DNA from: Pseudomonadota bacterium
GTDB taxonomy: Bacteria; Pseudomonadota; Gammaproteobacteria; RBG-16-57-12
Reading direction: 5' to 3'
Length of the DNA stretch: 64,000 nucleotides
NCBI GenBank assembly: GCA_040752855.1
Contig: JBFMHP010000017.1
Span: 81,960 to 145,959 of the forward strand
A program made the translations under genes and the position numbers. Shown here piece by piece: positions 1 to 64,000 of this stretch. The first letter of the stretch is position 1, and each line of letters starts with the position of its first letter. Below the pieces are notes generated by a model. It ran no database searches. It saw nothing but the letters and a program-made list of their open reading frames with translations, and was not told the origin of the DNA.

Positions 1-8716: not shown

Positions 8717-8968
8717 TACCTGCGCCACAGCAAACCCTCCTCTGACAGCGGGGTCCCTTTCGATCCGACCTTGCCCCGCATCAAGGATAAAGTTACCCTG
8801 CCGCCCCGCAGAAAACGAGGAAGTTTTTAACCTAAAAAACGGGAATATTTCACATTTTTGCGCATTGGTGAACATGAGACATCTCAAAACCGTCGTACCG
8901 AGGTTCGAACCGCCCCGCCCATCGAAATGTCCTGAGGTATATCAACAATCCCGCCCCCTGTCGCGCAA

Positions 8969-8994
8969 AGAAAAAAGGCGGCCCCACGGCCGCC
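8969..8994 (-). terminator. Rho-independent terminator after the lipoprotein gene
   Basis: AAAAAAGGCGGCC-CCAC-GGCCGCC on the plus strand, which reads as a stem followed by T6 on the minus strand. Confidence 0.6.
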
Positions 8995-9021
8995 TTCTTC
9001 CAACGCATCACACCACAGCTT

Positions 9022-9414
9022 TTATCGCATCATGGACTGAATGACCGCTAGCGGATAGGGGGGAGAGCAATAATCGGTGCGGCGTCCGCTACTAGAGATA
9101 AACGAAACGCATGTACTACTTTCGTATTTTACGACCCGAATGGTCTCGTCAGCGAGAATCTTAACGGTGTCCAGCGACTTACAGGCGTGTTGGCGCGCTG
9201 GATCATTGTCCTTAATCTCGTCACACCTTATCAGCCGGTTTCCAGTCGCAACCTCAATAATCTCGATCTCTTGACCATCCTTGAACACCAACGCCACGGG
9301 TGACCTTGTATCATGAATCGCACGCTCCAGCTTGCCTGCAGCGCAGCCTGATACAGTGACCACCAGCAAAGCGACAACAATCGACATCAAAATTTTTATT
9401 TTATTCAAAGACAT
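9022..9414 (-). CDS. Small lipoprotein, 130 aa (signal peptide plus lipobox VSGC); AT-rich gene
   Basis: MSLNKIKILMSIVVALLVVTVSGCAAGK. A GGAGGAG Shine-Dalgarno precedes the start. GC is ~48% by eye against ~65% in surrounding genes. Confidence 0.65.
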   Translation of the reverse strand: MSLNKIKILMSIVVALLVVTVSGCAAGKLERAIHDTRSPVALVFKDGQEIEIIEVATGNRLIRCDEIKDNDPARQHACKSLDTVKILADETIRVVKYESSTCVSFISSSGRRTDYCSPPYPLAVIQSMMR

Positions 9415-9575
9415 TTTATTAGCTCCTCCAGTTAAGAAAAATATATCCGCCGTTATAGCATCAGCGCGTACCCACTACTTCAGAAACAACCAAAAAAAAC
9501 ACTTCACCCACCTCTATCCATGGCAGCTGCCACAGCGCCCATCGCACCACATCACGACAAAACATGCTGGCGAAT

Positions 9576-12500
9576 CTAGAAACGCCATTCGACAGTCAAA
9601 TAATACGATCGTTTTGGGCTATACGGTGACTGCCGTTTTTCGTGACTTACAAAGTTGGTGCTTTGGAAACTAAAATTCTGATCGAAAAGGTTCTTGACCA
9701 TAAGCTTGAGTTGACCTCGACCGTGGGCCAGTAGATATCCAAGCGAGGCATCCGCAATCCAGAAATCGTCCTTATCTTCGTCAAGACCTGTCGCCGAACC
9801 AAAAGCCACATCTTGCTTTACGTAAGTCGCGACAAGATTGGCACTGAATCCTGTCGGATGAAAATAAGCCACATTCAACGGCAAGGAACGTGTGGTCAAA
9901 AGAAATGGAATATCCGGATTGATAGTCGTAAGGTCTGTTATCCGCGAGAAATCTTCATAATAATAACTCGCACCAGCGACTACTCTTTTCGTAGGCAAAA
10001 AGTCGATGTATACCCGATGGAAGCGCTCATCCTGCTTCTCGTCCTCCAGGCCCGCCGCTGTGTATACAAAGGCGGTCAAGTCGCGGCGGGTCAATTCCAC
10101 TCCCATGAATAAGCCCGGCGAAACCGTATAATCGAACGCAACGCCATAGCGTTTCGCGTCGGCGCCAAGCGTATCCTCGAAAAACTGATTAAACCCAGTT
10201 ACCTGAACAGGCTCAATGGTTTGCTTTGACAACATCTTTCTGGCCAGCGTTCTAAACGCTGCCATGCGCAGCGTGGCGCGCTCGCTTGGTCGCAACTGTA
10301 ATCCAAGTTTTGGATTGAACTGGCCATGATCTACACCGTTTTTCTCATCGATCACATCGTAGCTCAGACCAAGGGTTAACATATCCTTCTTCGCGTTAAA
10401 TACCTGGGCATAAAAATAGGTATTTGATTGGTCAATATCGCGATCCTGCTTGGTCATCTCATAAAATAACGGACGAAAATCTATGGTCTCAGCGCTTTCG
10501 ACACTCGCCTGGAGATAGCCAACGCCGAAGGTTGTTCTTACCTGATCACCTGCGAACATATGCTGACCTTCGGCCTGCATACCTGCAAGTTGCTCGTCAC
10601 TCGAGAATGTCCCTCGACGCAGGCTCTCCTCAAAATCGTCAGCCGTGACTAAAAAGGCAAGATCGTGCGTCGCGGTCGGCTTATAGTGCATACCAAGGCG
10701 AACCGCCTGGTCCTCCAGCTCGCGCCGCTCGGAGGTACTGAAATCTTCAGGATTGAAACGCAGCTCGAGGTCCCCTGACTCTGATTTCCGGCTGTACGCG
10801 TCTAACTGAACACTCAGATTTGGAGATATGGCATACTGCGAAAAAAGGTTGTAAATATCGTGTTTCAGATCATTATTTTCCCTGAAACCTTCGGTCTGAT
10901 AGTGATACTGGCCTATGCTGTACGACAGGCGGTCGTGCAGCCCGGACAAAACGAGCTCGTCACCTCGGGTACTATCACTACCAAGGACGGCGGCCGCATC
11001 AACGCGCATCCCATTACGACTGAACAGCGAATTGTATTCGTTGTACGAAGCTGTCGCGGGACCCGTTCCATCCACAAGATAAAGAGAGCTTGCCGTAAGC
11101 TGGGGACTCACCGGAATTAAGTTCAGCGGTTGAAGAAGCCGGGCTTGCAACAATTCGCTTTGTCGCGCCACCTCGTGGCGTGGCAATCCAGTATAACTTT
11201 CAGACAAAAACAGATGCGGAGCATGGTTACTGGAATCTTGAGCCAAAGAATTCCATGCCTCCACTAATGCGCGCTCGTCCAAACCAAGGCTCTGATATAT
11301 CTGCGCCAGGTCGGCGCTGCGCGCGGCAGCATCCTCGTCCAACAACAGGCGCGAGCGATACACCGCGCGGTTATCATTGAGCTTGCTGGCCTGCTGCAAA
11401 TCCTCGAGCGCTTCTACGGGGCGGTTTTCGCTGTGCTTGCGGATCGCGTCATAGTACCAGGGCGTAGGGTCTTTGGGATCCAGTTCCTGGGCCATGGCGA
11501 ATTGATCGGCCGCCAAGGGATGGCGCTTTTCCTCGTAATAGGCCTTGCCGAGATAGCTGCGGATCAGGGCATCGCCTGGATCGAGGCTGGCGGCATATTC
11601 GATCTGGCGGCGGCCGGATTCGAGTTCGCCGCGGCGGATCATGGCCAGTCCCAGGCCCTGGCGCGGAAGGGGATCGGCCTGGCTTTGCTGGATGGCGCGC
11701 TGGAATGCCTGCTCGGCTTTGTCGAGATCAATACGTGTGAGATACACGAAGCCCAGCACGGTCTGGGCGCGCGCAACATCGGGAGAGAGCGCAGCGGCGC
11801 GCTGCGCGGCCTGCAACGCGGCATCATGCTCACCGAACATCAGATGCAATTCCGCCAGCCTGGACCAGGCCATGGCGCTCTGCGGATGTGATTGGACGGC
11901 ATGCGTGACACGCGCGCGCGCCGCTTCAAGATCAAACATCGCCTGCTTGGCGTAGGAATCCGCGAGCAGCGCCGCCAGCGCGTCGGGGCTGGCCTTCACG
12001 GCCTGTTCGGCCAGCGTCTGCGCGACGGCGGTTTCATTGTGCACCAGCGCGATGATGGATTTGAGGGCCAACGCTTCGCCATTGCCCGCGTCCTGTTGCA
12101 AGGCGAGATCGAGATCGGCGTCGGCGGCATCGGCCCGGCCCGCGGCGAGATACAAGCCGGCGCGATAGGTGAGTACTCGGCTGCCGGCCAGCTCGGCCGG
12201 CAATGCCTCCATCTCCGCCAATGCCGCCGCTGCATTCCCTTGCCGATATCGTTCGACGGCGTTCGCAATCCGCGCATCCCAAGGTTCTGGCAGCACGCCG
12301 ATGTCTTGCACCGTAAAATCGATGACAGGCGGATAGTACAATGCCCAGCTCACCGCATCCCACGGTTTTACCTGAGCGCGCAGCACCGGCGCCTGCCCGG
12401 CGCCCGCCACCGCGGCGGCCCCGCTCGTCAACATCAGTTCGCCCTGATCATTCTTGGCGCGCACCCTGCCTTCGAGCACGGTGACCTCGGCCTGTGTCTC

Positions 12501-13001
12501 TTCCACGGCCACGATGAACTCCGTGCCTTCGACGGCGGCGTTGACATAGGGGGTGATGACTTCGAAGCGTTGCCGGATGCGGCTGATGAAATGGGCGATG
12601 CCCTGTTTGAGGTCCAGCCAGCTCGCCTGGTCTGGCGACAATCCGGTAAACGTGACTGTGGCGCGCTCGCTCAGACGCATGATCGAATTGTTGTTCAGAT
12701 GTAAGGCGGCCCGGCTGTTGGCCTGGGTGCGCACCATGTCGCCGTGACAGTAGACATTCCCGGCAACGGCTGGCACCCAGAGGGTTGAGGATTGCGCGCG
12801 CACCTCCACCACGCCTTCGATGGCGACGAGGGTGGCGACCGGCTCGGCGCAGTCTTCCGCCACGGCATGCGCTGAAATCCAGAACGATAAGACCGTGCTC
12901 AAGCCGAGAGCACGCATCATGATTGGATACCGAGACAAGTTCATCATTCGTTCCGTCTGTATTATGGCCGCGTCATTTGCCACGGTGCCGGGCGACCCCA
13001 C
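9576..13001 (-). CDS. Giant envelope protein: signal peptide, FecR domain, TPR repeats, C-terminal outer-membrane beta-barrel
   Basis: 1141-aa ORF. The signal peptide MMRALGLSTVLSFWISAHAVA is present, so the likely start is ~12929. A FecR-like block (VATLVAIEGVVEVRAQSSTLW...TVTF) is followed by multiple TPR-like Ala/Leu-rich repeats. The C-terminal ~450 aa have alternating amphipathic beta-strand character and end in YYLTVEWRF with a terminal aromatic, which is an outer-membrane-protein signature. Confidence 0.75.
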   Translation of the reverse strand: MGSPGTVANDAAIIQTERMMNLSRYPIMMRALGLSTVLSFWISAHAVAEDCAEPVATLVAIEGVVEVRAQSSTLWVPAVAGNVYCHGDMVRTQANSRAALHLNNNSIMRLSERATVTFTGLSPDQASWLDLKQGIAHFISRIRQRFEVITPYVNAAVEGTEFIVAVEETQAEVTVLEGRVRAKNDQGELMLTSGAAAVAGAGQAPVLRAQVKPWDAVSWALYYPPVIDFTVQDIGVLPEPWDARIANAVERYRQGNAAAALAEMEALPAELAGSRVLTYRAGLYLAAGRADAADADLDLALQQDAGNGEALALKSIIALVHNETAVAQTLAEQAVKASPDALAALLADSYAKQAMFDLEAARARVTHAVQSHPQSAMAWSRLAELHLMFGEHDAALQAAQRAAALSPDVARAQTVLGFVYLTRIDLDKAEQAFQRAIQQSQADPLPRQGLGLAMIRRGELESGRRQIEYAASLDPGDALIRSYLGKAYYEEKRHPLAADQFAMAQELDPKDPTPWYYDAIRKHSENRPVEALEDLQQASKLNDNRAVYRSRLLLDEDAAARSADLAQIYQSLGLDERALVEAWNSLAQDSSNHAPHLFLSESYTGLPRHEVARQSELLQARLLQPLNLIPVSPQLTASSLYLVDGTGPATASYNEYNSLFSRNGMRVDAAAVLGSDSTRGDELVLSGLHDRLSYSIGQYHYQTEGFRENNDLKHDIYNLFSQYAISPNLSVQLDAYSRKSESGDLELRFNPEDFSTSERRELEDQAVRLGMHYKPTATHDLAFLVTADDFEESLRRGTFSSDEQLAGMQAEGQHMFAGDQVRTTFGVGYLQASVESAETIDFRPLFYEMTKQDRDIDQSNTYFYAQVFNAKKDMLTLGLSYDVIDEKNGVDHGQFNPKLGLQLRPSERATLRMAAFRTLARKMLSKQTIEPVQVTGFNQFFEDTLGADAKRYGVAFDYTVSPGLFMGVELTRRDLTAFVYTAAGLEDEKQDERFHRVYIDFLPTKRVVAGASYYYEDFSRITDLTTINPDIPFLLTTRSLPLNVAYFHPTGFSANLVATYVKQDVAFGSATGLDEDKDDFWIADASLGYLLAHGRGQLKLMVKNLFDQNFSFQSTNFVSHEKRQSPYSPKRSYYLTVEWRF

Positions 13002-13294
13002 TAAACTCTCACCCCTTGGGCACGTACAATCATGCGCGCATTGAGTTCACATGCTCCGCCGAACCAGCGCGAACTCTCCTACCACTTGCGCCGCTGAAAA
13101 TTATCACATTACTGACTCAGTTGAAACCTGTCGCTGCGAATTTTTCCCCGGATCAAAACCCTTCATTTTGTGTTCCGGAAAATGACGGCTCGCGCAGCTA
13201 GGCTGCACTAGTCTCACAGTATCGACTTTGTCTGGATAAGGCAGCACACAAATACCGGCGCATTGTGTGAATATTGAATTGACAACCGCGCTCG

Positions 13295-15514
13295 TTATTT
13301 CTTCGGCACAACGATCACCCCGTCGGCGGGCCACGGGAGATCACCTCGCGCGTGCTGCTCGCAGCGCTGCAAGAAAAAGCGGCTCGGTCCATCATCAGGG
13401 CGCACCGTAAGCGCGCGCTGAAATTCGACCATCGCAGCGCGGCACTCTTGCCGCCGATAGGCATGCAATCCCTGACTGAAATGCCGGCACAATGCACGCT
13501 CACGCTCACCGCAGTGCGCTTCGAGACCGAGCAGTTCGTGAATCACGAGCGGCTGCTGCTTGCCGGCCAGGCGAAACATTCCGAGCTCTCGGCTGACAAA
13601 TCCATCCAGGTCGGCAAGGACTTCGCCGGTCACCAGCAAGGAGGTGCCGAGCTGCTTGTTCAACCCCTCGATGCGCGAGGCGGTGTTCACGATGTCCCCC
13701 ACGGCGCGGTATTCATAGTGATCCAGCGCGCCAATGTTGCCCAGCATGATCTCGCCGGCGTGCAGCCCCAACCGCGTCTGCAGCCGCCCCGCGTCAGCAC
13801 CGGCGTGCAGCGCTTCGAGCGCCGCCATGCACGCCTGCCGCCGCAGTCGGCGCTCGGGCGCGCGCGCCGACCAGATCGCCAGCATCGCATCCCCCACCAC
13901 ATCCGAGATGATGCCGCCGTGCTCGCGCACCGGCTTGAACAAGCATGCGTAATACTCGTTCATGTAGCTGGCGAGTTCTTCCGGCGCGAGGGATTCAGCC
14001 AACCGCGTGTACTGCGCGGCGTCCGTGGCCATGCATACGCCATACATGCGCTCGCTCGGTGCCGCGAGACGGCGCGCATCCCGCGCCAGCTCCTCAACCA
14101 CAGACTCCGGAAGATAATACCCGAAGGCCTGGCGAATCCGCGCACGCTCGCGTTTGAGCTGTTGATGCCGCCAGGCCAGCCCCAAAAATAACGCGAGCGG
14201 CGTTTGCACCAAAACGGGGATGAAAAGCGGCAGCCAGTAGCCATGGCGGGCAAACGCATACAGGCAGATCAAGCCGTAGATTGCACCCATGACGACGCAC
14301 GCGGCGACAAACACCCGCGCGCTTGGCAACATGTTCAGGCTCGCCAGTGCCAGACCAAAGAACACGATCAGCGCGAGATAATCCCACATCTCCGGCATGC
14401 GCAACGATTCCTGCGCCAGGAGATTGGCAAAAGCGGTCGCCGCAATCTCCACTCCGCTCAAATCCAACCCGCTGGACTGCGAGTACACCGTATAAAAGCT
14501 GTCTTTCTGCTCCGGCTGGCGTTCCTCGGAAAATCCGACGAACACCACCTTGTCCTTGAATCGCGTGAGATCCGCCTCGGGATCGAGCACCTGATGATAG
14601 GGCACCGTCGTGATGCTGCGCGGCGGGCCATAGAAATTGAGATAGCGGCGCTCCGGCCCCAGGCAGAGCGCGAGCAACGCTTGGAGACGGGGGCTGGCGC
14701 CGGGCTCGTGCACCAGGCCCGGTTGCTCGCGCAGTGCGCGCAACAGCTCCTGCCCCAACGCGGGGTGTTGCCTGAAGAATTCACGCAACTGCGCGAGCCG
14801 ACCTTTGATATCCGGGTCCGCGCGCACGGCCTGCCACCGGGCAGTGTGTTGCGGATACCGTTCCTGCAACAGCTCGAACAGCCGCGGCTGATCCTGCTTT
14901 GCGTAGAGCGCCAAGGCAACAGCCGGCATGGTCGGCACATCGCCGGCGGCGGCTTGAAAGGTCCAGAATTGATTGACCTTCACCGGCACCTTGGGCAAGG
15001 CAAAGGGCGCGGCCGCCGCCGCGGCATCATGAATGACGGGCAGCGGCGGCACGACGCGCTCCAGATTGTAGGCGCCGCCGGGGATCGATTGGACCTCGCG
15101 CTCGAGTTTGGCGAACACGACCACGTTGCCGGCGCTGCGCATCGACCGGGCCAGCCGCGCAGTCTCCTCGCCGTCGCGCGGCCGGTGAAAAAACATGTCG
15201 AAGACGATGACGGAGGCGCCCGCCTCGGAGAGCCGATCGATCAAGCGCGCATGGTATTCGCGCGGCCAGACCTCGCCGTCCTCGGCCATGCCGAGCTGCT
15301 CCGCGGCGGTCTTGTCGATTGAAACCAGCATCACTTGTTCGGGCGGCGCGCGCTGCCCGCGCTGTTTGAACAGCACATCCAAGGCGATATTTTCTTCCAA
15401 GGCAAAACCGCCGGGCAGTGCGTAAACGATTAGTCCGGTCAGGGCAAGCAGCAGTCCGAAACCGAGCGTCAGCGCCGCGCGCGCTTTGATATTCCAGTAC
15501 GCCGGCCTACGCAT
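13295..15514 (-). CDS. CHASE2-domain membrane adenylate/guanylate cyclase (class III)
   Basis: 739 aa: N-terminal TM, periplasmic CHASE2-like region, three TMs, then a cyclase homology domain (FADVVGFT-like region, GDAMLAIW, LGLHAGEIMLGNIG, IVNTASRIEG). Confidence 0.85.
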   Translation of the reverse strand: MRRPAYWNIKARAALTLGFGLLLALTGLIVYALPGGFALEENIALDVLFKQRGQRAPPEQVMLVSIDKTAAEQLGMAEDGEVWPREYHARLIDRLSEAGASVIVFDMFFHRPRDGEETARLARSMRSAGNVVVFAKLEREVQSIPGGAYNLERVVPPLPVIHDAAAAAAPFALPKVPVKVNQFWTFQAAAGDVPTMPAVALALYAKQDQPRLFELLQERYPQHTARWQAVRADPDIKGRLAQLREFFRQHPALGQELLRALREQPGLVHEPGASPRLQALLALCLGPERRYLNFYGPPRSITTVPYHQVLDPEADLTRFKDKVVFVGFSEERQPEQKDSFYTVYSQSSGLDLSGVEIAATAFANLLAQESLRMPEMWDYLALIVFFGLALASLNMLPSARVFVAACVVMGAIYGLICLYAFARHGYWLPLFIPVLVQTPLALFLGLAWRHQQLKRERARIRQAFGYYLPESVVEELARDARRLAAPSERMYGVCMATDAAQYTRLAESLAPEELASYMNEYYACLFKPVREHGGIISDVVGDAMLAIWSARAPERRLRRQACMAALEALHAGADAGRLQTRLGLHAGEIMLGNIGALDHYEYRAVGDIVNTASRIEGLNKQLGTSLLVTGEVLADLDGFVSRELGMFRLAGKQQPLVIHELLGLEAHCGERERALCRHFSQGLHAYRRQECRAAMVEFQRALTVRPDDGPSRFFLQRCEQHARGDLPWPADGVIVVPKK

Positions 15515-15702
15515 GGGCTTGGTGTTCTTCTCTTGATCGGCTTGGCAAACACATGTGCGGACGACAGCCCTCTACACGGGGAGTTCATTACCAGATTGGA
15601 TCGACTATAATTAACCGCGGGCGACACATCCAGTTGAATGAATCCCTTCCCGATGTGTTCCGCGCCCCGAAGAACAGACGACACCACTAGCGATGAGCCA
15701 TC

Positions 15703-16347
15703 ATGATAGCGAACATCCCGTTGTTTTCCGGCCTGAATGAATCGGAGCTGGCGCAAGTCAGCCAACATGCCGTCACACGCACCTATCCCAAGAGCACCGT
15801 GATCATCAACGAAGGCGATACCGCCGAATCGCTGTATGTGATCCTCAAAGGCAAGGTGAAGGTCTTCCTCACCGATGAAACCGGCAAGGAGGTCGTCATC
15901 AACAGCCAAGGGCCAGGGGAGTATTTCGGCGAGGTCGCGCTCATCGACGACGCCCAGCGCTCCGCCTCGGTGATGACGCTGGAACCCTCAAGCTTTTCGG
16001 TGATCTCCAAACATTCCTTCCGCGAGCTGCTGTCGAAGAATCCCAACATCGCGCTCAGCGTCATCCGGGACCTCACCCAGCGAGTACGGGTACTCACCGA
16101 GAACGTAAAAAGCCTCGCCCTGCTCGATGTCTATGGGCGCGTGGCCAAAACCCTGCTCAGCATGGCCTCGGAGCAGGACGGGCGGCTGCTTATCGAGGAA
16201 AAACTCACCCAGCAGGACATCGCCAACCGCGTCGGGGCCTCCCGCGAGATGGTCTCGCGCATCCTCAAGGACCTCACCGCCGGCGGGTATATCCAGATGG
16301 AAGACAAGCACATCGTGATCAACGAAAGACTGCCAAAGCATTATTAA
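15703..16347 (+). CDS. crp: Crp/Fnr-family cAMP-receptor-like transcriptional regulator
   Basis: 214 aa. A cNMP-binding domain (YFGEVALID) and a C-terminal helix-turn-helix (GRVAKTLL...TQQDIANRVGASREMVSRILKDL) closely resemble CRP/Vfr. It is divergent from the CHASE2 cyclase. Confidence 0.85.
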   Translation: MIANIPLFSGLNESELAQVSQHAVTRTYPKSTVIINEGDTAESLYVILKGKVKVFLTDETGKEVVINSQGPGEYFGEVALIDDAQRSASVMTLEPSSFSVISKHSFRELLSKNPNIALSVIRDLTQRVRVLTENVKSLALLDVYGRVAKTLLSMASEQDGRLLIEEKLTQQDIANRVGASREMVSRILKDLTAGGYIQMEDKHIVINERLPKHY

Positions 16348-16462
16348 TTCTAGGATTTTTCTCAGCAGCGGGACCTGCGCCCGCCGAGATACCTTGAAAT
16401 TCCCTTTTTAATCATTATTCTTACATCCTGGATACCCCAGAAAACAGCTCAACAAGAGGAAG

Positions 16463-17161
16463 TTGTTCGATATGAATACCAACCACACCATCGCGCGCGA
16501 CGCGAGTAGTACCCTGGCCCTTGAGACCAACAAGGTTCTGCGCAATACCTATCTGCTGCTGTCGATCACGCTGATCTTCAGCGCCATCACCGCTGGCCTC
16601 TCCGTGGCGATCAATCCGCCCTGGTTCACCGGCCTGATCTGTTCCCTCGTCGCCTTGGCGCTCGTTTGGTTCGTGCTGCCGCGCACCGCCAACTCCGCCG
16701 CGGGGCTGGGCGTGGTGTTCGGGATCACCGGCCTGCTCGGCTTTGGTCTTGGCCCCGTGCTCTCCCACTATCTGAGCGTGCCCAACGGCGCGCAGATCGT
16801 GATGCAAGCCATGGGCGCGACCGGCGCGATCTTCGTGGGGCTTTCCGCCTATGTGTTAACCACCAAGAAAGACTTCAGCTTCATGGGCGGCTTCCTGATG
16901 GCCGGGATGATCCTGGCGATCGTCGCCATGCTGGCGCTGCTGGTCGCGGGTCTGTTCGGCTTCCACATGCCGGTGCTGGGCCTGGCGCTCTCCGGCGTGG
17001 TGGCGCTGCTGATGGCCGGTTTCATCCTGTATGACACCAGCCGCATCATCAACGGCGGCGAGACCAACTACATCATGGCCACCGTCGGACTGTACCTGAG
17101 CATCTACAACCTGTTCAGCAGCCTGCTACAGCTGATCGGCGCCACCAGCGGCGACGACTAA
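16463..17161 (+). CDS. yccA: Bax inhibitor-1/YccA family membrane protein (FtsH modulator)
   Basis: 232 aa, 7-TM profile, family-typical C-terminus; an AAGAGGAAG ribosome-binding site precedes the start. Confidence 0.8.
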   Translation: MFDMNTNHTIARDASSTLALETNKVLRNTYLLLSITLIFSAITAGLSVAINPPWFTGLICSLVALALVWFVLPRTANSAAGLGVVFGITGLLGFGLGPVLSHYLSVPNGAQIVMQAMGATGAIFVGLSAYVLTTKKDFSFMGGFLMAGMILAIVAMLALLVAGLFGFHMPVLGLALSGVVALLMAGFILYDTSRIINGGETNYIMATVGLYLSIYNLFSSLLQLIGATSGDD

Positions 17162-17213
17162 CATCCGCCGGCCACTCGCGCTAAGATAAAGCCCCGCCCT
17201 CGGGGCTTTATTT

Positions 17214-18218
17214 TTGAATTCGAATATCACCATGTCTGAACACCCCTTCGCGCAATACGTCCGCATCCTCGGCAAAGGAAAGAAAGGGGCACGCTCGCTC
17301 ACCCAAGAGGAAGCGCGCGAGGCCTTCGGCATGATCCTGCGCGATGAGGTCCGGCCCGAACAGCTCGGCGCCTTCCTGATGCTGCTGCGGGTGAAGGAAG
17401 AGACCGGCGCGGAGATCGCCGGCTTCGTGCAGGCGGTGCGCGACAGCCTCGCGCTGCCGCAGCCGTTGCCCCATGTTGATCTGGACTGGTCGAGCTATGC
17501 GGGCAAGCGCCGCCACCTGCCCTGGTTTCTGCTCGCGGTGCTGGCGCTGGCCGATCGCGGCATCAAGGTCTTCATGCACGGGGCCTGCGGCCACACCGCA
17601 GGTCGCGTCTACACCCGCGAGGCGCTGCGCCATTTCCAATTGCCGGTGGCTACGACATTCGCCGAGGCGCACACGCAACTCGAGCAGCACCATTTCTCTT
17701 TCATGGACCTGAGCGTTCTCTGCCCGAAGCTCCAGGCCATTATGGATCTGCGCTCGGTGTTCGGGCTGCGCTCGCCGGTGCACACCCTTGCCCGCCAGAT
17801 CAATCCGCTCGCGGCGCCGTACTCGATGCAGAGCATCTTCCATCCCGGCTATCAATTCATTCATCAGGAGGCCGAGCGCATCCTCGGTCAGCCGCACATG
17901 GCGGTGATCAAGGGCGACGGCGGTGAAGTGGAGTGCAATCCGGACAGCCCGTGCACCGTCTATACCGTGCACGATGGCGTGACGGACTGCGAAGAGTGGC
18001 CGGCATATTTCGCGGCGCGTCATCTCAAACCCGCAGAACTCGACCTCGAGGATCTGCGCCGCCTCTGGCGCGGAGAGATCGCCGATGAATACGCGCTCGG
18101 CGCCATCCTCATGACCCTGGCGGTGACGCTCAAGACGATGCAGCGCGCCGAAACCCAGAGCGCAGCCTTGGCGCTGGCGCAAGAGGTTTGGGACTCGCGC
18201 AAGCGCGACCGATTCTGA
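17214..18218 (+). CDS. Glycosyl transferase family 3 / anthranilate phosphoribosyltransferase-like protein (YbiB/TrpD2-like)
   Basis: 334 aa with a TrpD-fold-like glycine-rich region (MHGACGHTAG, VIKGDGGEVE). Confidence 0.7.
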   Translation: MNSNITMSEHPFAQYVRILGKGKKGARSLTQEEAREAFGMILRDEVRPEQLGAFLMLLRVKEETGAEIAGFVQAVRDSLALPQPLPHVDLDWSSYAGKRRHLPWFLLAVLALADRGIKVFMHGACGHTAGRVYTREALRHFQLPVATTFAEAHTQLEQHHFSFMDLSVLCPKLQAIMDLRSVFGLRSPVHTLARQINPLAAPYSMQSIFHPGYQFIHQEAERILGQPHMAVIKGDGGEVECNPDSPCTVYTVHDGVTDCEEWPAYFAARHLKPAELDLEDLRRLWRGEIADEYALGAILMTLAVTLKTMQRAETQSAALALAQEVWDSRKRDRF

Positions 18219-18219
18219 C

Positions 18220-18660
18220 TCAATCGTTTTTTAGATTGATGGCGAAGTGGTAACTGCTACGCTGCATGCCCTCGCGCTCATAGAAGCGATGGGCATCGAG
18301 GCGCTGCACGCCGGAGTCAAGATGCAGTTGATCGCAGCCGCAGCGGCGGGCCTCTTCCACCAGCCACGCCAGCATCGCCTGGCCCGCACCGCGGGAGCGC
18401 TGTTGCGCGTCGGTTACCAGGTCATCCACATAGAGAAACCGTCCCCAGGCGAGATTGCGAATTAACCGAAAGCCGGCAACGGTGACCACCTTGTCTCCCT
18501 CACACGCATATGCCAGCTGAAAACCCTCTTGCATCTGCGCCTGCACCTGCGCAAGAAATGCCTGCGCCGAGTACTGCGGTCGCAACTGCGCCATCACCGG
18601 ATAACAGCGCATGACTTCTTCGGGAGTGCCGGCGCGGCGGATGACGAAATTCGTTTTCAT
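18220..18660 (-). CDS. GNAT family N-acetyltransferase
   Basis: Acetyl-CoA motif [22 protein letters not shown]. The start is chosen at MKTNFV (18660) to give a 4-bp ATGA overlap with the cysG stop. Confidence 0.75.
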
Positions 18661-20054
18661 GACTCCACCGTCTGTTCGGGATGATACCACGCCAGCTTTT
18701 CGTGCAACCGCACCACTTCACCGATGATCACCAGGGTCGGGGCCTTGACCTCATGGCGCTTCACCAACTCGGGCAACGACGAGACATCGCCGATATACAC
18801 GCGCTGCTCCGGCGTGGTGCCTTGCTGGATGAGCGCGGCGGGCATGTCGGCGCGCATGCCGCGCTGGATCAGTTCGGCGCACAACTGATCCAGCCCCACC
18901 AACCCCATGTAGATCACCAGTGTCTGTTGCGGCAGGATCAATCCGTCCCAATTCAGATTAAATTGACCGTCCTTGAGATGCCCGGTGATGAAGGCCACCG
19001 ATTGCGCGTAATCGCGATGCGTCAGCGGGATGCCGGCATAAGCGGCGCAGCCCGAGGCCGCCGTGATGCCCGGCACCACTTGGAAGTGGATGCCCTGTTC
19101 GGCCAGGGTTTCGATCTCCTCCCCGCCACGGCCGAAGATAAACGGATCGCCGCCCTTCAAACGGCAGACCCGCTTGCCTTCCAATGCGAGGCGCGCCAGG
19201 GTTTGGTTTATTTCCTCCTGTCGCATCGCGTGATCGCTGCGCGCCTTGCCGACGTAGATCAGCTCCGCATCGCGGCGCACCAGGTCGAGGATCTGCGGCG
19301 AAACCAGGCGGTCATACAGCACGACATCGGCCTGCTGCATCAGGCGCAAGGCCCGGAAGGTGAGCAGATCCGGATCGCCGGGACCGGCGCCGATGAGATA
19401 GACCTCGCCGCGCACGGCGGACGGCCCGTTGTCGCACATCTGTTCCAACAGCTTCCCGGCAGCCTCATCATGCCCGGCGAAGACCTGTTCGGCCACCGGC
19501 CCTTGCAACGCCGACTCCCAGAACAGGCGCCGCTCGTGCACCGAAGGAAAACGCGCCTTCACCCGCTCGCGAAACCGCTCCGCCAGCGCGGCAAGCCGCC
19601 CATACGAGGCAGGTATCATGGTCTCCAATCGGGCACGGATCAGCCGCGCCAAGGTCGGCGAGGCCCCGCCGGTGGAAACGGCGGCCACCACCGGCGAGCG
19701 ATCGATGATCGACGGCAGGATGAAGGTGCACAGCCGCGGCTGATCCACTACGTTCACCGGGATGTTGCGCGCCACGGCGGCATCGTGCACCTGTTGATTG
19801 ACCTGGGCATCGCTGGTGGCGGCGATCACCAGGGCGCATTGCTCCAGCATGTCGGTGTCAAAGGCATCCGCCTCGTGTTCGATCAGCCCGGAGGCCAGCA
19901 GCTCCTGCAGCGTCGGCGACAAGCGTGGGGCAACCACAACGACCTTGGCACCGGCCTTGAGCAGCAGCCGCGTCTTGCGCGTGGCGACTTCGCCGCCGCC
20001 GACCACCAGACATGACCGGCCCTGCAAATCGAGAAAGATAGGAAAAAAATCCAC
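18657..20054 (-). CDS. cysG: Siroheme synthase (uroporphyrinogen-III methyltransferase / precorrin-2 dehydrogenase / ferrochelatase)
   Basis: 465 aa. An N-terminal Rossmann fold ([11 protein letters not shown]) is followed by a C-terminal SUMT domain ([27 protein letters not shown]). Confidence 0.9.
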
Positions 20055-20108
20055 GTTCAGCTGCCTGTACAGTTACATGGCGCTAGTGTAACGCACCACG
20101 ATCCGCAG

Positions 20109-20864
20109 CTACAGCCGGTAGAGATAGAGCCGCGTGCGGCGCCGGTCCTCCAGCTCATAGACCTCATCGGGCGCCACCTGCGGCACCGCGAAGGAATTGC
20201 TGATCAAGACACTGCCGCGGCGCATCTCGGCCTTGGCCTTGCGGTAAACCTCCGCCATGGGCGCAGGCGAGAGAAAACAGTACACCACATCGTAGGAAGC
20301 CAGCTCCTGGCGCCACAAATCGCCGTAGATCAGCCGGGCATTGGCGACCCCCATGAGACGCAGGCGTGAAATCAGCGCCGGAACCGGCGCGGACTCCACC
20401 CCCGCGAAATAGCCATCCGGGCGCATGCGCGCCAGATGGGCGAGCGTACCGCTCAGACCGGCGCCGATATCCAAAAACCGCACGCCCGTCTGCGCGGGCA
20501 GCAAAGTGGCCAAGGCCTCACGCGTGGCGGTATTGCTCAGATACAGCGGCACCCGCTCATCGGCACTGTTCCAGAAAAAGGCCAACAGCCCCAGCAGCGC
20601 GACGAGATAGACCCATGCCGGCAATTCGAGCACCCAGGCGCCCCACACGGCGAATGGCAGCACGACATTGATGATGCGCCACCAAGGCGCCAGGCCGAGA
20701 CGCTCGCCCAGGAAGGCGGCGGCCACCCCTTGCAGCAACAGCAACGCTGGAACAGGAACGATGAGGCCGAACATGCGCTTTACGATGATCGCGAGGGCAA
20801 GCAACACGGCGGCCGTGACCAATTGCGCCGCCAAGGCAGACAGGACAGGAAATCTCTTCAACAC
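20109..20864 (-). CDS. Membrane-anchored class I SAM-dependent methyltransferase
   Basis: 251 aa with N-terminal TM helices, then a VRFLDIGAGLSG SAM motif. Confidence 0.6.
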   Translation of the reverse strand: MLKRFPVLSALAAQLVTAAVLLALAIIVKRMFGLIVPVPALLLLQGVAAAFLGERLGLAPWWRIINVVLPFAVWGAWVLELPAWVYLVALLGLLAFFWNSADERVPLYLSNTATREALATLLPAQTGVRFLDIGAGLSGTLAHLARMRPDGYFAGVESAPVPALISRLRLMGVANARLIYGDLWRQELASYDVVYCFLSPAPMAEVYRKAKAEMRRGSVLISNSFAVPQVAPDEVYELEDRRRTRLYLYRL

Positions 20865-20904
20865 GGATTGTTATGATTTGAAAAACCTTGATTGCTGACG
20901 TTGC

Positions 20905-20932
20905 CGTCATTCCGACATGCGCCGGAATGACG
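20905..20932. repeat. REP-like perfect palindrome, copy 1
   Basis: GTCATTCCGACATGCGCCGGAATGAC core (11-bp arms, 4-nt loop); a second copy lies at 21458-21485. Confidence 0.7.
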
Positions 20933-20937
20933 AATAC

Positions 20938-21387
20938 TCAGACCTTCTTCTGGTGCTCCAGATGCACGGCAAGCACGTCGCACGTGGCATAGTTGAGCAG
21001 GCCATGCGCCGTGGACCCCAGCAACCGGCCCAGGCCGTGGCGGCTGTGCGCGCCGATCACCAGCAGATCGATGCGCGATTCCTCCAGCACGCGGCGAATC
21101 TCCAGCTTGGGAATGCCGATCACCGTGATCTGCCGGCATTGCGCGCAGCCATGCTGTTGCGCCAGGGTTTGCAAGGACTGCTGCGCGCGCTTCAGCAACG
21201 CCTGTTCATCCACGCCCCAGCTCGGCAGGATCAAGGGATCGCCGGCCAGCTCCAGCGGCGGGACGTATTCCACCACATGCATCAGGACCAAGTCGGCCTG
21301 ATTCTGGTTCGCCAGTTCACGCGCCTTCAGCAATACATTGGGCGCGGCCTCGGAAAAATCGACACAGACGAGGATACGTTGATACAC
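20938..21387 (-). CDS. uspA: Universal stress protein
   Basis: 149 aa with a UspA fold signature (ILVCVDFSE..., LLVIGAHSRHGLGRLLGSTA). Confidence 0.85.
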   Translation of the reverse strand: MYQRILVCVDFSEAAPNVLLKARELANQNQADLVLMHVVEYVPPLELAGDPLILPSWGVDEQALLKRAQQSLQTLAQQHGCAQCRQITVIGIPKLEIRRVLEESRIDLLVIGAHSRHGLGRLLGSTAHGLLNYATCDVLAVHLEHQKKV

Positions 21388-21457
21388 GGTTCACCTCCGC
21401 TGTTGGTTTTACACGAACAGGAGGCCGAGCCCCTGCTTCTTTAGACAATTGCCACTG

Positions 21458-21485
21458 CGTCATTCCGGCATGCGCCGGAATGACA
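21458..21485. repeat. REP-like perfect palindrome, copy 2
   Basis: CGTCATTCCGGCATGCGCCGGAATGACA, the same core as 20905-20932. It flanks the other side of uspA. Confidence 0.7.
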
Positions 21486-21502
21486 CATTGGCCAAACCTC
21501 CC

Positions 21503-22837
21503 TCAAAACAACCACTGCCCTTGCACGCTGAGGATGTCGACGGATGATTCATATTCGCCCTTGAGCGTGGCGTTCAGCGCGTCGAAGGGTGGTTTCACTT
21601 CAAGCGTGTTGTTGATCTTGGTGTCGCTGACAAACAAATGGGCATAGCCGACATCGAAACTCAAGCGCTCGCTGCTCTTATAGCTCGCGCCGATGGCCAA
21701 CCAGCGCCGGTCGCTGTCGGGGATGCGCGGGGTGCGGTGCTCGGCGTTCGGAATCGGGGATTGGTCGAGGGCCGCGCCGGCGCGCAGTAGCCATTGGTCG
21801 TTGAGCTGGTAATTCACGCCCAGGGCGTAGCGCCAGCTGTTGTCCCAGTCCGCGGTGGTCACGGTGTCGGGCTGCAAGGGATTGTCGTATTCGATGCGCA
21901 GCTCCTTGAACACCGACCAGTAGGTCTTGGTGGCATCGGCCATCAGCGCCCAGCGGTCGTTGAAGGCGTGATACACGCTCAGCGACAAGGTGGCCGGCAC
22001 GGTGACGCTGGCCTTCAGGCCGGTGTCCACGAATCTTCCTGAAGCCGCCAGGATAGGGCTCACATCGAAATCGGCCTCGCCATCGACGTGATGTTTAATC
22101 CGTGAGCGATACGCCATGCCCAGTCGTGTCGCATCCGTGGCCTGATACAACAAGCCCGCGTTCACGCCGGTATTGAGCCGATCGAAGTTATCGCCGGTCA
22201 GGGTAGCATAACCATCTTCCGTAACACGGAGGTGTGGTGGCAGCGCTAGAGTTAGCGTCTGTTGATCAATCGCGCTCGACAAGGTCACATCGACATACTG
22301 AAAGTTGAAACCGAATCCGAACGCCAATCGCTCGGTCATCTGCACGGCGAAAGAGGGATTGATGTTGATCGACATCAAAGATGATTCGATGGCGTGATAG
22401 CGCCCCGCCCAGCTCTTGTTGTATTCAGTGGATAAACCGAACGGGGCGTTAATGCCCAGGCCGAAGCGAGTGGTGTCGGACAACGGCATCACATAGTAGA
22501 AATTCGGCACGAGGGCGTCGACGCCGCCATCGTCGTTGCCGGTCAGCGCGCTGCCGCCGGCCGCGGCATGTTTATGCGAACCCTGATCAGTGAACTCCGC
22601 CTTGGGTGAAATCCAGTGCAGCGCCGCCAGCGCCTGCGCCCGCGGTTCGAGGCGCATCATACCGGCGGGATTGAAATAGATGGTCGAGGCATCCTCGGCC
22701 GCGGCCGCGCCGCCCGCGTAGGCGTTGCCCATGCCGCTGGCGCTTTGCTCGATGAGGGCATATCCCGCCGCGTGGGCGAGCCCGCCGGCCATGGTCAATC
22801 CGCTCGCGCCGAGCAACCGTACGATCTTGTTATTCAT
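21503..22837 (-). CDS. fadL: Outer-membrane long-chain fatty acid / hydrophobic compound transporter (FadL/OmpP1/TodX family)
   Basis: 444 aa with a signal peptide, the NPAGM motif near the N-terminus, and a C-terminal F. Confidence 0.85.
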   Translation of the reverse strand: MNNKIVRLLGASGLTMAGGLAHAAGYALIEQSASGMGNAYAGGAAAAEDASTIYFNPAGMMRLEPRAQALAALHWISPKAEFTDQGSHKHAAAGGSALTGNDDGGVDALVPNFYYVMPLSDTTRFGLGINAPFGLSTEYNKSWAGRYHAIESSLMSININPSFAVQMTERLAFGFGFNFQYVDVTLSSAIDQQTLTLALPPHLRVTEDGYATLTGDNFDRLNTGVNAGLLYQATDATRLGMAYRSRIKHHVDGEADFDVSPILAASGRFVDTGLKASVTVPATLSLSVYHAFNDRWALMADATKTYWSVFKELRIEYDNPLQPDTVTTADWDNSWRYALGVNYQLNDQWLLRAGAALDQSPIPNAEHRTPRIPDSDRRWLAIGASYKSSERLSFDVGYAHLFVSDTKINNTLEVKPPFDALNATLKGEYESSVDILSVQGQWLF

Positions 22838-22913
22838 TCTTCCTCCCGTCGATGATGTGCGATCCAGCGCTCATCATCGAAGGGTAGCAGTGAAAAATCA
22901 AGCGCGCCGGGGA

Positions 22914-23315
22914 TTATCGCGGCGGCAGTTCGCGCGGCTGCCCGAGCTCGTCGATGGCAACATAAACCACGTGGGCCTCGGTGACCTTGATGGTCTCGAT
23001 CTGGCCCGCCCGCAGCCGTTGGGCGTAGACCTCGACGAAGACCTCGAGCGAGGTGCGCCCCTCGCGCACGATCTCGGCGTAACAACTGAGCAAGTCGCCG
23101 ACGAAGACGGGTTTCTTGAATTCGAAGGAATGCACCGCGCGGGTGACGATCCGGCCGGCGGCGCGGATCTCGGCCGGGATGGCGCCGGCCACATCCACCT
23201 GCGACATGATCCAACCGCCGAAGATGCTGCCGCCCTTGTTGGTATCGGCCGGTTTGGCCGGCACGCGCAGCACCGGAATCTTGCCCTCGGGCAGCCCTGT
23301 TTCCAGCATGGTCAA
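22914..23315 (-). CDS. yciA: Acyl-CoA thioester hydrolase, hotdog fold (YciA-like)
   Basis: 133 aa. It has a 4-bp overlap with the upstream ligase stop. Confidence 0.75.
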   Translation of the reverse strand: MTMLETGLPEGKIPVLRVPAKPADTNKGGSIFGGWIMSQVDVAGAIPAEIRAAGRIVTRAVHSFEFKKPVFVGDLLSCYAEIVREGRTSLEVFVEVYAQRLRAGQIETIKVTEAHVVYVAIDELGQPRELPPR

Positions 23316-25204
23316 TGTCCTTCGTAGAGGCGCGCGATGTCGTCGGCGAAGCGCCGGCTGACCTCCGCGCGTTTGATCTTCAGAGTTGGGGTCAGGATGC
23401 CGTTTTCGATCGTCCAGGGCTCGCGGTAGAGCGCGATCTGGCGGATTCGTGCGTAGCCCGGGAAGGCGGCGATGGCGCGGTCGAGCCGCGCCTGCACCGC
23501 TTCGATCGCTTTTGGGTCCCGCAGAGAGGCGGCGTCCTCGGGATCAAGCCCGAGCGAGCCAGCGAGCGCGCGCCATTCATCCGCATTGACCACGATCAGC
23601 GCGCTCAGATAGGGCTTGCCCTCGCCCAGCACCATCACCTGTTCAAACAATGGCTCCAGCCCGATGGCCATTTCCATGTCGGCAGGCGGCACCTTCTCGC
23701 CGTTGGCCAGTACGATGATATCCTTCAGCCGTCCGGTGATATAGATGTGGCCGGAGTCGTCAATACGCGCCTTATCGCCCGTGCGCAGCCAACCGTCAGC
23801 AGTCATAGTATCGCGAGTGGCCTGCGGGTTACTCCAATAGCCCAGCATCACGCATTCGCTGCGGGTTTGCAGCTCATCACCTTCACCGATGCGTACCTCG
23901 ATCTTGGGTAAGGCGGGGCCGATGCTGGCGGGAATGTTGTTGTCGATGCGATTGACTGCCACGACCGGGCTGGCCTCAGTCAGGCCATAGCCCTGGATCA
24001 AGGGCAGGCCGAGACCGATGAACAACTTCGCCACATCGGGTGAGAGCGCCGCGCCACCGCAGATGGCGAGTTTCAGGCGACCGCCAAGCTTGGCCAGCAC
24101 CTTGGAGGCCACCGCCTTTTCGAGCAACGGCCAAAGTAAAAATCCCGGTTTCCAACCGCTACGCCTCTGCTGGTATTCGAAGCGCTGCCAGCCGATCTCG
24201 ACGGCCAGTGCGAACAGGCGCCGGGCCATGGGCGACTTTTCCTCCAAACCCGCCTGAATCTTGTGATAGACGCGTTCGTAAATGCGCGGCACCGAGATCA
24301 ACACGGTCGGACAGACCGACAGGAGATCCTCGCCCAGCAGTGGAATGGAACGGGCATAGGCCACCTCGGCACCCAGCATCATCGGCAACAGGTAACCAGC
24401 GGTGCGCTCGAGGGCATGTGACAGCGGCAGAAATGACAAAAACACATCCTCGGCACCGACCGGCGCCGTGCACAGTCCCGCGTAGGCATTGACCAGCAGA
24501 TTGCGATGACTGAGCATCACGCCTTTGGGCCGACCGGTGGTGCCGGAGGTGTAGATGATGGTTGCGAGTCCCTTTGGATCGAGTTCGGCAACGTGAGCCT
24601 CACCCTTTGCGCCGAACAGCCAGTCGGAGAGGGAAATCAGGCGCGGGTCGGCAGCGGCCTGCTCCGGGGCCGGCGCCTCTAGCAGCACCACACGGGTGAG
24701 GCCGCGCAACTGATCGGCGCATTGGGCCAGGGCCTGCCACTGCGTGATGTCCTGCAGCACCAGCAGCTTCACCTGTGCGTCATTGATGATATAGGCGACG
24801 TTCTCCGCACGGTCTTCGACATAGAGCGGCACGGTCACCAGTCCAAGCCCGAGCATGGCCTGGTCGAACACCACCCAGCTCAGGCCGTTACGCAACATGA
24901 GCGCCACGCGGTCGCCCGGCTCCATTCCCTCGCCCCGCACTGCGGCCTGCCATCGGCCGACCTCGTTCGACACCTGCTGCCACGTGTAACTGCGCCAGCA
25001 TTGCGCGGCTTCGTCATATTGACGATAGGCGACCTTGTGCGGCGTGCGGATGACACGCTCGTGAAACAGGCCTGGGATGGTCACCGCCTCATCCGGTGTA
25101 ATGGTTGCGTACGTCACGAACTTCCCCTTTTCATGGCTCACATTATTGTTATGTCGGAACACCGCCCTCGGTTCTGTAGTGATGTTAGCATCGACCACCG
25201 CCAT
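23312..25204 (-). CDS. fadD: Long-chain-fatty-acid--CoA ligase (AMP-dependent synthetase)
   Basis: 630 aa with IYTSGTTGRPKGVMLSHRN (AMP-binding motif I), GYGLTE and the GWLRTGDKARID motifs. Confidence 0.85.
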   Translation of the reverse strand: MAVVDANITTEPRAVFRHNNNVSHEKGKFVTYATITPDEAVTIPGLFHERVIRTPHKVAYRQYDEAAQCWRSYTWQQVSNEVGRWQAAVRGEGMEPGDRVALMLRNGLSWVVFDQAMLGLGLVTVPLYVEDRAENVAYIINDAQVKLLVLQDITQWQALAQCADQLRGLTRVVLLEAPAPEQAAADPRLISLSDWLFGAKGEAHVAELDPKGLATIIYTSGTTGRPKGVMLSHRNLLVNAYAGLCTAPVGAEDVFLSFLPLSHALERTAGYLLPMMLGAEVAYARSIPLLGEDLLSVCPTVLISVPRIYERVYHKIQAGLEEKSPMARRLFALAVEIGWQRFEYQQRRSGWKPGFLLWPLLEKAVASKVLAKLGGRLKLAICGGAALSPDVAKLFIGLGLPLIQGYGLTEASPVVAVNRIDNNIPASIGPALPKIEVRIGEGDELQTRSECVMLGYWSNPQATRDTMTADGWLRTGDKARIDDSGHIYITGRLKDIIVLANGEKVPPADMEMAIGLEPLFEQVMVLGEGKPYLSALIVVNADEWRALAGSLGLDPEDAASLRDPKAIEAVQARLDRAIAAFPGYARIRQIALYREPWTIENGILTPTLKIKRAEVSRRFADDIARLYEGH

Positions 25205-25267
25205 GCCAACAAAAAGGCAGGAACCGCTCCGCTCCTGCCTTTGGATCTCACCTCTGCACGCCGCAGC

Positions 25268-26551
<1,284 letters not shown>

Positions 26552-26560
26552 CTAATCTTG

Positions 26561-26872
26561 TTATTCGTTGATATTCATCTCCGCCGTCCACCACATCAGA
26601 TGGCCGGGCTTGATCATCGGCGCGAGGTGTTCGAGCGTCCGTTCGATCTTCTCCGGCGCATCGAAAAACTCCACCACCAGCGGCAGATCCAGCGAGAGAT
26701 CCAGCAGGCCGGTGTTGTGTATCTTACCTGAATCCCCATAACCGCTGATACCGCGAAACACCGTGACCCCGCGCAGCTTCTCCCAGTCGTGCAGTCGCTT
26801 GAGCAGGGTGCGCAACTGCCCCTCGCCTTCGCTGAGATACATGCGCACCACGGTGATCTTTTCGCCAGTCAT
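26561..26872 (-). CDS. DUF190 domain protein (CrcB-associated)
   Basis: Start at MTGEKITVVRMYLSEGEG (26872), giving an ATGA overlap with the crcB stop. The rest of the 183-aa ORF-track entry is Arg/Gly-rich read-through of crcB in another frame. Confidence 0.65.
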   Translation of the reverse strand: MTGEKITVVRMYLSEGEGQLRTLLKRLHDWEKLRGVTVFRGISGYGDSGKIHNTGLLDLSLDLPLVVEFFDAPEKIERTLEHLAPMIKPGHLMWWTAEMNINE

Positions 26873-27243
26873 AACTGTCTCCCCATCGTTAGGCCGATCC
26901 ATGTGGCCGCCAGACATACGAGCACGCTCAGCAGGACATTCATCACCGCCTTGAGCAGCTCCCCGGATTCGATCAAGGTGAGCGTTTCGATCGAAAAACT
27001 CGAAAAGGTGGTAAAGCCACCCAGCAATCCGACCAGCACAAACGCGCGCCATTCCGCCGCCAGCGCCGTGCGCTCCAGCAGCCAGACGTACAGCAATCCC
27101 ATCAACAGACACCCCAGCACGTTAACGCTGAGCGTGCCATAGGGAAAGCCGCGTCCAAACAGCGCGTGCACCCCGCTCGACATCCAGAAGCGCAACACCG
27201 CGCCGATTGCGCCGCCGCAGGCGATGGCCAGAATTTGATTCAA
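26869..27243 (-). CDS. crcB: Fluoride ion channel CrcB/FluC
   Basis: 124 aa, 4 TM helices, conserved GxLGGFTTFSSF motif. Confidence 0.9.
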   Translation of the reverse strand: MNQILAIACGGAIGAVLRFWMSSGVHALFGRGFPYGTLSVNVLGCLLMGLLYVWLLERTALAAEWRAFVLVGLLGGFTTFSSFSIETLTLIESGELLKAVMNVLLSVLVCLAATWIGLTMGRQL

Positions 27244-27276
27244 TATCCATTCTCCATATTCATATCACCCCGCCCT

Positions 27277-27421
27277 CGTAGGAGCCTGCCTTGCAGGCGA
27301 TTACCGTTTGTTCGCGAGCAGGGCTCGCTCCTACGAGCTGGCGGCAAAACAGGTCTCTGCCCTGTAGGAGCCTGCCCCGCAGGCGATGGCCATTCATTCG
27401 CGATCAGGGCTCGCTCCTACG
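27277..27421. repeat. Cluster of REP-type palindromic elements (two inverted REP doublets, BIME-like)
   Basis: Units of GTAGGAGCCTGCC(Y)(Y)GCAGGCGA opposed to TCGCGA(N)CAGGGCTCGCTCCTAC, present twice. The same family recurs at 31805-31954. Confidence 0.75.
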
Positions 27422-27427
27422 GCGTGA

Positions 27428-28777
27428 TCAGCCTTTCGACTTCTTACGCGCCTGCTCATCCAACCCGCGCAGATACGCCAAACGCTCGGCGATCTTCTGC
27501 TCCAGTCCGCGCGGGGCCGGATGATAATAACGGCGCGGGCTCATCTCCTCGGGGAAATAATTCTCGCCGGCGGCGTAGGCCTCGGGCTCGTCATGCGCAT
27601 AGCGGTACGTCTTGCCGTAGCCGAGTTCCTTCATCAGCTTGGTCGGCGCGTTGCGCAGATGCAGCGGCACCTCGAATGAGCCGAGCTGCCTGACCTCCGC
27701 CAGCGCGGTGTTGTACGCGGTGTAAACAGCGTTGCTCTTCGGCGCACAGGCCAGATACACGATCGCCTGGGCGATCGCCAACTCCCCTTCCGGACTGCCG
27801 AGGCGCTCCTGCACATCCCAGGCATCGAGCGCCAGTTGCAGGCCGCGTGGGTCGGCGTTGCCGATGTCCTCCGAGGCCATGCGTACCACGCGCCGGGCGA
27901 GATACAGCGGATCGCAGCCGCCATCGATCATGCGCGTGAACCAGTACAGCGCGGCATCGGGCGCGGAGCCGCGCACCGATTTGTGCAGCGCCGAGATCTG
28001 ATCGTAAAAGGCCTCGCCGCCCTTGTCGAAACGGCGCACGCCGCCGCTCAGCACTTCGTTGATGATGTCTTCGCTGACCATTTCCGCGCCGTCGCGCGGT
28101 TCGGCGAGATCCACGGCGATCTCCAGCAGATTCAGCGCGCGGCGCGCATCGCCATCGCTGGCCAAGGCGATGCGATCGCGCAGCTCTTCAGCGAGGACAA
28201 TATTGCGTTGACCGAAACCGTGCGCGGCATCACTCAGCGCGCGGTCGATGATCTGGCGGAGGTCCTGTTGGGTGAGCGATTTGAGCACGTACACACGCGC
28301 CCGCGAGAGCAGCGCGTTATTGAGTTCGAACGACGGGTTTTCGGTGGTCGCGCCGATGAAGGTCAGGGTGCCGTCTTCGACGTACGGCAGAAAGGCATCC
28401 TGCTGCGCCTTGTTGAAACGATGCACCTCGTCGACGAACAGGATCGTGCCCTGGCCGGACTGCGCACGGACCTGCTTGGCCTGTTCGACCGCGGCGCGGA
28501 TGTCCTTCACCCCGGCGAGCACGGCCGAAAGGGTGAGAAACTGCGCCTGAGCGCGCTGGGCGATCATGCGCGCCAGCGTGGTCTTGCCGGTGCCGGGCGG
28601 GCCCCAGAATACCATCGAATGCAGATGGCCGGATTCGATCGCCTGGCGCAGCGGCTTGCCCGGCCCGAGCAGGTGTTGCTGACCCATGTAGTCATCCAGG
28701 CTGCGCGGGCGCATGCGATCGGCCAGCGGCTTGCCGCTCATATCATCGGCGCGGGTGAAGAGGTCCTCTTCGTTCAT
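27428..28777 (-). CDS. rarA: Replication-associated recombination protein A (AAA+ ATPase)
   Basis: 449 aa with Walker [14 protein letters not shown], Walker [13 protein letters not shown] and a MgsA C-terminal region. Confidence 0.9.
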
Positions 28778-29400
28778 TCGGTCTCGCCGACCACATCCAC
28801 GCCCGCAGGCGGCGTGAAGTTGAACAAGGTGGCAGCGAGCCGCTTGTTCATCACAACCCCCTCGAAACGGATGCGCGTGGTTTGGCCGAAGCTATCAACC
28901 AACTCCATCGCGCGCAGATCCTTGGCATCAAAGCCGAGCAACAGCTGTTCGAAACCGCTGTCCTTGGTCTTGGGCAACAGTTTCACCCAGGCCAGCCCAG
29001 GCGCACCGCCGCTGTGGGCGTGGATCTCAAACATCTCCTCGAGCGGCTTCTTGCCGATCAGCAGCATCGCCGGCGTCTCGGCCAGCGCGCCGTTCATGCG
29101 CTTGACCGTCACCTGCTCCAGGTCGGCGTCGTAGATCCAGATCTTCGCGCCGTCGGCGACGATCTCTTGCTTGAACGGCGCGAGATAATTCCAGCGGAAG
29201 CGCCCGGGGCGTTGCAGATACACCTTACCGGAGGAGGACTGCGTGACCTTGCCCTTGGTGTCCTGTAACTCCTGGGCGAAAGTGGCCTCGAAGGTCTGCA
29301 TCTTGTCGTTGAACGCCGCGAGCTGCTCGACGGCCGAGGCGGCGTGCGCGCCGCTGATGGCGAGCCAGCACGCGGTCATGAGGATGATCAGTTTTTTCAT
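28774..29400 (-). CDS. lolA: Outer-membrane lipoprotein carrier protein
   Basis: 208 aa with a signal peptide and LolA-family length and context (rarA-lolA-ftsK). Confidence 0.85.
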
Positions 29401-29402
29401 TG

Positions 29403-31781
29403 CTATAACTCCGGTGGCGGCGGGGCCAATACTTCGCGATTGCCGTTTTCCATCATCGGGGTGACCACGCCGTCGCGCTCCATCTCCTCGACGATACGCG
29501 CGGCGCGGTTGTAGCCGATCTTGAAGCGCCGCTGCACCGAGGACACCGACACCCGGCGCGCCTGGGTGATGAAGGCCACCGCCTCGTCGTAGAGCGCATC
29601 GTGTTCCGATTCGGCGCCGAGCGTCTCGGCCATGGGATCGCCGGGGAAGGTCGCCCCTTGCAGAATGTCGTCGACGTATTTGGGCGCGCCCTGCTTCTTC
29701 AGTTCGCTCACCACCTTGTGCACCTCGTGGTCGTCGACGAAGGCCCCATGGACGCGCATCGGCACGCCGGTGCCGGGTGCCAGATAGAGCATGTCACCAT
29801 GACCGAGCAGCGCCTCGGCGCCCATCTGATCGAGGATGGTGCGCGAATCGATCTTGGAAGAAACCTGGAAGGCGATACGCGTCGGGATATTGGCCTTGAT
29901 CAGGCCGGTGATCACGTCCACCGACGGGCGCTGGGTCGCCAGGATCAGATGAATCCCGGAGGCGCGCGCCTTCTGCGCCAGACGGGCGATCAGTTCTTCA
30001 ACCTTCTTGCCGACCACCATCATCATGTCGGCCAGCTCGTCGATGATCACCACGATGTAGGGTAGCGGCTCGAGCGTCGGCACCCGATACTCCACATCCG
30101 GCAGCTCCGGTTTGAACAGCGGGTCCTTGATCGGCGTGCCGGCCTCGTTCGCCTCATTGATCTTGCGGTTGCAGCCGGCGAGATTGCGCACGCCGAGCGC
30201 GGCCATCATACGATAGCGCCGCTCCATCTCGGCCACGCACCAGCGCAGCGCATTGGCCGCTTCCTTCATGTCGGTGACCACCGGCGCGAGCAGGTGCGGG
30301 ATGCCTTCATACACCGACAGCTCCAGCATCTTGGGATCGACCATGATCAGGCGCACATCCTTGGGCGAGGCCTTGTAGAGCAGGCTCAGCACCATGGCGT
30401 TGATCGCCACCGATTTACCCGAACCGGTGGTGCCGGCCACCAGCAGGTGGGGCATCTTGGCCAGATCGGCCACGGTCGGCTGGCCGCTGATGTCCTTACC
30501 CAACGCCAACGTGAGGGGGCTGGCGTGCTCGTCGTACGCCTGGGATCGGAGCACCTCGCTCAAGCGCACGATCTCGCGGTGTTCGTTGGGGATCTCCAGT
30601 CCCACGGTGGACTTGCCCGGGATGACCTCGACCACGCGCACGCTGATGACGGAAAGCGCGCGCGCCAGATCCTTCGCCAGGTTGGAGATCTGGCTGACCT
30701 TCACGCCAGCGGCCGGCTGCATCTCGAAGCGGGTGATGACCGGACCCGGACTCACCTGCACCACCTGGACCTCGATGCCGAAATCGGCCAGCTTCATCTC
30801 GACCAGGCGCGAGAGGGCCTCCAGGGACTCCTTGCTCATCGCATGCTTGGGCGGGGCGGCGTCATCCAGCAGGGATAGAGGCGGCAGACTGCCGTCACCC
30901 GTGGTGCGAAACAGCGGCACCTGCCGCTCCTTCTCCACCCGCTCGCTTTGCTTGATCGGCGCGATCTCCGGTTCGATCTTCGGCGTCGCGCGATGCTTCG
31001 TCTTGGCCTGCACTGCCTTGACGGTCTGTTCACGGCTCTTGCGCGCCTGGCGCGCCAGCAACGCCTCGCGCAGCTCGCCCCACTTCACCTGCGCCCAACG
31101 CGCGAAGTTCAGCGCATAGCGGCCGGTCACATCCATCAGTTTGATCCAGGAAAGCCCGGTGAACAGCGTCACCCCGGCCAGAAACAGCGAGACCAGAAAC
31201 AGTGTGGCGCCCACAAAGCTGAAGGCGCTGATCAACCCGCCGGAGAGCAGATCACCAAACAGCCCGCCCGAATTGAGCGGCAGCAGCCCGGGCGAAACCC
31301 GGAAATGCATCTCGGCCAGCGCCGCGCCGGCGCCGACGGTGAGCACACAGCCGACGACCCGCAGCCGCATGTGATTCTTGTCCTCTTCCGGTGTGGACTG
31401 ACCGCCGCGAAACAACATCCACGCCAGATAGGCCGCCATCAACGGAAACAGGAAGGATAAGTAACCCACCAGATAATAGGCCAGATCGGCGAAATAGGCC
31501 CCGACGATGCCGCCTGAATTGTGCACCACATCAGACTGCCGGCTGTGCGACCAGCCCGGATCGCTCGCCCGATAGCTGCCCAGCGCCACCAACAGATACA
31601 GCGCCAACGCGCCGACGACAAACAGCGCGCCTTCGCGCACACCGCGTTGCACGGATGCCTTTTTCGCCTCGGGCCGAGCGGGTCGATAATTCGCCTGCGC
31701 CAAAACCTCTCCTCCATTGCATATGAATCTGTGATTTGTTGTTCTCCGCCATTCCGGGAACATGCCAGAACGACGAGCCAA
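29403..31781 (-). CDS. ftsK: DNA translocase FtsK
   Basis: 792 aa: N-terminal TM helices, a Pro/Ala-rich linker, an FtsK ATPase ([31 protein letters not shown]) and a C-terminal gamma domain. The start is uncertain; the ORF-track Met is at 31781. Confidence 0.85.
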
Positions 31782-31804
31782 TCAGACATTTTTGTCAACG
31801 TCGG

Positions 31805-31954
31805 GGGCTTCCCCGCAGGCGATCAATGTTCATTGAATTCGCGAGCGGGGCTCGCTCCTACAAAACCTGGCGCTGAAACAAACCCCTTGTAGGAGCCTGC
31901 CCTGCAGGCGACTGTTGCTCTGTTGCTCATTCGCGAACAGGGCTCGCTCCTACA
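31805..31954. repeat. Cluster of REP-type palindromic elements, same family as 27277-27421
   Basis: CCCCGCAGGCGA...TTCGCGAGCGGGGCTCGCTCCTACAA ... CTTGTAGGAGCCTGCCCTGCAGGCGA...TTCGCGAACAGGGCTCGCTCCTACAA. Confidence 0.75.
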
Positions 31955-32000
31955 ACGCATTGCAAACCCAGGTCGTTATTACGCCGCTAGTCTAACACAG

Positions 32001-34140
<2,140 letters not shown>

Positions 34141-34198
34141 TACCCGCCTGGCGTCTCCCCACTCAGCGCAGTGGGGAGACTCACCGCTGGCGTGATCT

Positions 34199-34261
34199 AA
34201 CCCGGATATTTCACCATGAATCTACTGCGCCCTCGCTACGATTCGTGATGAAATATCCGGG
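34199..34261. repeat. MITE-like element, short copy (~63 bp), with terminal inverted repeats
   Basis: AACCCGGATATTTCACCAT...GTGATGAAATATCCGGGC. It shares its TIR and internal segments (in rearranged orientation) with the 181-bp copy at 40771-40951. Immediately upstream is a perfect 11-bp hairpin, GTCTCCCCACT/AGTGGGGAGAC, at 34153-34180. Confidence 0.65.
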
Positions 34262-34274
34262 CTAAACTTTACAC

Positions 34275-35006
34275 ATGAGCATCCATCACACATCCGGCGC
34301 CCCGTTCCTGTTGGACCCGGCCAAACTCGCCTTCCCCGATCCGCGGCGAGCCTTACGCGAGCCCAACGGACTGCTGGCCATTGGCGGCGACCTCTCGCCC
34401 CAACGATTATTGGCCGCCTACCGCTTAGGTATCTTTCCCTGGTATGGGCGCAACGAACCGATCCTGTGGTGGTCGCCCGATCCCCGCTGCGTGCTGTTCC
34501 CGGACTTGCTGCACATCTCCCGCAGCCTGCAAAAAACCCTGCGCCGAAACACCTTTGAACTCAGCATCGACCGCGCCTTCCCCGAGGTGATGAAGGCCTG
34601 CGCCGCCCCGCGCCGCTACACCGCCGAGACCTGGATCACCTCGGAGGTCTACACCGCGTATAACCGGCTGCACCAGCTCGGCCACGCTCATTCCGTCGAA
34701 GCCAGGCACAACGGGGAGCTGGTGGGCGGTCTCTACGGAGTCGCCCTCGGCAAGGTGTTTTACGGTGAGTCGATGTTCGCGCGCATAACCGATGCCTCCA
34801 AGGTCGCCATGGCCCACCTGTGCCAGCGCCTGCAACAGTGGGGTTATGAGCTGATCGACTGCCAGATGCATACGACCCACTTGGTCAGCCTGGGCGCGGT
34901 AGACATTCCGCGCGCAGATTTCATGGCCCTGCTCAACAGCCTGCTGCCGCAGCAACCCGCAGCGGATGCCTGGCAAAGCAACCCGCAATCGGCTGCGGCG
35001 CCATGA
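34275..35006 (+). CDS. aat: Leucyl/phenylalanyl-tRNA--protein transferase
   Basis: 243 aa with LAIGGDLSPQRLLAAYRLGIFPW, characteristic of L/F-transferase. Confidence 0.9.
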   Translation: MSIHHTSGAPFLLDPAKLAFPDPRRALREPNGLLAIGGDLSPQRLLAAYRLGIFPWYGRNEPILWWSPDPRCVLFPDLLHISRSLQKTLRRNTFELSIDRAFPEVMKACAAPRRYTAETWITSEVYTAYNRLHQLGHAHSVEARHNGELVGGLYGVALGKVFYGESMFARITDASKVAMAHLCQRLQQWGYELIDCQMHTTHLVSLGAVDIPRADFMALLNSLLPQQPAADAWQSNPQSAAAP

Positions 35007-35722
35007 CTCAGCTGCAGCAGTTACGTCTGTTTCTGAGTTCGCCCCACCCATGCAGCTATCTGCCGCAGGAGACCGCCTGCAATCTCTTCCTCGACCCCGA
35101 TGTCATCCCCGATACCCGGCTTTACACCGCATTGATCGAACAGGGCTTCCGGCGCAGCGGTGAGCACCTCTACCGCCCGCATTGCCCGAAGTGCCAGGCG
35201 TGCTTATCGATACGCATCCCGGTGGCACACTTCCAGCCGAATCGCCAGCAGCGGCGCACCTGGAACAAGAATCAGGATCTCGAGTTCGCCGCCACCCAGA
35301 CCCCGGACCGGGCCGCGCACAGCGAGCTGTTCTCCCGCTATCTCAAGAGCAGGCACCCCGGCGGCGGCATGGACCAGATGGATACCGACACCCAGTTTGC
35401 GTTTCTGACCAGCGACTGGAGCGAGACATGGTTCTACGAATTCCGCGAGGCCGACAGGCTCGTGGCGGTAGCGGTCACCGACAGGCTCACCAATGGCCTC
35501 TCCGCCATCTACAGCTATTTCTCTCCCGAGGATGCCGTGTGGCGCAGCCTGGGGGTCTACATGGTGCTCTGGCAGATCCACCAGGCCCGACAGCTTGATT
35601 TATCCTGGGTATACCTTGGTTTTTGGATCGCAGGCAGTCCAAGAATGGCGTACAAGAGTAATTACCAGCCCGCCGAGGCGCTTAAAGACAATCAGTGGCA
35701 AAAATTCCAGCACCTCGTCTAA
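35003..35722 (+). CDS. bpt: Arginyl-tRNA--protein transferase (Bpt/Ate1-like leucyltransferase)
   Basis: 239 aa with a Cys-rich N-terminus (CSYLP...CPKCQAC) and ATE C-domain motifs. It has a 4-bp overlap with aat. Confidence 0.85.
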   Translation: MTQLQQLRLFLSSPHPCSYLPQETACNLFLDPDVIPDTRLYTALIEQGFRRSGEHLYRPHCPKCQACLSIRIPVAHFQPNRQQRRTWNKNQDLEFAATQTPDRAAHSELFSRYLKSRHPGGGMDQMDTDTQFAFLTSDWSETWFYEFREADRLVAVAVTDRLTNGLSAIYSYFSPEDAVWRSLGVYMVLWQIHQARQLDLSWVYLGFWIAGSPRMAYKSNYQPAEALKDNQWQKFQHLV

Positions 35723-35803
35723 AGTTTTTTTCCGACATTGCCGTTATATCACTCGATATTCCCCCTGTTACTCTGTGAATATCGACCCAGCTCCCCAAGA
35801 AAC

Positions 35804-35841
35804 GTGTTCCGGTCCCGGACCGGAACACCCTTGTTTTTATT
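35804..35841 (+). terminator. Rho-independent terminator after bpt
   Basis: GTGTTCCGGTC-CCG-GACCGGAACAC followed by CCTTGTTTTTATT. Confidence 0.65.
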
Positions 35842-35979
35842 CCCGACGGATGCCCGATTCCTTAAACAACAGAAATCATGCTCCCCTTCATACCTTTTAT
35901 AGAAAAACTTTGAAAAAATTCGCCAACAAAGGCATTATGACGCCTCATTTGGCTTAGAACCGGATATTTAACAGGCTAC

Positions 35980-36198
35980 ATGGCAAAAGAAGATCACATC
36001 GAAATGGAAGGCACCGTCCTCGAGACACTGCCCAACACAATGTTCCGCGTCCAACTCGACAACGGTCACATCGTCACCGCCCACATCTCGGGCAAGATGC
36101 GCAAGAACTACATCCGCATCCTCACCGGTGACAAGGTCACCGTCGAAATGACCCCCTATGACCTGAGCAAGGGTCGTATCATATTCCGCGGTCGTTGA
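35980..36198 (+). CDS. infA: Translation initiation factor IF-1
   Basis: 72 aa, [30 protein letters not shown]..., near-identical to the canonical IF-1. Confidence 0.95.
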
Positions 36199-36210
36199 CA
36201 GCCTCCGAAT

Positions 36211-36252
36211 AAAAAAGCGCCCTGCCGTCTCTCACCGGCAGGGCGCTTTTGC
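36211..36252. terminator. Bidirectional rho-independent terminator between infA and clpA
   Basis: AAAAAAGCGCCCTGCCG-loop-CGGCAGGGCGCTTTTG. It is flanked by A-runs and T-runs on both sides. Confidence 0.7.
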
Positions 36253-36274
36253 GTATCCATCACTCAGCTTGCGC

Positions 36275-38542
<2,268 letters not shown>

Positions 38543-38578
38543 ACTTTCACCTGCTACTGCTCGTTGATCTTGGCGCGA

Positions 38579-38899
38579 TCACTCGGCCTCCATCACACAC
38601 AACAATGGATGATGATGCTTGCGCGAGTATTCGTTGACTTGCACGACCTTGGTCTCGGCCACATCGCGGCTGAAAGACCCGCAAACACCCTTGCCTTGAG
38701 TATGCACCTGCAACATTACTTTCGTCGCCAGTTCGCGCGACATGAAGAAGAATGACTCCAACACATGTACTACGAACTCCATGGGTGTATAGTCGTCATT
38801 AATCAAGATTACTTTATACATCGGCGGGCGTTTGAGCTTAGGCTTAGCCTCTTCAACCACCAGCCCGCCTTCGGGATCTTTGAGATGTTCCTGCGACAT
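38579..38899 (-). CDS. clpS: ATP-dependent Clp protease adaptor ClpS
   Basis: 106 aa with [20 protein letters not shown], the ClpS signature. Confidence 0.95.
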
Positions 38900-39135
38900 G
38901 TCCTCTCACCTCAAACCAAAAACAATTCTTTATATTTCATAAAGATATAAAGACAAAATCATTATAGCACGAATTTATCCCGTATTTGGTCATTACACCA
39001 GCCCCTCTGAGGTTTAGGAAAAAAACTTGACTCCCCAGAAAGTCCGTACCACATTTATCAGTGCAAGGCTCAAAAATAACAACAGCGCTTTGTCAAGTAG
39101 AATTGAAGTCCAAATGAGAGGAGGATCTAAGCAAG

Positions 39136-39366
39136 ATGGAGTATGGTGTAGTGAAGTGGTTCAGCAATGCAAAGGGGTATGGATTCATTGCGGGACAAGA
39201 GGGGGGTGGCGATATTTTCGCGCACTTCTCCTCCATCGAGATGGATGGATACAAAACCCTCAAGCAAGGCCAGGCCGTCGAATTCGAGTACACGCAAGGT
39301 CCGAAGGGCCTGCAAGCGACGAAGATTCGGCTGGCAGATACTCAGCCAGCGCAGCCTGAAACATAG
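39136..39366 (+). CDS. cspD: Cold-shock-domain protein, CspD-like (stationary-phase replication inhibitor context)
   Basis: 76 aa with VKWFSNAKGYGFI (RNP1) and DIFAHFSSI (RNP2). It is divergent from clpS, as in the E. coli cspD-clpS arrangement. A GAGGAGG ribosome-binding site precedes the start. Confidence 0.8.
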   Translation: MEYGVVKWFSNAKGYGFIAGQEGGGDIFAHFSSIEMDGYKTLKQGQAVEFEYTQGPKGLQATKIRLADTQPAQPET

Positions 39367-39385
39367 AACTTTTGATCATCAAGTA

Positions 39386-39424
39386 AAAAACGAAAAGCCC
39401 CGAAACGGGGCTTTTCGTTTTTTC
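39386..39424. terminator. Bidirectional rho-independent terminator between cspD and icd
   Basis: AAAAACGAAAAGCCCCG-AAA-CGGGGCTTTTCGTTTTTT. Confidence 0.75.
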
Positions 39425-39443
39425 CACGCGGCAGGACGCTGCC

Positions 39444-40700
39444 TCACATATGCTTGACCATCGCCTTGCCGAAGGCCGAGCAGCTCACTTCGCTGGCCCC
39501 GGCCATCAAGCGCGCAAAGTCGTAGGTTACCGTCTTGGCTTGAATAGCGCCGGACATCCCCTTCACAACCAGATCCGCTGCCTCGGTCCAGCCAAGGTGG
39601 CGCAGCATCATCTCACCAGAGAGGATCAGCGAGCCAGGGTTGACCTTGTCCTGCCCCGCGTATTTCGGGGCGGTGCCATGGGTGGCCTCGAACATGGCGA
39701 CCGTGTCCGAAAGATTGGCGCCGGGCGCGATGCCGATACCGCCGACCTGGGCCGCCAAGGCATCGGAGATATAGTCGCCGTTCAGATTGAGGGTGGCGAT
39801 GACATCGTATTCCTCGGGGCGCAGCAGGATCTGCTGCAGGAAGGCGTCGGCGATCACATCCTTGATCACGATCATCTTGCCGCTCTTCGGATTCTTGAAG
39901 CGGCACCACGGGCCGGCGTCGATTTCTACCGCGCCGAACTCCTCCTTGGCCAGTTCATAGCCCCAGCTCTTGAACGCGCCCTCGGTGAATTTCATGATGT
40001 TGCCCTTGTGCACCAGCGTGACCGAGGCACGATCGTTGTCGATCGCATATTGAATGGCCTTGCGCACGAGGCGGCGCGTGCCATCGCGCGAGACCGGTTT
40101 GACGCCAATGCCGGATGACTCCGGGAAGCGGATCTTTTTCACGCCCATTTCGCGTTGCAGAAAATCGACGACCTTCTTCACCTCGGGCGTACCGGCGGCC
40201 CATTCGATGCCGGCATAGATGTCTTCGGAGTTCTCGCGGAAGATGACCATGTCGGTCTTCTCCGGCTCCTTGAGCGGGCTGGGGGTGCCGGTGTAATAAC
40301 GCACCGGACGCAGGCAGACGTACAGATCGAGTTCCTGGCGCAATGCGACGTTGAGCGAGCGGATGCCGCCGCCGACGGGCGTGGTCAGCGGGCCTTTGAT
40401 GGAGACGACAAAGTCGCGCACGGCCTTCAGGGTCTCTTCCGGCAGCCAGGTATCGTTGCCGTAGACCTTGACCGCCTTCTCGCCCGCGTAGACTTCCATC
40501 CAGGCGAGCTTGCGCTTGCCGCCGTAGGCCTTGGCCACCGCTGCATCCAGCACCTCGCGCATCACGGGCGTGATGTCGACGCCGATGCCATCGCCCTCGA
40601 TGAAGGGGATGATGGGATTGCTGGGAACCTTCAGCGCGCCATCGGCAGCGACGGTGATTTTTTCGCCCTGTGCAGGGACAACGATTTTCTGGTAGCTCAT
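39444..40700 (-). CDS. icd: NADP-dependent isocitrate dehydrogenase
   Basis: 418 aa. N-terminal [17 protein letters not shown]..., with a [22 protein letters not shown] isocitrate/IPM dehydrogenase signature. Confidence 0.95.
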
Positions 40701-40770
40701 GGAAACTCCGTGATTGTGGCGGTCTAGCGTCGAAAACGTGCGTATTCTAACACTATGCCCCCGTCAGTTT

Positions 40771-40951
40771 AACCCGGATATTTCACCGCGAGTCGTAGCG
40801 AGGGCGCGTAAGGCATTGAAGATTCGGGGCGCACGGAGCTTTTGACGGTGAAGGCATAGTCGACACTCTGTCGAACCGGCAAAAGCGAGTACGTCACGAA
40901 GATTCAATGGATTACGCGACCGCAGTAGATTCGTGGTGAAATATCCGGGTT
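40771..40951. repeat. MITE-like element, long copy (~181 bp), with 16-17 bp terminal inverted repeats
   Basis: AACCCGGATATTTCACCGCGAGTCGTAGCGAGGG ... CGCAGTAGATTCGTGGTGAAATATCCGGGTT. The TIR, CCCGGATATTTCACC, matches the short copy at 34199-34261. It occupies the junction between icd and the T2SS operon. Confidence 0.7.
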
Positions 40952-41053
40952 AAGGAACCTCTGGTTTATCAGGGGCTCCACGCGCGCAATGAGGTGCGTA
41001 CTCTGAGAATTCCCGGAGCGGATTCTCAGAGTGTTCTTGATTCATGGGACGGT

Positions 41054-41827
41054 TTACTGCACGGGCTTGGCGCCCAGCTGCGGCCAGCGGCCGGCAAACT
41101 GCATCTCCACCTTGCCGTCGGGCCGAGGCTGACCCAGCATGCGCGTGACCACCACCAAGGTGGTATCCTGCGCGTCCTTCGCGCCGGCCGTGCCCTTATA
41201 TTGATATTCACCCGTGGGCTTGATGCTGAGCAGACCTTCGGCGCTGAGCGGTCCGCCCTTGTCCTGGATCTTGACGGTGGCGTTCTCGCCCTCCATGGCC
41301 AGCACGGCCTCCAAGTCGCCGATGGGCACATCCGCGGCGAGCAGGGCGTTCTGCCAGGTGATCACGCCCTCGAGGTCCTCGATCCCCTGGTCCGCCATGC
41401 TGAACTCGTCCAGCGCGATGTTCAGCGCCCCGTCGGGTTTGACGCCGGGAAATTTGAAGAACTTCGCCAGGTCGGCCACCGGCAGGCGCGCCTCGGTATC
41501 GCTGATGCTGACCGCCTTGCTCAGCAAGCCGTAGCTCAGCTCGCCGCTGCCGAAGATGGAAGGCCCCTCGGAGCTCCAGTCGATGCCGAGCCGCCCGATC
41601 AGGAGCGCGAGCGGCGATAGACTGAAGTCGATAGACTCGAACCGGTAGCCGCCCACCTCAATCAGACCGGCGTGGCCCGACCAGAGGGTGCCGCTGACAT
41701 CATAGATACCGAAGTCCTTGCTCGGCGGGGGAAGGAATCGGGCGACGAAACCGGCCGGCACCATCACCACCAGCAACAGCGCGTAGCCCAGAACGCCGAT
41801 CAGGAGATACCGAATCCAGCCCTTCAC
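41054..41827 (-). CDS. gspN: Type II secretion system protein N
   Basis: 257 aa with an N-terminal TM helix. It is the last gene of the gsp operon, with a 4-bp overlap with gspM. Confidence 0.75.
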   Translation of the reverse strand: MKGWIRYLLIGVLGYALLLVVMVPAGFVARFLPPPSKDFGIYDVSGTLWSGHAGLIEVGGYRFESIDFSLSPLALLIGRLGIDWSSEGPSIFGSGELSYGLLSKAVSISDTEARLPVADLAKFFKFPGVKPDGALNIALDEFSMADQGIEDLEGVITWQNALLAADVPIGDLEAVLAMEGENATVKIQDKGGPLSAEGLLSIKPTGEYQYKGTAGAKDAQDTTLVVVTRMLGQPRPDGKVEMQFAGRWPQLGAKPVQ

Positions 41828-42315
41828 GCGCCGCCCTCCGTAAAGCCAAGGCGCGCCTTGACATACCCGGGACGCTCCGAGCGTTCGATCACGGCATTCT
41901 CCACGGTGATACCGTACGCGTTCTTCAAGCCGCCGAGCCAGAACACCACGTCATCAAACGGGGCGTCCTCCAGCCAGACCCGCACCACGCCGTCCTTGTC
42001 GGGCTGCACGCGCTTGAGCGCCGCACCGAGCGTACCCTGCTTGGCGGTGCGATCGATCAGGGTCATGAGCGACTCATCCCCGCGCTGGACGCCCGGCACC
42101 GAACCGCCGCGATTCTTACCCTTGATCTCTTGCGCGGCGGCCTTCATCCACGCCAGGTTTTTGGATTCGCTTTCGACCGATTTGCGCAGCTCCGCGACGC
42201 TGCTGCTCAAGGGGGCCCACAGCACCATATAGAACAGCATGATAGCGAGCGCGACGGCGCCGGCCAGCACGATGCGTTTTTCCCGGTCGCTCAGGCCTTG
42301 AAACCACTCCTTCAT
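41824..42315 (-). CDS. gspM: Type II secretion system protein M
   Basis: 163 aa, a bitopic membrane protein with overlaps to gspL and gspN. Confidence 0.8.
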   Translation of the reverse strand: MKEWFQGLSDREKRIVLAGAVALAIMLFYMVLWAPLSSSVAELRKSVESESKNLAWMKAAAQEIKGKNRGGSVPGVQRGDESLMTLIDRTAKQGTLGAALKRVQPDKDGVVRVWLEDAPFDDVVFWLGGLKNAYGITVENAVIERSERPGYVKARLGFTEGGA

Positions 42316-43547
42316 CCACCCACCCTCTTCATCTGCACGCGGGCCATGACCTTGTCGCCCTTGGTGTCCGCCGAAACGACCTCGGCCTGGATATTCTGAT
42401 CCTTGGCCAGCTGCGCCTTGAGATTGTCCAGCGCGCCCAGGCTGTCCAGGGTCATGTCGACGGTCAGGGCTTCATCCTGAAAGCGCAACCGCTCCAACTC
42501 CGGGCGCAGGCCATTGGCGTAGATCTGACTGAAGCTCTCCAACAGCCCGAGGTACAAATCCCCGCCTTGCTCGCGCGCGCTGCGCACCTTGGTCAGGCGC
42601 TGCTCCATCTGCACCCGCGCGTTGACCACCTTCTGCGCGTCGGGGAAGGTGTTGAGATACACCTGCTTGACCTCGTCGGAGAGCCGGTTATATTCCGATT
42701 GCAGCCGGAAATAATCGACACCCATGGTGAGGAGCTGGATGACGATCAGGCCGCCGAAGATGGCCGCCGCCGGAATCCACGGCCGCCACATCCGGCCCAG
42801 CTGCTCGCGGCGGCTGTAGTCGCCCTGCAGCAGATTCAGGGTCTGTCCCTCGGTGAAGCCGGATGCCGCCAGGGCAAGCAAGTGGCCTTGATGCTCGCGG
42901 CGCTCCACCGGGATCTCCAGAGGCACGCAGATTTCCTCCAGCCAGGCCCAGTCGTGGGGCTGCGCTTCGTAAACCATGATCTTCGCCGGGCGGTGCTCAT
43001 CATCGACTTCCGCCAGGACCAGCTTGAGGTACTGCGCAAAATTCTCCGCCTCGAGCGCGGCGCCGTCGTGCAGTCCCGTGCGCAACAGGATACGCCCGTC
43101 CTCGTGCCAGATCTGCCAGGCGCCTTCCTCGTAGGGCACCAGCAGATAGTCAGGCGCGACGATCTCGGGCTCCAGTCCGTGCGTGGCAAAGACCTCGCCG
43201 ATCTGGCGCATCTTGTCGTGGCTGACCACGCCGACCTGCACCCCGTCGCCCTGGCGCTCGCCCAAGGCAAAGTGCAGCTCGTCCACATCCGCGGCGAGCT
43301 GATCCTCGACGGCATAGGGAACGGCGCGCAGCAGTTTGGCGCGGCTTTGGGTCGGCAGGCGCGCATTGAGCGTCAACACCGCCTCCCCCGGTATCACCAC
43401 GGCCAGCGGATGCCCCTTGGCAACCGCCGCCAACTGCTCGACAGTGCCTTCTGTGAGGCCGGACTGATCCGCCGGATTCAGCCATCGGATCATTTCATTC
43501 TGTGCCGGCAATCGATCCAGCCGCACGAAAATATAAGCAGGCATCAA
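42312..43547 (-). CDS. gspL: Type II secretion system protein L
   Basis: 411 aa with a cytoplasmic actin-like domain, a TM helix and a periplasmic domain; operon context. Confidence 0.8.
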   Translation of the reverse strand: MMPAYIFVRLDRLPAQNEMIRWLNPADQSGLTEGTVEQLAAVAKGHPLAVVIPGEAVLTLNARLPTQSRAKLLRAVPYAVEDQLAADVDELHFALGERQGDGVQVGVVSHDKMRQIGEVFATHGLEPEIVAPDYLLVPYEEGAWQIWHEDGRILLRTGLHDGAALEAENFAQYLKLVLAEVDDEHRPAKIMVYEAQPHDWAWLEEICVPLEIPVERREHQGHLLALAASGFTEGQTLNLLQGDYSRREQLGRMWRPWIPAAAIFGGLIVIQLLTMGVDYFRLQSEYNRLSDEVKQVYLNTFPDAQKVVNARVQMEQRLTKVRSAREQGGDLYLGLLESFSQIYANGLRPELERLRFQDEALTVDMTLDSLGALDNLKAQLAKDQNIQAEVVSADTKGDKVMARVQMKRVGG

Positions 43548-44545
43548 TAACTCCCCTGACTGCGCATGATCACCGAAACCTTTTTTTTCTGTTTGTCGCG
43601 ATAGAGCACACTATACATTTGAACCGTGGCGTTGCCAAAGGTGGCGGTGGTGCTCAGCTTGAAATATTCGCTGGCAACCGACATGTATTCTTTCTCCGCC
43701 TTGGTGTTGAGGTTGGGATTGCTCTCGTAGCGGAAGCCTGCCTGGTCCAGGTCATCGGTGAACTTCTCCACGCTTTCGTTCTCCTGGAAGGCATGGGGCT
43801 CGGCCTCGTCGATCTTGAGCTTGTCGAAACACGCCGCCAGCACCTCGGGGGGGGCGGTGTTGACGTTGATCCGGGCCTGGGACTTGCCACGCGGCAGGGC
43901 GGCGAGGGAAGGCTCGAGCAAGGCAAACAGCTGCGGGGTCATGCCCTTGACCAGGCGCAGCTCGCTGATCGAGGCCATGGGCGCGTTGGCGGCCATATAT
44001 GGGTGCTCCAGGTTGAGGTAATGCATGTCCTCGGCCCCTTCGTAGCCGGAGACCTGATCGTTCTTGTCGATCCAGTCGACGATGGCGTCGACCAGATCCT
44101 TTTCCTGCACCAGCGCCTCGGGCGGGAGCGTCTCGCGGTTCTTCTCCTGCACCTTGTTGATCAGGCGTTCCAGGCGCCGGCGCACGAGTTCATCGACCTC
44201 CTCCTTTTGGTTGACCACGTCGTTGATATTGATGCGCGCGTTGAGATCCTCGATTTGGCCGCTGATCTTCCCGCCCAACTCCTCCGATTCCATCGGAACG
44301 GCCCAGACCTCGGTGATGCTGTCGGTATTGCCGCCGTTGGCGTCTTCCTCCAGCACCCGCATCGCGAATTCCTCCACGGCATAGGCCACCAGCAGGGCTT
44401 GTTCGTGGTCGAGCACGTTACCGGTGCGCCGGATGTCGTAAAACTGCCGGGCGACCATGGCGCTGGCGGCGATGGTGGCGATCATCACCACCAGCAGCAC
44501 CGTCACCAGCGCAATCCCGCGTTGTCGTGTGTGGTTCCGGCGCAT
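43544..44545 (-). CDS. gspK: Type II secretion minor pseudopilin K
   Basis: Start at MRRNHTRQRGIALVTVLLVVMIA (44545). The ORF-track Met at 44773 is an Arg-rich over-extension into gspJ. Confidence 0.8.
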   Translation of the reverse strand: MRRNHTRQRGIALVTVLLVVMIATIAASAMVARQFYDIRRTGNVLDHEQALLVAYAVEEFAMRVLEEDANGGNTDSITEVWAVPMESEELGGKISGQIEDLNARININDVVNQKEEVDELVRRRLERLINKVQEKNRETLPPEALVQEKDLVDAIVDWIDKNDQVSGYEGAEDMHYLNLEHPYMAANAPMASISELRLVKGMTPQLFALLEPSLAALPRGKSQARINVNTAPPEVLAACFDKLKIDEAEPHAFQENESVEKFTDDLDQAGFRYESNPNLNTKAEKEYMSVASEYFKLSTTATFGNATVQMYSVLYRDKQKKKVSVIMRSQGSY

Positions 44546-44546
44546 G

Positions 44547-45215
44547 CTAGGTCCCCACACCGAGGAAGAGCCGGCTAATCTCGCCCCATTGCTTGAGCTT
44601 GAGCCGCACCTCGATGCCAAACGGCAGCGCCGGGGCCTGCTGCTCATTCGGCGCGCCGGTCGTCGTGGCCGCGGGCGGCCAGGTTTCGATGCAGCGGCCC
44701 TGGCTGTTGCGGGTGTAGAAACACAGTTCCAGCGCTTCCACGCCGCTGAGGAGTTCGGTGGCGATCGGCTCACTCCCCAGCGAGCGGTCCAGTTCCACCC
44801 AGTGATAGCGGAGCAGCTTACCGTCCTTGAGCCCGTAGGCGACGCGCTGCAGATCGCTGCGCGCGCGGCCCAGCGGATTGCGCCAGCCGGCGCGGGTGAA
44901 TTCGACCCGTTTGTCCTCGTAGCTCGGCGGGGTGAGAAACGGCGCGAGCGGGGCGCCGTAACTGTCGCGCACCGGACGATTGACCGATTGGCCGAAATCC
45001 CGCTCCATGATCAGAAACGCCTTTTGCAGCTCGCGCAGGTTCTGCGCCTTGAGTTCGGCGGTCTCGCGCGCGTCCATGACGTTGCGCAGCCCCTGGTAGG
45101 CCATGATGGACATGATCGAAAAGATCACCAGCGAGACGATCAGCTCCAGCAGGGTGAAGCCGTCCGCGCGCGGGGGGTGGCTCGAGCAGCAATCTGGCAG
45201 TTGCCGGCGGCGCAT
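44547..45215 (-). CDS. gspJ: Type II secretion minor pseudopilin J
   Basis: Prepilin-type N-terminus ...RADGFTLLELIVSLVIF. Confidence 0.8.
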   Translation of the reverse strand: MRRRQLPDCCSSHPPRADGFTLLELIVSLVIFSIMSIMAYQGLRNVMDARETAELKAQNLRELQKAFLIMERDFGQSVNRPVRDSYGAPLAPFLTPPSYEDKRVEFTRAGWRNPLGRARSDLQRVAYGLKDGKLLRYHWVELDRSLGSEPIATELLSGVEALELCFYTRNSQGRCIETWPPAATTTGAPNEQQAPALPFGIEVRLKLKQWGEISRLFLGVGT

Positions 45216-45589
45216 CAGGGCTTTCCGAAATAGGTGGCAAGGGTGGTGTAGGGGCTTTTCTCGTCATCCAGGTAGACGATCAGGGTGACCTCGTTGAAGT
45301 AGGCGTTGCCTTCCAGCGGCTTGACCTCCATCTTCCACTTCCACTCCACGCCGGCGAGTTTGTATTTGCCCTCCGTCTTGCCGGTCTCCGGGGGTTTTTC
45401 CGCGATGCGCAGCTCGGTGAGCTTGTTCACTGCCACCCAGTGCGCGAGGGTCTTGTCCTGGAGATATGCGCTGGCCTTGACATGCGTGGCCACGGTCTTG
45501 ATCACCGCGCTCAGCCCGACCCCGAGGATGACCAACGCAACCATGATCTCCAGCAGGGTGAAGCCGGATTGGGATCTAGCGTGTCTCAT
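45215..45589 (-). CDS. gspI: Type II secretion minor pseudopilin I
   Basis: Start at MRHARSQSGFTLLEIMVALVIL. The ORF-track Met at 45622 overlaps gspH. Confidence 0.8.
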   Translation of the reverse strand: MRHARSQSGFTLLEIMVALVILGVGLSAVIKTVATHVKASAYLQDKTLAHWVAVNKLTELRIAEKPPETGKTEGKYKLAGVEWKWKMEVKPLEGNAYFNEVTLIVYLDDEKSPYTTLATYFGKP

Positions 45590-46229
45590 CGGCCACCTCA
45601 ACAGGCTGCACCTTGATCGCACCGGTCAGCGCCCCGTCGAGTCGGTACTCGCGTTTTTCGACCGTGTGCCGGAAGACCACGTTGAACGTGGGCTCGACCT
45701 CGCCGCTGGAAAGCAGCATGACGTGGGGCGGCGGCCCGCCCTCTTCCTTATCCTTCTCGGAGGCCCCGCCGGTCTTCACCTTCTCGAGCGCCTTGTCCGA
45801 GACCTTTTCCAGGGCCTCGTCGGAAACCTTCTTCAGATCCGCCGCCTTGACCTTCTGCAAGGGCGTGACCTTCACCGCCTCCTTGTCGAGCTGCAATTTC
45901 AGCCGGATCACCTCGGGCAGCACGCGCGGGCGCAGCAGCTCGTCTTCCTCGATCGGCATCCACTGCCCCTCCACGAACTCGGTGAACTGATAGCCATCGT
46001 CGTTGACGATCAGCCCGAGATCGCGGCCATTGAGCACGGCCTCTTCCAAGGCGAGATCCAGGATGGCTTTGAGACGCTCGGCCTCGCGTTCGGTCTCGTT
46101 CTGCTGACCCAATCCGATGGACATGACCGCAAAACCGGTCATGATGCCGATGATGAAGATCACCACCACCAGCTCCAGCAGCGTGAACCCGCGTTGCGGA
46201 TGCGGGCGATGCGGCTGGTGGCGGTTCAT
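45576..46229 (-). CDS. gspH: Type II secretion minor pseudopilin H
   Basis: MNRHQPHRPHPQRGFTLLELVVVIFIIGIM prepilin leader and hydrophobic segment. Confidence 0.8.
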   Translation of the reverse strand: MNRHQPHRPHPQRGFTLLELVVVIFIIGIMTGFAVMSIGLGQQNETEREAERLKAILDLALEEAVLNGRDLGLIVNDDGYQFTEFVEGQWMPIEEDELLRPRVLPEVIRLKLQLDKEAVKVTPLQKVKAADLKKVSDEALEKVSDKALEKVKTGGASEKDKEEGGPPPHVMLLSSGEVEPTFNVVFRHTVEKREYRLDGALTGAIKVQPVEVADETR

Positions 46230-46258
46230 GGCGGTGTGATGCGAAATCCGCGCGATGA

Positions 46259-46693
46259 TTATTCGAGGTTCCAGTTGCCGATATCCGCAGCCACACCTTC
46301 GCCGTCGGGTTTGCCGTCGGCGCCGAGAGTGTAGATATCGATGCTGCCTTTGACACCCGGGTTCAGATAGAGATAGTCATTGCCCCACGGGTCCTTCGGC
46401 AGACGGTCGAGATACCCGCCGGACTTCCAGTTGCGCGGTTGGGGATCTCCGCTAGGCTTTTTCACCAGCGCTTCCAGGCCTTGCTCGGTGCTGGGATAAA
46501 AATAATTGTCCAGCTTGTAGAGATTGATCGAGGTTTCCAGCGTGCGGATATCCTGCTTGGCCTTGGCGATGCGCGCGGCGTCCGGGCGGTCCATCAGTTT
46601 GGGGACCACGATCGATGCCAGCACGCCAAGGATCACGATCACGACGATCAGCTCGATCAGCGTAAAACCGGTTTGTCGTTTCATCTTCAACAT
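46259..46693 (-). CDS. gspG: Type II secretion major pseudopilin G
   Basis: 144 aa, KRQTGFTLIELIVVIVILGVLASIVVPKLM, highly conserved in GspG. Confidence 0.9.
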   Translation of the reverse strand: MLKMKRQTGFTLIELIVVIVILGVLASIVVPKLMDRPDAARIAKAKQDIRTLETSINLYKLDNYFYPSTEQGLEALVKKPSGDPQPRNWKSGGYLDRLPKDPWGNDYLYLNPGVKGSIDIYTLGADGKPDGEGVAADIGNWNLE

Positions 46694-46722
46694 CTTTGCT
46701 TCTTCCTACTTAAACATGAACG

Positions 46723-47952
46723 TTATTTGATCATTGTATTGAGATCCAGGATCGGCATCAGGATCGCGGTGACGATCACCAGCACCATGCCGCCCATGAC
46801 CAGGATCAACAAGGGCTCGAACACGCCCAGCATGGCGGCGCGCGTGGTTTCCAGCTCCCGTTCCTGAGATTCCGCCGAGCGTAGCAACATTTCATCCAGC
46901 CTGCCACTGGCCTCGCCGCTGGCCACCAGGTGGATCATCAGGGCCGGAAAATACCCCGTGCCTTGCAGCGCCATCTTCAGGCTCGTCCCCTCGCGCACCT
47001 GCCGGGCGGCGACCTCCACGGCTTCCCGCATCGGGATGTTGGTGATGACCTGTCCGCCGATGTGCAAGGCTTCCAGCGCCGGCACGCCGCTGGCCAGCAA
47101 GGTGCTGCAGGTGCGGGCAAAAACGGCGGTGTTGACGCCCTTGATCATCTTGCCCACCAACGGCATGCGCAACAGAAAGTGATGCACGCTCTTGCGGAAG
47201 GTGAAGGAGCGCATCATGGAACGGAATACCATGACCGCCCCGATAACCGCGATGATCATGTAGACCCCGTAACCGCGCAGCATATCGCTGACAAAGATCA
47301 CCACGCGCGTCAGCGGCGGCAGCTCCTGCTTGAGGCTGGCGAACACCTCAACCACCTGCGGCACCACATACGCGGTGAGGAACATCACCGCCAGCAGCGC
47401 TACGGTGGTCAGCACGGCCGGATAGATCAGGGCCAGGAGCATCTTCTGCCCGATCTGCTGCTGGCCCTCGGCGTAATCGGCCAGGCGCTCGAGGATTACA
47501 TCCAGATGGCCGGATTGCTCGCCGGCGGCGATCGTGGCGCGATACATCTCGGAAAACGACTGCGGATACTCGCTCAAGGCGAGCGATAAACCATGCCCTT
47601 CCAGCACCCGCGCGCGGATCGAGGCCAGCATGGCCTCGAGATGGGGCTTGCCCACCTGTTGGGCGGTGACACCCAGCGCCTCCTCCACCGGGATGCCCGA
47701 GCGGATCAGCGTGGCCAGTTGCCGTGTGATCATCGCCACATCGGATGAGGAGGCGCGCTTGCCCAACGACAGCGCAAAGCCGCCACCGGATTTACGCGCC
47801 GCGCGCTGCTTGACCGGCTTGACCTCGAGCGGCACCCAGCCTTTCTCGCGCAGCTGCTGGCGGATCTGGCGCGGCGCGTCGCCCTCGAGCACGCCCTTGC
47901 GCTCGCGCCCCTTGTCGTCCAGTGCGGCGTATTCAAAGGCGCCCATGATCAA
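46723..47952 (-). CDS. gspF: Type II secretion inner-membrane platform protein F
   Basis: 409 aa with two GspF repeats and 3 TM helices. Confidence 0.9.
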   Translation of the reverse strand: MIMGAFEYAALDDKGRERKGVLEGDAPRQIRQQLREKGWVPLEVKPVKQRAARKSGGGFALSLGKRASSSDVAMITRQLATLIRSGIPVEEALGVTAQQVGKPHLEAMLASIRARVLEGHGLSLALSEYPQSFSEMYRATIAAGEQSGHLDVILERLADYAEGQQQIGQKMLLALIYPAVLTTVALLAVMFLTAYVVPQVVEVFASLKQELPPLTRVVIFVSDMLRGYGVYMIIAVIGAVMVFRSMMRSFTFRKSVHHFLLRMPLVGKMIKGVNTAVFARTCSTLLASGVPALEALHIGGQVITNIPMREAVEVAARQVREGTSLKMALQGTGYFPALMIHLVASGEASGRLDEMLLRSAESQERELETTRAAMLGVFEPLLILVMGGMVLVIVTAILMPILDLNTMIK

Positions 47953-49472
47953 CCTTCATGAGTGACGCGCAGGACCTCTTCGAGCGAGGTCACACCCGCG
48001 AGCACCTTCTTGACGCCGTCCTGGAAGATGCTGGGATGCCGCTTGTGGGAATACTCGGCCATGCTGTGCTCGCCCGCGCCGTCGTGGATCATGATGCGCA
48101 GCTTGTCGTCGATCTCGAACAACTCGTGCATGCCGGTGCGTCCCCAATAACCTTGGTTCTTGCATTGCGCGCAGCCGACCGAGTGATAAATCGTCGGCGG
48201 ATGCGCCGGATCGACGCCCATCGTGACGCACTCGGCCTCGCTGGCGGTGTAGGCCTGCTTGCAGTGCGGGCAGAGCACGCGCACCAGGCGCTGCGCCAGC
48301 ACGCCGAGCAGGCTCGATGAGAGCAGGAACGGCTCGACACCCATATCGCGCAAGCGGGTCACTGCCCCCACCGCGGTGTTGGTGTGCAGGGTCGACAACA
48401 CGAGGTGGCCGGTCAAGCTCGCCTGCACGGCGATCTCGGCGGTCTCCAGGTCACGGATTTCACCGACCATCACCACGTCCGGGTCCTGACGCAGGATCGC
48501 GCGCAAGCCGCGCGCGAAGCTCATGTCGATCTTGGTATTCACATTGGTCTGGCTGATGCCTTCGAGCGTATACTCGATCGGATCTTCCACCGTCATGATG
48601 TTGCGCTGGCCGTTGTTGATCTGGATCAGGCCGGCGTACAACGTGGTGGATTTACCCGAGCCGGTCGGACCGGTCACCAGCAGGATGCCATGGGGTTTCT
48701 GAACGATGCGCTCCATGCCCTCGCGCACGGCGCCGGACATGCCCAGTTGCTTCAAGCTGAGCTTGCCGGCCTGTTTGTCGAGGATACGCATCACCACGCG
48801 CTCGCCAGCGCCCGTGGGCATGGTGGAGACGCGCACGTCCACCGCGCGGCCGGCGAGCTTGAGCGAGATGCGGCCGTCCTGCGGCAGGCGTTTTTCCGCG
48901 ATGTCCAGCCGCGCCATGACCTTGATGCGCGAAACCAGCAGCGGCGCCAGCACCTTCTTGGGCTGCAGCACCTCGCGCAACACGCCGTCGACCCGAAACC
49001 GGATCACCAGCTTGTTTTCATACGGCTCGATGTGGATATCGGAGACGCCGTCCTTGATCGCCTGGGTCAGCGTGGCATTGATCAGCCGAATGATCGGCGC
49101 ATCGTCTTCGCTCTCCAGCAGATCCTCCGGTTCGGGCATCTGCTGGGCGACCTGAAACAGATCCATTTCCTCGTCGATGCTGCCGGCCATGTTCATGGCC
49201 TGCGCCGAACCTTCCTCAAAGGCCTTTTGCAGAAGCTGGTCGAACTCGGCGGCGGGCACCGAGTGGATGCGCACCGGCACGTCAAGAAAGCGGCGCATCT
49301 CAAGCAGCGCACGGCTGGTGACGTTCTCGCGGCACACCACTTCGGCAAACTCCGCCTTAGGCTCCTTCAGCAGCACGCCGTGGCGCTTGGCGAAGGCAAA
49401 CGGAAACTGCGCGGAGCGCGCCGGCGCTGTTTCCGGCGCCAGCGCCGCTGCATCTTGCACAACCTCACTCAT
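47949..49472 (-). CDS. gspE: Type II secretion ATPase E
   Basis: Start chosen at MSEVVQDAA (49472), just after the gspD stop. Walker A VTGPTGSGKSTTLYA, and a C-terminal tetracysteine CPHC...CAQC. Confidence 0.9.
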   Translation of the reverse strand: MSEVVQDAAALAPETAPARSAQFPFAFAKRHGVLLKEPKAEFAEVVCRENVTSRALLEMRRFLDVPVRIHSVPAAEFDQLLQKAFEEGSAQAMNMAGSIDEEMDLFQVAQQMPEPEDLLESEDDAPIIRLINATLTQAIKDGVSDIHIEPYENKLVIRFRVDGVLREVLQPKKVLAPLLVSRIKVMARLDIAEKRLPQDGRISLKLAGRAVDVRVSTMPTGAGERVVMRILDKQAGKLSLKQLGMSGAVREGMERIVQKPHGILLVTGPTGSGKSTTLYAGLIQINNGQRNIMTVEDPIEYTLEGISQTNVNTKIDMSFARGLRAILRQDPDVVMVGEIRDLETAEIAVQASLTGHLVLSTLHTNTAVGAVTRLRDMGVEPFLLSSSLLGVLAQRLVRVLCPHCKQAYTASEAECVTMGVDPAHPPTIYHSVGCAQCKNQGYWGRTGMHELFEIDDKLRIMIHDGAGEHSMAEYSHKRHPSIFQDGVKKVLAGVTSLEEVLRVTHEG

Positions 49473-51480
49473 GCTGGAACAACTCTTCGGTCGGGGTGTC
49501 GCCCGCCGCCTCGCCCTCAGCGGGTGCGGTCGCGCCCTGATTCTGCATATCCGCGGGCGTATATTGCAGGAACGCCCCCGGACGCGGCAGCACCGGCACG
49601 CGCTCGTCATCCAGCAGCGACACGCCTTCCTGATACTGCAGCAGTTGTTTGTTGCGGATGTAGTTGTACTTGGCCGAGGTCACGCGCACGCTGTCTTCCA
49701 GATCGCGCAGGATCGTCGGTTTGAGGAAGATCATCAGATTGGTCTTGATCTTCTGGGCAGTCTTGCTGCGGAACAGCATGCCGAGCAAGGGGATATCGCC
49801 AAGCAGGGGCACCTTGGATTCGCTTTCGAGCAGATCGTCCTTGATCAGGCCGCCGAGCACGATCATCTTGCCGTCATCCACCAGGACGCTCGTCTTGATC
49901 GAGCGAGTGTTGGTGACGATATCCGCCGCCTTGGCTGTGGTGTTAATGCTGTCAACCGACTGCTCGATATCCAGTTTGATGGAGCTGCCTTCATTGATCT
50001 GCGGGACCACCTTCAAGGTGATCCCGACGTTTTCACGCTTGATGGTCTGGAACGGATTGACAGCGCCTCCGGTGCCGGTGGCCTGCGAGAACGAACCGGT
50101 GACAAACGGCACCTGCTGACCCACCACGATCTCGGCGGCCTGGTTATCGAGTGTGACGACACTTGGCGTGGACAACACATTGGTAGCTCCATCGCCTTCC
50201 AACGCCCGCAACAACACGGCGAAGTTCAGATCCGGATCATTGAATTTCCCCGCGCCGACCAGCATCCCGTCGAGGACCGGCACTTGGCCGGCCAAGGCCG
50301 CGCCGCCGACCTCGAGTATGTTACCGCCGCTTCCCTTGCCGAAGGCGATGGAGCCGACCGGGCCGGAGCCCTTCGGGCTGCCGTCGAACAGCCATTGCAC
50401 GCCCAAATCCGCCGCGCGGTCGGAGGACACCTCAGCGATGATCGCCTCGACCAGCACTTGGGCGCGGCGCACATCGAGCTGGCGCACGACGGAACTCAAG
50501 GCCTTGAACACATCCGGCGGCGCGGTCAACACCAGGGTGTTGGTGGTGTCTTCGGCCTGGATATGGTAGATCGGCGCGGCGTTCGGCTGGTTCTTGATCT
50601 TCTCCTTGACCTGGCTGTCGGCCACACCGGACAACACCGGCACCAGATCCTTGGCCTTGGCGTAACGCAGATAGATGACGTGTGTATTACCGATCGACTC
50701 GGTGGGCGTGTCAAGGTGGCTGATCATGGCGCGCAGCTGAAGCCGGCCCGCGACCTCGCCGCCGATGAAGATGGTGTTGGTACGCTCGTCGGCGACCACG
50801 ATCGGCTGGGAGATCTGCGGATCGGTTTTCTTATCCTGCGCCAGCATGCTCAGCAGCACGCGCATGACCTCGGCGGCCGAGGCGTGGGTGAGCTGGATCG
50901 CCTCCACATCGCCGCTGGTCGGCTGGTCGATGCGGTCGATGATTTGGATCATGCGTTCGATATTGCCGCGCGTGGCGGAGATCACCAGGGTGTTGCTTTG
51001 CGGATGCGCGGCCATATGGCCATTCGGCGGGACCAGGGGGCGCAGGATGGGGACCATCTGCGCGGCGGAGACGTTCTTGACATGGATCACCTGGGTGATG
51101 AAGGCGTCGTCGCCGCCGACGCGCGATTCGCCGCTCATCATCTTGGCATTGGCGGCCGGCACGATCTTGATGATGCCTCCGGCCGGGACTGCCACAAAAC
51201 CGTGCACATCGAGCACCGAGAGGAACACCTCGTAGGTCTCATCCTTGGTCATCGGGTGCGAAGAGACGATGGTGACCTTGCCCTTGACGCGGGGATCGAC
51301 CACGAAGTTGCGGCCGGTCTCGCGCGCGATCAACTCGACCACCGCGTTGATATCCGCATCCTTCAGATTCAGGGTGATCGTACCCTGCTGCGCCTGAGCA
51401 GACACCAGCAGTGAACACCAGAGGACGAGGCCTAGACACCCGCGCGCCATAATTCGATGAGATTTGTTCATCCACAACAT
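49465..51480 (-). CDS. gspD: Type II secretion outer-membrane secretin D
   Basis: 671 aa with a signal peptide, N0-N3 domains and a secretin domain (...VPLLGDIPLLGMLF). Confidence 0.9.
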   Translation of the reverse strand: MLWMNKSHRIMARGCLGLVLWCSLLVSAQAQQGTITLNLKDADINAVVELIARETGRNFVVDPRVKGKVTIVSSHPMTKDETYEVFLSVLDVHGFVAVPAGGIIKIVPAANAKMMSGESRVGGDDAFITQVIHVKNVSAAQMVPILRPLVPPNGHMAAHPQSNTLVISATRGNIERMIQIIDRIDQPTSGDVEAIQLTHASAAEVMRVLLSMLAQDKKTDPQISQPIVVADERTNTIFIGGEVAGRLQLRAMISHLDTPTESIGNTHVIYLRYAKAKDLVPVLSGVADSQVKEKIKNQPNAAPIYHIQAEDTTNTLVLTAPPDVFKALSSVVRQLDVRRAQVLVEAIIAEVSSDRAADLGVQWLFDGSPKGSGPVGSIAFGKGSGGNILEVGGAALAGQVPVLDGMLVGAGKFNDPDLNFAVLLRALEGDGATNVLSTPSVVTLDNQAAEIVVGQQVPFVTGSFSQATGTGGAVNPFQTIKRENVGITLKVVPQINEGSSIKLDIEQSVDSINTTAKAADIVTNTRSIKTSVLVDDGKMIVLGGLIKDDLLESESKVPLLGDIPLLGMLFRSKTAQKIKTNLMIFLKPTILRDLEDSVRVTSAKYNYIRNKQLLQYQEGVSLLDDERVPVLPRPGAFLQYTPADMQNQGATAPAEGEAAGDTPTEELFQHE

Positions 51481-51536
51481 CGTTTTACCACTCTTTTGAG
51501 ATCATTATTTCGTTACTTGCCGAGTCCGCCGGGGGA

Positions 51537-52469
51537 TCACTCCGCCCGAAACACCATGGACTGAGACACACCGTTGCGTTCTATTTGAAGGGAGAGTTCA
51601 TCGGCGGTGGTGAGTTTCTTGAGCACACTCAAACCGTTGGCGGGGTCATTCAACGCCACACCATTGACCGAGGTGACGATGTCCCCCGGTCTAAGACCGA
51701 ACTTTCCCAACACAGTCTGGTCCCTCCCGTGACCAATGCGATATCCGGACAACTGTCCGCCGCGCATCACCGGCACCGCCTGCACCAGGTTCATGAGACT
51801 CTCCGGCTTGCTCGCCAGAGTCTGCCGATACTGTTTCAGCAATTGCGGCGCCTCTGGGGAAGCCCCCGTGACCTCTGGAGGCGGCTGCGCCTCGGGCGGC
51901 GGCGCCTCGTATGACTCGGGCCCAGACGGCGTACCGCCCGCGCCGGAATCCTGCGCCTGAGGCAAACTCAGGGTTTCATAGCGCCCGCCTCGCTCCAACA
52001 AGACCTGGTGGGGATGGACCTCGTGCAGACGGGCATTGCCCGGCAGGATATCGCCTACCCGATAATAATTCTCACCGCCGGACGGATCGCCGATAATAGC
52101 AGCCCCGCCGACCTTGCCTGTGGCCACGACACCACGCAACTCCAACTTCAACCGCGTCTCCTGGATCGGCGCATCTTCGACCGGCTGCCCTGAGGCCGCC
52201 CCGAACAAGTGCTGATTGCTGATCGTGGACACGTTGATGAGCTTGGCCGGCTTGTTTTCGGCCGTATTCTGCATCACAGGCGGCACCGCCGCCGAAGGGT
52301 CGGGTGTGTACACCCACTTCCAGGTCAAATCCGCCAGCATGGCACATGCCAGCAACAGTCCCAAGTATGTCATGATTGGAGGAAGCCGCCGGATGACCAA
52401 GTTCTGAATGAACTCACTCTTGGCGACCAGAAAGTTCAAATCACTCTGTGATATCAAATCGCCCCCCAC
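51537..52469 (-). CDS. gspC: Type II secretion protein C (PDZ domain)
   Basis: RRLPP..LLLACAMLADLTWKWV, a GspC-type TM segment. The C-terminal PDZ-like region has QLSGYRIGHGRDQTVLGKFGLRPGDIVTSVNGVALND. Confidence 0.8.
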   Translation of the reverse strand: MGGDLISQSDLNFLVAKSEFIQNLVIRRLPPIMTYLGLLLACAMLADLTWKWVYTPDPSAAVPPVMQNTAENKPAKLINVSTISNQHLFGAASGQPVEDAPIQETRLKLELRGVVATGKVGGAAIIGDPSGGENYYRVGDILPGNARLHEVHPHQVLLERGGRYETLSLPQAQDSGAGGTPSGPESYEAPPPEAQPPPEVTGASPEAPQLLKQYRQTLASKPESLMNLVQAVPVMRGGQLSGYRIGHGRDQTVLGKFGLRPGDIVTSVNGVALNDPANGLSVLKKLTTADELSLQIERNGVSQSMVFRAE

Positions 52470-52654
52470 CAGGACTCAAACACCGCCGTCCCGCGCGCTT
52501 CAATCATCGTATCTGCCTTCATTAAGCACATATCCCGGCATTTGCGTGATTCCCATCTGCCGGGCCGCGCCCGATCTCCCCCAACCCAGCGCAGCCGGCC
52601 ATGAATAGCCGAACATTAAAACATTTAATCCGCCTATTTTACAGCGGATATCAC

Positions 52655-53434
52655 TTAATACCCGACTTCGGTCACAATATTCAACAGCTTTTCCACATTT
52701 TGCGTCGTGATCTGGGCGATCTGCGCCCGGTCTTCCTCCCTGATCCGCGCCAGCTCATCCAGGACCAGTAAGACATTCAGCGGGGAATTTCGTTCCCCGT
52801 GCCTCCCCGCGGGCGCCATGTCCGGGGCATCGGTTTCCAGCACGATGGACGCCAAGGGCAGCTCCCGCGCCAGTTGCCGGACGCGCCGGGCATTGGGGTA
52901 GGTCAGTACGCCGCCGAAACCCACGGCGAACCCAAGCTCTATATAGTGCTCCGCCTGCTGGCGGCTGCCGCTGAAGGCATGGACGATCCCACCCGCGACC
53001 GGCACCCGCCTCAGACAGGCAAGCACCTCGTCGTGCGCCTTGCGCACATGCAGGATCACGGGCAGGGCGTGAGACCGGGCAATCTCCAACTGGGCCAGGA
53101 ACAGATCCTGCTGGCGCGCGCGGTCGGTCTCCCGCAGATAGAAATCCAAGCCGATCTCGCCGACCGCGACGGGCCGCTGCCGCCTCACCCATTGGTCGAG
53201 CCGTTCAAGATCGCCGGTCTGGTGTTGGTGCAGAAACATCGGGTGCAGCCCCAGGGCCGGATGCAACAACGGATCGCGGGCGCACAGATCGACCAGACCG
53301 GGCCACCCCGCCGCGCTCACACCGGGGACGACAATCGCGGCGACGCCCTGACGACGACACGCCGCAAGCACAACCTCGCGGTCCTGATCGAATTCCGAAA
53401 AATCGAGATGGCAATGACTGTCGCACACCCGCAT
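52655..53434 (-). CDS. tatD: TatD-family metal-dependent hydrolase/DNase
   Basis: 259 aa with CDSHCHLDF at the N-terminus and a GEIGLDFY motif. Confidence 0.85.
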   Translation of the reverse strand: MRVCDSHCHLDFSEFDQDREVVLAACRRQGVAAIVVPGVSAAGWPGLVDLCARDPLLHPALGLHPMFLHQHQTGDLERLDQWVRRQRPVAVGEIGLDFYLRETDRARQQDLFLAQLEIARSHALPVILHVRKAHDEVLACLRRVPVAGGIVHAFSGSRQQAEHYIELGFAVGFGGVLTYPNARRVRQLARELPLASIVLETDAPDMAPAGRHGERNSPLNVLLVLDELARIREEDRAQIAQITTQNVEKLLNIVTEVGY

Positions 53435-53558
53435 GAGTTCACGGCACCTGTGGCAAAGGGACTAAATCCGACCAAGATTCGGCCGATACACCTTCCACAT
53501 TATAAGTGAAATACACGCACTACCCCATTCCCAACCACACGAGCAACAAGACGCCGCC

Positions 53559-55211
53559 ATGAACGACTTCATGCCGAAATGGCTCTTAGCCATGAGCATT
53601 CAGTGGAAACTGCAACTGAGTTTCTTTCTGGTCACCATGATCACTATCATCATCAATCGCGTGGTTGGTTACGGCGAAATGGAACGCCTGATCAAGATCG
53701 CCCAAGAACATGACCTGCCCCCGGAACTCCTCGCCAAACTCGACCAAGGACTCTCCAGTTACATCACCGATTCTTTCTGGCAGTCCGGACTGGAGTTCAT
53801 GCTGCTGTTCGTGATCATCGGAGTACTGGCCAACCGCTTCGTCACCCCGATCAAAAATCTGTGCACGGCGATGGAGCGCACCGAAAGAGGCGATCTCACC
53901 ACACCGGTTGCCAACGAGTCGCTGGATGAAATCGGCATCCTGGAGCGCAGCTTCAACTCCATGCTCAAACAATTGAATTCGGTCATCCGCAACATCGATG
54001 ACAACAGCAGCCAGATGGCGCAATCGGCCTATCAAGTGGCCGCCATTTCGCACGAGATCGCCGAGATCACCAAGCGCGAGCACAGCCACTCCTCCGAGGT
54101 CTCCGACGCCACGACCCAGCTCAAAGAGGTCACCACCACCGTGCGCTCGCTGGCCCAGGAGGCGCAGGAGCGCGTATCGCATGTCGATGTCGTGGCCAAG
54201 GACGGGCTGCAAATCGTCCAGAAGAACATCGATGAGATGGGTAAAACCGCCGCTGAGGTCGGCATCGCCTCCGATCAGGTCGGCGACCTGAAGGACTCCG
54301 CCAAGGAGATCTACCAGATCATCAGCACCATCAAGGAAATCGCCGAGCAGACCAACCTGCTGGCGCTCAACGCCGCCATCGAGGCGGCGCGGGCGGGTGA
54401 CTCCGGGCGCGGCTTTGCGGTGGTCGCCGATGAAGTGCGCGGGCTGGCGCAGCGCACCACCACCTCCACCGAGCAGATCACGCGCATCATCAACGATATC
54501 AATGTGCGTGTGGCCAATGTGGCGAGCAAGATGAACGATGTCGTCACACACGTGCAGCAGAGCAAGCAGACCGCGCAGAAAACCGCCGAGGTCATCGAGC
54601 AGATGTCCCAGGCCATCGGCGCCTCGACCGCCGCCAATCAAGAGATCAGCATGGTCTCGGAGCAACAATCGGTCTATTTCGAATCCCTGAAAAAACGCCT
54701 GGACAGCCTGTTCGACACCTTCCAGCAAAACTCATCCAAGGTCGCCACCACCGCCAACATCGGCGATGATCTCTATCGGGTTTCGGAAAGCATGAAGGCG
54801 TTGCTCGGACATTTTGTCTTCGAACGGGAGCAAACCTTCGCCAGAAACGATCAGGAAAAAAGAAAATCCCCGCGCCTCAATTCGCCGCTGCGGGTGCAAG
54901 TGCGACAAAACGGCGCGCTGCATGAAAGCATCTGCAACGACTTCAGCATGACCGGCATGCGCCTGCGCCTGCCCACGGTACTGGATAAGAAGTCGCCCAT
55001 TACCCTCAAGCTCTTCCGCCCGCTCCCCGATCTTGCCGAATACGAACGGCAGACACCCATCGAAATCACGGGCGTGATCCGCTGGCAACGCCAGGACGGC
55101 GAACGGCAACTGTGCGGCGTGGAATTCACCAATCTCGGCACCGCTCAAACGAAGGAGCTCAAGGGCTGTTATGCCTATTTCAACAAGCAGCCGGTATTTG
55201 CAAGCAGCTGA
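53559..55211 (+). CDS. Methyl-accepting chemotaxis protein with C-terminal PilZ (c-di-GMP-binding) domain
   Basis: 550 aa: 2 TM helices with a short periplasmic loop, HAMP, and an MCP signalling domain ([41 protein letters not shown]). The C-terminal PilZ motifs are RKSPR (RxxxR) and NDFSMTG (DxSxxG). Confidence 0.85.
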
Positions 55212-55218
55212 CGCCGCC

Positions 55219-56103
55219 TCAGGATCGATCCGCACGCCGCGCGCCGAACACCATCCCGCCCCAGTGATATACCGCCAGTCCAAACAGGATCATGCCGGCG
55301 CCGAGCAATGTTTGCGCCGTGATCGGTTCGCCATCGAGCAGGTTGCCCAGCATCAGCGCCGTCACCGGCGTGACCAGCGTGATCAAGGCGGCCGTGACCG
55401 CGCTGCCGTGACGCAATACATAGAAGTACAGAAAAAATCCCAATACCGAACCGAAGATCCCCAGATACACGATGGAGCCCAGCACATATTCCGGAATCGC
55501 CTGCGGCCACGGACCGCCGAACAGCAACCAAAGAAGCACGTAGCCCGGCAGGCTGAAGAGCACGCCGCCGACCGTCACCGCCAGCGGGGCGAGATCCGTC
55601 GCGAGTTTTTTCACGGCAATGCCGCTGTAGGATTGCAGCACCACGGCCAGCACCACCGCCGCCAGACCGTAAGCGCCGCTGCCCGCGCTCAGGTCGGACG
55701 AAAACACCCCGATCAAACCCGCCAAGCCCAGCAGCAGGCCGCACAACTTGTTCCACGAGAGCGTCTCCTTCAGCCACACGACGGCCATCACACAGGTGAT
55801 CAACGGCATCAGTCCGTAGATCACCGAGATGATTCCCGAGGGTATGTACTGCGCCGCCCAATACACGCACAGCAGGCCGCCGAACAGATTCACCGCCGCA
55901 GCCGCATAGACCCGCATGGCGGCGCGATCAAGCGGCAGCGGCTGGCGCAGCGCCAAGAGGATCGCGAGCCCGACCAGCGCCCCCAGCGTCATACGCGCGG
56001 TGACGCCAAACAGGAAGCCCACTTCTTGACCGCTCCACTTGATGGCCAGCGGCGTGCTCGACCAGATCAGAATGACACCCAAATATGCGGCAGGCACGGA
56101 CAT
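55219..56103 (-). CDS. DMT-superfamily (EamA/RhaT) transporter
   Basis: 294 aa with 10 predicted TM helices and two EamA-like halves. Confidence 0.75.
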   Translation of the reverse strand: MSVPAAYLGVILIWSSTPLAIKWSGQEVGFLFGVTARMTLGALVGLAILLALRQPLPLDRAAMRVYAAAAVNLFGGLLCVYWAAQYIPSGIISVIYGLMPLITCVMAVVWLKETLSWNKLCGLLLGLAGLIGVFSSDLSAGSGAYGLAAVVLAVVLQSYSGIAVKKLATDLAPLAVTVGGVLFSLPGYVLLWLLFGGPWPQAIPEYVLGSIVYLGIFGSVLGFFLYFYVLRHGSAVTAALITLVTPVTALMLGNLLDGEPITAQTLLGAGMILFGLAVYHWGGMVFGARRADRS

Positions 56104-56369
56104 TATTTTCTCCCTGAAACGAAAAGGGCCGCAGCTTCTGCAAGCTGCGGCCCTCGACCGATAAATATTGTTGATAGTTTATCTAGATGCGAAGACACAC
56201 AGCGCCGCCAGCCACCCAGCGCATCGCGCGGGCCGGTCGAACATGGCGTTGTGCAATCGGCTTCGTCATCATCATGGCAGCATGCCATTTTGCATTGTGG
56301 CGCGCAAGCACTTAAACTTCACTGCCCGCGCAGCGCTGCACCCGATTCCTTCCCCCACCACAAAAAAGG

Positions 56370-56813
56370 ATGAAACAACGTATGAAAACGCCCCTGATCT
56401 CATGCCTCCTGTTATTCACGCTCACGGCCTTGCAGGTGACCGCGCGCGCCGAAGACGCGCCTGCCGCCGCGGCACCCGAGACGCCCGCGTCCGCAACCGC
56501 CGTCACGCGCGCCCAAATCACCAGCGCCATTGCCGACCGCGAACCCACTGACAAGCTCGACAAGGTCGTCACCTCTGTCGATCGCGTGTATTTTTTTACC
56601 GAAATCTCCAACTTCTCCGGCCACACCATCCGCCATCAGTGGCTGCACAAAAATCAGCTCATGGCGGAAATCTCTTTTGAGGTCACCAGTCCGCGCTGGC
56701 GGGGATGGTCAAGCAAGAAGCTCATCCCGTCGCTGCAAGGACCCTGGCACGTGCTGGTCTTGGACGAACAGGGCAATGTGCTGACCTCCGTGCCATTTAC
56801 CTACGGCGACTGA
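56370..56813 (+). CDS. Secreted DUF2914-like protein
   Basis: 147 aa with a signal peptide [27 protein letters not shown] and an [12 protein letters not shown] region. Confidence 0.55.
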
Positions 56814-56821
56814 GACAAGCG

Positions 56822-57847
56822 ATGGACGCGGCCGCCCCGATCTCGCGCCGGTTCGCCGTCGCGCCCATGCTGGACTGGACCGACCGGCATTGCCGGTATT
56901 TCCTGCGCCTGATCAGCCGCCATGCCCTGCTCTACACCGAGATGGTGACCACAGGAGCGATACTGCACGGTGATCGCGCACAGCATCTCAACTACAACAC
57001 CTTCGAGCATCCACTCGCCCTGCAGCTTGGCGGCAGCGATCCGCGGGAACTGGCCGAGTGCAGCGCAATCGCCAGCGACTACGGTTATGACGAGATCAAT
57101 CTCAATGTCGGCTGCCCCAGCGATCGGGTGCAGGACGGGCGCTTCGGCGCCTGCCTGATGCGGGAACCTGAACGGGTGGGGGAGTGCATCGGCGCGATGC
57201 GCGCCAAGACGCCGTTGCCGGTAACGGTCAAAACGCGTCTTGGCGTCGACGAGCATGATTCCTATGAATTCCTCTGCCGGTTCATCGAGATTGTTTCCGC
57301 CGCCGGCTGCCGCACCTTCATCCTGCACGCCCGCAAGGCCTGGCTGCACGGCCTGAGCCCAAAGGAAAACCGTGAAATCCCACCGCTCCTGTACGAGCGC
57401 GTCTACCACATCAAACGGGACTTTCCGGAACTGGAAATCATCATCAACGGCGGCATCACCCGCTTGGATCAGGCCCTCGATCACCTGCGGCACGTCGACG
57501 GCGTGATGGTCGGCCGCGAGGCCTACCACAACCCCTATCTGCTCGCCGACGTCGATCGCCTGTTCTTTGGCGATGATCACCCGATTCCAAGCCGTGCGGA
57601 GATCATCCAGTCATTCCTGCCTTATATCGAAGCGCAACTCCGCGGCGGCTGGCGGCTGCATCACCTCACACGCCATATCCTGGGCCTCTATCAAGGGGTG
57701 CCCGGCGCGCGGCCCTGGCGCCGCCACCTGAGCGAACGCGCCCACAGACCGGATGCCGGAGTCGAGGTCATCACCTCGGCCCTGCCCGCGCAGGTAGAGG
57801 AGGTCTTTGCGAAAGAAAACGCTCGCACTTCATCGGCAAATGGATAA
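56822..57847 (+). CDS. dusA: tRNA-dihydrouridine(20/20a) synthase
   Basis: Start at [27 protein letters not shown] (the DusA N-terminus). A TIM-barrel with NVGCP and the catalytic-region motifs. The ORF-track Met at 56705 is an over-extension. Confidence 0.85.
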
Positions 57848-57975
57848 TAATCGAGCGAGCAATCGTTAGTATTGCTGCAAGACCGGACGGCTGGACATCG
57901 GAATATTTCATCAAAATCATTCGTATCCAACGCCTTCCTTAGTTACAAATTTTGATCTTCGAGGATGTTACACCC

Positions 57976-58179
57976 ATGCGAAATGGCATTGTGAAATGGT
58001 TCAACAGCGCAAAAGGCTATGGCTTTATCAGTCCGACAGACGGCAGCGAAGATGTATTCGTACACTTCTCTTCAATCCAGTCTGAAGGATACAAGACCTT
58101 AAACGAAGGCCAGTCTGTAAGCTTCGAAAGCGAAATCGGCCCCAAAGGCCCGCAAACGACCAAGGTAATTCCGCAGTAA
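57976..58179 (+). CDS. cspA: Cold-shock protein, CspA family
   Basis: Start at [18 protein letters not shown]. It has a long AT-rich 5' UTR (57848-57975). Confidence 0.85.
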
Positions 58180-58196
58180 TACTCAAGAATCCTTCG

Positions 58197-58228
58197 CAAA
58201 AAAGCCCCTGTTTCAGGGGCTTTTTTTT
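58197..58228. terminator. Bidirectional rho-independent terminator
   Basis: AAAAAGCCCCTG-TTTC-AGGGGCTTTTTTTT. Confidence 0.8.
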
Positions 58229-58241
58229 GTGCGCGAAATTT

Positions 58242-58652
58242 TCACTCAAATGCTGGGAATGGCGAGGTGATCACCCAACGCTGTTGCGCGCCGTCATACT
58301 CCCAGGTTTGCGCATCACGAAGCTTTTTCATCCGGACATCATCACTGTAGTAGTAGCCGATCTCGACCATCTGCTGCGCCGCCTGCCCGTCTTCGGAGAC
58401 CGTCTTGCTCAATATGTCGTAAGCGCCCACCTTGATCTGGCGATCGGAGGTGGGGGCCACGCCCTTGATGACCTCACCCTCCTTACGAAAACCGTTTGCG
58501 GCGGTGAAATCGCCCCAGCGTATGGTGCGCTCATAACTCAGCAAGGTGCTGTTGAGCATATATTCGCGATCAATCGTCGTGGCGCAGGCGGAAAGCATCC
58601 CTGCTGCGATCATGCTCGACAGTGCGATTTTAAGACTCATGTCCGGCCTCAT
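58242..58652 (-). CDS. Hypothetical lipoprotein (136 aa)
   Basis: Signal peptide MSLKIALSSMIAAGMLSAC (lipobox LSAC). Confidence 0.6.
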   Translation of the reverse strand: MRPDMSLKIALSSMIAAGMLSACATTIDREYMLNSTLLSYERTIRWGDFTAANGFRKEGEVIKGVAPTSDRQIKVGAYDILSKTVSEDGQAAQQMVEIGYYYSDDVRMKKLRDAQTWEYDGAQQRWVITSPFPAFE

Positions 58653-58696
58653 GCAGTGGTTTGAATTAACTTCGCAAAACTTTGTAGGAGAAAAAA

Positions 58697-59779
58697 CTAC
58701 TTTTCGGCCTGCTTACCGCGCAGTTTCTCGAGCTTCTCCAAGACGCGTTCCGCGCGGATGATGTTGAACACCGCTTCCTCGTTGCCCGCATCCAGCGTAA
58801 GCACCTTGTTCCAACTGGCGATCGCCTCCTTGAACCGTCCGTCACGGTACAACGCAATGCCTTCATCCATCCTGGTTTTGGTGGCGGACTTGACGGCGCT
58901 ACGCATCCGCTCGCGCAGCGAACCCAGCCGCTCATCCTTGTATCCGTACCGCTCTGCTTGATCAACCAGGCTCTGGCACCTGACCAGCTCTTGCTGAGAC
59001 AGGCATTGCTCGATGGCATCGAGCAGCGCGGTATATTCGCGCGCCTGTTTTTCTTCCTGCAACTTGCGCTGCTGGGCTTCCTTCTGCTGCTGTTGCCGGC
59101 TGATGCGATCGTCAAGCTGGCGATTGACCTTCATCATCTCCTCTGAAGGCGCGAGTCGCGCGGAAAGATCGAGAAACTGTTTCGCCTTGGTCAAATCCTC
59201 CTGCTCCAGCGCTGCCTTGCCGATCAGCAGCGTCTTCTCGCCCAATTCCTTTGCCCGTATCCGCGCGTTGTATAGCTGCCACTGGACAGAAAAATCCCCC
59301 GGCGCCAGCAGCGCCATATCCTGATCCAAGGCAATGCTCTGGGCCAGCCATTGAGCCTCTGCAACCAGGCGGGCCTCGGCGATCCTGGTGCGCTCGCTTT
59401 CCGATGCCTTGGCGATGCGCTCCAGCGCCGCCGCCAGGCTCGGCCGGCCGGGTATGCTCCGCCTGGCCTCTTCGAGCAGCCTGTTCACTTCCTTCCAGTC
59501 GCCCTTCTGGATCGCCCCGTCGACATTCAAGCTCAACTCGGCTTCATAGGACTCGATCAGCTCCATGATTTGATTGCCCTTGGCCTGCGCCGCAGCATAG
59601 GCTTCGTCCTCTTTATTAACGTAGCTGAGGGTGTCCAGGGCACGGACATACTCCTTGCGTTCGACCAGCGCATCCACTTGGGCGGCGACATCACCCCTGG
59701 GCGCCATGAAATTCGCGCAACCGGTCATCAAGAGCACGGCTGACAACGCCAGGAGACTCGGTACGATTCTTATCCGCAT
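58697..59779 (-). CDS. Lipoprotein with TPR-like / coiled-coil helical repeats
   Basis: 360 aa with an LMTGC lipobox. It is Ala/Glu/Gln-rich and helical. Its start codon directly abuts the upstream cyclase stop (59779/59780). Confidence 0.6.
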   Translation of the reverse strand: MRIRIVPSLLALSAVLLMTGCANFMAPRGDVAAQVDALVERKEYVRALDTLSYVNKEDEAYAAAQAKGNQIMELIESYEAELSLNVDGAIQKGDWKEVNRLLEEARRSIPGRPSLAAALERIAKASESERTRIAEARLVAEAQWLAQSIALDQDMALLAPGDFSVQWQLYNARIRAKELGEKTLLIGKAALEQEDLTKAKQFLDLSARLAPSEEMMKVNRQLDDRISRQQQQKEAQQRKLQEEKQAREYTALLDAIEQCLSQQELVRCQSLVDQAERYGYKDERLGSLRERMRSAVKSATKTRMDEGIALYRDGRFKEAIASWNKVLTLDAGNEEAVFNIIRAERVLEKLEKLRGKQAEK

Positions 59780-61237
59780 CTAGACTTCCAGGATCTGTTT
59801 GGACATCTCGACCATCTGCCGCTGATACGGCGCCTGGACGTCGGTGACGAAATAGACCGCCACCGGCTCTTTCTTGCCGCGCAGCGCGATCTCGCCGTGA
59901 TATTTCACCTTCAAGGGAAAACCGGCCTTGCTCAACATCTCGAACATGGCGTCGGTGATGGCGATCTGGTTGGCACTCGCCACGGAGGACAGCCGCGAGG
60001 CCAGATTCACCGAATCCCCGATGACGGTATAGTTCATGCGTTCGGGCGATCCCATGTTGCCGGCAAGCATGCGCCCGCTGTTGACGCCGATGCGAAAATG
60101 CACGGGAATCAGGCCGCGATTGTTGCGATGATGATTGATGACTTGGATCACCTTCTGGATCAGCAAGGCGCAAAATACCGCATGGAAGGCATGCAACTCA
60201 TCCTCTTCCGGGGCGCCGAAGACCATCATGGCGCAATCCCCGATGTATTTGTCCACATGACCGTAACACATCTGTGTTGCCTGGGCGATGTAGCGGAAAT
60301 ACTCATTGAGCAGATCGCTGACCTCCGCCGGAGACATCTCCTCCGACAAGCTGGTGAATCCGACCACGTCGGCGAACACGACGCTGGCCTCCACGTAGCG
60401 CCCGCCCAGCTGCACCGTACCCGAGTTTTCGACCACCGCCTTGGCGACCTGGGGTGATACATAGCGGGCGAAGCTCTGTTCCAGGATCTCGCGCTGCTTG
60501 AGCTGATCGCACATGGTGGACATCGACTCGATCATCCGTCCTACCTCGTCCTTGCGCGTGTAGTCGACATCGATGCTGTAATCGCCCCGGGAGATCGATT
60601 CCGTCACACCGACGAGAGTGTTGATCGGCCGGCTGACCCGGCGGCCGACGAAGATGGAGATCAACACGCCGAGGAGGATGAGCACCACGGTCGTGCCGGC
60701 CACGGCCTCAAAGGTGTCCCGCCGGGCCTGGTTGAGCGCCGAGTAGTCGAAGGTGACGACGGCATAGCCGACGGTGACGCCTTCGAACTCCGCCCGCGCG
60801 ACGAACGAGGCCATCGGGAACGGCTTCTCCTTGCCCATCCCGAGCTGCCAGTTGATCACCTTTTCGGTTTTCATCTTGTTGATGAGCACATGCCGGGGCG
60901 GCACCAGCCCCGCCTGCACGAGGGGCTTCATATCCTCGGAATAAATCGACGCGCCCAGGATCTGTTGATTGGAAACGAGATTGGTCACCCCCACCTCCAG
61001 CGCCAGCACGTCATCGGCCATGATGGCGTCTTTGGCAGCTTCCGCGGATTGCTTGGCGAGGGCGCTGCCGAACTGGACGGTCTGCTGATCGAGCAACTGG
61101 CTTTGATCGTGGGCGATAATCCCCCCCATCAGCACCATGCCCGTGGCGATGGTGACGGTGAACAAAAACGCGATCTTGTATGCGATGGGGATTCGCACCG
61201 AGGAAAAGAGTCGCTTGATGGATCTTTTTTCTGTCAC
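59780..61237 (-). CDS. Membrane sensor adenylate/guanylate cyclase with HAMP domain (class III)
   Basis: 485 aa: 2 TM helices flanking a ~150-aa periplasmic loop, HAMP, and a cyclase domain (VVFADVVGFTSLSE, YIGDCAMMVFGAP, HFRIGVNSGRMLAGNMG, YTVIGDSVNLASRL). Confidence 0.85.
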   Translation of the reverse strand: MTEKRSIKRLFSSVRIPIAYKIAFLFTVTIATGMVLMGGIIAHDQSQLLDQQTVQFGSALAKQSAEAAKDAIMADDVLALEVGVTNLVSNQQILGASIYSEDMKPLVQAGLVPPRHVLINKMKTEKVINWQLGMGKEKPFPMASFVARAEFEGVTVGYAVVTFDYSALNQARRDTFEAVAGTTVVLILLGVLISIFVGRRVSRPINTLVGVTESISRGDYSIDVDYTRKDEVGRMIESMSTMCDQLKQREILEQSFARYVSPQVAKAVVENSGTVQLGGRYVEASVVFADVVGFTSLSEEMSPAEVSDLLNEYFRYIAQATQMCYGHVDKYIGDCAMMVFGAPEEDELHAFHAVFCALLIQKVIQVINHHRNNRGLIPVHFRIGVNSGRMLAGNMGSPERMNYTVIGDSVNLASRLSSVASANQIAITDAMFEMLSKAGFPLKVKYHGEIALRGKKEPVAVYFVTDVQAPYQRQMVEMSKQILEV

Positions 61238-61398
61238 TCGCCTTGCCGCCTGTTACCTTTGCGTGGGCATATAGTATGCACCAGCCCACCGGAAAAAGCG
61301 CCATTATAGCACCCCGCAGGCGCGGAAGGCTGATCTGGCCGGCGGTGCCAGACGCGAAACGGCCCCGAGCAGGGGCCGTCTCTCCGGAGGCGCCGGTA

Positions 61399-63237
61399 TC
61401 AGAACATCACGAGGGTGGCGCCGGTTGTGGTCAGGGTCTCGCTGTCATCGTCGAACGCGCCGACCGCCCAGATCCGTTGGGTCTTGCGCCCGGCGCTGAT
61501 CTGCTCGTTCACGGCGGTGACGAACTCGCTGAAGGTGAAATACACGTAGATCGTGCCTGCCTGGTTGATGGCGAATATTCCGCGACCGTTCGGGGTCGGC
61601 ACCAGGCTAGTGGCCTGATTGTCATCCCAGAGATCGATGTTTACCCAGGCGCGGGAGACATGGTGCAGCAAGCCCATGCCCTGGTCATTCAGCACCAGCA
61701 GACTGTTGTCCGCGGCGGTGAACGGCGCGGGCGTACCCAGCCCCCAGCCCGCCACCAGGACGGCCGGCACATCGGCGACATCGATCACCGTGGTGGCCTC
61801 GAAGTCCAGCGGCGCGCTGCCGAAGGGACGGACAAAGCCGCGCACCTTGACCGGATCGCCCGCTGTGACGCTCGGAGTGAGGGTTCCCAGATCGACTTGG
61901 TATTGGTCGGGATCGGCATCATCGGCGCCCGTGGTACCCGTGCCGGAGAAATTAAACTGCGCGGGCAGACGGCCATTCAACCGTTGCAGATCCATCACCA
62001 GTTCGCCCCCGGCATTGGAAACCACGGTGCCCGTGAACTGGTTCAGCAACATGCGAAGATGCGCCGGTGCGTTCATGGTATCGGCGGCGCTGTTCAGGGT
62101 GCCCCACAGCACGATGCGCTGGCCGACGGAGATGTCGTCTTTCGTGTAATCGGACGTGGAGAGCTGACGTTTGACAATGGTATTGGCGTCGAGCGTCACC
62201 GTGACGTTCTTGTTGAAGACCAGGCTCCCGTCGGTGCGCACGATGGAACCGGCGTTGACCATCAACATATCGCCCGCGCGTGACAGCACCACCCCCGTCA
62301 CTACATCCTTATCCGCGCCCGGTACGCTGCTGCCGGCATACACCTCCGTGGCCTCAAAATGCTTGGTGACGGTGTTCAATTCACCGTACACCACCACCCA
62401 GCTGTTGGCGGCCTGCTGCGCCTGCGCCGTTAAACCTGCCCCACCCGTATAGCTTGCGCCATCAATCTCATACACTGTACTGCTGTTCACATAGGCGGTA
62501 AATGCGCCGAAATGCCCGGTCTGATGAAAAAAGGGACGCAAGTTCATGCGGATGGTGCCCGCCCCTTGATCCACCGTCTGCAACAGGCCGCGCACCCGAT
62601 GCGGTTTGGGATCTGCGAGTTTGACGTCCGCCACCAGCACCGGCTGGGCGATGGCCTCGGCCTGCGCCACATCCACGGTATGCGAGGCATTGAGATCGAA
62701 ATCCAGGGTCAGGTGCGCGGGTACGCCGGGGGCGATGACCAGCGCGTTGGCATTGCTCAGATTGACCGCGACCTCCCAGGTGGTGAGGGGATTGCCGTTA
62801 CTGTCTTGCACCGTCACCGGTACCGGATTGCCATTGGCGTCCTCCACCTGTACATCGGCATTGCTGTAATCCAGTATCATCGTGGCCTTGACATAACGGC
62901 CTTCGGGAATGGTGGCGGCGGTGAAAAACTCGGTCATCTCGGTGAGCTGGGCGAAATCGATACGTGTATTCACCGGCAACACATCGACCACTGCGCCGCT
63001 GGCCTTGGTCAGTGTGAGACCGGTGACGTCCACCGCGTAGTTGAGAAAATCACCTTCGGCGTCGGTGATCCCGATGATCACATCGCCGGATTCTTCCGCA
63101 CCAACGTTTTCGTTGCCGCAGCCTTGCAGCAGGAAAAACATGGCCATAAAAATTAGCCACACACTCCTGCGCATCAAATGTTTAATTGTGTCTACACGCA
63201 TGATTTCATCCTCGTCGTTCGCCAATCGAAATATCAA
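61399..63237 (-). CDS. Large hypothetical lipoprotein (beta-rich, Thr/Val/Gly-rich)
   Basis: Probable start at MRRSVWLIFMAMFFLLQGC (~63174), with lipobox LLQGC. No catalytic motifs recognised. Confidence 0.6.
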   Translation of the reverse strand: MIFRLANDEDEIMRVDTIKHLMRRSVWLIFMAMFFLLQGCGNENVGAEESGDVIIGITDAEGDFLNYAVDVTGLTLTKASGAVVDVLPVNTRIDFAQLTEMTEFFTAATIPEGRYVKATMILDYSNADVQVEDANGNPVPVTVQDSNGNPLTTWEVAVNLSNANALVIAPGVPAHLTLDFDLNASHTVDVAQAEAIAQPVLVADVKLADPKPHRVRGLLQTVDQGAGTIRMNLRPFFHQTGHFGAFTAYVNSSTVYEIDGASYTGGAGLTAQAQQAANSWVVVYGELNTVTKHFEATEVYAGSSVPGADKDVVTGVVLSRAGDMLMVNAGSIVRTDGSLVFNKNVTVTLDANTIVKRQLSTSDYTKDDISVGQRIVLWGTLNSAADTMNAPAHLRMLLNQFTGTVVSNAGGELVMDLQRLNGRLPAQFNFSGTGTTGADDADPDQYQVDLGTLTPSVTAGDPVKVRGFVRPFGSAPLDFEATTVIDVADVPAVLVAGWGLGTPAPFTAADNSLLVLNDQGMGLLHHVSRAWVNIDLWDDNQATSLVPTPNGRGIFAINQAGTIYVYFTFSEFVTAVNEQISAGRKTQRIWAVGAFDDDSETLTTTGATLVMF

Positions 63238-63268
63238 GACACCGTGTTTGCAAAGATTTGAATCCTGT

Positions 63269-63721
63269 TTACCGCGTCATCTGCCGCCGCATGATCTGCT
63301 GCCGCTCCTGCGGCGTCATGGCGCGCCAGCGCTCGCGCATCTGTTCGCGCTGCGCCGGGGGCAAACTCTTGAACCACTCGATCCGGCGCAGGACCCGCGC
63401 CTGCCGCTCCGGCGGCAGATGCTTGAACTGCTGGTAGCGCTCGCGGATGAGTCGGCGCTGCTCCGGCGGCAGCGCCTGCCAGCGCTTGAAACGCTCCCGC
63501 GCCTTGGCGCGCTGCTCCGGCGTCATCTCCAGCCAGCGTTGCGCCCCGCGTTGCAGGCGATGCTGTTTCTCCGGCGGCAGCGTCGCCCATTGATCGGCGT
63601 AACGCTTCAACACCTTTTGCTCCCGCGCATCGAGCTGGGCCCACGGCACCGGATCGCTCGCCGCATGGGCCGCGCCGACGGCACACAGCAACAGGAATAT
63701 CATCACCAGATACTTACTCAT
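63269..63721 (-). CDS. Secreted DUF3106-like protein with tandem LPPEQR-type repeats
   Basis: Start at MSKYLVMIFLLLCAVGAAHA (signal peptide). Repeats: LPPEKQHRLQRG / LPPEQRRLIRERYQQFKHLPPERQARV / LPPAQREQMRERW. Confidence 0.6.
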   Translation of the reverse strand: MSKYLVMIFLLLCAVGAAHAASDPVPWAQLDAREQKVLKRYADQWATLPPEKQHRLQRGAQRWLEMTPEQRAKARERFKRWQALPPEQRRLIRERYQQFKHLPPERQARVLRRIEWFKSLPPAQREQMRERWRAMTPQERQQIMRRQMTR

Positions 63722-63980
63722 CTTTGTTGCCCTCAACTTGCCGGGCGCGTGCGAGCGCCTCGTCATCCAGTTCCAACGCCAGCTCTTCCGTTGCGTCTAA
63801 GCCATCCCACTCGCCGAGAAACTCCAGGAATTCAGGCTCCGGGGCCGCAGCATCCGCCGGCTCCTCCGCCCCCGCGGGCAGGCACCACAACAGTCCGACC
63901 AACACCCATTCAACCCTCATGCGCCTGCTCCTCATCCAGCCAGAGGAAGAAATCCAGCTCCTCGTAATCCGCGACCTCAC
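63714..63980 (-). CDS. Small hypothetical secreted acidic protein; may be truncated, with the upstream gene continuing past the window end
   Basis: Internal Met MRVEWVLVGLLWCLPAGA looks like a signal peptide. The tail is acidic. Extremely tentative. Confidence 0.3.
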   Translation of the reverse strand: MRSRITRSWISSSGWMRSRRMRVEWVLVGLLWCLPAGAEEPADAAAPEPEFLEFLGEWDGLDATEELALELDDEALARARQVEGNKDE

Positions 63981-64000
63981 CAGTCGAAACCAACAGCTCG

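Follow-up and report, generated by a model that had tools for sequence, protein, structure and literature searches.

A candidate trans-envelope signalling locus of the NsrA/CHASE2-cyclase/Crp type in a gammaproteobacterial genome

How could an event at the cell surface reach a cyclic nucleotide-dependent transcription factor? This question is raised by three neighbouring genes in the window, i.e. the whole stretch of 64,000 nucleotides analysed here. A first-pass annotation of the sequence had described an exported 1141-aa protein with a FecR domain, TPR repeats and a C-terminal beta-barrel, a CHASE2 cyclase and a Crp-family regulator, and had suggested a relay from the surface via cAMP to Crp. 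All three open reading frames are present as described (ORF list). The features of the locus are as follows, with amino acid positions of the receptor in the 1123-aa numbering.

9576..12947, reverse strand: NsrA-like outer-membrane receptor gene, ~1123 aa (ORF list, translation, Pfam, hhalign)
12861..12947, reverse strand: predicted Sec signal peptide, aa 1-29, cleavage after AHA (translation inspected)
12378..12836, reverse strand: FecR-type beta-sandwich domain, aa 38-190 (Pfam; model all-beta over aa 38-190)
11133..12365, reverse strand: TPR superhelix, aa 195-605, ~26 helices (Pfam TPR families, modelled helices H195-H605)
11013..11132, reverse strand: low-confidence linker, aa 606-645 (pLDDT 53-65)
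9579..11012, reverse strand: 22-strand outer-membrane beta-barrel, plug-less, aa 646-1123 (model, Foldseek)
10161..10244, reverse strand: most conserved barrel segment, aa 902-929, QTIEPxQVxGFNQFFxD (pLDDT ~90)
12948..13294, reverse strand: 347-nt spacer from cyclase stop to receptor start codon (sequence)
13295..15514, reverse strand: CHASE2 class III nucleotidyl cyclase, 739 aa (Pfam, hydropathy scan, BLASTP to CyaK)
13901..13903, reverse strand: Asp538 codon, at the adenine-specifying Lys position (ungapped alignments)
13706..13714, reverse strand: Glu601-Tyr602-Arg603 codons, Arg603 being the second specificity position (alignments)
15515..15702, no strand: divergent intergenic region between cyclase and crp, 188 nt (sequence)
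15703..16347, forward strand: Crp-family cNMP-binding transcription factor, 214 aa (Pfam)

The receptor and its outer-membrane barrel

The length of 1141 aa applies to the mechanical ORF, which runs from a GTG codon (9576..13001, reverse strand; ORF list), but translation likely starts at an ATG at 12947 or 12944 and yields 1123 or 1122 aa. A database entry of 1122 aa (P0001), named 'FecR domain-containing protein', is 100 % identical to the giant protein. The N-terminus, MMNLSRYPIMMRALGLSTVLSFWISAHA/VAEDC, has on inspection of the translation the look of a Sec signal peptide, and this segment shows a pLDDT <50 in the AlphaFold2 model. The Pfam profile search detected FecR (PF04773) at E=2.6e-17, spanning aa 89-181 in the 1141-aa numbering or 71-163 in the 1123-aa numbering, as well as several TPR families at roughly aa 270-550. 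The FecR domain and TPR repeats first read from the letters were thus recovered. Within the TPR superhelix, RSYLGKAYYEEKR represents the most conserved periplasmic motif of the receptor family.

An AlphaFold2 model based on a 54-sequence alignment (mean pLDDT 83.8, pTM 0.80) contains 22 strands at aa 646-1122, mostly with pLDDT >85, and the top PDB matches to this part are PqqU, FecA, FpvA, FhuA and BtuB (Foldseek, E ~1e-15). The C-terminus matches OMP_b-brl_3 in Pfam without reaching the threshold (16.9 bits vs a cut-off of 27, E=0.0036); PF00593 is present in receptor homologs. A Plug domain was not found in the giant protein by Pfam. The C-terminal part is therefore confidently modelled as a 22-strand barrel of TonB-dependent-receptor type that lacks a plug, and not as a soluble, non-barrel domain, and it terminates in ...YYLTVEWRF with the aromatic signal ...WRF. 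An architecture reaching from the periplasm into the outer membrane, as proposed initially, agrees with domain searches and structure model, but the term 'porin' does not describe this barrel.

The barrel segment at aa 902-929, which served as search pattern for related loci, comprises the near-invariant columns Q909, T910, E912, P913, T914, G918, F919, N920, Q921, F923 and D925. Its place between strands 13 and 14 would make it extracellular loop 7 or, alternatively, a loop that folds into the lumen. On the whole, the barrel is much less conserved than the periplasmic part (mean identity 37 % vs 57 %). Over aa 550-650 the nearest relative of the receptor switches (sliding-window identity), and GC3 falls to 0.49 in the linker. 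From the sliding-window comparison the barrel appears exchangeable.

Judged by sequence, the receptor is a full-length remote homolog of NsrA (SMb20775) of Sinorhizobium meliloti with 23-25 % identity. BLASTP alignments are collinear (E=3e-13 for the N-terminal part, 6e-6 for the barrel), hhalign gives a probability of 99.84 % (E=1.7e-30, 960 aligned columns), and the segment at aa 902-929 is kept in part by NsrA.

Gene arrangement and conserved neighbourhood

The receptor gene had been placed immediately downstream of the cyclase gene; both adjoin on the same strand, but they are separated by the 347-nt spacer. No terminator or promoter match was obtained in this spacer, and its one CAP-like match (13093-13108, 2 mismatches) is within chance expectation. 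As noted before, crp is divergent from the cyclase gene across 188 nt. This region contains an imperfect inverted repeat (15617-15630/15652-15665) and lacks a CAP-like box. A Crp-type operator was found in neither spacer, in the window nor in 10 orthologous loci. Furthermore, no ECF sigma domain was matched in the ten neighbouring ORFs scanned, at 4 to 20 kb.

The receptor family has many members, at least 594 stretches of species-representative genomes giving a match, and the combination of FecR, TPR and outer-membrane barrel occurs in thousands of database proteins. Co-occurrence with cyclases was assessed in 63 informative loci, i.e. related loci with enough upstream sequence. A CHASE2 cyclase gene is located directly upstream of the receptor gene on the same strand in 48 of the 63, and a CHASE2 homolog is found within 7 kb in 56. 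The remaining seven show no CHASE2 gene within 7 kb, so the receptor can also occur with no cyclase beside it. Of 45 loci, 12 have a divergent orthologous Crp (E <1e-77). The loci are distributed over Gammaproteobacteria, nitrifiers (Nitrosomonas and related Betaproteobacteria), Desulfobacterota, Nitrospirota and Brocadia; among the carriers are the culturable Nitrosomonas europaea and Desulfosarcina variabilis. The gene pair is conserved and, in Gammaproteobacteria, the gene trio; conservation around the locus is limited to receptor, cyclase and crp. The adjacency of receptor and cyclase is far beyond chance, and this synteny, kept across several phyla, speaks for a functional connection of the giant protein with the CHASE2 cyclase.

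Cyclase, regulator and the proposed relay

The cyclase ORF matches CHASE2 (3.1e-35) and Guanylate_cyc (7.6e-9) in Pfam and shows 31 % identity to S. meliloti CyaK (BLASTP, E=6e-33). A hydropathy scan suggests a transmembrane segment at 15-33, a periplasmic CHASE2 domain, three further segments at 380-446 and a cytoplasmic cyclase domain at 495-654; the membrane topology of this protein, like that of the receptor, is a predicted one. The catalytic residues are intact by alignment, D498, D542, N610 and R614 being kept in 48-49 of 49 orthologs. Asp538 was placed by ungapped alignment to CyaK, 6FHT (Cya2 E488K), OaPAC and the HAMP cyclase of the same window, and it aligns with Glu488 of the guanylate cyclase Cya2; of the 49 clade sequences, 34 carry D at this site, 8 N and 3 E. 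At the second specificity position adenylate cyclases have Asp, Thr or Ser, and guanylate cyclases Cys or Gly. Here it is Arg603, and R in 42 of 49 orthologs; a D-E-R triplet occurs in 30/49 clade sequences and N-E-R in 6/49. CyaK carries K/S, the HAMP cyclase the canonical K/T, and two other receptor-linked cyclases (L049, L070) a Cya2-like E/G pair. By hydrogen-bond logic, the Asp538/Arg603 pair would fit guanine better than adenine.

The regulator matches cNMP_binding (3.7e-26) and HTH_Crp_2 (4.2e-15) in Pfam and has the F-helix REMVSR. It keeps G71, E72, R82 and S83, and its ribose-phosphate cassette is intact. The Thr127-Ser128 signature is changed to Leu-Thr, and the experimentally studied cNMP-binding CRPs covered in the text of a review carry Thr where the regulator has Leu (PMC10187061).

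We consider it probable (roughly 75 %) that the locus is a trans-envelope signalling relay of the NsrA/CHASE2-cyclase/Crp type. The giant protein would be exported and its barrel inserted into the outer membrane, with the FecR domain and the TPR superhelix hanging in the periplasm. A cue may be sensed at the barrel or by way of it, with the conserved loop at aa 902-929, whose placement relative to the lumen is conjectural, possibly taking part. By a presumed physical coupling the FecR/TPR arm would signal to the CHASE2 domain that the inner-membrane cyclase exposes in the periplasm, the cytoplasmic class III domain would then synthesise a cyclic nucleotide, and the divergently encoded regulator would bind it and change transcription. 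Direction, cue and regulon of this relay are likewise presumptive.

In its first description the relay ran on cAMP, with the CHASE2 enzyme as adenylate cyclase and Crp as cAMP receptor, a version which is conceivable but which we regard as rather doubtful. Non-canonical specificity pairs can still yield adenylate cyclase activity, as reportedly in Mycobacterium Rv1900c and Rv0386, and most PDB relatives of the catalytic domain are adenylate cyclases. In addition, the CRP model is the best NCBIfam match of the regulator, and the homologous system of CyaK, CyaD1/D2 and Clr makes and reads cAMP (PMC13001267). However, the CRP match (151 bits) lies under the equivalog cut-off of 266, the Leu of the regulator departs from the Thr of its studied counterparts, and Asp538/Arg603 replace Lys and its partner clade-wide. 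The closest solved relative, Cya2, is a CHASE2-regulated guanylate cyclase in which Glu or Lys at this position switches between GTP and ATP (PMC5995499), and every guanylate cyclase characterised carries an acidic residue there (PMC4215837). Since the cyclase lacks the adenine-specifying Lys and Crp the Thr127 base contact, the label 'cAMP' is not established and the messenger may be another one. The surface-cyclase-Crp order matches the genetically characterised NsrA/CyaK/Clr pathway, and both large proteins are homologs of their S. meliloti counterparts. That the domain is a degenerate pseudo-enzyme, scaffolding or sensing without nucleotide synthesis, might be suspected from the unusual pair and a weak Pfam score (35.9 bits, where CyaK reaches 73 and the HAMP cyclase 112). 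This is very unlikely in view of the (near-)invariant metal-binding Asp residues and transition-state Asn and Arg and of the cNMP-binding regulator that accompanies the locus in many genomes; moreover, conservation of the D/R pair indicates selection on the pocket.

Two other explanations concern the barrel. The giant protein could be an uptake channel like TonB-dependent receptors, its adjacency to the cyclase having no signalling meaning: TonB-dependent transporters are the best structural matches, several of the PF00593-carrying homologs are named 'TonB-dependent receptor' by NCBI, and the NLFD...F motif at the C-terminus is one that such receptors typically have. This is highly improbable, given the missing Plug domain, an N-terminal 645 aa consisting of FecR, TPR and linker where transporters have TonB box and plug, the synteny kept across phyla and the genetic requirement of the homolog NsrA for signalling (PMC7529298). 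Alternatively, the barrel might merely anchor an arm which senses the periplasmic or envelope state (e.g. peptidoglycan or envelope spacing) and modulates CHASE2. The apparent exchangeability of the barrel and the far higher conservation of the periplasmic part agree with this, as do FecR partners of CHASE2 sensors without a barrel, such as the LysM-FecR proteins of Burkholderia and P. aeruginosa (PMC5192318) or those of the lipoprotein type, which score weakly here (LipL45). It is nevertheless unlikely, because the external signal uL2 needs nsrA, with the surface loops of NsrA as proposed binding site (PMC7529298), and because few stretches of the family are as conserved as the aa 902-929 segment, which would be unexpected for a pure anchor.

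Comparison with known systems

The relay type favoured here is closest to the 'autoregulation of infection' system of S. meliloti, formed by NsrA, CyaK (with CyaD1 and CyaD2) and Clr. In NsrA, too, FecR and TPR follow a signal peptide and precede a C-terminal barrel of ~500-600 aa, CyaK is an inner-membrane CHASE2 class III cyclase and Clr a Crp-family effector, and both systems share the logic surface, cyclic nucleotide, transcription. nsrA is needed for signal perception via CyaK and CyaD1/D2, with Clr as Crp-type effector (PMC7529298, PMC13001267), and externally added ribosomal protein uL2 acts as an nsrA-requiring signal (PMC7529298). As this system is already published, the three-gene unit is of a kind already described and its architecture is not new; the novelty implied for the FecR-TPR-barrel fusion does not hold. 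The order differs: here the cyclase precedes the receptor with a gap of 347 nt, whereas the S. meliloti genes run from nsrA to cyaK, the stop codon of the former overlapping the start of the latter (L002). The low identity to NsrA, the reversed order, the spacer, the missing Crp-type operator and the seven loci with no CHASE2 gene within 7 kb were counted against the relay. Here crp lies inside the locus, while clr is absent from the ~17 kb fetched around nsrA-cyaK. The specificity pair is D/R instead of K/S, and the Crp signature L-T instead of T-T in Clr (PMC10127613). Since the host is a free-living-type gammaproteobacterial MAG and not a plant symbiont, the cue must differ.

FecR proteins as partners of CHASE2 sensors, mentioned in the first-pass annotation, are indeed known from Burkholderia and P. 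aeruginosa (PMC5192318) and from Campylobacterota (PMC9239204). The Burkholderia 'BiofilmReg' operon and the P. aeruginosa PA4035/PA4036-type pair resemble the locus in this pairing, but a peptidoglycan-binding LysM anchor takes the place of the barrel, and a CHASE2 histidine kinase with two-component output that of the cyclase (PMC5192318). In Campylobacterota, a cAMP cluster of a CHASE2 adenylate cyclase, a phosphodiesterase, a FecR-domain protein of the outer membrane and a TPR protein was proposed to be a single pathway spread by horizontal transfer (PMC9239204). The grouped functions correspond, yet FecR outer-membrane and TPR proteins are separate genes there and one polypeptide with the barrel here, and the cluster there includes a phosphodiesterase, whereas no further gene is conserved with the locus here. 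Synechocystis Cya2 (PDB 2W01; fusion 6FHT) shares the CHASE2-TM-class III layout and the acidic first specificity residue, its pair being Glu/Gly instead of Asp/Arg.

Finally, the FecA/FecR/FecI system of cell-surface signalling, a TonB-dependent transducer working with an anti-sigma factor, follows the same concept, in which a signalling protein of the inner membrane responds across the periplasm to an outer-membrane event, and a FecA-like 22-strand barrel is combined with a FecR-type periplasmic domain in both cases. In the receptor, however, this domain is covalently fused to the barrel via TPR repeats, plug and N-terminal signalling domain of FecA are missing, and the TonB-box region is taken by FecR and TPR. 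Unlike the FecR anti-sigma factor, the receptor has a signal peptide only and no anti-sigma transmembrane part, and the output would be a cyclic nucleotide instead of the release of a sigma factor.

Receptor gene and C-terminal barrel

All three ORFs named by the first-pass annotation, encoding a giant FecR-TPR-barrel protein (here called the receptor), a CHASE2 cyclase and a divergent Crp-family regulator, were found in the ORF listing of the window. They are listed here together with the other features referred to in the text.

Features of the window
3506-3594, tRNA-Ser(TGA)
4117-5466, minus strand, ORF of 449 aa without Pfam match, in a group of four ORFs that directly follows the receptor gene
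5743-8007, minus strand, ORF of 754 aa without Pfam match, same group
8315-8887, minus strand, ORF of 190 aa without Pfam match, same group
9022-9414, minus strand, ORF of 130 aa without Pfam match, same group
9576-12947, minus strand, receptor of about 1123 aa
13295-15514, minus strand, CHASE2 class III cyclase of 739 aa
15703-16347, plus strand, Crp-family regulator of 214 aa
42312-52469, minus strand, type II secretion (gsp) cluster with GspC, GspD secretin, GspE, GspF, GspK and GspL
53559-55211, plus strand, methyl-accepting chemotaxis protein with HAMP, MCPsignal and C-terminal PilZ domains (domain search)
58697-59779, minus strand, TPR protein alongside the following cyclase
59780-61237, minus strand, class III cyclase with HAMP and Guanylate_cyc (2.8e-32) domains

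The receptor ORF covers 9576-13001 (minus strand) and comprises 1141 codons with a GTG start. As judged from the sequence, translation is likely to start at a pair of ATG codons at 12947/12944, which is preceded by a weak GGA, and the 100 % identical database entry P0001 has 1122 aa; residues are numbered here after the 1123-aa form. The N-terminus MMNLSRYPIMMRALGLSTVLSFWISAHA/VAEDC resembles, by inspection, a Sec signal peptide, and besides it a hydropathy scan revealed no internal transmembrane (TM) segment. The FecR domain ascribed to the protein was confirmed by a Pfam match (E=2.6e-17), and many TPR families matched at about aa 270-550. For the C-terminal barrel only a sub-threshold Pfam match to OMP_b-brl_3 was obtained (E=0.0036, 16.9 bits vs a cut-off of 27).

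A model of the receptor was calculated with AlphaFold2 on a 54-sequence alignment (A1; mean pLDDT 83.8, pTM 0.80). It consists of a FecR beta-sandwich (aa 38-190), a helical repeat without interruption (aa 195-605) and 22 long strands with high pLDDT (aa 646-1122). The top PDB matches found by Foldseek are all TonB-dependent transporters, namely PqqU, FecA, FpvA, FhuA, FhuE, BtuB and OprC (E about 1e-15, about 500-600 aligned columns). In addition, PF00593 is present in many receptor homologs, some of which carry the NCBI name 'TonB-dependent receptor'. The C-terminal outer-membrane beta-barrel claimed earlier is thus supported by the modelled strands and by their matches to transporter barrels; neither a soluble C-terminus nor a failure of the FecR profile was encountered. 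In the model a genuine barrel is present, and its type is that of TonB-dependent receptors. The best-conserved part of the barrel half is the segment aa 902-929 (QTIEPxQVxGFNQFFxD) between strands 13 and 14. The parity of the strands in the modelled fold predicts it to be extracellular loop 7, or else to fold into the barrel lumen.

The 22-strand barrel, present in the model and in the Foldseek matches, would also be expected of a true TonB-dependent transporter. However, Pfam gave no match to the Plug domain (PF07715) in the receptor, and the N-terminal 645 aa of the model are filled by FecR, TPR and a low-confidence linker only, which argues against a transporter. In another rival reading, the barrel would act merely as an anchor.

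The receptor gene is mosaic in composition. Its third-position GC content (GC3) decreases from 0.80 in the FecR part over 0.70 in the TPR part to 0.54 in the barrel part; the small ORF 9022-9414 has 0.55 and the neighbouring genes have 0.78-0.81. The low-GC3 block occupies 9022-11130, i.e. the barrel-coding half of the receptor gene and ORF 9022-9414. Among the matches listed, the periplasmic part is nearest to the homolog P0007 (75 % identity), the barrel of which is only 33 % identical, whereas the barrel is nearest to P0002, P0003 and P0005 (53-55 %); along the protein the nearest relative switches around aa 550-650. In the family the mean identity is 37 % for the barrel vs 57 % for the periplasmic part, and 130 of 1431 pairs show an N-terminal identity more than 0.3 higher than that of the barrel. 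The same barrel type occurs at locus L003, a Chromatiales MAG whose genome has 48 % GC. The simplest reading of these patterns is that the barrel and the downstream ORF were replaced by recombination with a lower-GC relative, and such a replacement suggests that the surface-exposed module of the receptor can be exchanged. L003 is also the closest genome among the matches listed, and two hypothetical genes downstream of the receptor are common to both loci. The 754-aa and 130-aa downstream ORFs have homologs only in L003 among the loci compared, there likewise 3' of the receptor.

The window also contains the housekeeping genes serS, ftsK, a Clp ATPase gene, icd and a cysG-like gene, which together with the tRNA-Ser(TGA) gene indicate a chromosomal location. 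The PilZ-bearing chemoreceptor 53559-55211 probably binds c-di-GMP, to judge by its domains.

Cyclase, regulator and conservation of the locus

The cyclase shows Pfam matches to CHASE2 (3.1e-35, aa 29-390) and Guanylate_cyc (7.6e-9). Hydropathy places one TM segment (15-33) before CHASE2 and three (380-446) behind it, so that CHASE2 is periplasmic. The divergent regulator belongs to the Crp family (cNMP_binding and HTH_Crp_2, Pfam) and is separated from the cyclase gene by a 188-nt spacer, in accordance with the arrangement described before. The receptor gene had been placed 'immediately downstream' of the cyclase; it is the next gene, but 347 nt lie between the cyclase stop and the receptor start, and the expression has to be taken loosely. 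CAP-like operators (TGTGA-N6-TCACA, up to 2 mismatches) occur 14 times in the window vs 18 expected, and the best matches in the crp-cyclase and cyclase-receptor spacers of the window and 10 orthologous loci do not surpass those of shuffled sequence, which gives no evidence for autoregulation via a CAP-type site. Promoter and terminator pattern scans and Rfam likewise yielded nothing in either spacer. The crp-cyclase spacer contains an imperfect inverted repeat at 15617-15665 (GCGGGCGACACATC, 21 nt, GATGTGTTCCGCGC), which is not CAP-like.

Both membrane components are homologous to a characterised pair of Sinorhizobium meliloti, the receptor NsrA and the CHASE2 cyclase CyaK, encoded on pSymB. 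Pfam assigns aa 66-160 of NsrA to FecR and aa 378-587 to TPRs, leaving its C-terminal half without annotation; CyaK consists of CHASE2 and Guanylate_cyc. The receptor is collinear with NsrA in BLASTP (aa 12-524 vs 5-540, E=3e-13; barrel aa 876-1095 vs 969-1182, E=6e-6), and in hhalign its profile matches NsrA with a probability of 99.84 % (E=1.7e-30, 960 columns) from profile position 51-1107 vs 44-1186, almost the entire length of both proteins. The cyclase is 31 % identical to CyaK (BLASTP, E=6e-33). The nsrA gene was reached by tblastn of the cyclase and then through the annotated pSymB region; tblastn of the giant protein vs plasmids missed it since the divergence is too great. The sole plasmid match of that search, a Phyllobacterium TPR protein beside a type VI secretion cluster, is unrelated. 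The window locus is a member of the NsrA/CHASE2-cyclase/Crp kind and comes from a large uncharacterised subfamily.

A protein search with the receptor gave 3046 matches, the best 120 of which all have 1036-1174 aa and the same domain set, and at least 594 stretches (contigs, one genome per species) encode receptor relatives. Carriers among the matches listed are Chromatiales, Thiodiazotropha symbionts, Nitrosomonas europaea, Nitrosospira and Methylococcales as well as Desulfosarcina, Syntrophales, Nitrospirota, Candidatus Brocadia, Rokubacteria and Acidobacteriota. For synteny, ORFs were called in 80 loci and searched with the window proteins, and counts were made for the 63 loci in which 2.6 kb or more of sequence precede the receptor gene. 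The cyclase gene is directly upstream on the same strand in 48/63 loci, and a CHASE2 homolog lies anywhere within 7 kb of the receptor gene in 56/63. In the other seven (L029, L037, L045, L054, L058, L061 and L068) none is found within this distance, and their receptors may have a different partner or one encoded far away; L037 and L045 are Nitrosospira loci, and a single MAG carries both L054 and L068. Of 45 eligible loci, 12 have a divergent clear Crp ortholog (E <1e-77) ahead of the cyclase, and these 12 are without exception gammaproteobacterial. In Nitrosomonas genomes the Crp-like gene is located downstream of the receptor rather than divergent from the cyclase. No other window gene is conserved together with the module.

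Nucleotide specificity of the cyclase and its Crp partner

The metal-binding residues D498 and D542 and the transition-state residues N610 and R614 of the cyclase are kept in 48-49 of 49 orthologs. This intact catalytic machinery argues against a pseudo-enzyme, a reading in which the cyclase domain would scaffold or sense instead of making a nucleotide. The adenylate cyclase pair at the two substrate-specificity positions (Lys plus Asp/Thr/Ser) is absent from the enzyme and D538/R603 are found instead. Both align without gaps to CyaK, D538 to a Lys (CyaK GTIDKYIGD vs window GIISDVVGD) and R603 to a Ser (CyaK DYSALGD vs window EYRAVGD), giving K/S in CyaK; the alignment is also ungapped to Cya2 E488K, to OaPAC (K/T) and to the HAMP cyclase of the same window (K/T). 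The last enzyme, 45 kb away, keeps the canonical pair, so the D/R pair does not reflect a genome-wide drift. The triplet 538/601/603 is D-E-R in 30/49 and N-E-R in 6/49 sequences of the clade.

The best PDB match of the cyclase is 6FHT, a fusion with the Synechocystis Cya2 cyclase core, followed by OaPAC. Cya2 is a CHASE2-regulated guanylate cyclase which the exchange E488K, exactly at the position of D538, converts to an adenylate cyclase (PMC5995499). K and D are conserved in adenylate cyclases; in guanylate cyclases the K position is occupied by Glu, and the second position varies (Cys, Gly, Ser, Thr, His or Ala) (PMC4215837). Compared with this signature, the first residue of the window cyclase is acidic but Asp instead of Glu, and the second is Arg, outside the known set. 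The literature searched describes no characterised enzyme in which the pair is D/R. A Cya2-like E/G pair is present in two receptor-linked CHASE2 cyclases of another branch (L049:11391-13667 and L070:12519-14774), both encoded downstream of NsrA-like genes and in L070 directly followed by a Crp-like gene. Guanylate-cyclase-type enzymes thus do adjoin NsrA-like receptors. From simple hydrogen-bond complementarity we infer that guanine, not adenine, would suit a pocket with Asp as acceptor on the N1 side and Arg as donor on the C6 side: for GTP to be selected, Asp538 would act as acceptor for N1-H and N2-H2, and Arg603 as donor to O6 and N7.

In the window Crp the ribose-phosphate cassette is intact (G71, E72, R82 and S83), and the F-helix REMVSR fits R-E-x-x-x-R, which has been defined as the F-helix signature of CRP (PMC10187061). 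At the base-contact positions Thr127-Ser128 of CAP, Leu-Thr is found in the window protein, and the 12 orthologs and the Nitrosomonas-type partners all share it; for the cNMP-binding CRPs that a review text describes, the residues are TS, TN or TT (PMC10187061). The score against the NCBIfam CRP equivalog (151.3 bits) is below the cut-off of 266. The cGMP-specific CgrA retains TS (PMC10187061), so this signature cannot tell cAMP from cGMP. The ligand is not predictable from Crp signatures, and the Crp data are read only as 'not a canonical CAP'. E. coli CRP T127L may be responsive to cGMP, and no weight is given to this as evidence. In a published list, T127L appears solely as a CRP variant with raised DNA affinity without cAMP (PMC11445507).

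It is tentatively suggested that the receptor/CHASE2 clade may not signal by cAMP, with D538/(E601)/R603 selecting GTP or another non-adenine NTP and the co-evolving L127-T128 Crp being the matching cGMP/cNMP receptor. The clade is very large and extends over sulfur oxidisers, nitrifiers, sulfate reducers, Nitrospirota and anammox bacteria. Within the relay, the odds for cAMP as messenger are below even and equal to those for cGMP or another non-adenine product; enzymes that are promiscuous or inactive account for the rest. The one feature of the locus that merits an experiment is the specificity pocket with its conserved Asp and Arg, together with the Leu127-type Crp partner. Should the pocket be GTP-specific, the annotation as adenylate cyclase would be wrong in hundreds of species, and cGMP signalling in bacteria would be far commoner than now thought. 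The non-cAMP reading, if true, would amount to a widespread bacterial trans-envelope cGMP pathway with a previously undescribed specificity pair.

The proposed relay in comparison with known systems

With the nucleotide left open, a relay from the surface through the periplasm to the CHASE2 cyclase and Crp is favoured with a probability of about three in four. It is supported by the domain architecture, by homology of the two large proteins to NsrA and CyaK, by the conserved synteny and by the intact catalytic residues and cNMP cassette. The receptor would be exported by Sec and its barrel, with the C-terminus ...WRF, inserted by BAM, while the FecR and TPR parts would sit in the periplasm. 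A cue may be perceived at or through the barrel, the FecR/TPR arm would hand the signal to the CHASE2 domain, the cyclase dimer would become activated and Crp would bind the cNMP for transcriptional output.

In S. meliloti, the CHASE2 cyclases CyaK and CyaD1/D2 relay the signals, and the Crp-type Clr carries out the response (PMC7529298, PMC13001267). The NsrA barrel has been put at residues 600-1200 with surface loops proposed to bind ribosomal protein uL2, and a requirement of the receptor for signal perception by the cyclase was demonstrated in S. meliloti alone (PMC7529298). Like NsrA, the window receptor has FecR and then TPR in the N-terminal half and a C-terminal barrel of about 500-600 aa; the gene order, cyclase before receptor, is reversed compared to nsrA-cyaK. 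Other FecR-CHASE2 pairings are known: in Burkholderia and P. aeruginosa a CHASE2 histidine kinase is paired with LysM-FecR (PMC5192318), and Campylobacterota have a cluster of CHASE2 cyclase, phosphodiesterase, FecR outer-membrane protein and TPR protein (PMC9239204). No such phosphodiesterase or other accessory gene is kept with the module, only receptor, cyclase and crp are conserved. The relay of surface signal, cyclase, cAMP and Crp proposed by the first-pass annotation was therefore right in outline but is the accepted model of a homologous system and not new, and cAMP as its messenger is not secure.

So far the NsrA-CHASE2 relay was studied in one organism, as a curiosity of plant symbiosis. 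With at least 594 matching stretches in species-representative genomes, the module is widespread among chemolithotrophs, both free-living and symbiotic, and since there is no plant signal in these carriers it appears as a general Gram-negative route from an outer-membrane event to cyclic-nucleotide synthesis. It further provides a concrete structural frame for CHASE2 sensing, a FecR-type domain tethered by TPR repeats to a plug-less FecA-type barrel.

Conceptually, this is a rewired Fec system, in which the FecR-type domain is joined via TPR repeats to the FecA-type barrel. In Fec-type signalling, FecR is an anti-sigma protein with a cytoplasmic and a TM part, whereas the window protein begins with a signal peptide and lacks internal TM segments; no sigma-70/ECF domain was matched among ten neighbouring ORFs scanned at 4-20 kb. 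Compared with FecA, both the plug and the N-terminal signalling domain are described as lost from the window barrel, and the recipient at the inner membrane is not an anti-sigma factor but a CHASE2 cyclase.

Follow-up and report, generated by a model that had tools for sequence, protein, structure and literature searches.

A palindrome in the trxB-aat spacer of a gammaproteobacterial genome is very probably a shortened copy of a non-coding MITE family with IS1380-type ends

The spacer between trxB and aat in the gammaproteobacterial genome analysed here contains a short palindrome. The presence of this palindrome raises the question whether the spacer carries a native regulatory site or an inserted mobile element and, if the latter, which transposase would move it. 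A reading made from the sequence alone (hereafter, the sequence-only reading) had proposed a mobile or formerly mobile, non-autonomous element family present in at least two sizes. We analysed the palindrome in the context of the window (that is, the whole 64,000-nucleotide stretch of DNA in which it lies) and compared it with loci from other genomes, plasmids and metagenomes. The results indicate that the trxB-aat palindrome is, with high probability, a shortened copy of a non-coding, IS1380-ended MITE family that generates a 4-bp target-site duplication of consensus YTAR.

Anatomy of the short element and its relation to the long copy

The features of the short element are the following:

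34197..34200, no strand: left target-site duplication CTAA, read directly; identical to 34262-34265, and a single CTAG in the empty sites of two relatives, L013 and L014
34201..34261, minus strand (forward being defined by the long copy): short (61-bp) MITE copy, an internal-deletion derivative of the 177-bp form, from collinear alignment, fold energy and syntenic empty sites
34201..34215, plus strand: terminal inverted repeat CCCGGATATTTCACC, an exact match, identical to the left end of an IS1380-family element (L023 3006-3020)
34247..34261, minus strand: terminal inverted repeat with one mismatch, CCCGGATATTTCATC, from a mismatch-tolerant window scan
34262..34265, no strand: right target-site duplication CTAA, a direct, not inverted, repeat of 34197-34200

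From 34201 to 34261 the element reads CCCGGATATTTCACC ATGAATCTACTGCGCCCTCGCTACGATTCGT GATGAAATATCCGGG. A repeat finder pairs two 25-nt arms, 34198-34222 and 34240-34264, that are 88% complementary, and a 71-nt stretch containing the short copy folds with an energy of -34.7 kcal/mol (z = -9.3 against shuffled controls). The sequence-only reading had described a unit of about 63 bp bounded by inverted repeats of 16-17 bp: an inverted repeat is indeed present, and the element itself spans 61 bp, the TAA/CTAA bases counted within the repeat lying outside it and belonging to the target duplication. The right arm quoted in that reading, GGTGAAATATCCGGG, is the arm of the long copy; the short copy reads GATGAAATATCCGGG, one mismatch away. 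The 15-mer core of the terminal repeat (CCCGGATATTTCACC) has six matches in the window at up to three mismatches, against 1.37 expected, a count reached in 0 of 100 shuffles, and four of these six matches are the two ends of the short element and the two ends of the long element, with 0-1 mismatch each. For near-matches to the end at 35959 (infA leader) and 59895 (inside a long ORF), no partner end was found. The sequence at window 35956-35975, just 5' of infA (TTAGAACCGGATATTTAACA), has a weak likeness to YTAR plus terminal repeat (12/15), is partnerless, and probably reflects chance.

The aat start codon lies 9 nt downstream of the short element. It is preceded by no Shine-Dalgarno-like sequence (34266-34277), and the same holds in the relatives that are free of the MITE.

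The long copy has the following features:

40769..40772, no strand: left target-site duplication TTAA, read directly; a single TTAA in the orthologous context of L013, CGTCAGTTTAATTCAT
40773..40949, plus strand: full-length (177-bp) MITE, a near-complete palindrome between gspN-like and icd genes, from direct reading, folding and homologous copies
40950..40953, no strand: right target-site duplication TTAA, read directly

A second copy of 181 bp had been placed at 40771-40951; the copy is present, and its bounds are those of a 177-bp element (40773-40949). It folds with an energy of -104.9 kcal/mol (z = -12 against shuffled controls). The minus strand of the short copy is collinear with nucleotides 1-35 and 152-177 of the long copy (that is, its first 35 and last 26 nt), and the deletion junction falls inside a CGC common to ...GGGCGC/GTAAGG... 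and ...GACCGC/AGTAGA... (slashes marking the junction). This collinear alignment establishes that the short copy corresponds to the 177-bp element in opposite orientation, minus 116 internal bp; its interior is thus not, as had been supposed, a rearranged subset of that of the long copy. The 116 bp may have been lost by slippage or recombination between the CGC repeats, which would have left the ends and subterminal segments in place. Our searches found no 61-bp copy beyond that at trxB/aat.

Copies, target-site duplications and empty sites

To find further copies, we scanned a collection holding one genome per species, to which the source genome of the window does not belong, with a 22-nt degenerate end pattern. 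A database Aat entry 100% identical to that of the window identifies this source genome as a Pseudomonadota MAG. The scan yielded five 177-bp copies on five contigs of the uncultured Chromatiales MAG CAZKZP01 (L001, L004, L005, L006 and L011), 93-97% identical to the long copy of the window, and one diverged copy, 85% identical, in the gammaproteobacterial MAG JADDKJ01 (L007). The two copies of the window are thus joined by at least five in one genome and one in another, and the resulting set of eight is dispersed over unrelated loci. Two end-pattern hits that look like homologous coding sequence (L002 and L012) were rejected, as were four single ends, partnerless and without a transposase, that were treated as chance (L003, L008, L009 and L010). 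The viral contigs searched gave no match, and neither did plasmids searched by blastn with the whole element.

All eight copies have identical 4-bp flanks, and all of these flanks fit YTAR: CTAG at L001, L005, L006 and L011; TTAA at the long copy of the window, L004 and L007; and CTAA at the short copy of the window. The sequence CTAA is non-palindromic, and at the short copy it is repeated directly rather than inversely. The direct orientation implies that the duplication is 4 bp long, with consensus YTAR, and that the element proper is CCCGG...CCGGG. The sequence-only reading had anticipated target-site duplications, and these are present at every copy, with a length of four base pairs and not, as had been suggested, in the form of TA or TAA.

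A stop codon directly precedes four of the eight MITE copies (L005 5568-5570, L011 3103-3105, L007 4411-4413 and L006 4920-4922), and several copies of the insertion sequences described below likewise lie right behind stop codons (L026-L030, at 909-911). At those loci the stop codon, TAG or TAA, is part of the duplicated YTAR, and insertion rebuilds the stop and leaves the ORF intact. With a TAA or TAG in YTAR, insertions fall precisely on stop codons and restore them, a property that would explain how the element persists in GC-rich, gene-dense genomes. The orientation of the MITE copies relative to flanking genes follows no consistent pattern.

Two relatives, reached via the closest Aat homologues, keep the trxB-aat junction without the element: L013, from the Chromatiales MAG CAZKZP01, and L014, from SRA run SRR22388192. 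Both are about 87% identical to the window in DNA, and L013 is syntenic with it over trxB-aat-ate-infA-clpA-clpS-csp-icd (86.7% DNA identity). The empty junction reads GA-CTAG-AATTTCACC-ATG in both relatives, and the window junction reads GAT-CTAA-(61 bp)-CTAA-ACTTTACAC-ATG. In extended form, the junction of L013 is ...GAGACTTCCCGTCCGCGCGA CTAG AATTTCACC ATGAGC... and that of the window is ...GAGACTCACCGCTGGCGTGAT CTAA (61 bp) CTAA ACTTTACAC ATGAGC.... What separates the spacers of the window and L013 is thus the element together with one of the two 4-bp target copies. The boundary of the empty site was set by hand from the other copies; automatic alignment misplaced the gap, because the flank of the relatives, ATTTCACCATGA, is the same as 12 nt of the element end. 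The long copy is missing from L013 as well, where the site reads CGTCAGT TTAA TTCAT, with a single TTAA. Insertion into the trxB-aat spacer would accordingly be placed in the lineage of this genome, close relatives being without the element. The copies of the element in the two genomes match at 93-97% identity, against 86.7% for syntenic host DNA, a difference that suggests recent activity or transfer of the element.

The ATTTCACCATGA flank of the relatives (L013 1674-1685; L014 about 118-129) ends in the aat start codon and equals 12 nt of the window at 34209-34220, and the window's own flank matches 9 of the 12 positions of that inner terminal-repeat segment. This likeness may be a coincidence, or may reflect insertion beside an end-like sequence; IS1380 transposases have been reported to misrecognise end-like sequences (PMC9330008).

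At the other locus, the long copy is followed on its right by about 87 nt (window 40954-41040) that the orthologous spacer of L013 does not have. These extra nucleotides include an 11-bp inverted repeat, ACTCTGAGAAT (11 nt) ATTCTCAGAGT, near 41001-41033; either a further small insertion or loss from the relative may explain them.

The empty sites bear directly on the alternative that the palindrome is a native regulatory feature of the trxB-aat spacer (a terminator, an attenuator or a protein-binding site) and is not mobile. In favour of this alternative stand the strong fold of the palindrome and its position, with a terminator-like hairpin on one side and the aat start codon on the other. 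However, two relatives with the same gene order are exactly without the element, bar one 4-bp target copy; the same sequence occurs at unrelated loci and in other genomes; a search of 33900-34500 for promoter-like and terminator-like sites called none; and no Rfam family matches either window copy. The sequence-only reading had named the finding of just these two copies, with neither a duplication nor a related insertion sequence, as grounds for preferring a regulatory palindrome; we find eight copies, a duplication at each and, as described below, a related insertion sequence. The empty sites exclude a native regulatory palindrome, and we give that reading almost no credence. For annotation, the palindromes in the spacers upstream of aat and icd are to be read as mobile DNA that has inserted there, rather than as conserved regulatory sites.

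The neighbouring hairpin is a separate matter. A perfect 11-bp hairpin had been noted just before the short element, and the repeat finder recovers it at 34153-34180, 13 nt past the trxB stop codon and with no T-run after it. The hairpin is kept in L013 and L014, both of which are without the MITE, and in L013 two of its pairs are changed on both sides, from C-G to A-T. A connection between hairpin and element was rejected, since the hairpin is conserved in relatives that are free of the MITE. Judged from this conservation, it is an independent conserved feature, and probably the 3' hairpin of trxB.

Transposase-bearing elements with the same ends

A blastn search of plasmids with a 36-nt end gave a 20/20 match to Acidovorax temperans plasmid pEP1 (NZ_CP117194), at two places in the record. 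The pEP1 element (L023 3006-4632; 1627 bp) has ends CCCGGATATTTCACC and CCCGGATATTTCACG, is flanked by CTAG on both sides, and contains one 443-aa ORF, annotated as an IS1380 family transposase (WP_273625374.1), that gives E = 6e-170 with PF13701 and scores 422.7 bits, above a cut-off of 180, with NCBIfam NF033539 (IS1380 family transposase). The terminal repeat of the MITE and the left end of L023 are identical at 15 of 15 positions. A transposase-bearing element with matching ends, for which the sequence-only reading had suggested looking, thus exists on pEP1 and is of the IS1380 family.

To close homologues of the pEP1 transposase, which number in the thousands in metagenomes, belong those of 12 further loci (83-84% identity), where the elements have ends CCCG(G/A)ATATTTCACG. 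Matching 4-bp flanks are present at seven of the 12 (8/13 with L023), as CTAG/CTAG, CTAA/CTAA and ATAG/ATAG; that is, as NTAR duplications. Flanks do not match at the other 5 of the 13 insertion-sequence loci. These have one flank in common with further loci, and the mismatch may stem from metagenome contigs assembled as chimeras of a multicopy element, or from recombination among its copies. A more distant IS1380-family element from Azospirillum, with 40% protein identity, still starts CTAG CCCGGATAATTCACC. The MITE thus has ends identical to those of transposase-bearing IS1380-family elements and a duplication of the same length and motif.

The likeness between the MITE and the insertion sequences ends after the terminal 15-16 nt, so that simple deletion within any insertion sequence met in this analysis would not yield the MITE. 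A tblastn search for an IS1380-family transposase found none in the 64-kb window and none in loci L001-L022, the MITE-bearing loci included. Because no transposase is encoded within the window, we infer that mobilisation occurs in trans. The ends of the two kinds of element are identical, and these copies were presumably moved by an IS1380-family transposase: a DDE transposase of this family, supplied in trans, would bind both ends of the MITE, and insertion would proceed at YTAR via a 4-bp staggered cut, with repair of the gaps yielding the 4-bp direct duplication.

Two other transposase families have to be weighed, both on account of the duplication. According to the hypothesis that the element is an IS630/Tc1-mariner MITE, it would insert at CTAG/NTAN, would duplicate TA only, and would be one base longer at each end (R CCCGG ... 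CCGGG Y). A TA adjoins each end in every copy, CTAG is the classic IS630 target, and the sequence-only reading had suggested TA as one possible duplication. However, TA-only duplication predicts that outer and inner flank bases vary independently, whereas all four flank bases agree between the two sides in each of the eight MITE copies; the non-palindromic flanks CTAA/CTAA (at a MITE and at an insertion sequence) and ATAG/ATAG (at an insertion sequence) contradict it; and the matching autonomous element belongs to the IS1380 family. We regard an IS630-type element as extremely improbable.

According to the second hypothesis, the element is an IS5-family MITE, moved by a transposase of the IS5 group and not of the IS1380 family. 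The CTAG, TTAA and CTAA duplications fit that of IS5, which is 4 bp long with consensus YTAR (PMC5009759), and the MITE and IS5 have this duplication in common. The only transposase-bearing elements found with the ends of the MITE, however, are IS1380-family elements, with the same NTAR duplications; no IS5-like element with CCCGGATATTTCAC ends was met, and the distant Azospirillum relative is likewise of the IS1380 family. An IS5-type transposase is on this evidence a very unlikely agent, and an IS1380-family transposase is the preferred one.

Among other element classes, REP/REPIN elements, palindromes of 20-35 bp that are linked to a RAYT transposase and make no target duplication, were ruled out by the clear target duplications and the terminal repeats of insertion-sequence type. 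IS701 may also use YTAR, and a literature search found no paper on IS701 with YTAR.

The elements described here are small and non-coding, have terminal repeats and a duplication of fixed length, occur as dispersed copies and are missing from empty sites, as is characteristic of MITEs. The proposal of a mobile or formerly mobile, non-autonomous family with at least two sizes is thus borne out by copies, duplications, empty sites and a cognate insertion sequence.

The conserved fold, known systems and a marine sister family

It is possible, although we consider it unlikely, that the element is mobile and that selection for a single-stranded hairpin of one particular strand (a 3' UTR RNA module or an ssDNA transposition form) also maintains its long palindrome. 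Its copies would in that case do more than persist as parasitic DNA. We assessed conservation of the fold in an alignment (A3) of window 40769-40953 with L001, L004, L005, L006, L011 and L007, comprising six distinct sequences. Counted over the six distinct long sequences, 99.3% of stem cells are paired, and four internal pairs are changed on both sides. In the diverged copy, L007, no stem pair is lost: four pairs are changed on both sides and still paired, and each of its seven one-sided changes results in G.U, always on one and the same strand; over all copies, pairing is retained in 13 of 16 one-sided changes. In addition, the forward strand folds better than its complement in 7/7 long copies, by 5.5-37 kcal/mol, and it stands directly behind the stop codon of a co-oriented gene in three or four copies.

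Against selection for a hairpin, only one of the six available sequences is really diverged, the shuffle control is over-optimistic for related sequences, and in both copies of the window it is the weaker-folding strand that runs in the same sense as the flanking genes. The palindrome could also be preserved by symmetry of the transposase-binding sites or by conversion from arm to arm. With a small sample in which one diverged copy predominates, conservation of structure is to be taken as a lead only. The specific proposal that the 177-bp palindrome is selected as a one-strand hairpin, RNA or ssDNA, appears to us distinctly unlikely. In it, the hairpin would serve either as a module that travels with its structure, such as a 3'-UTR hairpin placed right behind stop codons owing to the TAA or TAG in YTAR, or as a form needed for IS1380-type transposition.

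The family can be set beside several known systems. ERIC, Correia/NEMIS and RUP elements are small, non-coding, mostly intergenic, imperfect palindromes that form long hairpins in either strand, have size variants arising by internal deletion or insertion, and use targets that contain TA. The MITE is of the same small, non-coding, palindromic type, with size variants and TA-containing targets. It differs from them in having no sequence similarity to any of the three, in duplicating 4-bp YTAR rather than TA, in being IS1380-associated, and in having uncultured Gammaproteobacteria as hosts. With IS1380-family insertion sequences (IS1380, IS1247, ISEcp1, ISPme1 and, closest among those found, the pEP1 element), the MITE shares the 15-bp repeat (in the case of pEP1), the 4-bp CTAG/NTAR duplication and ends starting with CC. 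The insertion sequences, however, are about 1.6 kb long and encode a transposase, whereas the MITE is 61 or 177 bp long and does not; the two are unrelated past the terminal 15-16 nt; and some named members, such as IS1247, make a 5-bp duplication, unlike the 4 bp of the MITE (PMC3281130).

A further parallel is with piggyBac, of which IS1380 transposases have been used as prokaryotic outgroup (PMC10813416). Both this MITE and piggyBac, with its own MITEs, make a 4-bp, TA-centred duplication (TTAA for piggyBac), but the target observed here is looser than that of eukaryotic piggyBac (CTAG, TTAA, CTAA or ATAG) and the host is bacterial. The results show that, in one widespread IS1380 clade, the duplication is 4 bp long and falls on a tetranucleotide centred on TA, in parallel with its relative piggyBac.

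The searchable literature, ISfinder lying outside its scope, yielded no description of an IS1380-derived MITE, and literature hits to the end sequence were limited to unrelated primers. The family is an ordinary kind of element, apparently not described before; it does not overturn current understanding and, together with a marine sister family, adds to what is known of the IS1380 family.

This second MITE family, palindromic and about 195 bp long, occurs on marine contigs L015, L016, L021 and L022 (Ga0310121, Ga0310124, Ga0310125). Like the MITE of the window, it starts with YTAR plus CCCGGATATTTCACCACGAATC and has YTAR flanks; its interior is different, and its far end, GGTGAAAAATGCGGG, is slightly different and similar to the right ends that the insertion sequences have. 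A transposase was sought beside the end in two marine partial copies, L017 and L018, and none was found there. Copies of the 195-bp family contain repeated subterminal ACGAATC motifs, and the copy in L016 carries an extra, nested hairpin insertion.
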